DNA of 64,000 nt from Eledone cirrhosa (lineage: Eukaryota), in NCBI GenBank assembly GCA_964016885.1, contig OZ024757.1, positions 38,006,001-38,070,000 on the forward strand, read 5' to 3'. The notes under the pieces were generated by a model. It saw only the letters and a program-made list of their open reading frames with translations, searched no databases and was not told the DNA's origin. This document shows positions 1 to 64,000 of this stretch, in pieces. Numbering within the stretch: the first letter of the stretch is position 1; the number at the start of each line of letters is the position of its first letter. A program made the position numbers and the translations under genes.

Positions 1-272
1 GGCACAAGTCCCGGCAAGGTTGTTTATGGAAGACCAGCAATCACCCATACATCTCAATCTTCCTTCTCCACGTCACCAATGTTGTCCAAAGGAAATATAA
101 TGGCCGGTACAACTTAGCACTAGTGACGTCGCAACTCATTTCTGAGTAAACTGGAGGAAGATGAAATGAAGTGACATGCTCAAATACACAATTCATCACC
201 AATTTCTAGAATCGAACTCACAATTTCACGATTGCAAGCCCAACGTTTCAACCACTAAGCCATGAATCTTCA
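1..272 (-). mobile_element. OR2-like tRNA/CORE SINE, truncated at window edge
   Basis: Reverse complement has A box (tggcttagtgg), B box (gttcgattc) and a CORE-like body. The tail (tgctggtcttccataaacaaccttgcc) is shared with 38103-38280. Confidence 0.8.
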
Positions 273-281
273 CAGCAGTGG

Positions 282-382
282 CGACTATGGGCTTTTCATG
301 AAAGTCATTGCTGTCTTGTATAAAAGTGGCGACTATACCAGCTATATAAGAGCACACAATGTTTTATGAAAAGCCCATGTCG
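282..382. repeat. Imperfect inverted repeat, ~40-bp arms
   Basis: cgactatgggcttttcatgaaa...cttgtata versus tatataag...ttttatgaaaagcccatgtcg. A third copy of the motif lies at ~497-513. Confidence 0.8.
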
Positions 383-1104
383 TTCATCGCAACAGTCGTG
401 GTAAAACGTAAAACATAGCGAACGTTAAAACCAGTCATTGGTACTGTTAGCAAATATAATAGAGCTTCTTCAAAAGCCGAAACAAAACAAGATCCGATGA
501 AAAGCCTATAGTTTCGGAATCAATACTTCTTTTGTGTCGTATGAATGTGAAATACCTTTCAACGCTTCGAGGTATTTGGTCTGACGGCAAAACGTGGCTG
601 TGTAATGACTGTAATTCAATTTATTCCATTGTTGTTGCCTCATTTGCTTATTTCCTTCTTTTCGTCCTCGACATACCCACCCCTCCCCACTCTTCCCCCT
701 CTCCCCCTCCTCACTCTTCCCCCTCTCCCCCTCCTCTCCCGTTTATTTCTTTATTTTACTACTTTATGTGTATTTCTATTACTTTTGTTTTACACACGCA
801 CAAAATCACCCACTCACACACACACAAACAGAAAGACACACGTATTCACATTCATGTACGTACTTATACATACCCACATTTCGATAGAGATAAACGTTTG
901 CGAGCCTTCTAATGATTCACCCACCACCCCGCCTTCTCACCCCGCCTCCTCTGTATTTCCATTACATTCTGTACTAATATATTGTTATAAACCCTCACAC
1001 ACATTACTTTAATATTACTCCCTCCCTTCTCTCTATCTCTCTCCCGTTATCTCACATTTAATACTCTTGCGATTATTATTATTTTAATAATAATAATAAT
1101 AATA

Positions 1105-1288
1105 ATTGTGTCCATTATTGGGACAAGGCCAGCAAATTATCCAGTACATTACTGGTACTTTATTTTATCGACCCCGAAAGGATGAAAGGCAAAGTTAACC
1201 TCGGCGGGATTTGAACTCAGAATGGCAAGGGCCGTAACTCTATGCTTCAAAGCAAGGCGTCCGACCCTCTACCGATACTGTCAATTCA
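1105..1288 (-). mobile_element. OK-like tRNA-derived SINE (Meta-like central domain)
   Basis: actggtactttattttatcgaccccgaaaggatgaaaggcaaagttaacctcggcgggatttgaactcag; recurs about 30 times in the window. Confidence 0.88.
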
Positions 1289-1317
1289 ATTAATAATAAT
1301 AGTAATAATGATAATAA

Positions 1318-1598
1318 TAATTGTTTCACTTTTGGTACAAGGCCAGCAATTACACCAGTGTATTACTGGTACATTATTTTATCGACCCCGTAAAGATGAA
1401 AAGCAAAGTTAACCTCGGCGGGATTTGAAATCAGACCATAAAGAGCAAAGAGTTACGGCCCTTTATGGTCTGAGTTCAAAACCAGCCGAGGTTAACTTTG
1501 CCTTTCATCTTTACAGGGTCGATAAAATAAAGTACCAGTAATGTACTGAATTCGATTTAATCGAATTTCATCTCCCTTTCAAATTACTGGCCTTGTCT
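1318..1598. mobile_element. Inverted pair of OK-like SINEs
   Basis: Minus copy 1318-1445 is followed directly by plus copy 1450-1598. Confidence 0.85.
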
Positions 1599-1691
1599 AT
1601 GTTTTTGAAATGTCCATTTGTACCGTCCTGTATTGTCCTGTACTGTCCTTAATGTTTACTTTATGTAAACCCCTGTGGTTAATAAAGAAAG

Positions 1692-1725
<34 letters not shown>

Positions 1726-2029
1726 TCGATATTCGACCTCGTCTCCATTTCTTTCCCATTGTATTTAATTTATTTTTTTCTTTGTCCCTTTAAACATCGC
1801 CTTCACATTTTTCATTGCATTTTTTTATTCAAGCACACACAGAACTTTATACGCATCTCATCTCTCTCTCTCTCTCTCTGTATCTATCTATCTATTCTCT
1901 CTTTCTTTCTCTCTTTATTTCTCTCTCTCTTTCTTTATTTCTTTCTTTCTCTCTTTCTTTCTTTCTTTCTCTCTTTCTTTCTTTCTTTCTTTCCCATTCC
2001 ATTATCTGTCTATCTGTCTAATATATATA

Positions 2030-2183
2030 TATATGATTATATATGTGTATTTATATGTATATATATATATGTATATATATGAATGTGTATATATATATAT
2101 ATATATGAATGTGTATATATATATATATATATATATGAATGTGTATTTATATATATATATATGTATATATATATATGAATGTG

Positions 2184-2229
<46 letters not shown>

Positions 2230-2666
2230 TGTGTATTTATATATAAATATATATTTATATACATATACATATATAAAGTAATGATGTTATAGTGAAACGA
2301 ATATGATTATGTACCAGAAGCCTAACGATAATGGGATCCGATAAAGTATCATGATATATTTTAGGTTGATTCTCATGTAAATAATGTATATATGGACTCA
2401 TTTTACCTCTTTATATAGGAGAGTACCTTTATATATAGCGAGATAAATATGCATTGGTGTAGGTCTTTCAGCAGCATTGAATTTTAAACCAAGGTATTGT
2501 TAGAGTACCTACAACAGTTAGATGCAGGAAACGCGAGAAGAGATGCATTGACTAAATCTCAAGCGAGAGTAGTAGGATAAGAGCAGCCATTATCTATCCG
2601 CCTATGTATCCATCTATCCACATATCTATCTATCTATCTATCTATCTAGTCTATCTATCTCTCCCT

Positions 2667-2747
<81 letters not shown>

Positions 2748-2808
2748 TATATATATATATGTATACATATATATATATATATATATATAGATAAATCTAC
2801 CAAAAATT

Positions 2809-2851
<43 letters not shown>

Positions 2852-2950
2852 ATTTAGATATATATATGTATATATTTATATATATATTTATATATATATG
2901 TATATATTTATATATTTATATATTTATATATATATATATTTATATATATT

Positions 2951-2999
<49 letters not shown>

Positions 3000-3008
3000 T
3001 TATATATA

Positions 3009-3048
<40 letters not shown>

Positions 3049-3076
3049 TTTATATATATATATATATATATATATG

Positions 3077-3107
<31 letters not shown>

Positions 3108-3108
3108 G

Positions 3109-3139
<31 letters not shown>

Positions 3140-3164
3140 GTTTTTATATATATATATATATATG

Positions 3165-3235
<71 letters not shown>

Positions 3236-3238
3236 ATT

Positions 3239-3269
<31 letters not shown>

Positions 3270-3300
3270 ATTTATATATATATATTTATATATATATATT

Positions 3301-3395
<95 letters not shown>

Positions 3396-3430
3396 ATTTA
3401 TATATTTATATTTATATATATTTTTATATT

Positions 3431-3494
<64 letters not shown>

Positions 3495-3522
3495 TATATG
3501 TATATATATATATATATGCACA

Positions 3523-3571
<49 letters not shown>

Positions 3572-3660
3572 GTATATATGCACATATATGTATATATATA
3601 TATTTATATATATATATTTATATTTATATATATATATATATTTATATATATAGATATATA
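2030..3660. repeat. (TA)n microsatellite arrays (2030-2275 and 2670-3660)
   Basis: Direct reading. Confidence 0.95.
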
Positions 3661-3788
3661 TACATTGTTGAGCAGTGAATTGACAGTCTTTTCAATGTCC
3701 GTTAGAATATTTTTGGTATTGGTTCCAGGTCTCTGAGTTCAAATTCTGCTTTATTCAACGTTTCCTATTCTCCTTACGATGGTTGAAA

Positions 3789-3852
<64 letters not shown>

Positions 3853-3853
<1 letters not shown>

Positions 3854-3981
3854 GTAAAAATAATAAATTTGAAGACTAAAATCCAAAGAGGGCTTGATAA
3901 GGATAACTATATATCAGAAGATCACGTCAAGGTTGAAAGCAGCGATTCTTTGCTTAAACGTTAATCTGTTATTTTAATAAA
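3853..3981 (+). mobile_element. Probable 3' end of a Penelope-like (GIY-YIG) retroelement
   Basis: Translates KIINLKTKIQRGLDKD, resembling the PLE C-terminal WIxxLxTxxPxGLN motif. A decayed HHR-like motif (cagaaga..gaaa), AATAAA and (TA)n follow. Confidence 0.45.
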
Positions 3982-4000
3982 TATATATATATATATATAT

Positions 4001-4077
4001 ATAGGTTAACACAAATCAATATATTTGATAAACACAAATATCGTGTTTATCAAATATATTGATTTGTGTTAACCTAT
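4001..4077. repeat. Perfect 35-bp-arm palindrome, 7-nt loop
   Basis: ataggttaacacaaatcaatatatttgataaacac-aaatatc-gtgtttatcaaatatattgatttgtgttaacctat. Confidence 0.97.
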
Positions 4078-4143
4078 ATTACACGGCTCAGAAATAATCT
4101 TTCTTCGAGCTATTTCATTGTAAATGATCGCCTGAGATTTGAA

Positions 4144-4188
<45 letters not shown>

Positions 4189-4299
4189 ATATATGTATAT
4201 ATATATGTATATATAAATGTATATATGTATATATATGTATATATATATATATGTCTATATATATATATATGTCTATATATGTATATGTATATATATATG

Positions 4300-4330
<31 letters not shown>

Positions 4331-4487
4331 GTAAATAATTGTATATATATGTAAATATATGTATATATATGTAAATAAACGTATATATATGTACATATCT
4401 GTATATATATATATATATATGTAAATATATAAATAAACAGATTAAATAAAGATGGCTTAGGCATACAATACAACCGGAGGAAATATA

Positions 4488-4541
4488 ATAGCACCACTGA
4501 CGATGTTGCAGACGTGCAACGAAAGAACTTTGTTAGACTAT
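4488..4541 (+). ncRNA. Degenerate or atypical hammerhead ribozyme motif
   Basis: CUGACGA-U-GUUGCA(gacg)UGCAAC-GAAA-gaac-UU; stem I is weak; lies between (TA)n tracts. Confidence 0.5.
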
Positions 4542-4727
4542 ATATATATATATGTGTTTGTGTCTATATTATATCTGTATTTTTCACCGTTGGTCAGTCA
4601 ATGGCAACATTGAGGGCAGAATAAATTAACTGATATAAAAGACACAGAAGCAAAAACCAACCAAACACTGAGTGTGTTCTGTTATTAATTCTGGCAATAT
4701 TATTACAACAATATGACCCTCCCTATA

Positions 4728-4759
<32 letters not shown>

Positions 4760-4776
4760 ATAAAGGGTCGGGAACT

Positions 4777-4930
4777 GACTGCTGAACTCTAGCCGTTTCA
4801 ACAGCTAGCTCCAGAGTTTGGACCTAGCTGTTGAAATGGTAAGAGCTCAACTGTCGTGTCTCCAATGTTTATAATATAACCATACTCTACTGCCCCAAGT
4901 ATCAAGTACTCTATTGAGTAGTAGTTTAAC
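4777..4930 (+). mobile_element. TA-associated dispersed element with fold-back 5' end
   Basis: Palindrome at 4777-4855; body is homologous to 21470-21595 and 48315-48440. Confidence 0.7.
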
Positions 4931-5424
4931 CAGAGTGAGAGCGAGAGGAAGAAAATGTCAGAAAGGGAAACGGAGAGAGAGAGAGAGAGTGAGTGAGAAA
5001 GTGAGATAGGGAGAGAGTGAGATAGAGAAAGCGAGAGCAAGAGAGGATTCTACATTGAATGTTTCAGTGAATAGGTAGTGTTATTGCAATGAAACATATC
5101 CATTTATCTCACACAACAGAGAAACAAATGTCAACAACCAATAAAGTAGTGACAATATGATCACTGTACTGGCTAGTTCTATTTAAAATAAGTTATAATA
5201 CATTACATAATGTATAGTTCGATCGTAAATCTGTTCATTGAAGGCAAGTCTGTAGCTAAACGAAAACCAACAATGGTGACATAATATGATTTCTACCTCG
5301 TATATATTTAAATAAATAGATTTCCTAATGGTTTAAAATGTAGGAACAATGCCAACATTTTCAGAAGGAGGTTCAATATTTATTATATAGAGCCCAGTAC
5401 TTGGTTTGTGCTTTATCTCATTTT

Positions 5425-5575
5425 CCTCGTCACCCATTTATTCCTTGGAAGGTTGAGGAAGGGAGCAAAGACCTCACTCATCCCAGTCGCTCGTGTCTCA
5501 CAGAAATACTAGTCTCGAATTCATCTGGCTGTATCTCCAAAAGTGGCCATCCAAGCTAATGTATATTTTCAAACC
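5425..5575 (-). mobile_element. RTE-clade LINE 3' end fragment
   Basis: Similar to 20325-20572 (cccatttattcct...ccaagct.atg). Confidence 0.55.
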
Positions 5576-6024
5576 GTTCTAATTTCACTTTATTTTATCG
5601 CCCCCGGAAAAGATAAAACGTAAGGGTCAAAAGATCTAGACCTTGGAGGGTCCGAGGACCTTCATATTTGGGGAACGCTTATACACAAAAAACAAAATAC
5701 AATAGACAGCAAATCCCCCAATTTTACATATCGAAGTTAGCTTGGAGGAAGTAATTGGAATTGCAATGGTATACATACAAGTATTAAATTGAAAAGCTTT
5801 AACAACCCTAAAACCGAAAAGCGCTGCTGGGGGCACAATTACATTACTGTGCCCGACATTAGTAGGGTCCCACACTTCAGGGGGCATGGGACAAATGCTC
5901 CCTTTGCACAATACTAAATAAAATCCTGGCACTGGTGAATCTGAGTTCACCTTTTTCAGATAAGAATAACATTACTGAAATACAGGCTGTCAGCATTAAT
6001 GAAAAAAGTGTCGGACACGTTAAT

Positions 6025-6384
6025 AATTGTTTGTTCTTTTGGCACAAGGCCAGCAATTATCCCAGTGAGGATGAAATGCAAATTATCCTTGGACGGGATT
6101 TGAACTCAGACCATAAAGGGCCGCAAATCTTTGCTGCAATACAAGGCGTCAGACCCTTTACCGTTACTGTCAATCCACCACCCTTTTGTTGGAAAATAAG
6201 TGTTTCTACTTTAGGCACAAGGCCAGCAATACCCCAGTGTATTACCGGTACATTATTTTATCGACCCCCGCAAGGAGGACAGGCAAAGTTGACTTCGGCG
6301 GGATTTGTACCTAGACCATAAAAGTCTGTAACTCTATGGTGCAAAGAATGGCGTCAGACCCTCTACTGATACTGCCAATCCACA
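6025..6384 (-). mobile_element. Two tandem OK-like SINEs
   Basis: Both contain ggcacaaggccagcaat and gggatttg motifs. Confidence 0.85.
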
Positions 6385-6647
6385 CATTAATTATGAAGAT
6401 GTATGTAGCTGTCATATTTTTCTATAGAAGATCATGGCACCAGACGAAGGAAGAAACTCATAAGACGAGTTTCTTTTATTTATTCAGGTGAATTCTGCGA
6501 CTTATTATATGAGTAGCTCTCTTGTGTTATAAGTTTCTTTAAATACCTATATATGGTAATACTATCACCAAGGTTCCCAGAAATAATGATCTCGAAATCG
6601 ATAAACATATGTATATGTATGATATTTATATATATATATATGTATGA

Positions 6648-6692
<45 letters not shown>

Positions 6693-6813
6693 TATATATG
6701 TATGTTATATATATATATATATCTTTGTGTATCTAATATGGTTCTTAGTTGGACAGATATATAATGACATACATGCATACACCCATACACGCACACATAT
6801 ACACACACACACA

Positions 6814-6894
<81 letters not shown>

Positions 6895-7061
6895 GTGGCT
6901 CTTTGTTTACGTCTGTATATAAGTTCATACATCTCTCTCCGTCCATTTCTCTCTCTCTCTCCCTCTCTCTCCGTTAGTATATATATATATATATATACAT
7001 ATACCTGTCTCTGTGTTTATGTCTATATGTATATAATATGGTAATAAGAGGACCAGACAGA

Positions 7062-7274
7062 TAATTGTTTATACTTTTGGCACAAGGCCAGCAATTATCC
7101 CAGTCAGTGTATTACTGGTACTTTATTTTATCGACCCGGTAAGGATGAAAGGCAAAGTTAACCTTGGCGGGATTTGAACTCAGTCCGTAAAGGGACGTAA
7201 CTATCCGTAAAGGGACGTAACTGTCCGTAAGGGGACGTAACTCTCTACATATACTGCCAATCCACCGCCCTTTC
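7062..7274 (-). mobile_element. OK-like SINE with 13-bp target site duplication (TSD)
   Basis: TSD aggaccagacaga at 7049-7061 and 7275-7287; internal ~20-bp triplication (tccgtaaagggacgtaact). Confidence 0.92.
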
Positions 7275-7429
7275 AGGACCAGACAGACAATGACGTGACA
7301 ACAGTAAGGTTAACTTAGTTAATTCATCCTATCTCAATATATATTTCTCATATTGTGTTCTAAACACGCCAATAATTAATGTTTACTGTCTCACACAGAA
7401 CTATACCCAGCTCTATAATACAGCGTGAA

Positions 7430-7981
7430 AACAAAAACTTACCAGCTATATTGTTGTTGAGTGAACGCCATCTTGAATTACATTGCCATCTAGCGGCTGA
7501 AGTTAATTCCGTAAATAAAAAAAGAAACTGTGTTACTTTATGCAACTCTAGTCACGAATATTGTAAGAATATTCATTTAAGGTTTTATATATTAAGTATT
7601 TGAAATCAAGCATTCGTTTTGTGGTAATCCTGTATATTTCTATAAATGTCAATCACTCCAGGGTAACTGTGGTGGTGTTGGAGACGTTAATACAGTTCGA
7701 CAAATGTATAGTTCTACAAATGTCAGTCACTCTATGATAATTGTGGTGGTGTTGGTGATGTTAATACAGTGGTGACCATAAAAACACACCAGCTATGTTG
7801 TTGTGGAGTGACCACCTTCTTGAATTACACTGTCATCTGGTGGATCAAGTCAATTCTGCAAATGAGGAAAGAAACTCTGTTAGTTTATGCAACTGTAGCC
7901 ACCAATATGGCAAAAATATTCATTTAACTTCTGATATTATAAGTCTTTCAAATCAAGAAGTATTTTTGTGAACACCCTGTA
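7430..7981. mobile_element. Two direct copies of a Tc1/mariner-like non-autonomous element end
   Basis: 7430-7635 is similar to 7780-7981; both end in ...cctgTA (reverse complement TAcagggtgttcacaaaa). Confidence 0.6.
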
Positions 7982-8182
7982 ATTTTTTCATACTTAAAGT
8001 TAGACATATTTATCGCCTTGTTTCTAGGGCATTTAAAAAAAAAACTATGGCTTCCCGTTGAGGAGTGCGTCGGCATTCTTGTTGTAACTTATGACATTAG
8101 CGGTTTCACACATTTCATTACTTTCCAAGGTTAAGTGTTACATACATACATGTATTAATATATACATACATGCACATCCGTC

Positions 8183-8318
<136 letters not shown>

Positions 8319-8619
8319 AATATAAAACACGTAAGATTCGTACAACGATAAGGGAGGCTTCTAAAAGGAGAGCATAACATTTGACTCCCAATAAAAGCGT
8401 TAATGTTCTCGTTTAATCCCATTAATAATAACAGCAGAAGCAGTGAAATACCCATTAAACCCAAATCCTATCTTCTTCCACAGTCGAATGATTCAATAGA
8501 GGATCATTTCAGGGTTTCAACGTGATAGAGAAAAACAAAATGTAGGATTTTATATCACAACAGGTGTTGTGATATAATGTCGACATTTTCAGACATAATC
8601 AGATTTTGACGTTGGCGGA

Positions 8620-9990
8620 AGTTGTGGTGGTGGTATATGGTGACTGTAGGGGTGATGGTGGTAGTGGTGGGTATATGGTGACTGTAGGGGTGATGGTGGT
8701 GGTGGGGAGGATATATGGTGACTGAAGGGCTGATGGTGATGGTGGTGGTATAGGGTGACTGTAGTGGTGGTGGCATATAGTAACTGAAATAGCGGTAGTG
8801 TTGGTGGTGGTGGTATGTGGTACACTGTCACTACAGTGTACCACATACCACCACCAACACTACCACCATTTCAGTTACTATATGGTGGTGGTATATGGTG
8901 ACTGTAGTGGTGATGGTGGTGGTGGTGGTATATGGTGACTGTAGGGGTGATGGTGTTGGTGGTGTGTGGTGACTGTAGTGGTGATGGTGGTGGTGGTGGT
9001 GGTATATGGTGACTGTAGTGGTGGTGATGGTGGGATATGGTGATTGTAGTGGTGGTGGTGGTGGGATATGGTGATTGTAGTGGTGGTGGTATATGGTGAC
9101 TGTAGTGGTGGTAGTGGTGGTGGTGGTGGTATATGGTGGCTGTAGGGGTGATGGTGGTGGCGGGATATGGTGACTGTAGTGGTGGTGGTGGTGGTGTTGG
9201 TGGGATATGGTGACTGTAGTGGTGGTGGTGGTGGTGTTGGTGGGATATGGTGACTGTAGTGGTGGTAGTGGTGGTATATAGTAACTTCAATGGTGGCGGT
9301 GCTCTTGCTACTGCTGTAACAACAAAAAACAATACCGACACGAACAACAATACCACCGATGCCAACCGCAACACAAACAACAAACATAACCACGTCAACA
9401 TAAAACGACACCAACAACAACATCAACAAAGACAATACCAACAACAACACCAACATCAACATCAACAAATGCGGCACCGACAAAAACAACAACGCCATCA
9501 CCTACAACAACAATAACACCACTATAAACACCACCAACAAAAGCAACAACACGAACAACAACAGCAACAAAGAATCACCACAACACCACTACCACCACCA
9601 CCTCCACCACCACCAACAACGACATTAACAACGAAAACACCAACAACAACGACATATCAACAACAACAACAGCAACAAAGACAACACCGACGCCTACCTC
9701 CACCAACTCACCACCCCCAACTACAGCATCACGACCACCACCACCACCACCAACACCACCACCACCACCAACAACAATAACAGCAACAAAGACAACACCA
9801 ACACCATCAACACCACCACCAACAACAACAATAACAGCAACAAAGACAACGCCGACACCACCAACACCAACACCACCAACAACAACAATAACAGCAACAC
9901 AGACAACACCACCACCACCAACAACAACAACAGCACGACGACCACCACCAACAACAACACCACCAAAGACAAAAACAACAAAGACAACAT
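8620..9990. repeat. (GGT)-rich minisatellite (atatggtgactgtagtggtggt) followed by (CAA/CAC)n
   Basis: Direct reading; contains an internal fold-back at 8774-8884. Confidence 0.9.
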
Positions 9991-10357
9991 GTCTTCTTCA
10001 TATACAGAAAGATTTGACTCCCTAAAATTGCTGTAGCTTTTCTTAAATTATGACAGGTCATTTGTTTAACCTCCACCTCATGCAATGAAAGAAGTGTGCA
10101 GCCGATAGCCATATATTTTCTATCACTGCCATTGTTACATCTAATACAGTAGAGAATTGTACAGGTCAGTAGCAGCATATTTGGCCATAATTATTAAAGA
10201 AAAGCATTCTCTGTAATAATTATAGCAATGTCAGAATATGCTGGCAAGATATGATGAAATAACAAAGCTATAGAGTTGTTTTACACATAGTTGAAAGACA
10301 TGAAGCTACAACGTATATACGTATAGCTAGGGGTTGCTATCTGTCTCTCTCGCGGAT

Positions 10358-11119
<762 letters not shown>

Positions 11120-11149
11120 AGATCAAAAGATGATCAAAAGAGTTCCATG

Positions 11150-11220
11150 TATTTTATTATGCGCATTTCAAAAACAAATATCATCATGCAATAACATTTG
11201 CGTTTTCGTCAGATAAAATA
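11150..11220 (-). ncRNA. Type I hammerhead ribozyme, intact core
   Basis: UAUUUUAU-CUGACGA-[16-bp stem II, one mismatch, GCAU loop]-GAA-AUGCGCAU-A|AUAAAAUA. Stem I is a perfect 8 bp and stem III is palindromic. Predicted cleavage between 11158 and 11157. Confidence 0.88.
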
Positions 11221-11234
11221 GGGAGACATGATAT

Positions 11235-11324
11235 GAAGGTTAAAACACACTTGTGAATAGTGCAGTTTTAAATCAACATATGTTGATTTAAAACTGCACT
11301 GTTCACAAGTGTGTTTTAACCTTC
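11235..11324. repeat. 45-bp-arm spacerless palindrome, one mismatch
   Basis: gaaggttaaaacacacttgtgaatagtgcagttttaaatcaacat|atgttgatttaaaactgcactgttcacaagtgtgttttaaccttc. Confidence 0.97.
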
Positions 11325-11918
11325 TATCTTTCGCGTATGCCTGTGAGTGCCGCTGTATATATATGGTAAACAACTAATCATTAGCTTTTTTTTTCGTTTA
11401 ATTTTCATAAGGATGTCCATATAATCCTTGATATACCTTTTCCCTAGCATTACATTTCTTCAATGTCCTGCAGCCTTTCAACGCGCTGTTTTTGATGATG
11501 ATGATTATCATCCACATGGTGGTGGTGCTGGTGCTAGTTGTGGTTATGGTGGAGTATCTCATTTCCCATTCGCAACAAGTAGAATTTGGCGAAGATTCCT
11601 TCCGTCATAGATATTCTAGTTTACAGTGAGATTAACTTTGCAGCTAATAGCCCAAACACACTGTCAAATAACATCTTCTTTTAAGGTACTTTTTGACAAG
11701 GCCACACGCGACTACATTCCCTTCAGGAAGAATACTAATGTACACTCAAGGGGAATACTAATGTACAATGATTAGCCTTATCCATAGCGCAGACCGAATT
11801 CATCATCTATATACACTAACACAGAAATGATACTCATATAGTCATATATTCAGACCAACTAAATAGCCCGTAGTTTCTTAGTTTCTCGCAGCCACTCACT
11901 CCCTACGATTTATGTATG

Positions 11919-15129
<3,211 letters not shown>

Positions 15130-15206
15130 CGATTTATTGTTAAAGTATATTTACAAAAGATGTTCAAATACAATACACATTTAAACTTTAATTATATGAA
15201 CAATAT

Positions 15207-15515
15207 GGTGACGGATTAACAGTAATTGTAAACTAATGGACAAAAGGATTTGTATTATTTATTACGATATATAGGTTCTGTGTTTTTGAGTTCAAATCTT
15301 GAGTTTCTAAGCTCAAACTCTGAGATTTCCAACTTATATCCTTTGTTAGATGAAAGTCTGAGATTTTAAGTTCACATCCCTATATCTCTAAGCTCAAATC
15401 CTGAGTACGTGAGTTTAAATCCTGTGTTTCTGAATTTAAATCCTACCCAAGTTAAGTTTGATATTCATAAATCCCAGAACGATAAAATATAATACCAGCA
15501 ATAGCTGGGAGTTTA
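15207..15515 (+). mobile_element. Diverged OK-like SINE with tandemly amplified B-box segment
   Basis: About seven ~21-bp units resembling cctgagtttctgagttcaaat, followed by gataaaatataataccagc. Confidence 0.65.
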
Positions 15516-16317
15516 AACATGGACTGGTGTCTTGTCTATGACTCTCACTCACTTAACAGCATGAGGCCGGGATAAGCAACAGTCTGGCGAACGTCCTAGC
15601 GTAAGACAGAATTTAGAATTTAGACTAGACTGGTAATATACTATAGTTGTAATATGTTGTATTTTGTTATTAACTTGCTGTTAATGTATATAGAAGTATT
15701 TTTTATGTTTTCTTACTAAGATTAATTTAAACATTTATTCGATTCTTTTGGAAATATGGAAATGTCAGACATGCCGTGGGTAATGTAGGACATTGACATA
15801 GACATTCATAATCTTCCATGATTTTTCTGACACATTGATTTCTAAATTATTATTATTAGCATTATGTTCATACTTTTTTCTTTCGGTACTTTCAATTACC
15901 GTACACTCTATCGGAATATTTAACAATTCTTTGAAGAGCTCTCCAGTAGTTTGAAACAATGTTTTCTCAAATGAAATACAATCAAATGGAATCTATTTTC
16001 GTTCATAAATCGTTAACACAGTTCTTACATAGTATCATTGCAGAGCATTTTCGTTTATGGTCTCAACATAGGAAGTATTGCATATAAAACAACAATTAGT
16101 GCATTTTCAAAAACAGCTTGTAATTTAATCTTGGTAAACGTTTAGAAGGAGAAAGCGTGATGTATGAGTACTTTTTTTTTTCTTTAGTAGATCTTATTAA
16201 TTTGCACTCAACATAATTTGAAATTTAAATATAAATACAATATATACATCGGCATTTGAAATTATATTACTGTGATAATGAAATGTTGTTTTGTGTTTCA
16301 ATATTAAACGTAGTTTA

Positions 16318-16735
16318 CAGGACTTTCTATAGGTCTCTGTCAAATATAATTTTCTTCGTACATATCGAAGCTTTTTTTTAAATTCAAGATTCTATTTATC
16401 CTATTAGTAATGGCGCATCTCAATTATTAGTAGTGGCAACCTGGGTTGCAGTGAGTGATACAAATACATTGTCTGTTTAGTAAGCTTTAATACATCAGGT
16501 AAAATATGTCTATGACGTTATAATTAAAACTAAACAGAGTCTATAGAACTTTCTATAGATCCCTGTCAAATATAATTTTCTTCTTATAAGTCCAAGCTTT
16601 TTTAAATTCTAGATTCCATTGATCGTGTTATTAATGTCGGATCTAAATGACTAGCATTGACACACTGGGTTGCAGGGGGTGGTGATGAATATTGACAGAT
16701 AGGTGTCGGTTTAGTAAACTTTAATACATCACATA
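16318..16735. repeat. Diverged tandem duplication, period ~226 bp
   Basis: actttctatag..ctgtcaaatataattttcttc..ctgggttgcag..tttaatacatca occurs twice. Confidence 0.85.
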
Positions 16736-16850
16736 AAAAATATATATACATATATATTATTTGTTTGTTAAAATAATCAAATTAAACTAATTCAACAGTT
16801 AAACGCACATAGGAATAATAAGGTCGTTACCAAAGAGCTAGCAGATTGAC

Positions 16851-17298
16851 AAGTCGACCCTAAATGTGATTAATAGCTCTAGGAAAGCCATGAAAGAAAC
16901 CAGAACTGTTAAACTTAATTTTGAAAGTAGGTTTATAATTATTAATTTTCATTATACTTTTGTAGTTGTCTCGGCGGCCTAGTTGCCGGAATCATAGATG
17001 GTGGTGATCCTGGTCTGAAGTTCGATCCTGGTCGGGAGTAGAGTCCCCGGTAAACCTTTCAATTTTTTATGTGGTGTAAAATAAAAACTGTAAAAGCTTA
17101 CATGTACCTCTTGACCAGGATTGAACCCAAGACCAGGAGCTCCACCGTCTCTAGTGCCTACGACTAGGCCACTGAGACAACTACGAACATTTTAGGAAAA
17201 TTCCTACTTATAAACCTACTTTCAAAATGTTCAATACAAAATGATGTGGTGTCGTTCATGTCTTTCTTAATGTTATTGCTCCTACTTAAGGTCGACTT
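16851..17298. mobile_element. Fold-back element with two convergent tRNA-like units
   Basis: ~220-bp diverged arms. tRNA-like units at 16968-17040(+) and 17105-17178(-) have A box (ggcctagt), B box (gttcRatcc) and downstream T-runs. Confidence 0.75.
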
Positions 17299-17544
17299 CT
17301 AAATCATTTGGGTGTTCCATAAACTACATCCTCGTTTTGTTTCTCATCTATCTAGACAATATTTTAACCTATAATCCATGATTCATGTCTGTTGCACCTC
17401 TTTTCTCCCCCTCTCTCTCCCTCTGTGATATTTGAATCTACTATGAAATGGGCACTTACTTAATCTCTATATATATATGTCTGTGTGTGTTTTTGCATGT
17501 CAGATTCAAACTTAAGATGATAGGCATTTCATATATATATATAT

Positions 17545-17642
17545 ATATTTAATATACAAAAGGCTTCTACAGGACCAGAAGTGTTTCAATCGGGGGAATG
17601 GAACAGTTCTAGTCCTGTAGAAGCATTTTCTATATTAAATAT
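17545..17642. repeat. Hairpin with ~42-bp arms next to (TA)n
   Basis: atttaatata..gcttctacaggac.agaa versus ttct.gtcctgtagaagc..tatattaaat. Confidence 0.85.
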
Positions 17643-18837
17643 TTATACTCTGCTTTGTATTGAGTACCTTACTTACTGTAGTTACCACCCGATTGAACCC
17701 GGGATAATTTATTCACACACACACAAACGCGCTCGCGCACACGCACACACACACACATACACACACATTCACACAGACACACACATATATATATGTATAG
17801 ATTTTCCACTATCTTGTTTCTTGTGTGATTTCTGTACACCTGAATGTACCTTCCCACAACTTCACGTCCTGTAAACCAATTTCTAAGTAAGAAGATTTAT
17901 TGTATTAAAGGTAGTCAAATAAGTTTTACATTTATATCTACAAATATTTTACATTCCAACTATGTATTTCTTTCGCTTCTTGATGTGTTTTTTCCTCTTC
18001 TCTTTACATTTACATCAATATTTAAAACTCTACGAGAAGAATAAAAGAATTTAAACAAAACAGAACTATTTTGATGTCTTCCATTTTTGTTTTTTGTTTT
18101 TTTCATATTATAATGAAATCATAATAAAATATATATATATAATCGAAAACATTAAATTATCAATAAAACATTATCGATTGCTTTCCTCGTCTATGTCGTA
18201 TTATTTCTATTTGCCCACAACGTCGTAGTTTTTGTCTTCAATTCTTCTCTTCCACTGGAGAATATGAACTTATATAATAAGTATTTATCGATCGCGATAT
18301 GAATGTGTAGATAGAGAGATTTTTTTTAGAAGCTTTTTTTTCTCTCTATTTTTTTTTTTTATATATTTTTGTTTTATATTTGCATCAATACATTTGTTTT
18401 CGACTGGCTGAGATCGATCGATTGTGTGTATTGATTATAATATATACCGTGTACAATTACGTCGGCACGGCATAAACAAAATCTTTAGAATAGAAAAGGA
18501 CAGGCAACGCAAAAAAAGAAGAAGAAATAATAAAAAAATATAATCTAAATAAATGTAAACTAAAAAGTAAAATAAAATAAGGTGAATCTAGAAATTATGA
18601 CCTAATTCGATGCTGTTTTTCCTCATGAAATGCAGTCAATGGAATGAGAAAATTACAAATATAATTGTTATCGTGAAAGAATCATTATGGAATAAAAAAA
18701 AACAATGAAAATATATCCGAATATATTTTGAACCAGAACTAGTCACAAATCATAGAGGCGCCAATCACCAAAAACACGTTTTAAAAAAACCGAAGAATTA
18801 GTTTTAAAAAAACTCTTAGAAAAAAATAACATCTAAA

Positions 18838-19116
18838 AATTGTTCATCAGCCTTTTATTTAGTAGTACCATATTTGCTAGAAATAATAGCAATATCTCTC
18901 TCAAATCTTACACTAACTGATCTGTATTTAAAAATAAACCATGCGCAATAATATATATTTAACATTCACATAAAATATCTGGTAATTCTTGATCAAGCTT
19001 TTAATTAGTAGTACCATATTTGCTAGAAATAACAGCAATATCTCCCTCAAATCTTACGCCAACTATTTTTAATTTTGAATTAAAAAAACCATGAGCGATA
19101 ATGTATTTTAACATAC
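18838..19116. repeat. Tandem duplication of ~146 bp
   Basis: ttagtagtaccatatttgctagaaataa.agcaatatctc.ctcaaatcttac occurs twice. Confidence 0.85.
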
Positions 19117-19716
19117 AATTATTATGTGCAAAACTTTACAATATTATGACTGACTTGAGTGAAAAGAAAAAAATCATCACCATCTTCTTCTTCTTCTTCT
19201 TCTTCTTCTTCGCCGAAACCGACGGAGATTGAACCACCATCATATTCATCATCATAATCACCCTCCACCTCCTCCTCCTTACCCACTAATCTTCTCCTTC
19301 TCCTCCTCATTATCACCATCATCATCATCATCATCATCATCATCCTTTCATAGTTACCTATTATTTCGTAGCAAAAACACTTTAATTCTAGAATCGTGTT
19401 CAATTTATTTCAGAATTATTTCATAGTAATGACTTGAATAAAAATAACAAAATTCCAATCACAATTACGTGTTTCGATCTTAACTAATTTAATTTGATTT
19501 AATTCGATTTATTTTAATTAGATATCATACTGATTGAAATGGGTTAAAAGAGAAATACCTATTAGTGATATGAATTTTATTAACTATCTTGTCTTTAATA
19601 ATACGAAATAAACACGAAATAAATTAATAAATGTCTAAACATTATTATTTTTTCTGAAGTAAGATTTGAATATAAAATAATAACTTTAATTATGTAATAA
19701 ACAACATAAGACAATT

Positions 19717-19788
19717 ATTCCATTTACCAAAGGTTTCACAAAGACAGACGAGCTCAACAGAGACGTCTGAAATCGCTCATCAAAGAAT
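19717..19788 (-). ncRNA. Degenerate hammerhead ribozyme (C3U), paralog of 21155-21215
   Basis: UUGAUGA-GCGA..cagacg..cgucug..UUGU-GAA-ACC(UUU)GGU-A-AAUGGAAU. Confidence 0.6.
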
Positions 19789-19796
19789 TGTTAAAT

Positions 19797-20255
19797 AATT
19801 GTTTCTACTATTGGCATAAGGCCAGCAATTACCCAGTGCATTACTGGTACTTTATTTTATCGACACCGTAAGGATGAAAGGCAAAGTTAACCTCGACGGG
19901 ATTTGAACTCAGAAGCATTATTAAATAATAACAATAATATTGATACTATTAATGATATTAGCTGTAGTAACAATAGTAATGATAGCAATGGTGACAGTAA
20001 TATTGATAGTAGTAATGATATTGGCTGTGGTAATAACAGTAATGATAATAATGATATTAGTAACAATAATTAATGGTTTCTAATTAAGGCACAAGGCCAG
20101 CAATTTTAGAGCAAGGGGAAATCGATTAAATTGACACCTGGGTATAAGTAGTGCTTTATTTATTGCCCCAGTAATGATGAAAGGCAAGCCATACTTCGGT
20201 TGGATTTCAAATCTGAACGTAAAAGGGTCGTAACTATATGTTGCAAAGCATATTG
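19797..20255 (-). mobile_element. Two OK-like SINEs (19797-19913 and 20075-20255)
   Basis: Consensus SINE motifs; the first is flanked by att(g/a)ttaaataa direct repeats. Confidence 0.85.
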
Positions 20256-20324
20256 AGAGTAATATTAATAGTACTAACAATGATAATACTAACAATGCTA
20301 AAACTATAAACTTCATTCTTTTCT

Positions 20325-20572
20325 TCGCCCATTTATTCCTGAGGGATCGTGGGGACAGAGTCCTCAAAAATGCCTTCCTTCCAGCGGCTCCTGTCAGAAG
20401 CAACCATCTCCATCTGATCCAGCTGGATCCCCAAGTGAGACCAGCCAAGCTTATGAATGTTATCCAACCATCTTGCTCAGGGTCTACCCCTGGGTCTCTT
20501 GCCGGTTGGTTTTGCCCGTAAAATCTGTCCAGCGATTGTGTTCTAAGATATTCTAACCCCATGCCCATAACT
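20325..20572 (-). mobile_element. RTE-clade LINE ORF C-terminus (pseudogenised)
   Basis: Translates YGHGVRIS*NTIAGQILRAKPTGKRPRGRP*ARWLDNIHKLGW..DRSRWK. Confidence 0.85.
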
Positions 20573-21024
20573 ATCACTGAAATCAACACACGTGGTTACA
20601 TCTATTCTATAAATGTGTAGCTTTCTGTGAAATTATTAAATCATATCACAAAAATAAAGGGAATTTTGAAACACAACGTGAACTTTCAAGTTGACTTACA
20701 TAGTAAGAAGAAGGTCATCTTGAGCCATTCGTTGACTCAGTGTTCACAGTTCCACGATGTCAAAAGATCAGATTCTATACTTGTTTTCTTTCTCCATATC
20801 TCCCCAGTTGATTCCCCCTCCCATTTTTCTCCTACGAATTATTATACACCAGACCTTCATAGATTTTTATTCCTCCTTTCCGTTTACTCTTTAGTATTGT
20901 CCAGCAAATTAACCCTGGTATGTAAGAAGTTTAACTGATGTCTTAAACTAAAATTGTGTCGAGTGTTTTAAGTTTTAGCTAGAGTTTGTGTCAAAAAGAA
21001 AAAGAAAATATATATGAATCTATA

Positions 21025-21060
<36 letters not shown>

Positions 21061-21154
21061 CATGAAGTGTTTCCGTTGGAAAGCAAAGGAAAGGAGAGTG
21101 CTCTATGCAGACTACAGAGCTGTTTAGTTATGTAATAAACAACATGAGATAATT

Positions 21155-21215
21155 ATTTCATTTACCAAAGGTATCACGAAAACAGACGTATGAAATCGCT
21201 CGTCAGAATGAAAAT
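21155..21215 (-). ncRNA. Type I hammerhead ribozyme with an A14U core lesion
   Basis: UUUCAUU-CUGACGA-GCGA..UCGU-GAU-ACC(UUU)GGU-A|AAUGAAA; all three stems pair. Confidence 0.72.
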
Positions 21216-21593
21216 TTAGTGAAAACGGATATTTTCATTCTGACGAGCGATATATATATATATATCGCTCGTCAGAATGAAAATATCGGTTTTAACTAAA
21301 TTATCAGGCTTGAAGTCTGGCGTCGAGGTCACACTTTCTCCTATATATATATATAGGAGAAAGTGTGAGCCCGACGGCAGAGCTCAAGCCGTTTCCACGG
21401 CTATTTCTGGACTAAAGTAAGAGTTTTTCTAGTCAGACTAAAAAAACTCTTACTTTAGTCCAGAAATAGTCGTCGAAACGGCTTGAGCTCTGCCGTCGGG
21501 GTCACACTTTCTCCTATTCCCCACTCTACTACCCTAGGTATTGAGTACTCTGGTACGTTCTGGTCCATCTGGTTGCTTACCACAACTCCTCCG

Positions 21594-21595
<2 letters not shown>
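21195..21595. repeat. Four overlapping palindromes plus body of the TA-associated element
   Basis: Inverted repeats at ~21195-21251, 21213-21302, 21307-21390 and 21353-21516 (~80-bp arms); two are centred on (TA)n. Confidence 0.92.
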
Positions 21596-21646
<51 letters not shown>

Positions 21647-21927
21647 CCCAGCAAATTATCCATGGAATGGGAAGAGTTAAACTAATATCTCAAGCTAAGC
21701 TCTTTGTTTGAAGTGTAACAGATATAAAGAGACCAGTGTTCTCAGTTAGAATTTATCATAACATCCTAATGAATTGCAAGTTAAGTGAATATAAATTAGT
21801 GTAAGATAAATGTAGAAAACTATTCACCGACACACACATGTACATACACACACATATGTATATATATATATATATGTGCATAAATATATATGCATACACA
21901 CACACACACACTCATATATACATAAAC

Positions 21928-22123
<196 letters not shown>

Positions 22124-22124
22124 G

Positions 22125-22158
<34 letters not shown>

Positions 22159-22563
22159 TACACATACATTGCACACTGGGGAGACATCATTTAATGAAAA
22201 TAAACGCTACTGTACAGTTAAAAAGAGAAGATCTGGAAAAAAATAATAGAGATAAACTGAGTGAGAATGATTTGCCAAGGGAATGGGAAGAAATGAAACT
22301 ATAAGAGAAGAGAATCAAAGTGATTATTACAACACAGAAAAACCTGAGTATTACGAGACAGCATAATACAGGGAAGGAGGAGGAGAGGGATGAGGGGAGG
22401 AGAGAAGGAGGAGAAGTGGGAGAGGAAAAAGGAAAAAGAAAAAGAAAAAGAAAAAGAAAAAGGAAAAAAAAAAGACTGAGAAGAAGAAGCAGAAGAACGA
22501 GAACATGAAAAATGAGAAGAAAAGAAAAGGAAAAATGAGAAGAAAAACAACAACGACAACTAT

Positions 22564-22617
<54 letters not shown>

Positions 22618-22927
22618 AATACATGGAAGTAAACGATAACATTTTGATAAGAAATCTTTCCAAAATACTTTATCTCCCAAAGAGGCATTCGTGGTAAATT
22701 AGGCTTATTTCTCGAAATTGGGAATTGAACAAATCAAGCTACACTGATGTGTAGGAGAAAACAATAAAGAAAATAACTTATTTTAATAAGAACTGTTGGA
22801 ACTGAGGGGAGGGTATGGAAAGCAGCGAGTCTTATCCGAAGTCACACATGCATATTTATCGTATATACCTAAATACACACACAGACATAGATGCACACAC
22901 TCACTTAGGCACACACACACACATATT

Positions 22928-23133
22928 TACGAGGGTTGGCTGAAAATTTCATAGGATGACATAGATTTTCTCGTGGAATCACCAAAGGAGCTTTATTTTT
23001 CAACATAGGCCCTGACAAGTAACATTCCAGTTATTAATAAGAAGAACTGAATTTAATTTAATGCATGCAAGATTTCACAGTTCTAGTATCACTCCTTCGT
23101 AGACAAGCTAAGAACTTTTCAGCCGAGGCTTAT
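22928..23133. mobile_element. Mariner-derived MITE
   Basis: Imperfect TIRs TAcgagggttggctgaaaatttcatag and ctaagaacttttcagccgaggcttaTA. Confidence 0.7.
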
Positions 23134-23147
23134 ATGTATATATATAA

Positions 23148-23392
23148 AACAATCGATCGATAAGCTCCCAGACCTCATTTGCTTCAATAGTGGGGTGAAG
23201 CTCGTGAAATCGGACTGAGTAAACAAGGTCTCCATAGGTCTTTTCTATTGCTAATAATATCTACCGATCGACCGGTCGCAAATCCAGCTAGAAGAATCAA
23301 CGTGAAATAAAGTGTCTTGCTCAAGGACATAACACTTAGCACAGTACGAGAATCGAACTGACACCCTCAGGATTGCAAATGCAATTCTCTAA
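23148..23392 (-). mobile_element. tRNA/partial-CORE SINE with an unusual tail
   Basis: OR-like head; tail is homologous to 59020-59118. Confidence 0.75.
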
Positions 23393-23809
23393 TATAAAGA
23401 TGAGACGATAAAGAGCACAGCAATAGTTAAACCTTGAAAAGGAGCAGTTCAGCTCGGAAAAAACGTTATCGTTAATATACATATTTATATATCTCTATAT
23501 ATATATATGTATAAGAACAAAACCAAACAAAAAACACTAACAACACTAACACCGGATCGTATCGTTTCAGATAAATTTAATGAAAGTTGAAATTGGGAAA
23601 ATTCTTTGATGTGGTCCGTATATCATATTATGTACTAGATATACTATTTGATGTAGATGATATACCATTAGTCTGAATTGATAGATCAATAGATTTTATT
23701 ATAATGCTGGGCATTAGCAGTGTATTAACATTTATATTAAAGCTAAAGCTGCCTGAAATTTCAGTTTTAAGTATGTGTCTATATAAGTAAATAACTATAT
23801 AAGCTTAAC

Positions 23810-25089
<1,280 letters not shown>

Positions 25090-27243
25090 TACCCATGCAT
25101 ACATACGCACATATGTATATATGCATGTGTGCGTCTGTGCGTGTTACCAGATGATGTATGAAGGAGAGTAACGTTAGTAAAAGCTTTGCCAGTAACTGGG
25201 AAGTAATTATCAACATGATCATAAGATTTATTTTCTTGATGCTTTTGAAGTTGTTGTAGATTGGTTTATGTAGCGATGTGGTGTGACGTCGTAGCACTTA
25301 GATCGATTCTTTAAAAATGGCACTAAGATAACAAAGCAAAGCATTATTCATTAAAAAAAAATCGAGAGAAAAAGAGAGCAAAAAATGTATATATATGTAC
25401 CTAACATGGAAAGATAGTGTGAAACTAAAAACGATATTTAAGTGTTGGTGATTATATTATTTATATAGTAGTACTTTAACAAACAGAAAAGAAGAACTTC
25501 CCCTATATTCCTTTCCCCGACACATCACCGTTCCTCACCACCCTAGAAAAAAAAATTAAAATGAGAGGAAAGAAAATAGATGAATTTTATGAAGACTCAA
25601 TTTATATTTGAATATAATATTTAATGAATTTTCTATATGCAATTATATGCAATATGCGAAACGCATTTCAGTATGTCGGAATATATAAGAACTGAGTAAT
25701 TTGAATTGAATTTTTACACTAATTTTAAATATAAGGTTTATGAAACTGTTGAGAAGGGATAGGGTGTGTTGACTGATACTTTACATATATAATTTAGGAT
25801 AAAATTGCATTTCTATGCTTTCGCATATTAACCCATTTGATAGTAAGCCACCTAAAACCCTCCTTAGATCTACCATACAAACAACGTTGCTTTAATGTGT
25901 TTTTATTTATATATAAACATAATTCATAAGTATGCACACGTACACATACGTACATATATACATACACACGCACACACACACATATATATACATACACATA
26001 ATTTTATGTGATAAAATTTGTTAGCTTATGTTTCAAACATCAGATAAATAAAGAGATCAATTTATTGATGACAGTCATTAGAAATACAGTAAAAAAAGTG
26101 GATAAGAAAACAATCATATGGGGGGGGGGGGGGACAACCTGGGTAAAGCAACAAAGGCCGTGTCACGAAAAATATGCTCCATTGCATTTGAAAGAAAAAT
26201 GAAATTTACATTTCACATAAATTTTCTGTGTATTTTAATGACATAGGGACTTCGTCTATTATGTTGTTGGAGCTGGTGTTACAATTCTTACCATGTTTCA
26301 TTGTTGTTTTAATGATAATGGAGCTCTCCTGGTATATAGTTGTTGATGGTGGGCTGTTAGAGCTGTCACCGATGTACGTTTAATTGAGGCCCCATCAAGG
26401 CTACATCATATAAGTTTCCTGGCTGTTTTATAGATAGGGGCCTCAATCTTATGTTGTTGTGATTGTTGTTGTTCTTATAGTTCACATTTATGGATGTTTA
26501 GCTGACCACTCCATGCCACTGTTGATGTCCAATGGAAAGGCAAAAAACAAATTGGGGGCGATTCCCCCCCTATATCACTCTCTCAGTTTCTTCCCCATAG
26601 TTCTCTGTCTCTCTCCCTTTCTCTCTCTCTCTCTGACTCACACACACACACTCTCTCTCTCTCACACGCACACACTCTCACACACACGCACTCTCTCTGA
26701 CACACACACTCTCTCTCTCTCTCTCTCACACTCACTCTCTCACACACACACTCTCTCTCACACACACACTCTCCCTCACACACACTCTGTCTCACACACA
26801 CACTCTCCCTCTCACACACACTCTCTCTCACACACACACACATACACTCTCTCTCTCTCTCACACACATACTCTCTCTGACTCACACACACACATACTCT
26901 CTCTCACACACACACACTCTCTCTCTATCTCACACACTCTCTATATCTTTCTATGGAAGACATCTTGTATATCCTGACCTTTAGAAGAGATGGGCTCCGA
27001 CATGTTTTAAAAATGCCCTAGAATGGCAGAATGTTATTACAACATTCCTTCGACTCCCTCAGGAGTTACGGGACCCTGCATACATGTATTATGTATGCAT
27101 CTACCTATTATGTAATCATGTACCTGTATGTATGTATCTACCTATTTTACTGAGTCAGTGGTATTGTATTCCTGTCAGTTTAATTTTTATCTACGCCCAT
27201 CCCATTGTATTTTAAAGTCATTTTCAATAAGTGGATATAAGTA

Positions 27244-27705
27244 GGGCGTTGGATTGGCAGTAAACTCGGTAGAGTGCCGGCAACATTCTGTGTGACATAG
27301 ACTAACGGCTCTTTAAGATCCAAGTTCAAATTCTGCCGAGGTTAGCTTTGCCATTCATTCTTACGGGGTCGATAACATAGAGCACAAGTAATGTACTGGG
27401 GTCGATTTAATAGACTTTCCCCACCGCCCAAATTGGCCTTGTTCCTATAATAGAAAACATATTATTATTATTAGTAGTAATAGTAGAGGCAGTGGATTGA
27501 CAATATTACTAGAGAGTCGAACAACATGCTTTATAACATCTGTTTACGGCTTTTTTACAATCTGAGCCCAAATTTTGCAGAGGTTAGCTTTGCCTTTCAT
27601 TCTTACGGGGGTCGATAACAGAGAGTACTAGTAATGTACTGGGGTCGATTTAATTGACCTTACCCTTCACCAAAATTGTTGGTCCTGTGCCTAATTCAGG
27701 ACCCA
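27244..27705 (+). mobile_element. Two tandem full-length OK-like SINEs
   Basis: Each has a head (ggattgRcaRta), a B-box region, the central domain and the ggggtcgatttaat palindrome. Confidence 0.85.
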
Positions 27706-28571
27706 ATAAATGGATTTAAGTGATGCTGTTCGATTCCGATCAGGGATCCGTTGAGAATAATTTTTCGAACAAATTTCCCCACCCAACCTTTTTCCTTTTT
27801 TTTTGCTTGAAATATTATTGCATATAATTTATTTACTTTTATCTGAAAGCAGAATTTATCCGAGCTGATGCGTTAAATGGATTACATTAGGAATCTTCCT
27901 TCTCATGCATATTTTGAATTCGTTGTTCATCCCATTACCACCTTTGTCTTTGATGGCAGCTGTATTTATCGCTCTATGTTTATTAAATTCTACCAAGAAG
28001 ATTTTGTCTGGCTACCTTACATTACATTACATTACATATCAGAACACATGTGTGGTTACTGTTAGTAGTTTTATCTCAAAGTTAATATTAATACAAACGG
28101 TTAGAAGGCTTAAACATGCCGAGCTGTATTTGATCACTTTAATTTAGTTTATCTCTATATATTCAAATTGGGAGAAAGACAGTCTTTTATCTAGGCTTGT
28201 AAAAATAAAAGCAAACGAACGAAATTATTCCGGTTAAAAATTGTGTTTCCGTGAATATTCAATATATTCAAATGTTTAGTAAATTACACGAATCGATTAG
28301 TTATCAGCCTGGTACAACCAACGCGAAGACATACTTAAACAATAATAATATGTGTTCGAATCCATTGTTATTTTGTAGAAATTATACTAGATAGCATTGG
28401 AGCCATTCCTGGTTTTCATATCAACAATGCTGGGGAGTTAGTGACAGTGTTGGTATGTCTCGCTCTATACAAAAGTGGACTTGTCTCGAGAAAGGGGTGT
28501 TGGTATTTAAAGTTGGCGTATACTGCATAGCGTTTTTGTAAGACTTACTATTTGTTTTGAATTATTTACAA

Positions 28572-28755
28572 GGCGATTGGCAATATTAGTAGAGCGTCAG
28601 ACACCATGCTTTGCAGCATAGAGTTATGGCCCTTTAAGTTATGAGTTCAAACCCCGTCGAGGTTAACTTTGCCATTCATCCTTACGGGTCGCTAAAATAA
28701 AGTACCAGTAATGCACTGGGTAATTTCTGGGTCTGGTGCCAACAGTTGAAACAAT
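28572..28755 (+). mobile_element. OK-like SINE, short-tail subfamily
   Basis: Matches the window consensus. Confidence 0.88.
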
Positions 28756-28989
28756 TATTTATTTAAGAAATAAGTTTTTCTTCTTTTAAAGATTACAACA
28801 CGTGTCGAATTTAGCGACCTAATACGAATTTCTTGTAGCAATACACGAGAGCTGGGGTAAGACTTAAATTTATGTATTGAATATTCACAATGATATGTCG
28901 GCTAGTAAATGTCCTTTCGTTCGCTGGTTAGTATCGAAATTAGAACCCTCATACTTCCTCAAGGCTTAATCTCGCATATAATTTATGCA

Positions 28990-29421
28990 TTGAGTGTGCC
29001 ACGCCCCCGAAATGTCGTGACGTTTTTCACAGATGTGAGGATGGTATGAGGTGTTGATATCTGCAATATCTGTTGACGCCCACAACATTAGTGGATGATG
29101 TTTACACTGTTTATCGTAATCTGGATATGTTGATAGTATTGCGTTAGTCGTACAGCTGTCGTGTTTACAACACTTAGTCGAGTAAGTTTCGCAACGTTCG
29201 GCGTTAATTCGATAATTGTCTATCTTAAGCATTGCATTGGATTTATATCTAATTTGTGGGATTACCTTAAATACTGACACTCAAATTTACGTTTTGTTCA
29301 TTGTATTAAGAAGAAAATTCCAGAAAAAGGTGAGTTTCTCATGCGAAGAAATCCGTTCTTAAATCACATATCACTAGGTTATAGACAATAGAAGTAAACC
29401 CTTAATGTTAATTTTATTCAG
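28990..29421 (+). promoter_or_regulatory. Candidate Pol II promoter, non-coding first exon and 92-nt intron
   Basis: Locally CpG-rich. Sp/KLF box gccacgcccc at 28998, TGACGT at 29018, donor AAG|GTGAGT at 29329/30, acceptor ttttattcag at 29421. Confidence 0.35.
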
Positions 29422-29479
29422 ATCCCTAAATACTTTCAGATGAATGTGATCTGTTCTTAATAAAATTAACAATAACCTG

Positions 29480-29742
29480 GGGGTCTATTTTACCGTGACA
29501 GGCAAACCAGCCTTTTAAATTAAAGCGAATTGCCAGAATCGTTAACGAATTTTGCAGATGATTCGATCAACGGAAAGGCAAGTTCCTCAAGTTAATATGC
29601 AGGTGGCTGAGCATTCCACAGACACGTGTACTCTTAATGCAGTTCTCAGGGAGATGCAGTGTGTCACAATGCTGGTGGTTGTTTATATTACAGGTAGAAC
29701 TGAACTTTAGCTAGCTAAGCTGCCTGGAGCAACGTGAAATAA
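29480..29742. repeat. Segment duplicated at 31506-31773, including an OR1-like SINE tail (-)
   Basis: gggtctatttt..ggcaaacca..ttaaagcgaattgccagaatcgttaacgaat..ctggagcaacgtgaaataa occurs twice. Confidence 0.9.
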
Positions 29743-29895
29743 TTAAAGGTAACGGGTCAATTCATGCTGACATGTCTTGCGTGTGTGTGTGTGTATATAT
29801 ATATATACACGCAAGACATGTACACATGAATGGACCTGTTATTTTTATCTAAAGACATTTTTTTCCAATTCCAACCCGCCCATCCTCTCATTCTT

Positions 29896-29931
29896 TCTTT
29901 TGATGAAGGACTAGCGTCCGATACTCTAAGA
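29896..29931 (+). ncRNA. Degenerate minimal HHR-like motif
   Basis: UCUU-UUGAUGA-A-GGAC(uagc)GUCC-GAUA-cucu-AAGA; two core substitutions. Confidence 0.45.
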
Positions 29932-31599
29932 CCCTCTTCCTGCTAGACCAACCGTAAATCTAATATATCCCTTCCATATACTGTACCGATTATGTTGTTA
30001 TTTTTGTTTACCTTTTACACACACACACACACACACTATATATATATATATATATGTATATCGACCCTTAACACCCAGGGTAATCGTAGTGAAAAACGGG
30101 GGTACGGCGTTTCTTGGGCATTTTAAAATATGTATAGCACATGTCCTCTTTAGTTACAAACGCAAACAATTTGTTCCAAAGATATATACATATGTATAGA
30201 TAGAGAGTTAGATATATATATATAGAGAGAGAGAGGGGTGGGGGAGAGATGGAAAATATATTTAGTGAAAGAAATCGACCATAGTACTACATTGGTGCGT
30301 TTTTATCGACCAGAAAAGTATGAAAAGCAAGGTCATCTCTGTGAGATTTCAACCTCCTTCAAATACTGCAGTACATTCCATTCGACTATGTTAATTCAAC
30401 GTCTTCGTTACATAATTACTCACATCAAAATGTTCGAATCAGTTTAAATCTTGGATTAATATTTCAGATGGTATTTCAGATGATAAAAAATCTCCTACCA
30501 CGTAATATGTTATTTTTTAACGTTACTCTACTTACAGTTCCAGTATTGAAAATAAAATCATTCATCTCTGTTATATCCATTTGGACAATTACATACGTTT
30601 CCATAATAATAAATACCTTATTTTTCTTTTACTGATTTAAAACTATTGACAGGCCTTGTGGTATTATAGATGCAAGTTTTCTAATATTCTGTGTTTAACT
30701 AGAGATATATTCAGGGAAATTACTCAGAAACATTAGCTGCAAAACTATACATAATTTATAAAAGCAAAGGCGTTATGCTGACAGATAAAACCATAACATT
30801 ATATCGAAGCACGTTAAAACCTGTAACAGCCTAATTGAAAATTGTAAACTCATGTAAATTAAAAAGAAATTAAGCTTAATTTGCATACAACTTAAAACAA
30901 TCGTCACTCTAAATCTAATGAGTTAACTAATTATAGAACACCAGATATATTCTTTATGCATATTAATTAGCTTAGTATATTCATTGTTTGACAGTTTCTA
31001 CAGTTGCAGACATTAATCTTGGTGTGTAAGAAGTTACACAGATACTTTTAGAATTTAATATACGAATAGGCTATATTACCGGTCCTGGTAAAATAAACAA
31101 ACATGCTTTTTTAAGCTTTATTTACCAGTCCCAGTAAAATAGACATCCAGGCTATTTTGCCGGTAAATATTAATAGTGTTACTCCCTTTACTCTACCCAT
31201 TTACCTGTTCCAGCCATCAGGCTGGAACACCGCCCTTGTTGCTACACGTTCTATATCCAGCCTGTTTTTGCTAGCCATTGGTGTAGGAGGGAGTTCGTTG
31301 CTGCTGCCCTGAGGTTACCTACCTCCCGTGATAAGGGCTCATCTGGGATCCTAGAGTAAAGTGTCAAGATCTTAGGTTTAGATTTCAAATTGTCTAACAA
31401 TTGGTGGTGAAAATAAATAGACTTCTGTGTGATGTTACTTTTAACATTACATGCTTTTATAATAATAAAAAGTATTTACCGGCAAAAGAGCCGATGGGGG
31501 GGGGGGGTCTATTTTGCCGGGACCGGCAAACCACCCTTTTAATTTAAAGCGAATTGCCAGAATCGTTAACGAATGTTGCAGATGATTCGATCAACCGAA

Positions 31600-31865
31600 A
31601 GGCATGTTCCTCAAGTTAATATGCAAGTGGCTGAGCATTCCACAGACATGTGTACTCTTAATGCAGTTCTCAAGGAGATGCAGTGTGGTACAGTGTGTCA
31701 CAATGCTGGTGTTTGTTTATATTACATGTAGAACCGAACTTTAGCTAGCTGAGTTCCCTGGAGCAACGTGAAATAAAGAATATTGCTTAACGACGTATTT
31801 CATTACTAGAAAACGTGCTCACAACATTAGGTTCATTAAATTAACAACCTAACCACTACGCAGTT
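31600..31865 (-). mobile_element. OR1-like CORE SINE
   Basis: gtggctgagcattccacagacatgtgtactcttaa tail, ctggagcaacgtgaaataaag and a degenerate tRNA head. Confidence 0.7.
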
Positions 31866-32413
31866 AGTGTGGCTTCACTAACTGCATGCGCCGTCTATCT
31901 GCCCACCAATATTTTCTCACACGAAGCACGCAGCGATGCTTCCTCATAATAAATGAGTTTCAAGTAATTTATTTTCCAAATATCTGACAAGCAATTTTAA
32001 ATGAGGTTTATTAATATTTGCAAAATTCTGCCTTGGATATTAAATAGTTTATTTAAAATTTTAAACCAGCATGCAAGCTTGTTTCAAGGTATACATACCT
32101 GAAACATCTCCTCAATAACTACAGTATATCAAATAATATGTACATGTTATTATTTTCCTTATCAAATGAGACACGGTCGTAAGCTTCTATGATCACAAGC
32201 ATTTCAAACCAGACCGAGTCCGGGCTCTATATATATTCTAGACTACATGCTCAAATGAACTTTTCTTTTGAAAGAGGGCAGGGTTTTGTTTAACCCTTCC
32301 GTTATCGTATGTTTAATGGGTCAATTTCTACAACTTCATCTCTTGTGGCTGTGATATTTATTCCCCAGCCCCATTGTGCCAAAAGCAGAAACAGTTATTT
32401 AGTAAGTCCCTAA

Positions 32414-32770
32414 GGGCGGTGGTTGGTCAGGGTCGGTAGAGCGTCGGACAAAATGCTTTGAAGCATAGTTACTTTTATGTTCTGTGTTCAAATTCCGCCG
32501 AGTTTAGCTTTGCCATTCATCCTTACGGGGTCGGAAAAATAAAGTACCAGTAATGTACTGGGATCGATTTTATCGACTTTCCTCTCCTCCAACATTGCTG
32601 GCCTTGTGCCTGAAGTAGAAACAATTATTTAGTAAGTCCTCGCTCAAGTCAGGGAATGTGTATTCATCCTTATAGGGTCGATAAATAAGAACCAGTAATG
32701 CACTGAGGTCGATTTAATCGACTTTCCCCTTTCTCAAAATTGCTGGCTTTGTGCCTAAAATAGAAGCAAT
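32414..32770 (+). mobile_element. Tandem OK-like SINEs with an iterated flank
   Basis: ttatttagt(aa/cg)gtc follows each tail (~32396, 32625, 32770). Confidence 0.85.
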
Positions 32771-33394
32771 TATTTAGTCGGTCGTCGCTCAAGCCATCAG
32801 TCAGGAGGTGTACTTCCTAGTGAGAATCTAAAACTACAGAAAAAAAATAACTATAATTTTGTGGTGGGATTTCAATGAAAGGTTCAATAAGCGAATTATT
32901 CGCTCAACATCTTTATACCAAAACCTGACAATATATTTGTTTGTTTCTTCCAATTACAAGTAAAATGTGTTTCAACATTTCTTTATCCATGCAGACAATA
33001 TACTATACACTCTCAGAATGCTATTACCTAGTAGGATTATAATTCTGAATCGGAATATACGTACGGCCTTAATTCTGCACTTTGGCGGGTAAGTGGATAT
33101 TTGTTTTCTATGGTTTTTATTCGATGGAGTTTGGGTTGTTAAAAAATATTTGGTGTGCAATGATTTCATACAGAGTGAGCTTTGCATACGTTGCTCAGTT
33201 TTTCAGGGTTTTCTCTTAATATAAAAAAAAAATATATGTATATATATATGTATAGTTATGCATTTTCAGTGGCTTTCCCATCGAAGGTTTCCAGGTTTTA
33301 ACCAGGGTATATCCTAACCCGAAGGGTGGGCTAGCTAAACCACGAATAGTTCTGACAGGTTTGAAGGTCAGATTCGCTAAACACATACTCAGAC

Positions 33395-33860
33395 ACAAAC
33401 ACAGTCACACTCCCACACACAGTTCCAGGCATACACAGTCCCAGGCATACACAGTCACACACAAACACAGTCACACAAACAGTCACATACAAACACAGTC
33501 ACATACATACAGTCATACACAAACAGTCACATACACACAGTCACATACACACAGTCACATACACACAGTCACACAAACACAGTTACACACAAAGACAGTC
33601 ACACACAAACAGTCACACACAAACAGACACACACAAACACAGTCACACACAAACAGTCACACACAAACACAGTCACACACAGTCACACACAAACAGTCAC
33701 ACACAAACAGTCACACACAAACATAGTCACACACAAACATAGTCACACACAAAGACAGTCACACACAAAAACAGTCACACAAACAGTCACATACACACAA
33801 TCACACAGAGACAGTCACACACAAACAGTCGCACAAACGCAGTCACAAACACTGTCACAC
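33395..33860. repeat. Minisatellite (cagtcacacacaaa)n
   Basis: Direct reading. Confidence 0.9.
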
Positions 33861-35263
33861 ACACACAACACATACACAGACACAATCTCTTACAATCCAA
33901 CATGATCTCACACTCATACTCAGACACACACACAGAGACACACACACAATAAGACACTCACTCACAGATTCACACACATACTCTCACAGACACATACAAT
34001 GACGACAACAACAACACTGATAATACTGATAAACATGAGATCGTAAATGAAGACGTTGTTAATAAAAGTAATGATAATATTATGGATAATATCTGTAATG
34101 AAAAGATATACGTGTAAAAGACACAAATATACAAAAAAATATCAAGAAAATCTAAAAAAAATATCTAACTATAACTAAACGAAGCCACGATTGGATGAAA
34201 ATAAATATAAAATAAAAAACGAAAAACAAAATGGATGTATTAGGGAAAAAATGAAGAAAAATATATTTATAAAGGAAAAAAAAAATATATTTTCAAAACC
34301 TGGCATAAAATTCAGTTGGAAATGTCACTTCGATCATGAATGGCCTTCAGCACTCTAAGATACGATGTTTATTTGCTGGTTTCATAGCAGCAAACAAGAA
34401 AATAATATACGTTGTCAAATAAATATATACACATGCAAGAACAACTCCCTCCACCAACTCTTCACCTAACATCCTCCATGTAGAAATTCTTCTTAAATAT
34501 TTGGTTGAAGTCATGATATTAGTTTGGAGATTCTCTTCCAAGAGATAGATAGAGAGAGAGTGAGTGAGATGGGTCTATAGTGTGTATTTATAGGTGCATG
34601 TGTATATGTTCATACCTGTATGTGTTCGTGTATGTGTTTGTGCGTATGTGCTTAGTGTATGTGTTTAGTGTACGTGTTTTTGTGTGAATGTGTGTGTATG
34701 TGTATATATGTTGATGTGTGTATATGTTGATGTGCGTATATGTTGATGTCTATATGTTGATGTGTGTATATGTGTGGATATGTTGATGTGTGGATATGTT
34801 GATGTGTGGATATGTTGATGTGTGTATATGTTGATGTGCGTATATGTTGATGTGTATATGTTGATATGTGTATATGTTCATGTGTACGTTCACGTGTATT
34901 TATGTATATGTTCATGCATGTTTGTGCATGCATGTGTGTATGTATATATGTGCATGTGTTTATATATGTCGATGTATGTCTATGTATGTATAGATGTACA
35001 TATGAACCTGTGTATGCATGTATATATGTATGTATACATGCATCTATGTATATGTATGGATATATATATATATATATATATCCATACATATACATAGATG
35101 CATGTATATATATATATCCATACATATACATAGATGCATGTATACATACATATATATATACATATATACATATGTATATATGTGTATGTGTGTGCATGCA
35201 TGCATGTATAAGTGTATGTATGGGTATGTATCTCTCTCTATATATATATGCATGCATGCATCA

Positions 35264-35295
<32 letters not shown>

Positions 35296-35308
35296 CTATA
35301 TATATATA

Positions 35309-35353
<45 letters not shown>

Positions 35354-36336
35354 CTATATATATATATATATATGTGTGTCTATGTTAGAGGTTATCATGT
35401 ATACAATTATGTCGTTATATCGTTCTATAATCTTCCGAAATGGACCCTCTACTCTAAAATTCTTCACTCATTCCCTTTCTATTTCATGACTTGCCTGCCG
35501 CATTTTATGTCACATGTTTTCTCTTTCTCACTGTCCCCTTCCTCTCTTCTCTCTCTTTCTCTTTGTACCCCTTTCTCACTCTTTCTCTCGGTCCCCTTTC
35601 TCTCTCTCTTTCTCTCGGTCCCCTTTCTCTCTCTTTGTACCCTTCTCTCTCCCCTTCTCTCTCCCCTTCTCTCTCCCCTTCTCTCTCCCCTTCTCTCTCC
35701 CCTTCTCACTCCCCTTCTCGCTCTGTCCCTCCGTCTTTTTAACTATATCACCTGCACTTCTCTCTTACTCATCTCTGTCTTCCCACTCACCCATCTCTGT
35801 TTCTATATATATATCTCCCTATCTTCTATTTATTTCTGACCCACCTCTCTTTCATTCTCTCTTTCTATCTTCCTCTCTTCTCTCTCCCGCCTCTTTCTTT
35901 CTCTGTCTTTCTTTCTGTCTTTCTCTCTAATCCCTATCTGTCTTTCTCTCTATATCTTCCCCTCTTCTCTATCCCATCTCTCTTTCTTTCTCTCTATATC
36001 ATCCTCTCTTATATGTCCCATCTCTCATTCTCTCTATATCTTTTTCTCTGTATCTTCCTCTCTTCTCTGACCCACCCGTCTCTTTCTTTCTCTCTCTATC
36101 TTCCACTCTCTCTCTCTCTCTCTCTCTCGATCCCAAATATAGTAATATTTATTCCGATATCAATTCCCAACTAATGTACAAAGCTAAAACATATAATCAT
36201 CCTAAGAAGACTCCAAAATTGTACACACCAAAATGTTAACTCCTAGTTTCCTTTAGAAGAATTTCCTTCTTAATAAGTATTCCAACAATATCCAGTTTAC
36301 TGCTCATCTATCGAAGATGGAAGACTACCAAATATC

Positions 36337-36700
36337 TTAACCCTTTAGCATTTACATTACTCTCTATATACTATTGTATTTGTGTTAAAGGCTTTCCTTT
36401 CGTAATTATTTCACATAATATCGAATCTACGAGATTTTGAAATTATTTATTTTGAGAATAATACCTTAACACCAATATGAGTGGCCTGTTACGGCCGGTT
36501 TGAACAGAAAGTGGTGAGAGAATTCTGGCCGGATATGACCAGTTTAACCCATTATCATTTATATTACTCTATATATACTATTGTATTTTTGTGGAAAAGG
36601 TTTTCGTTACATAATTATCTCACATAATATCGAATCTCTGAGATTTTGATATTATTTATTTTGGAAACGATACCTTACGATTGGTATGAGTGGCTGGTCA
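36337..36700 (+). mobile_element. piggyBac-like (TTAA) MITE, two nested or tandem copies
   Basis: TTAAccctttagcatt at 36337; the second copy starts TTAAcccattatcatt at 36544, inside the 3' end of the first. Confidence 0.75.
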
Positions 36701-36880
36701 TCCCAGGCCAGTGATCCCAGAGGTGCCATCGTACTTAGAGCCGGCTAGTTTCAACAACGTCCTCCAACGCTCTTGTACCTCTACCAGCCCCTCAGCATCC
36801 TCCATGATGACGACAACCATCTGGAGATCTGATCTTCTTTAATGAAATCCAGCTATCTGGTGAATGTCTGCTGTAGAACC
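36700..36880 (-). mobile_element. Probable RTE-like LINE 3' fragment
   Basis: TR*LDFIKED..MEDAEGLVEVQERWRTLL resembles an RTE C-terminus. Confidence 0.45.
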
Positions 36881-36967
36881 TCATTCATTGGTTGACGTTG
36901 TTGTTGTTGCTGTAGGTATGTCAAGATCTGAGAATCGATGAGTGGATGGTACGTGCTAGATCAGCTA

Positions 36968-37230
36968 TAAATAAAAGTACGAGTGTTGGAGCAGATCTTC
37001 ATTCATCTCGCTTCACCTAGTGGTTGTACTTGTGACGATGAGGATGATAGTGGTGTTGATAAAAGGTCAAGTGTCCGCGCAGAGCTTTATTCATCTCGAT
37101 TGACGTTGTTATTGCTGTTGTAGTTGCTGTGATGGTGGTGGCGGCGGAGGTGGTGTTGATGATAAAAGGTCGAGTGTCACGTAGTTCCATTCATCTCGGC
37201 TTACACTGACGGTGTTGTAGTTGTAGTTGA
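36968..37230 (+). repeat. ~95-bp tandem units; fourth copy at ~38326-38390
   Basis: gataaaaggtcgagtgtc..cattcatctcggcttacactgacg. Confidence 0.8.
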
Positions 37231-37565
37231 GGCTTAGTGGTTAGAGCATTGGGCTTGCAATCGGAAAGTTGTGAGTTCGATTCTCAGACCGAGTGATGCG
37301 TTGTTCCCTTGAACAAGATAATTTATTTCACAATACTCCAGTTTACTCAGCTGTAGAAATGAATTGTGATGTCACTGGTGCCAAGCTGTATCGGACACTG
37401 CCTTTCGCCTAGACAGCATATGTAGTGTATATATAGTGTATATATAGAGTATGGAGTGTAGACTGTGTATATATAGAGTATGGAGTGTAGACTGTGTATA
37501 TATATGTTATCACGTCACTGGTGCAAGTTGTAGCGGCGTTTGCCTTTCCCTTGACACCATATGTA

Positions 37566-37662
<97 letters not shown>

Positions 37663-38058
37663 GAGCCGTCGAAACGGCTTGAGCTCTGCCGTCGGGGTCA
37701 TACGTTTTCATATATATATATATATATATATGTATATTTGAAAAAAGGAAAATAATGACTTTACTTGTAGTTTTAAACAAATTGATTTCATTTTTTTAAT
37801 TTTATAATATAAGTGTTTCTATTTTAGGCACAAGGCCAGCAATAATCCAGTACATTACTGGTACTTTATTTTAACGACCCCGTAAGGATGAAAGGCAAAG
37901 TTAACCTCGGCGGGATTTGAACTCAGACCGTAAAGGGACATAATAACATGAGTTGGTAGATCTAGTAAATTCCGTGTTAACTTCGGTGGGGAGATTTTTA
38001 AAGATTCCTGGTTAACTTTCCTGGAGAACTTTCTCGCATTCGTCGGTGATGATTGTCA

Positions 38059-38099
<41 letters not shown>

Positions 38100-38280
38100 A
38101 AAGCACTGGTACGAAGTTGCATTGGCCTTTGCCTTGGACAACATCAGTGGCGTGGAGAGGGAAGTCTGGTATGCATTGGTGACTGCTGGTCTTCCACAAA
38201 CAACCTTGCCCCCACTTGTGCCTCAAAGGGAAACACTCTAGATGAAAATCCTATGGTTATTCATGACCGAAGGGGTTCTA
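37230..38280 (+). mobile_element. OR2-like CORE SINE split by insertions
   Basis: Head and CORE at 37230-37410, partial duplicate at 37513-37560, tail at 38103-38280. Microsatellites, a TA-element fragment and an OK SINE (37813-37940, -) lie between. Confidence 0.8.
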
Positions 38281-38540
38281 TACCTACCTATTTTTGACGA
38301 TGATGGTATTGATGGCGGTGGTTTTGATAAAAGGTCGTGTGTCCGCATAGAGATTCATTCGTGTCGGCTTACACTGACGTTGTAGTTGTTTTTGAGATAA
38401 AGGTGTTGGTGTTGGCGGTGTTTCACATCGGTAGTCTTGTTATCTTTGAGATTCCACACACCGTCAATCTTGTTATTCCTGTTATTATTACTGTCAATGA
38501 TATTCCAAGCATTGATTAAACATTGCTATCCTCCTATCCA

Positions 38541-38648
<108 letters not shown>

Positions 38649-38939
38649 TATTTTTTTTCCTCTCATTTCTACACACGGTGATCTTAGTGATATTATCGTA
38701 GTCATCGTTATTGTTGTTGTTAGTTCCAATTAAGTACAAGTTATCGCTTCTACTATTTCTGTTTTTTTCTTATTCTACTATTTCTTTTCTGTTTTTTATT
38801 TCTATACCTTATCAATATTACTTTAGGAATTTAAGTACGACAAATTGAAAACCAATGCAATCTATTTTCCTGCTCCGCCATTTTTTTTTTTATTTTTAAT
38901 CTTTTCATTTCACCTCCTTCAATGATGAGATGTTGCTAT

Positions 38940-39830
38940 TTCTATCTATATTGTTGCAATTTCTTAGGCAGTTGATGTTATTATTGTTGTTGTTGTTGTT
39001 ATTGTTGCAGTTTCTTAGCTGTTGTTGTTGGAGTTGTTGTTATTGTAGTTTCTTAGGCAGTAGTTGTTGTTGTTGTTATTGTTGTAGTTTCTTAGGCAGT
39101 TGTTGTTATTGATGCAGTTTCTTAAATAGCTGTTGTTGTTATTGTTGCAGTTTCTTAGGCAGTTGTTGTTGTTATTGCTGTTCTTGTTATCGTTGCAGTT
39201 TCTTAAACAGTTGTTATTGTTGTTATGCAGTTTCTTAGGCAGTTGTTGTTGTTATTGTTGTTGTTGTTGCATTTCTTAGGCAGTTGTAGTTGCTGTTGCT
39301 GCTGTTGTTGTTATTGTTGCTATTTCTTAGGTAGTTGTTGGCAATGTTGTTGTTTCTGAAGCAGTTGTTATTGTTATTTCTTAGGCAGTTGTTGTTGCTG
39401 CTTTTTAGTTAGTTGATGTTGTTGTTGTTGTTGGTCTCTCTTAAGAAGTCGTTTCTTTTTGTTGATGTTTCTTAGACTGTTGCTGTCTCTTTGGCAGTTG
39501 TTGTTAATGGTGTAGTTGTTGTTGTTGTTACTTTGACAGTTGTTGCTGCAATTATTATTATTGTCAATAATGTTCTAGCTGCTACTATTGGTAATCTTAC
39601 TATTACTATAAACGCCTCACAGCTATTTTTCTTTCTTTCTATCATTCCATCTTCCATTCTATCATTCTATCTACCATTCTATCTACCATTCTATCATTCT
39701 ATCTTTCATTCTATCTACCATTCTATCATTCTATCTTTCATTCTATCTTCCATTCTATCATTCTATCTACCATTCTACCATTCTATCAGTCTATCTACCA
39801 TTCTATCGTTCCATTCTCCATTCTAAATAT
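38940..39830. repeat. (GTT)n-gcagtttcttaggca and (cattctat)n minisatellites
   Basis: Direct reading. Confidence 0.88.
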
Positions 39831-40062
39831 TCTATCCCCTCCATATAACATCTGCTACATTGATTAGTATTACAAGAATGACTACATGTACTTATCTTAT
39901 TTTCTTACTAAACTATCCGATATTTTATTATTTTCCTTGTTATTTTGATATTTATTTCGTGCTGATGCCAGCTTGGTATGATATCGCCATTTTGACTGCA
40001 TCTATTACATTCGATATCTCAAATGGCATCACCTGCATACCTATATATATATATATACATAT

Positions 40063-40129
<67 letters not shown>

Positions 40130-40135
40130 CATATG

Positions 40136-40187
<52 letters not shown>

Positions 40188-40216
40188 CATATGCACACAC
40201 ATATATATATACATAT

Positions 40217-40256
<40 letters not shown>

Positions 40257-40262
40257 CATATG

Positions 40263-40314
<52 letters not shown>

Positions 40315-40514
40315 CATATGCACATGTATATATATATATATATATATAAATACATATGCACACACACACATATATATATATATATGTATATATATAAATA
40401 CATATGCACACACACATATATATATATATATATAAATACATATGCACACACACACATATATATATATATATAAATACATATGCACACACATATATATATA
40501 TATAAATACATATG

Positions 40515-40571
<57 letters not shown>

Positions 40572-40631
40572 GCATATATATATATATATTATTCAAAATA
40601 TTAATAAATGGATACATTCACATAATCAAAA

Positions 40632-40703
40632 TATGTTTTATTATATATATTTCGGAGGTACTGTGCTGTTTTTTTAGTACGTCCTCATCAGATAAAATAC
40701 ATA
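40632..40703 (-). ncRNA. Type I hammerhead ribozyme, intact core
   Basis: UAUG-UA-UUUUAU-CUGAUGA-GGACGUAC(15 nt)GUACCUCC-GAA-AUAUAUAU-A|AUAAAA-CAUA. Predicted cleavage between 40642 and 40641. Confidence 0.87.
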
Positions 40704-40780
40704 AATTGATGTATGACATACCTCAACTGTGCTGATGGTTCAATTCCAGTCTTGACAGTGACGTATGCCATACATCAATT

Positions 40781-40852
40781 TATGTATTTTATCCGATGAG
40801 GACGTATTAAAAAAACAGCACAGTACCTCCGCAATATATATAATAAAACATA
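40781..40852 (+). ncRNA. Mutated HHR copy (U4C, A13C), likely inactive
   Basis: ccgatga..gcaa in the right arm of the fold-back. Confidence 0.75.
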
Positions 40853-41069
40853 TATTTTGATTATGTGAATGTCTTCATTTATTAATATTTTGAATAATAT
40901 TAATAACTCCAGAAAACTTCTTTGTTGAGTGCTTTTAATCTATTGTAAAACTATATTCATTGAATAATCAATGAAGGTTGTTTAACATTTGGTTATATAT
41001 ATATATATATAAGCATATACATATACACATAAACATAAATATACACAGGAAATACACACACACACACAC

Positions 41070-41682
41070 ACACATGGTTGCTGCCAACTCGTCTTCGTGT
41101 ACGACCACTACATTATATCCATTTAGGAGAACCCCTACCGATGCGCTGAACGAGTGTGACTTTTTAGTCCAGCCAGCGACTTGAAAACTCTGGTACAAAC
41201 ACTACACTTGTGACAATTATTGACACATAGTGCTGGGCCCATGGTACCATGTGACGACAAGTGCAGAGAGATCTCCAGATATAAAGCAATGCCTGTGTCG
41301 TGAAGCTTTTATAGTGAACAAAGGCACTGCACAAAGCCAGTCCCACTCTCTTAACCAAGATGATATTTACCAAAAAGAAAAACAAGTCAACATCATTGGA
41401 TACCATTAGGGTTGCAGGTGTTATATCAGTTTTCCTTCTCCTAGAATTCTGCCTTGACAAAGGCTAAGGGGTCATCTCTCCCGGTCATTTTGGATGGCCA
41501 TTGACTCTTAAGAACTCCTTTGCTCTTTGAGAGGTTTTGTTTTTAGTCCTGCAGGATGTCCAAAGTGACCCTCCTCGCCAAGACACCTTGGTGGGGTTGC
41601 CAGTTTAGTCGCCAACGACCCGACCATTAGACAAATTGTACGGGGATACATGTTACCATTAGCACCAACTGGTGACCTGGTA
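41070..41682 (-). mobile_element. Probable RTE LINE 5' UTR fragment
   Basis: cagttttccttctcctagaattctgccttgacaaaggcta resembles RTE 5' UTR motifs; GC content is elevated. Confidence 0.45.
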
Positions 41683-41875
41683 TACATACATACATACATA
41701 CATACATACATACATACATACATACATACATACATACATACATACATACATACCTTATCCTCGTAACAAGTTATACATACCAGAAAACTAACCGAAATCT
41801 AATTTTAATTCCATTTATATTTGATAATCATTACTTCTCTCATTACTTGTCATTGCTTTCTCTTCATTTTGTTGT

Positions 41876-42385
41876 CGTTGTTATCTCTTTACCTTATGTA
41901 TAGTTGTCACTCTCTCTCTTTCTCTCTCGTCGTTATCTCTTTACCTTATGTATAGTTGTCACTCTCTCTCTTTCTCTCTCGTCGTTATCTCTTTACCTTA
42001 TGTATAGTTGTCACTCTCTCTCTTTCTCTCTCGTCGTTATCTCTTTACCTTATGTATAGTTGTCACTCTCTCTCTTTCTCTCTCGTCGTTATCTCTTTAC
42101 CTTATGTATAGTTGTCACTCTCTCTCTTTCTCTCTCGTCGTTATCTCTTTACCTTATGTATAGTTGTCACTCTCTTTCTCTCTCGTCGTTATCTCTTTAC
42201 CTTATGTATAGTTGTCACTCTCTCTCTTTCTCTCTCGTCGTTATCTCTTTACCTTATGTATAGTTGTCACTCTCTCTCTTTCTCTCTCGTCGTTATCTCT
42301 TTACCTTATGTATAGTTGTCACTCTCTCTCTTTCTCTCTCGTCGTTATCTCTTTACCTTATGTATAGTTGTCACTCTCTTTCTCT
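41876..42385. repeat. 52-bp minisatellite, ~10 copies
   Basis: gttatctctttaccttatgtatagttgtcactctctctctttctctctcgtc. Confidence 0.96.
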
Positions 42386-42641
42386 CTCCTTTGTTCTCTT
42401 TCTGTCTCTCTCCCAGTCTCTCTTTGTCTCTCTGTCTCTCTCTTACTTTCTTTTTTTCTCTATGTCTGCCACTATCTCTCTTTCAGCCACACACACACTC
42501 ACTCACTCACTCACTCACTCACTCACTCACTCACTCACTCTCAATTTTGCTTTATTTCCTATTCGGTTTCAAGTTTTGTGATATTCTAAATCTCTGTATT
42601 TTTGGCTTCCTATCACCTAATTTTTATATTCATTATTATTA

Positions 42642-43172
42642 TTAACTTTGCCTTTCATCCTTCTGGGGTCGATAGAATAAAGTACCAGTAATGCACTGGG
42701 TAATTGCTGGCCTTGTGCCAAAAGTATAAACAATTATTATTATTATTATATAAATAATAATGAGAGTATTCTCAATATTGATGATGATGATGATAATAAT
42801 AATTGTTTTTACTTTGGCTCAAGGCCAGCAATTACCCAGTGCATTACTGGTACTTTATTTTATCGACCTCGTAATGATAAAAGACAAAGTTAACCTCGAC
42901 GAGATTAACTTTGCTTTTCATCATTACGGGGTCGATAAATAAAGTACCAGTAATGAACTGGGTAATTGTTGGCTTGTGCCAAAAGTAGAAAGTATTATTA
43001 TTGGATTGGTAACATCGGTAGAGCGTCGGACAAAATGCTTTTCAGCACAGTTACGGCCCTTTATGATCTGAGTTCAAATCTCGCCGAGGTTCACTTTGCC
43101 TTTCATCCTTACGGGGTCGATAAAATAAAGTACCAGTAATGCACTGGGGTAATTTGCTGGCCTTGTGCCAAG
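42642..43172. mobile_element. OK-like SINE cluster (+,-,+,+) with an inverted pair at 42802-42991
   Basis: Consensus motifs in alternating orientation. Confidence 0.88.
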
Positions 43173-43789
43173 ATAACAATGACAGTGTTGTTAATGATGT
43201 CAACAATATGAAGAACAATATCTTTTTTAAGATATTTAACAGAAGGAAAACAATGAAATAATATTCAGTTGAAAAGATATTGAAATAAACATCACAAATA
43301 AAAACCAAAGTTTTCGAGTCACCGAACATTGATTGTAGAATGAATAGGAGAATATTTACAAAGGATTGCATATTGGATGTCTACTACTACTGCTACTACT
43401 ACTACTACTGCTACTAATACTACTGCTACTAATACTACTGCTACTAATACTACTGCTACTACTGCTACTACTACTTTTACTACTACTACTACCACTACTT
43501 TTCTTTTTTTTCTCTTTTCTTTTTCTTCTCATATCATGCTAAAAATGATTAACCACAACATCAACAATAAATCTAACATTGATTAACAAGAAAATCTAGG
43601 AAGGAATATAATGGAAACAGGAAAAAAATGCAAATTTTCGTCATTAAAATTCATTAAGAAGAACATTTACAGAAATTGTGATTGGATCCAATTCGGAATT
43701 TCTTTCTAAACACATCTGGAATTGATGTAAAAGATGTTTGCTTTGCTGTTTATTCTAACTGTCACTGTTGTTTTCCAGGAATCATAATG

Positions 43790-44732
43790 GTTTCTATGAT
43801 TTAGTAGCAGATAAGCTATTTGAAAGGAAGAGGAACTTTGATTAAAACGACCGTAGTATGTTACCGGTACATTTTTTAAATTATTTTCTCGATACCATAA
43901 TGATGAAAGGTTAATATAACCTCGGCGGGATTTTAACTATAAACGGAAAGAGCCATAATTGTATGCCACAAATAATTTCGAATTTAGCTAAAAGTAGAGC
44001 AATCTGGGAGACAATGAAATCGATTAAATCTAACACAGTACGTTACTGGTACTTTCCTTTCTTAATTATCGTCCCCGTAAGGATGAAAGGTAAAGATAAC
44101 CTCGGCAGGATTTTAAATACGAAAAATGAAGAAAATGTTGAGAGGTGAAAATCGATTAAATCGACCCAAGTATATTACTGGTGCTGTTTGTTTAGTTTTA
44201 TCGACTCCGGAAGGATGAAAGTCAAAGATAATTTCGGCAAACAACATGCTTTGTAGCATAGAGTTACGTCTCCTTACGTTCTGATTTCGAATCCTGTCGA
44301 GGTTTGCTTTGCCTTTCATCCTTACGGGGTCGATAAAATAAAGTACCAGTAATGCACTGGGATGATTGCTGGCTTTGTGCCAAAAGTATAAACAGTTATT
44401 AGAAGGGAGGCGGTTTGGCATCATCGGAAGATGTGGTGTTAGAAATATTCTGAGCTTCAATTGCTATAAATGTATCTAGAGGTGACACTATTTCTAATAA
44501 TAATTGTTTCTACTTTTGGCACAAGGCCAGCAATTATTCCAGTGCATTACTGGTACTTTATTTTATCGACCCCGTAAGGATGAAAGGCAAAGTCAACCTC
44601 GGCGGGATACGATCTGAGTTCAAATCCCGCCGAGGTTGACTTTGCCTTTCATCCTTACGGGGTCGATAAAATAAAGTACCAGTAATTCACTGGTATAATT
44701 GCTGGCCTTGTGCCAAAAGTAGAAACAATTAT
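43790..44732. mobile_element. OK-like SINE cluster with a near-perfect inverted pair at 44501-44732
   Basis: Six or more fragments; the final pair has ~105-bp arms. Confidence 0.88.
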
Positions 44733-44859
44733 TACATGCGTTCGTGTTTGTCATCACTGCGAAGTATGACAAAGTATTTTGGATTTAGCTGTAGTTTGTG
44801 ATTTAATTGTTTGTCCATCAGAACGCGTGTGCGAAAGTATTTAAATTGAGAAAGCTTAC

Positions 44860-45670
44860 CTGTGTGTGTGTAGGTGCGGACGTGAACATGTGTGTGGGTG
44901 TTTGTGTATGTATATGTGTGTGTGCAGAATGATTTAAGTTTGTATGTGTATTTGTGTGGGTGTTTGTGTGTGTGTGTGTGTATATATGTGTGTTTCTGTG
45001 TGGCTGTTTGTGTGTTTGTGTATATGTGTGTTTCTGTGTGGGTGTTTGTGTGTTTGTGTATATACGTGTGTTTCTGTGTGGCTGTTTGTGTGTTTGTGTA
45101 TATATGTGTGTTTCTGTGTGGCTGTTTGTGTGTTTGTGTATATACGTGTGTTTCTGTTTGTGTGTTTGTGTATATGTGTGTGTTTCTGTGTGGCTGTTTG
45201 TGTGTTTGTGTATATACGTGTGTTTCTGTGTGGGTATTTGTGTGTTTGTGTATGTATATGTGTTTCTGTGTGGATGTGTTTGTGTATATACGTGTGTTTC
45301 TGTGTGGATGTGTTTGTGTATATACGTGTGTTTCTGTGTGGCTGTTTGTGTGTTTGTGTATGTATGTGTGTTTCTGTGTGGATGTTGTTTCTGTGTGGAT
45401 GTGTATTTGTGTGTGTGTGTGTGTTTCTGTGGCTGTATGTGTGTCTCTGTGTGGATGTGTGTTTATGTGTGGATGTGTGTGTGTGTATGTATGTGTGTTT
45501 CTGTGTGGATGTCTGTCTGTTTCTGTATGTATGTATGTGTTTGCGTATGTATGTGTGAATGTATGTGTGTTTCTGTCTGTTTGTGTATGTATGTGTGTTT
45601 GCCTATGTATGTGTGTTTCTGTGTGGGTATTTGTGTGGGTGTCTGTCTGTGTGTATGTATGTGTTTGTGG
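44860..45670. repeat. GT-rich ~36-40-bp minisatellite
   Basis: gtgtgtttctgtgtggctgtttgtgtgtttgtgtatat. Confidence 0.9.
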
Positions 45671-46223
45671 TGTGTAGGAGGATATAAATGGTTCCATATA
45701 TGCAATGCAAGTGTAAAACACATTCTAAACTTAGTAATTCTATTTAAATTGCTCCCACTGATAATCTGACTCAAACAAAACAACAGACTTCACCTAACAG
45801 CATGCACATCCACAATCTATATAAATTGGTGGATAGTAAAATTCTAGTTGTATTAACCAATACAATACATACTTTTAGTAGAATTTTTTCTTACTTCGGC
45901 TTTTAACTTACTTCGGCTTTTAACTAGGTGAAGCCGTCAGTGACTGTGTTCGTCTCTCGATTTATCTATCTATCTAACAAACTCTTCGTACTCCTGGAGA
46001 TGAGGGTTGTACAATTTTTCTGGGGTATGTGTTACCCATATGAAATGTCTCCCCCTATTGGGGAGAATCGATTAACTTTTCAATTGCATTTGTGATAGTA
46101 TTTTACACGTTTTTATTGTATGTAAACTTCCCCCCTTTGTATTTGTCCCCTTCTTTTGTGCCCCTGTGGCTAATAAAGAAACATATCTATCTATCTATCT
46201 ACCTACTTACCTACCCACCTTAC

Positions 46224-46281
<58 letters not shown>

Positions 46282-46517
46282 CCCACATATATATTTATCA
46301 GTCTGATTATTTCCGTCTTTCGCTCTCTCTTTACACACACACACACACATATATATAAACAAAACTTGTTTTCGCTCACGAACACATACACGCTGTGTGT
46401 GTGTGTGTGTGTGTGTGTATAATGCGACTGAGTGTGTGTGTGTCTCTATTTAGTGATGTATATGGTTTTATTGGCATACAAAAGATGTATGTACGTATAT
46501 GTGTTTGTATATATGCA

Positions 46518-46564
<47 letters not shown>

Positions 46565-47869
46565 CTGCATACATTATATATATATATATATATATATATA
46601 ATATGTATATGTGTGTGTGCGCGTGTGTCTATATTGACTAATGTGTATGGTTGTATTGACAGATACGCCAGATTTACATATGTGTGTGTATATTACAATT
46701 ATATATATATATATATATGTGTGTATATGTGTATGTGTGTGTATTATACGCAATGCAACATATAATTTGTTTCATTTTTATGATTATTTGAGGTGTGAAC
46801 TTGATGTGAGCAAAGCTGGCAACAGCAGTGTATTGGATAACAAAGAATTTTTAATCTAATCCACTCCTCTCACACCTTACACAGATAACGAGCAAGAAAG
46901 ATGTAAAACAAACGTAATCGTTGCATATTTTTATGCAAGTTTGTTTGATTAGCCTCTGATATTCGTAATGTTTATTTGTATAGATTTCATTTTAGTATTT
47001 GCCATGTATTTAATTAGCTTTTGCAATATGTGACTTTAGAGATATTGAAAGCGACAAGTGGACAATCGTGTGAAATATAACCGTCTTGAAATGATGGAAG
47101 CACAAAAATCGTTTAATAAAAATGTTAACGAGAAGCGTCGAGAAGGAAATATTATTTTTTTAAAAAGATATCTCAATGAGAAAGATATAAAGAATGGTGA
47201 GTCTAATAAAAATATAAATGTTGCTAGAAAATTGTTTAAATTCATTTTTATAAAGATGTCCTTCAACCTAGGTGTTTAAATTATCTGGTTGTTTTTTGTT
47301 AATTTATGTAATTTTGTTAATTTATGCAATTTTGTTTGTCACTGCAACCAAAGATACATCTTGAAGAGGTGATGATTGTTTTGGACATGTGTATTCACTG
47401 AGATATTATTTGCAGATGTGAGCGAGAAGGAGGTGTAGGACGAGATGTATATCACTTCAAAGAGTTACATATCAATAGAATCTCTAACGTACATTCAAAT
47501 ATGGATTGCAATGATTTCATTCCTTTTATGTCTTGAATGACTTCTATAACGACATCTACTACATTATGATAGAAGTAGGCAGTGGATAAGAGAATCGATA
47601 GAGACAGTGAAGGAAAAATTATTGCCTTGCCGAATATATTTACGTCTCTTTAACCTCCGCGTTTTAACTACTGTCAAGATTGATTTTGACTTAAGAGAGT
47701 CGATAAAATAGGTACTAATAAAGAACCGAATAGATTTATTCAGCTATACAACTATCTTGAAATTCATTTGCACCATTGCTAGTAATCAATATAAAGTGCA
47801 TAGAATGAAGTGTGTTATTTTTTATTGACCTGCTTCTAGATTGATACACTCCGACACGATTCAGCCAAT

Positions 47870-48245
47870 GCTTGAGCGACGATATAATTCACACTAAACA
47901 AACATCTGTTTGAGCCTCGATATAATTCACACTAAACAAACATATGTTTGGGTCTCCATATAATTCATACTACACAAACATATGTTTGAGCCTCGATATA
48001 ATTCACACTACACAAACATATGTTTGAGCCTCGATATAATTCACACTACACAAACATATGTTTGAGCCTCGATATAATTCACACTACACAAACATATGTT
48101 TGAGCCTCGATATAATTCACACTACACAAACATATGTTTGAGCCTCGATATAATTCAGACTAAACAAACGCATTTGAGCCTCGATATAATTCACACTAAA
48201 AAAACAGATGTCTGAGCCTCGATATAATTTATACTACACAAACAC
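47870..48245. repeat. 38-bp minisatellite, ~9.5 copies
   Basis: cgatataattcacactacacaaacatatgtttgagcct, with internal palindrome caaacatatgtttg. Confidence 0.95.
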
Positions 48246-48314
48246 ACATATTCACACGGACAAACATATGTACTGCCACACACCCTCCCGCCTACACACC
48301 CCCACACACATATG

Positions 48315-48440
48315 TAGCTGTCGAAACGGCCGAAGCTCAGCCGTCGGGGTCCTGACTCTTTTCCTATTACCCACACTACTACCGTAAGTATCGAGTACAC
48401 TGGTGCGTTATAGTCCAGCTGGTAACTTACCACACCTTCT
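48315..48440 (+). mobile_element. TA-associated dispersed element
   Basis: tagctgtcgaaacggccgaagctcagccgtcggggtcctgactcttttcctatt...; ends at (TA)n. Confidence 0.75.
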
Positions 48441-49130
48441 TTGTACATATATATATATATATATATATTAGAGAGAGAGAGAGAGAGGAGAGAGAGCCAT
48501 CTTGATTTTGATTTATGCTCTGTTTCCTACCCTCAGGGTATTGCATCGAGTACTGAACATGTTTACGCCTGTATTAAATGCAATCATACCAACGGAAATA
48601 TACCAACAAAACCTGGGAGTCGGTTTAGTACGCGGCACTATACCAATCATCCAATATTTTTCCTGGACCTGGGCCAAAGTTAGAAATGGTTACTTTAAAA
48701 GAAAACTAAAAGAGGTCAAATGCAAATATCAGGAAAAACAAAGTTGAAGACGCAACAATGTTAAGTTCCCTGCTGTGTTGGGAAATTAACAAGGAAAACA
48801 ACCAATGAGAGGCCACCAAAGCTATGCCATTGTTAATGCTTCCATTGGGATGATTCTAAATTCTGGCAAATAATGTCAATTTGGCCAGATATTCGAATTT
48901 GTCACCTGGCTATATTCCAATGCTAATTCTCAATAAAGTTTCCTGAAACTAAATGTATGTTCAACTTAAATTAATTGGAGAATAACGGGTCTCGATCGAA
49001 AAAAGAAAATGTTTTATAACTGTCAATTCTGATAAGATGATCTGTTTAATCTCCACAATGTTCATTAATTTCAAAAATAGATGGCACTCAATAGACTAAA
49101 AATGAAGTCACATTAACTATTGTCACTTCC

Positions 49131-49172
<42 letters not shown>

Positions 49173-49309
49173 TAATATATACATATACTCATCGTATGAC
49201 TTCACGGTAACGTGGTTTCCTCTCTTATACTGAATAGAGTAATGGAATTATTATTTATTGCTGAATAATAACTACCTGCGTTTTGAAAGCCTCATATAGA
49301 CTGCAGAGA

Positions 49310-49975
49310 TAATCGATATCGGTTTAGAAATCGTGGGAGTTCTGCCAAGAGGTGCTTTGTAGACCTCGAAACGGTATATAATTGCGTTCCACGGGACCTG
49401 CTGTGAAAGGGTCTGCAGGAGTATAGGATAGATGGGCAGCTTTTTGCAACCCTGATGTCCCTATACGAATGGCCCAGTATTTGTGTTCGGATAAATGGAG
49501 TTAAATTGAAGCCATTCAATCTGTGAATCCGACTCCACCAAGGATACGCACTGTCACCTCTCCTGTTCATTATGTTCAAAGGTGGATTGGCAGTATCGGT
49601 AGAGGCTCGGACGCCATGCTTTGCAGCAAAGAGTTACGGCCCTTAGCATTTTGAGTTCAAATCCCGCCGAGGTTAACTTTGCCTTTCATCCTTACGGAGG
49701 TCGATAAAATAAAGTACCAGTAATGCACTGGGTAATTGCTGGCCTTGAGCCAAAAGTAGAAACAATTATTTTCATGAACAGGTTTGAAATGCGCAGTAGT
49801 GCTGGAAGTGGTATCACGACTGAGGTGTAGGATCAGTCGGCTGACATTTGCAGACGACAAGGTATTACTTAACTTGTCAGTAGGTGATAGCCTACATGCA
49901 CTTCACTGGGTAGGTTAGATGCCGAGTACTGCATGGCTGGAATGAAAACTGTGAATGAAATCAGTGCTGCGAAGA
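49310..49975 (+). pseudogene. Reverse transcriptase fragment of an RTE-clade (Rex3/Expander-like) LINE, split by a SINE
   Basis: CFVDLETVYNCVPRDLL*KGLQEYRIDG..VRING..RLHQGYALSPLLF..RISRLTFADDKVLL..AGMK, with stops and frameshifts. Confidence 0.92.
49579..49764 (+). mobile_element. Young OK-like SINE with 10-bp TSD
   Basis: attat(g/t)ttca at 49569-49578 and 49765-49774. Confidence 0.92.
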
Positions 49976-50125
49976 CTTCTCAACTCATTTTTACAGCTGA
50001 GTAAAATGGAGTATCGTTAAATAACGTCTTTCTCAAGAACATAACGCGAAGCCCGGTCCGAAAATCAAAACTCAAAAACTCGCGATTGCAAGCCCACCGC
50101 TCTAACCACTAAGCCATGTGCCTTA
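49975..50125 (-). mobile_element. OR-like CORE SINE head
   Basis: gattgcaagcccaccgctctaaccactaagccatg. Confidence 0.8.
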
Positions 50126-50619
50126 CATACAGAATCAGGTATAAAACCAACGAATATTAAAAAAAATAAAAATTGTACTAATTTAATTCAAGAGATATAT
50201 TTGGAGAAAAGTAATTTGAAATGTGTGAATGACCGATAAGATACTGGCGTTTATCTTCCTAAATGCAATTTATAGAGAATGGGAAATAAAATAACACTTT
50301 TTGGCCTCTGACATATTTAAATTCCATTGAAAATAAAGCCATTGTCGTTTAGAGAACAACAGAACATTAAATACATTCTTTAGAATATTGAATCATGTTC
50401 ATGTGTGGACTGAGAGAAATATGATTTTACACTTGTATAGTAAAGCAATAGCTTTGCCAGTAAATTGATATAGTCACTGTTTACAAGTATATACATAATT
50501 TGTCTACTATTTCGTATAGATATTAGTATATGAAATTGTTACATATATATATATATGAAATTGTTACATATACATATATATATATATATAAAATAAGTGT
50601 AAGTCAATATATATATGTA

Positions 50620-53600
50620 TCGATATGAATGTATATGTATTTATATATAACTATATATATATATATATATAAATATGTGCGAGTGTGTGTGTATTTATGT
50701 ATACATATATATGTGTGTGCGTGTGTGTGTATATATATATATGTGTATATATATGTGTGTATATATATATGTGTATATATATATGTGTATATATATATAT
50801 AATATATATATGTGTATATATATATATATATATAATATATATAATATAAATATATGTATATATATAATATATATATATATAATATATATATAATATATAT
50901 GTATATATATAATATATATGTATATATATATATAATATATATGTATATATATATATAATATATATGTATATATATATATAATATATATGTATATATATAT
51001 ATAATATATATGTATATATATATATAATATATATGTATATATATAATATATATGTATATATATAATATATATGTATATATATAATATATATGTATATATA
51101 TAATATATATGTATATATATAATATATATGTATATATATAATATATATGTATATATATAATATATATGTATATATATATAATATATATGTATATATATAT
51201 AATATATATGTATATATATATAATATATATGTATATATATATAATATATATGTATATATATATAATATATATGTATATATATATAATATATATGTATATA
51301 TATATAATATATATGTATATATATATAATATATATGTATATATATATAATATATATGTATATATATATAATATATATGTATATATATATAATATATATGT
51401 ATATATATATAATATATATGTATATATATATAATATATATGTATATATATATAATATATATGTATATATATATAATATATATGTATATATATATAATATA
51501 TATGTATATATATATAATATATATGTATATATATATAATATATATGTATATATATATATAATATATATGTATATATATATAATATATATGTATATATATA
51601 TAATATATATGTATATATATATAATATATATGTATATATATATAATATATATGTATATATATATAATATATATGAATATATATATAATATATATGTATAT
51701 ATATATAATACATATGTATATATATATAATATATATGTATATATATATAATATATATGTATATATATATAATATATATGTATATATATAATATATATGTA
51801 TATATATAATATATATGTATATAATATATATGTATATATATATATATAATATATATGTATATATATATATTATATGTATATATATAATATATATGAATAT
51901 ATATATATATAATATATATGTATATATATATATTATATGTATATATATAATATATATATGTATATATATATATATAATATATATGTATATATATATAATA
52001 TATGTATATATATAATATATAAATGTATATATATATAATATATATGTATATATATATAATTTATATGTATATATATATATATAATTTATATGTATATATA
52101 TAATATATAATTTATATGTATATATATAATTTATATGTATATATATATATATAATTTATATGTATATATATATATATATAATTTATATGTATATATATAT
52201 ATATATAATATATATGTATATATATATATATATAATATATATGTATATATATATATATAATTTATATGTATATATATATATATATAATTTATATGTATAT
52301 ATATATATATATAATATATATGTATATATATATATATAATTTATATGTATATATATATATATATAATATATATGTATATATATATATATATATAATATAT
52401 ATGTATATATATATATATAATATATATGTATATATATATATATAATATATATGTATATATATATATATAATATATATGTATATATATATATATAATATAT
52501 ATGTATATATATATATATAATATATATGTATATATATATATATATAATATATATGTATATATATGTATATATATATATATATAATATATATGTATATATA
52601 TATATATATATAATATATATGTATATATATATATATAATATATATGTATATATATATATATAATATATATGTATATATATATATATAATATATATGTATA
52701 TATATATATAATATATATGTGTATATATATATATAATATATATGTATATATATATATATAATATATATGTGTATATATATATATAATATATGTGTATATA
52801 TATATATAATATATATGTATATATATATATATAATATATATGTGTATATATATATATAATATATATGTATATATATATATATATATATAATATATATGTA
52901 TATATATATATATATATAATATATATGTATATATATATATATATATAATATATATGTATATATATATATATAATATATATGTGTATATATATATATAATA
53001 TATATGTGTATATATATATATAATATATATGTATATATATATATATAATATATATGTATATATATATATATAATATATATGTATATATATATATATAATA
53101 TATATGTATATATATATATATAATATATATGTATATATATATATATAATATATATGTATATATATATATATAATATATATGTATATATATATATATAATA
53201 TATATGGATATATATATATATAATATATATGGATATATATATATATAATATATATGGATATATATATATATAATATATATGGATATATATATATATATAA
53301 TATATATGTATATATATATATATAATATATATGGATATATATATATATATAATATATATGTATATATATATATATAATATATATGTATATATATATATAT
53401 AATATATATGTATATATATATATATATAATATATATGTATATATATATATATATAATATATATGGATATATATATATATATATAATATATATGTATATAT
53501 ATATATAATATATATGGATATATATATATATAATATATATGTATATATATATATATATAATATATATGTATATATATATATATATAATATATATGTATAT

Positions 53601-54022
53601 ATATATATATAATATATATGGATATATATATATATAATATATATGGATATATATATATATAATATATATGTATATATAATATATATGTATATATATATAT
53701 ATAATATATATGTATATATATATATATATAATATATATGTATATATATATATATAATATATATGTATATATATATATATATAATATATATGTATATATAT
53801 ATATATAATATATATGTATATATATATATATATAATATATATGTATATATATATATATAATATATATGTATATATATATATATAATATATATGTATATAT
53901 ATATATATATAATATATATGTATATATATATATATAATATATATGTATATATATATATATAATATATATGTATATATATATATATAATATATATGTATAT
54001 ATATATGTATATATAATATATA
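50620..54022. repeat. 3.4-kb AT satellite, unit ~(ta)n-atatatatg (19-27 bp)
   Basis: Direct reading. Confidence 0.96.
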
Positions 54023-54699
54023 TGCTTGATTGTTGTCGTTTCAACAGCTACTTCCAGAGATAAATACACACATCACGCGATCACTTGGATCCTAGTTGGG
54101 TCAACTGAGATATTCTCAGCTCAAATTGAGACACGCATTTAACTTCCCATTGCCCCCAGGAATCAATAAGTTATGGAGTGTTGATAGAACTTGGATAACT
54201 ATTGACTCTGAGTCAATGCATTTGACATGTTTACTGACAATTGCTTCTAGCCAAACGCATTCAATGCAAGGTGGTGCTAACATAATTAATATATATGATT
54301 AATTAAATGTTAATTAATTAAATTAATGTTAATTGATTACCATTTTCACCCGATTTCAAGAAAAATAATCATTAGATTAATGACAGTTATTTGTCAAAAT
54401 TTACAATTGAAATAATATCGAAAAATTTAATTAATCATAATTAAATATCAAACACAAGCCGTGCATAGAGGAGTCAATATCATTTTGTAGGTTATATGAC
54501 AACACTGGAAAGTCTGCCTTACAATAATTACCTGTTTGATGTATGTGTATGAACTGTGCTCTTTCTGTCAGGCAGTAGTTGTTAGGTATAAAGATAAATA
54601 GAATGACTTTTGGAAGTAAACAGCGAGTGATTTGGCGAGAACGTTTTATGATTTTTTTTCTTTTTATGTAACGTTACTTGAAAGAATTCGTAGCTCGAG

Positions 54700-54920
54700 G
54701 ATAAGAGAACTGCTCCAGGTAGAGCCGTTATTTCTCCGAATTGGGAGATCACAGCTGAGATATTTCAGGGAGGGATGGGTTTAGAATTTCTCAGGAAAGA
54801 ATCGCTGGAGAGGTTTTACGGGCAAAACAAATTGGTAGGCGGCCTAAGGAATAAACCCTAAGCAAGATAAGATAACATCCATAAGCCGAGCTTCCCTCGC
54901 TTGGAGATACAGTCGAATCA
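54700..54920 (+). mobile_element. RTE LINE ORF C-terminal fragment
   Basis: IRELLQVEPLFLRIGRSQLRYF..RISQERIAGEVLRAKQIGRRPK. Confidence 0.85.
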
Positions 54921-54957
54921 GCCAAAAGAATAATAAAACATTTGTTTAATTATTAAC

Positions 54958-55500
54958 GTGGTTGATATTCAGTAATTGGTAGAGCGTCTGACAAAATGCT
55001 GTGAGGCATTTAGTTACAACGTTTTCCTTTCTAAGTTCAAATCCAACTCAGGTTAGCTTTGACTTTACTCCTTACGGGGGTCGGGGTCGATAACATAAAG
55101 TACCAGTAACACACTGGGATCGATTTAATCGACTTTCCCCACCCACCTAAAAATTACTGGCATTGTGCTTAAATTAGAAATCTTTATTAAAGCTGTAACA
55201 TGCTTACGGCGTCGATAAAATAAAGTACCAGTAATGCACTGGTGAATTGCTGGCCTTGTGCCAAATGTAGAAATCATTATTAAAGCGGTTACATGCCGTT
55301 TTCATACAGTTACAACGTTTACTTTCTAAGTTCAAATCCCACTCATGTTAGCTTTGCCTTTCATCCTTACGAGGTCGGGGTCGACAAAATAAAGTACCAG
55401 TAACACACTGGGATCGATTTAATCGACTTTCCCCTCCCACCTAAGGTTTTCTGGCCTTGTGCCTAACGTAGAAATCCTTATTTAAGCGGTAACATACCGT
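54958..55500 (+). mobile_element. Three tandem OK-like SINE units
   Basis: Each is followed by ttatt(a/t)aagc(t/g)gt(a/t)acat. Confidence 0.85.
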
Positions 55501-56175
55501 CTTCGTCTTCTGTGATATTAACACAAAGAAACAACTGCTTAGTTCCAAACTTTTTATGTCGCCTACAAATTCTTTTTATGGATTGCGTAATTTCTTTACT
55601 TTTGATTCAAGCTGCATATCATGCAGTCGTTTGTACTGTGGTAGCTTTGAAGTCCCCTGCATATTTGATCACAATAAGTTTAAATATCATTCGTGTTGGT
55701 TTGTACTGTCACAGCATTTAGCTTTAAATTATCAAGCTGATTCCGCATGTTACATAAACACTTACACATGCACACTTACGCACAGAAGGTAAAATAAACA
55801 TACATTTACACACGTTTACAACCGCACACACGTACAATGACATACGCCAACTGCCTTTACATACAAATTTACACACACACTCGCACAGAGGTACGCACAC
55901 TAACTTACGCCAACAACCTTGCACACATGCCTTTACACCCACCCACACATACACACACAAGCAGGCATATATACTGATATACAACCATACATCATTACAG
56001 CTTTATTCTGGTAATCACAGATGTTTCGTCACGATCTTTTGAATAGTCAGAGCTCAGCCTTTTACATAACAATATTTTGACCTACACCTTTAGCCAGCCA
56101 AACATCTGCAATGCCTTTATATTTGGGAGATAATATACCTTTAAATATTTATTTTTTCTATTATACAATGTAGTG

Positions 56176-56870
56176 TTCACTATTCAATATATAATCTGGT
56201 ACTTTATTCCAATATATTTGTTAATGATCTCTTAACTATAAATATATTTCTGTACATGGAGGCCACAAAAATGTTTTTTTCTATCATAAAATTCAATGGT
56301 AGCCTTCACTAATCAATATATATTCTGGTGTCTTATTTAAATATATTTGTTACAGATCTATTGACTTTAAGCTAGAGTCTTCGCTAAGCCACGAAAATAA
56401 GTTTTCTATCTTAAAATAAAATGTCAGCCTCCACTATTCAATATGTACTCTGGCACTCTATTTCAATATATTTCTTAAAGATCTACTAATTATGAGAAAG
56501 ATCTTTCGAACATGGAATCTACAAAAATATTTTTTTCTATCTTTCAAATAAAATGTCCACTATTCAATATATATTTTAATATATAAGGTCTACGAATAAT
56601 GATTTCTAGTATAGGCACAAGGCCAGTAATTTAGGGGGAGGTGAAAGTCAATTAAATCGTCTCCAGTACGTTACAGGTGCTTTATTTATCGACCCGGTAA
56701 GCATGACAGACAAAGTTAACCTCTGCGGAATTTGAACACAGAACGAAATGGGCCGTAACACTATGCTGCAAAGCATGGTGTCCGACTCTCTACCGATACT
56801 GGCAGACCGCCGCCTTTAAAGGTCTACTAATTACAAAAAAAAAACTTTCAGTACATGGAAGCTCCGAAAA
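56176..56870. repeat. ~127-bp diverged tandem repeat interrupted by an OK SINE (56598-56818, -)
   Basis: cacta(t/a)tcaatat units at ~56178, 56307, 56432 and 56558; TSD aaggtctac(g/t)aat at 56585-56597 and 56819-56831. Confidence 0.85.
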
Positions 56871-57319
56871 TATTCAACAACAGAAAATTTTGGAGGCTTT
56901 ACGCCAGACTTAGTTTTGCACTATTTTTTTTTAAAATCTCATTTAAGCAGCTTTTGCCCCCCGTTGGCCTTCACATTTCTTTTATCTATCACTGTCTATT
57001 TCATATATCTTGTTTATGTTCCTGAGCTGTAAGGCTTACTATATACCATTCCTAGTTTAACATATCTTACTGACTCAATATTAATTAAATGAATATATAA
57101 TTCTAAAACATTAACACCTTCTGGTAAAATGCTTTCTTCTAGGTCTTCAAATAGTTTGCAAAAAATTTACCGTCTAAGCTTAAATAGTGAGTTCTCTGAG
57201 AATTTATATGTACCTTTAAGTCACAGACATTTCTCATATATTTTTCAAGTAATTTTTACTGCTATTTGAATTAGCGCATATAACAAGCTGGAAATATGGA
57301 CACACACGCACACACACAT

Positions 57320-57330
57320 GTAGGTATATG

Positions 57331-57361
<31 letters not shown>

Positions 57362-57846
57362 GTGGATGTATGTATGTATGTGTATTTATGTATATGTAAG
57401 TATATATATACATGTGTATATGTAAGTATATATATACATGTGTATATGTAAGTATATATATACATGTGTATATGTAAGTATATATATACATGTGTATATG
57501 TAAGTATATATATACATGTGTATATGTAAGTATATATATACATGTCTATATATATGTAAGTATATATATACATGTCTATATATATGTATATATATATACA
57601 TGTCTATATATATGTATATATATATACATGTCTATATATATGTATATATATACATGTCTATATATATGTATATATATGTATGTATATATATGTATATATA
57701 TGTATGTATATATATGTATATATATGTATATATATGTATGTATATATATGTATATATATGTATGTATATATATGTATATATATGTATGTATATATATGTA
57801 TATATATGTATGTATATATATGTATATATATGTATGTATATATATG

Positions 57847-57880
<34 letters not shown>

Positions 57881-58146
57881 CATGTCTATATATATGTATG
57901 TATATACATGTCTATATATATGTATGTATATACATGTCTATATATATGTATGTATATACATGTCTATATATATGTATGTATATACATGTCTATGTATATG
58001 TGTATATGTACATATACATGTCTATATAAATGTATATACATGTATGTACATACATGTATATATGTATGTATGTATATATATATATGTCTATATATATATA
58101 TGAATATATGTCTATATATGAATATATGTCTATATATATATATATA
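57320..58146. repeat. (TA)n/(TATG) array
   Basis: Direct reading. Confidence 0.95.
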
Positions 58147-58459
58147 AGAATACTCTATAAATAATGAACGTAACCCGTTACTCATTTGTCTCACAATTGC
58201 TTTATCTGTAAGATTGCAATCTGTTTTCTCATATTATTTTTATTTCTAGGAAACTAAGCAGTCTTTGCAAATTAAATATTCATACAGCTGGTCATTAATT
58301 GAATTTGCCTTTGTTTTGGGAACATTTTTGTTTCGATTGATTCTGAATCTTACCTAAAATTAATAGTTTCTTTAAAGTTCTCAGACATTTTATTTTTGCA
58401 ATCAGGTCAAGCGAACTTATAGATATATTTTTCTAGGCTTATTTTTTTTTTTTTTTGTA

Positions 58460-59571
58460 GGAAGCGAAAAATCGATTAAATCCAAGCCAGTCTGTTAATG
58501 GTATTATATGTTATCGACCCTGTAAGGATGAAAGATAATTATAACCTCGCCGGCTTTTTAACTCAAAACGTAAAGGGCCAAAACTCTATGCTAGAAATGA
58601 TGTCTTATTTAACCACAAGTCCAGCCATTTATATTTTTGAGAGGGGAGAAAGTTGATTAAATCGACCCCAGTATGTTACTGGTACTTTTTTATATTCTAT
58701 CGGCTGCCTTAAGGATGAAAGTGAAAGTTATTCTTGGCGAGATTTGAACTCAGAACGTGAAGGGCAGTAAATCTCTTCCTCCGATGGGTGGGGGTGTTAA
58801 TGCTTTAATAATTGTTTTTACTTTTATGTACAAGGCCAGCAATTAGCCCAGTGCATTATTGGTACTTTATTTTATCCACCCCGTATGGATACGCGTGTGG
58901 AGGCGCGTGGCTGAGTGGTTAGAGGATTGGATTCGCAATCGTGAGGTTGGGAGTTCGATTCTCGAACCGGGTGATGCGTTATGTCCTTGAGCAAGACACT
59001 TTATTTGACGTTGCTCCTTCTACCTGGAGTTGCGACCGATAGATAGTATTAGCAATTGGAAAGACAAAAGGAAACATAGTTTCCTCGGTCCGATTTGACG
59101 AAAGTCGATCGACTGTCGATGGATGAAAGGCAAAGTTAACCTCGGCGGGATTTTAACTACTAATGTAAAGGGCCATAACACTATACTGTTAAGCATTTTG
59201 TCCAAAGCTTTATTAATAGTGTCAATCTAGCTACCCATGATAATAATAATTATTTCTGATTTAGCAGATTGCTGATAAGCAATTTCGGGAGGGCGAAAGT
59301 CGATTAAATCGACCCCATCGTGTTATTAGTATTAAGGATACAGTCGGTGGATGTATGGCAGTATCGGTAGAGGGTCGGAATCAATGCTTTGCAGCATAGA
59401 GTTACGACCTTTGATTATCTGAGTTCAAATCTCGCCGAGGTTAACTTTGCCTTTCATCCTTTACAGGGTCGATAAAATAAAGTACCAGTCACTCACTGGG
59501 GTCGATTTAATCGACTTTCCCCTCTCACCAAATTGATGGCCTTGTGCCTATACTAGAAACAGGTTTAATAC
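58460..59571. mobile_element. OK-like SINE cluster; last copy (+, 59344-59571) has TSD taaggatacag
   Basis: Consensus motifs; TSD at 59333-59343 and 59572-59582. Confidence 0.87.
58891..59118 (+). mobile_element. tRNA/partial-CORE SINE with unusual tail, nested in an OK SINE
   Basis: A box tggctgagtgg, B box gttcgattc; TSD atggat at 58885-58890 and 59119-59124. Confidence 0.88.
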
Positions 59572-59869
59572 TAAGGATACAGGTTTAATATCAACAACTC
59601 GTCCAATTACATGCGTATCCCTCGTATAAACGCTCTCATCTATCACCATTAAAGAAATAATATATTTCTTCCCTGAAGCAGAAAATATTTGATATAAAAC
59701 AAAATAACTGAAGGAAACTAAACAAAGTTAAATGAAGATCAACAAAAATATAATTTCAATAAAATATATAAGGACACAAACTAAGGAATGGCGGATAAAT
59801 ATTGTGAACTAAAACAACATTTTAGGAGATTATTGTGTGACATCAATGAAGTCATCACCAGCAGCATCA

Positions 59870-62800
59870 TTAGAAGCCCCATCATCATCATCATCATCAT
59901 CATCATCACCATCATCACAATAATGATCATCACCATCAACATCATCAACACCACCAACTTCATCAAATATATATCATCATCATCACATGTATATTGTTGT
60001 CATCATTAATAGCATAATCGTCATAAACAACAATATCAACATTATCACGATCATCATCATCATCATCATCATCACTATCGATGTAAGCCTATGATGATGA
60101 TGATCATCATCATCATCACAATAATATCGCCACCTCCATCACCACCATCTTCATCACCAGAAACTTCACCACATCCACCTCCTCCATCATTATCATTCTT
60201 TTAAACACCACCACCCCACTACCTCCCTTAAACACCACCACCACTATCACCCCCCCATTACCATCACCACCAACGCGACCTCCCTTAAACACCACCCCCA
60301 CTATCATCACCCCACCCCAACTACCTCCCTTAAACATCACCACCAACACTACCTCCCTTAAACATCACCACCACTATCATTACCAACACCACCACCACTA
60401 TCATTACCACCATCACCACCCCCACTACCTCCCTTAAACATCACCACCCCCACTACCTCCCTAAACACCACCACCAACACCACCTCCCTTAAACACCACC
60501 ACCACAATCATCACCAACACCACCATTACATCTTCTATCACTCTAAACATCATCACCACCACCACTACCACCACCACCACCCTCATAATTACAATAATCG
60601 TCAACACCAATATCACCACTACCACCACCATCATCATCATGATCACCATAGCCATCAACGTACTATCGCCATCACCAACACCAGCATCATAATCATTATC
60701 ATAAACACAAACACCTCTGCCACCATCATCAACACAGCTCGACTCGATCCTCATTAACACACCACCACCAACCACCCTTATGATTACATTAAGCACCACC
60801 ACCATCATCATCATCAACATGGTCAACAAACGCCAACACCACCACGACCATCACTATCATGATCACCATCAACGAATAAAACCACTGCCACCTCCATCAC
60901 TACCACCACCAACATTACCACCATCAACACTCAACTTGATCCTCATTAACACCACCACCATTACAACCACCACTACTAACAACAACAACAATACAACCAC
61001 CAACATCCCCACCAACATCCCCACCAACATCAGCAACATCACCAACACCACCATCGCAAATACCAACACCACCACTAACAACACCACCACCACCACCACC
61101 AGCAACACCACCACCAACAACACCGCTACCACCAACAACACCATTACCACCAACAACAACAACTCCACCACCAACTCCACCACCAACAACTCCACCACCA
61201 ACAACTCCACCACCAACAACTCCACCACCAACAACTCCACCACCAACAACACCACCACCAACAACAACACTACCACCATCAACAATAACTCCGCCACCAC
61301 CAACACCAACACTACCACCACCAACAACAACAACACCACCACCACCAACAATAACTCCCCCGCCACAAAACACCACCACCACCAACAACAACTCCACCGC
61401 CACAAAACACCACCACCACCACCACCAACAACAACACCACCACCAACAACAACAACAACAGCACCACCACCAACAACAATAACAACACCACCGCCACGAA
61501 CACTACCAACACCACCAACAACAACAACAACAGCGGCAATATAATCATCATAAATGGAAAGAAACATCGGCAGTCTGTCCATAAAAATAACAATACTAAT
61601 AACAGTAATAATAACACTAATACTAACAACAAGAAACTCAACAATATTCAATACTTGGCAAAACGCTGCAGAAATTAATTGGTTTTGCAGATGTGCAGAG
61701 GAAGAAATCCTGTTAATTAAAAATATTCTCATTTATTTATTTATGTATTGCTAGAAATATTTGTTGATTTGTATATATATATATTTGTAGATTTACATAT
61801 TTTACCTTTATGTATGTATGTATGTCTGTATGTATGTATGTCTGTATGTATGTATGTATGTACGTGCGTGTATATATATTTATTTATGCATATATGGGTA
61901 TGTTTATATATATATATGTATCTGTTTATATATATGTATATATGTATGTGTATGTATGTATGTATGTATGTATGTATGTATGTATGTATATATATATGTA
62001 TTATGTAAATATATATATGTATGTAAATATATATATATTTATGTAAATATATATATGTATGTAAATATATATATATGTAAATATATATATATATATGTGT
62101 ATGTATATATATATATAAATATATATGTATGTATATATGTCTGTATATATATGTATGTATATATGTCTATATATGTATGTATATATGTCTATATATGTAT
62201 GTATATATGTCTATATATGTATATGTATATATATGTATGTATATATGTCTATATTCATATATTTTAATGTTTCTCTCCTGTATCTATTTGTCGATTATTT
62301 CAATGTTTGCACCCCCCCCCCTCACTACACATCATTTCACAGAATCTCCCTACTTCTTGCTTTTTCACTGATTCCCAAATAATTCGTCCATTTTATATTA
62401 TTGAATTCATGCTGTTGTTGTTGTCGTTGGTCTTGTTGTTGTTGTTGATCTTGTTGTTGCTCTTATTTTTGCGCATGTTGGTGGTGTTGTTGTTCTTGTT
62501 GTGGTTCTTGTTATTGCTATTGTTGCTGCTCTTGCTAGTTTTGTTGTTGTTGGTGATGTTGTTGTTGCTGCTGTTATTGCTGCTATTGTTGTTGTTGCTG
62601 CTGTTGTTTTTGTTGTTGTTGCTGAGTTGCTGTTGCTGACGTTGTTGTGGTTGTTGTTGCTGTTCGTGTTGTTGGTGTTTGATTTATAGTATTTATTTTT
62701 CTTTTGTTTTCTTGTGTCTGACTGTGTGTATGTTTGTGTGTGTGTTTGTGTGGGTGTGTGTGTTTGTGCGTGTTTGTGTGTGTTTCTGTATGCTTGTGTA

Positions 62801-63570
62801 TGTTTGTGTAAGTGTGTGTGTTTGTGTGTGTGTGTTTGTGTATGTTTGTGTATGTTTGTGTGTGTTTGTGTATGTTTGTGTGTTTGTTTGTGTGTATGTG
62901 TTTGTGTGTGTGTGTTTCTCATTCTATTGGTCGCCAACATCATCATCATCATCAACGTTATAATTAGTCTTAACCTTGTCATCGTCGCCGCCACCATCGC
63001 CCTCTCCGTCGTCATCAGAATTATCATAATCTTAATTTGCATTCATTCATACTCTACTTGGTAGTAATAATAATTATTGACAAAATTATTTGCATACACA
63101 TCATCATCATTATCACCATCACCACCACCATCACCACTATCACCATCATCACCATCACCACCACCATCACCACTATCACCATCATCACCAGCATCACAAC
63201 CTTCACCACTATCACCATTATCACCACCATCACCATCTTCACCACTACCACCATCATCACCACCTTCACCACTATCATCACTATCACCACCTTCACCACT
63301 ATCACCATTATCACCACCATCGCCACCGCCATCACCATCAGCACCACCTTCACCATTATCACTACCATCACGACCATCAACCCCATCACCAACATCAACA
63401 CCACCTTCACCACCATCACCACCATCAACATCATCACCACTATCACCATTATCACCATTAACACCACCACCATCATCATCAGCACCACCATCACTATCAC
63501 CACCATCATCATCAGCACCACCATCACTATCACCACTACCATCAACATAACATTCACCAACACTATCAAA
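59870..63570. repeat. Trinucleotide (CAT/CAC/CAA/GTT), (TATG) and (GT) low-complexity block
   Basis: Direct reading. Confidence 0.93.
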
Positions 63571-64000
63571 CATTACTGTCATGACAACCACCGATAACTC
63601 TCTCCGGTTCACTCCCACCATTCCTTAATCTAGTTATTGCCCTTCCTCATACTACTACCTTTAATTCTTTCAAAGTCTACAAAAAAATGTAACACTCCAG
63701 TCTGGGATCTATCTTTCCTCTTCTATATCTCCTTCTCACCTCCTTCATTTCTTTCACGGCTTCTCTCAAAGAAATCTGGTCTGTTCTTCTCTGTAGAAAG
63801 GAAGGTTTCCATAACATCTAAAACACACAAGATAAACCACATATGCCGCAGACATCCCCACGATTCCATCGAATGTTACAGTTCTCTCGATACATACAAC
63901 TAAGTGTTATAATTGATTAGGTAGGTGAGCAAAGGTGTTCAAAATGTAGCTATCCGGTGATTTTGTAAACCAGGTACTACAGAATAGTGCAACGTTATAA

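Follow-up and report, generated by a model that had tools for sequence, protein, structure and literature searches.

Penelope-like elements (PLEs) of the Hydra clade, including Hydra-1_Obim, are characterized in Craig et al. 2021 (PMC8557442) by a DKT motif, a CxCX5C linker, the absence of CCHH, CxxC and CxH motifs near the end of the protein, a hammerhead in the pseudo-LTR (pLTR) and (TA)n targets. Complex PLE insertions (PMC8557442 Fig. 2; PMC3846280) consist of head-to-head arms, including an inverted 5'-truncated copy, with a tail at one end and carry a TATA box and a TCACT initiator-like motif near the 5' end of the pLTR, as described in a PLE of a rotifer (PMC3846280). The origin of the inverted arms and one-sided tails is listed among the unsolved questions in PMC8557442. 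The minimal hammerheads of PLEs are of type I, with a long helix II and a palindromic helix III (Cervera and de la Pena 2014, PMC4209133), and the same source describes a dimer model for such palindromic-helix-III ribozymes and reports opposite-strand hammerhead pairs 100-700 bp apart. In the case of PAc, Poseidon of Anolis carolinensis (Frangieh et al. 2024, PMC11167929), the protein is described as extending both strands in vitro from two internal RT start sites, which bound a tail, at AT-rich targets and with ribozyme cleavage dispensable.

The window analysed here, the whole stretch of 64,000 nucleotides from Eledone cirrhosa, contains an insertion with this layout, which is genuine but unremarkable as a PLE insertion and belongs to a new family of the Hydra clade. 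The layout itself is already known, the inverted 5' copy and one-sided tail from PMC8557442 and the opposite-strand hammerhead pairs from PMC4209133; the value lies in the mechanistic statistics of the family and not in the window locus. In comparison with the published descriptions, the unit of the family is ~3.8 kb with a 1.1-kb 3' UTR, whereas Hydra families are generally <3 kb (PMC8557442), the tail is ~93 nt instead of 30-40 nt, and strict pairing of the arms and a 5' boundary have been counted, unlike for the insertions in the accessible parts of PMC8557442 and PMC3846280. The features of the locus, and of a second motif in the window used for comparison, are as follows.

40586..40762, minus strand: left, untailed pLTR arm, its 3' end at the fixed site A against (TA)n
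40636..40699, minus strand: intact minimal type I hammerhead, with C3 at 40691, G12 at 40653 and the predicted cut between 40642 and 40641
40755..40762, no strand: head-to-head junction, with an alignment overlap of ~7 nt
40763..40900, plus strand: right pLTR arm up to site A, beginning near reference column 48
40785..40848, plus strand: hammerhead with U4C (40794) and A13C (40832), which departs from the type I core at U4 and A13
40901..40993, plus strand: 93-nt tail ending at the fixed site B, followed by (TA)n, missed in the original prediction
40906..40930, plus strand: small hairpin ACUC-CAG...UUG-UU-GAGU just past site A
11112..11328, minus strand: comparison hammerhead of a different family, with one arm, a palindromic centre and a cut-off second arm

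The original prediction, made from this sequence alone, had proposed inverted arms of ~145 bp with outward-pointing hammerheads, and both points were confirmed: 40586-40730 matches 40755-40900 at 93% across 147 alignment columns, and the main block contains 7 substitutions and one 2-nt indel, giving 146-bp inverted arms, and both hammerheads face outward. Its extent of 40586..40900 was right at the start but too short at the end, since the right arm has a 93-nt tail that the left arm lacks and the insertion thus runs from 40586 to ~40993. The left arm covers reference columns 8-185, its 5' end coinciding with the preferred 5' boundary of the family (columns 8-10), and differs from the family majority by C14T, G94A and a 2-nt deletion, whereas the right arm displays T53C, U4C, C92T, A13C, A158C and C160T in addition to the G94A common to both; the C at 40762 may represent an untemplated G of the left arm. 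In full-length copies the tail stretch runs on into the 5' UTR and the ORF. The window copy is a pseudo-LTR-only, promoter-less and protein-free insertion in a TA repeat, without the ORF; TA repeats adjoin both of its outer ends, and a target-site duplication could not be read within the TA repeat at the insertion. TA repeats also dominated the repeat search of the whole window.

Inspection of the left arm revealed the predicted intact minus-strand core, with stem I UAUUUUAU, CUGAUGA (40691-40685), a G-C-closed stem II and GAAA (40653-40650), and the 3' part reads UAUAUAU, A at H17 and AUAAAA, helix III being the palindrome AUAUAUAU. All elements of the type I core are in place (C3-A9, G12-A15.1, U16.1, H17 and helices I-III), and helix III forms only as a homoduplex (-5.2 kcal/mol); under the dimer model (PMC4209133) the left-arm hammerhead is predicted to work as a dimer. 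The plus arm reads CCGAUGA (U4C, 40794) and GCAA (A13C, 40832), and the description of this core as broken stands as regards the two changes, although "broken" is better worded as probably strongly impaired, to judge from reports that U4C lowers activity in vitro while the viroid stayed infectious (PMC3088659) and that A13 changes cost 10-100-fold activity (PMC4075628). Public contigs, which may represent the assembled sample itself, show a depth of 43-48 and no other letter at 40832, backing A13C, and give no coverage at 40794, the position of U4C. Among the family arms A13C occurs in 1/248 and U4C in 6/229.

The hammerhead is not a chance match: a 12-mer of stem I and core occurs twice in the window, in the left arm and in the motif near 11150, and the family numbers at least 824 copies, the genome-wide exact matches of one 26-mer, with A13 in 100/100 of those listed. 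Rfam returned no hammerhead among the 10 matches of a local scan, nor among 150 of the 311 matches for the whole window, which were only noise from microRNA-like hairpins, and a hammerhead scan gave no match because it demanded four unbroken stem II pairs. In helix II of both hammerhead families (40800-40830; 11180-11210) three base pairs are followed by a C mismatch at position four, which is possibly a tertiary contact site. This C-C mismatch and the lack of an unpaired nucleotide between A9 and G10.1 distinguish the window hammerhead from those described in the accessible part of PMC4209133.

A first look gave 1,441 and 2,412 candidate copies of the two arms, the best of which match the left arm at 97-99% and the right arm at 93-95%, and the repeat family is young. 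A 22-mer spanning the 5' half of the core matched 6,363 times, 31 of them with U4C, but this number was rejected as the copy number of the family because it includes a sister family ~75% alike. The proposal that the arms are an inverted pseudo-LTR of a PLE was borne out by sister copies, in which the same pLTR is preceded by a 1.1-kb non-coding stretch and then by a broken ORF with RT and C-terminal GIY-YIG domains of Hydra type (L136, L137, L138 and L141). The protein matched an HTH_animal/RVT_1 cluster and a GIY-YIG cluster (32% of members) in the atlas, and RVT_1 itself was matched on a sister element at E=0.0038, below the cut-off. In L138 and L141 direct pLTRs lie 3.8 kb apart and the ORF starts ~60 nt past the tail, and the layout of EN+ PLEs is present, with partial tandems forming pLTRs, an inverted 5' copy and a tail at one end. 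DKT replaces DKG (ILVKSDKTNNLY in L137 and L138), the linker CNCRRKSEC corresponds to CxCX5C, CCHH is absent, one Cys stands in VYKC...YIG, and CNLC...E...N...CLH provides CxxC and CxH beside the conserved E and N. The position of the N-terminal RWK motif of the Hydra clade (PMC8557442) reads RWC in L138 (RRLRWCAF) and LSLR in L141 (RRLSLRAF), both copies being decayed. The 3' flank is TA-like in 110/132 A ends and 105/121 B ends, the ORF can be aligned by eye to the Hydra sequences in the supplement of PMC8557442, and the best named protein homologues are octopus proteins; a protein search for longer relatives found none. Judged from these motifs, we assign the family to the Hydra-clade EN+ Penelope-like elements as a new family, distinct from Hydra-1_Obim since the hammerhead sequence differs. 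The Neptune and Nematis clades were rejected, as DKG, a CX2-5CxxC linker and CCHH were not found, and so was a non-LTR retrozyme, which would be non-coding and in head-to-tail tandem, whereas the family is coding and the window copy head-to-head.

Several related arrangements were seen elsewhere in the genome. A 3.8-kb fold-back of the window family (L266:623-4177) has both arms reaching the endonuclease region of the ORF. Other PLE families adjoin or nest with the window family in six loci (L136, L137, L140, L141, L019 and L120), including further Hydra-type ORFs and DKG-type ORFs, and these families probably share TA targets. Three core matches at 65-nt spacing (L098, G000:C1:63697745-63697896) are a short tandem duplication of the 5' half-ribozyme of the sister family.

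In order to describe the arm ends we used 292 unique arms with an identity of at least 85% to a natural reference copy, hits cut at an edge having been dropped (373 unique hits before the identity filter); loci were picked by similarity or by exact patterns, which favours young copies. The 3' ends fall at two sites ~93 nt apart, with 121 arms ending at each of sites A and B and the other 50 at different positions. Among 84 close outward pairs, 63 combine A with B and 21 have one odd end, and there are none of A+A or B+B; the pairs found through internal patterns (n=58; 42 A+B, 16 odd) and the pairs at any distance (n=115; 81 A+B, 34 with at least one odd end) likewise include no like pairs. 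The tail can be on either arm, long or short. In LINE-1 (L1) twin priming the position of the second site varies and the copied segments are non-overlapping, whereas the window family has two fixed sites and its arms usually cover one common segment. The two would be alike in that the second DNA end primes internally and gives an inverted 5' part, and in the extra G at full-length 5' junctions (PMC11702581). The PAc start sites lie inside the ORF, whereas sites A and B both precede it, and the accessible part of PMC11167929 gives no strand difference in start site and does not report pairing, whereas the genomic pairs of the window family are never A+A or B+B.

The 5' ends are also defined. 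Arm starts are concentrated at column 10, which is the A of TCACTGCC and precedes C3 by 68 nt (55 arms, in a set where 30 loci had been retrieved by searching for the boundary itself). Directly before ACTGCC, 283 genomic copies have a base other than the template C, a few of them being substitutions in longer copies (4/51 flagged), and 60 copies continue upstream; a TATA motif is found at -32 in 16/22 upstream contexts, the boundary lying ~30 nt behind the TATA box. The base before the boundary is G in 146/283 copies, the G arms spanning many haplotypes, and the template base at this position is C in 63/67 longer copies. The G resembles the cap-derived G reported at the 5' junctions of full-length L1 copies (PMC11702581), but the signal is only moderate, as the control was only partly passed (28/55 versus 32/106, p=0.016; 10/26 versus 6/21 with AT-rich flanks). 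The boundary is reached by 44/109 A arms but only 8/92 B arms (p=3e-7), and the window copy conforms to this. The predicted ribozyme cut site is spanned by 167/186 arms, and most templates were thus uncut; starts at the ribozyme cut itself were considered and rejected, since 8 arms start at columns 124-132 with no sharp peak.

In light of these data, it is probable that the locus arose as a Hydra-clade PLE insertion by two-ended priming in a TA repeat, followed by unselected decay of one core. The family, its ORF, the fixed 3' ends A and B, the strict pairing, the sharp 5' boundary and core decay at the background rate are direct observations. The RNA would start at the TCACT initiator (column 10), ~30 nt behind the TATA box, and would be uncut by its own hammerhead when copied; the TA repeat would be cut, one DNA end priming at A and the other at B, both sites being within the first 270 nt of the RNA, and the two cDNAs would run toward the RNA 5' end and be joined head to head, often via short microhomology. 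The outcome would be a pair of hammerheads that face outward, each lying downstream of an antisense copy of itself and unable for that reason to fold in read-through RNA; one of them would decay after insertion without selection. The in vitro behaviour of PAc (PMC11167929), in which both strands are extended and ribozyme cleavage is dispensable as in our reading of the window family, fits two-ended priming. We also put forward, with somewhat less than even confidence, that the short fold-backs are run-off copies of the capped, ribozyme-uncut 5' end of the mRNA, made by a dimeric enzyme in an obligatory combination of one A (beside a conserved bulged hairpin) and one B, with the A-primed copy usually reaching the cap. 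If this is true, genomic insertions map the transcription start of a PLE and the order of its integration events. The one-A-one-B rule, the fixed 5' boundary and the uncut site yield predictions testable in the existing PAc in vitro system. A search of the literature, with subscription papers mostly outside its reach, did not find the one-A-one-B rule, PLE twin priming or a PLE 5' cap G stated.

The inverted arm could instead come from self-priming, by fold-back of the first copy or from an antisense template (PMC3846280), and the close relationship between the arms would agree with this: substitutions amount to 2.6% between the arms of a pair versus 6.0% between random copies, a rare variant is shared within 20/55 pairs versus 2.9% of random pairs, core changes are common to both arms in L263, L056 and L121, and many junctions have short overlaps. 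The arms of a pair mostly share one source, although shared variants could also reflect later conversion from arm to arm. In 8 pairs, however, the arms cover non-overlapping parts of the element and neither can therefore be a copy of the other, either arm can extend further 5' (37 versus 26, 5 equal) or bear the tail, and in a few pairs (the window pair, L040, L043 and L148) the arms disagree at linked family-variant columns, a sign of two templates or of later conversion; self-priming alone also leaves the constant one-A-one-B pairing unexplained, and we regard it as improbable. A related possibility is that the right-arm changes were present at insertion, the arms deriving from different source RNAs of which one was already core-mutant. 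The C158+T160 haplotype of the right arm recurs in 21 other arms but is absent from the left arm, and three other loci (L091, G000:C1:57010500-57017600; L120-L122; L134), among them a near-full-length sister element, carry U4C in both arms, so that core-mutant templates were copied or arms homogenised later. On the other hand A13C is unique among 248 arms, no other copy has U4C with A13C, the listed 26-mer matches all have A13 (100/100), and the rare G94A (5/235) is common to both window arms. This origin is compatible with the two-primer mechanism, and although unlikely for the window locus it has somewhat better prospects than self-priming.

It had also been suggested that the plus-strand core was knocked out by selection against cutting a plus-strand host transcript, or else lost by simple drift. 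In favour of selection, two of the 4-6 changes of the right arm fall at 11 core positions (p=0.03-0.07), although four other arms also have two core changes, and the right arm is more diverged than the left, with 7 departures from the majority versus 0 in the columns that both arms cover (p=0.016), which makes the window pair the least balanced of the 16 pairs that have at least 5 differences; this locus was picked for that feature, and 1/7 changes is at the junction and 2/7 are common family variants. Depletion of retrozymes in Xenopus introns and exons, reported in bioRxiv 10.64898/2026.07.22.740005, would point the same way. Against it, core decay matches the background: core and non-core changes against the majority were 39/2595 and 592/31310 (p=0.17), or 13/801 and 177/8324 in an arm set picked by a pattern outside the core, and between-arm differences affected 11/473 core versus 147/5856 other positions (p=1.0). 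Both cores are present in 43 pairs, of which 31 are intact; one core is broken in 9 of them and both are broken in 3, and paired and solo arms are similarly broken (20/122 and 18/99). In read-through RNA the ribozyme pairs with the upstream antisense arm, forcing the hammerhead fold amounted to 80 (plus), 85 (minus) and 89 kcal/mol (majority core), and the modelled pair probabilities of helices I and II are 0.0 even with the majority core; motifs with a palindromic helix III are also described as poor cutters as monomers (PMC4209133). The window could lie in a long intron, but no host exon was found and none of its 142 ORFs (at least 50 residues) has a host-gene domain, the two weak matches both being repeated elsewhere. 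One of these, a C2H2 finger at 41138-41308, 140 nt downstream, belongs to a high-copy LINE-like 3' end, and the PHD_3 match near 31570 has similar copies in two other loci. Selection on a host transcript is thus very improbable, and drift, as part of an insertion by two-ended priming, is the favoured reading. With their outward geometry the fold-backs would feed double-stranded RNA pathways and not cut host RNAs.

The LINE-like 3' end with the terminal C2H2 finger lies at 41075-41660 on the minus strand of the window and is young (5,056 candidates, 96% alike); we take the element to be RTE-like. An excess of mutations on tailed arms (66 versus 94 overall, p=0.03) is not claimed, since it gave 43 versus 56 (p=0.23) in the pattern-picked set with the window locus left out. 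A-to-G hyper-editing was rejected, with only 2 such changes.

The motif near 11150 (747 candidates in its family) had been said to match in stem I while stems II and III differ completely, as a case of structure conserved without sequence. The match in stem I is real, whereas stem III keeps 4/8 letters (AUGCGCAU versus AUAUAUAU), and the wider claim was contradicted: stem I is identical in sequence and only stems II and III are rewritten, which amounts to conservation of sequence. Helix II of the 11150 motif opens with A-U pairs. A bulged hairpin past site A, ACUC-CAG-(9 nt)-YUG-UW-GAGU, is common to the window, sister (CGG/CUG) and 11150 families (L091, L109, L204), and the changes among the three keep its pairing; the window and 11150 families are best read as related or co-mobilised, and not as convergent structure. 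The 11150-family copies are near-perfect palindromes with a fixed centre (14/18 identical, 4 small variants), a set that is biased because the query included the palindrome centre, and 15/18 pair a tailed with an untailed arm, the tail being ~85-90 nt on one arm (L203-L222). The fixed junction could be due to self-complementarity at the 5' end of the RNA. No ORF was found beside the 20 fetched copies within the flanks inspected. The spacing between C3 and the centre in this family, 68-70 nt, is close to that between C3 and the 5' boundary in the main family, and the agreement may be a coincidence.
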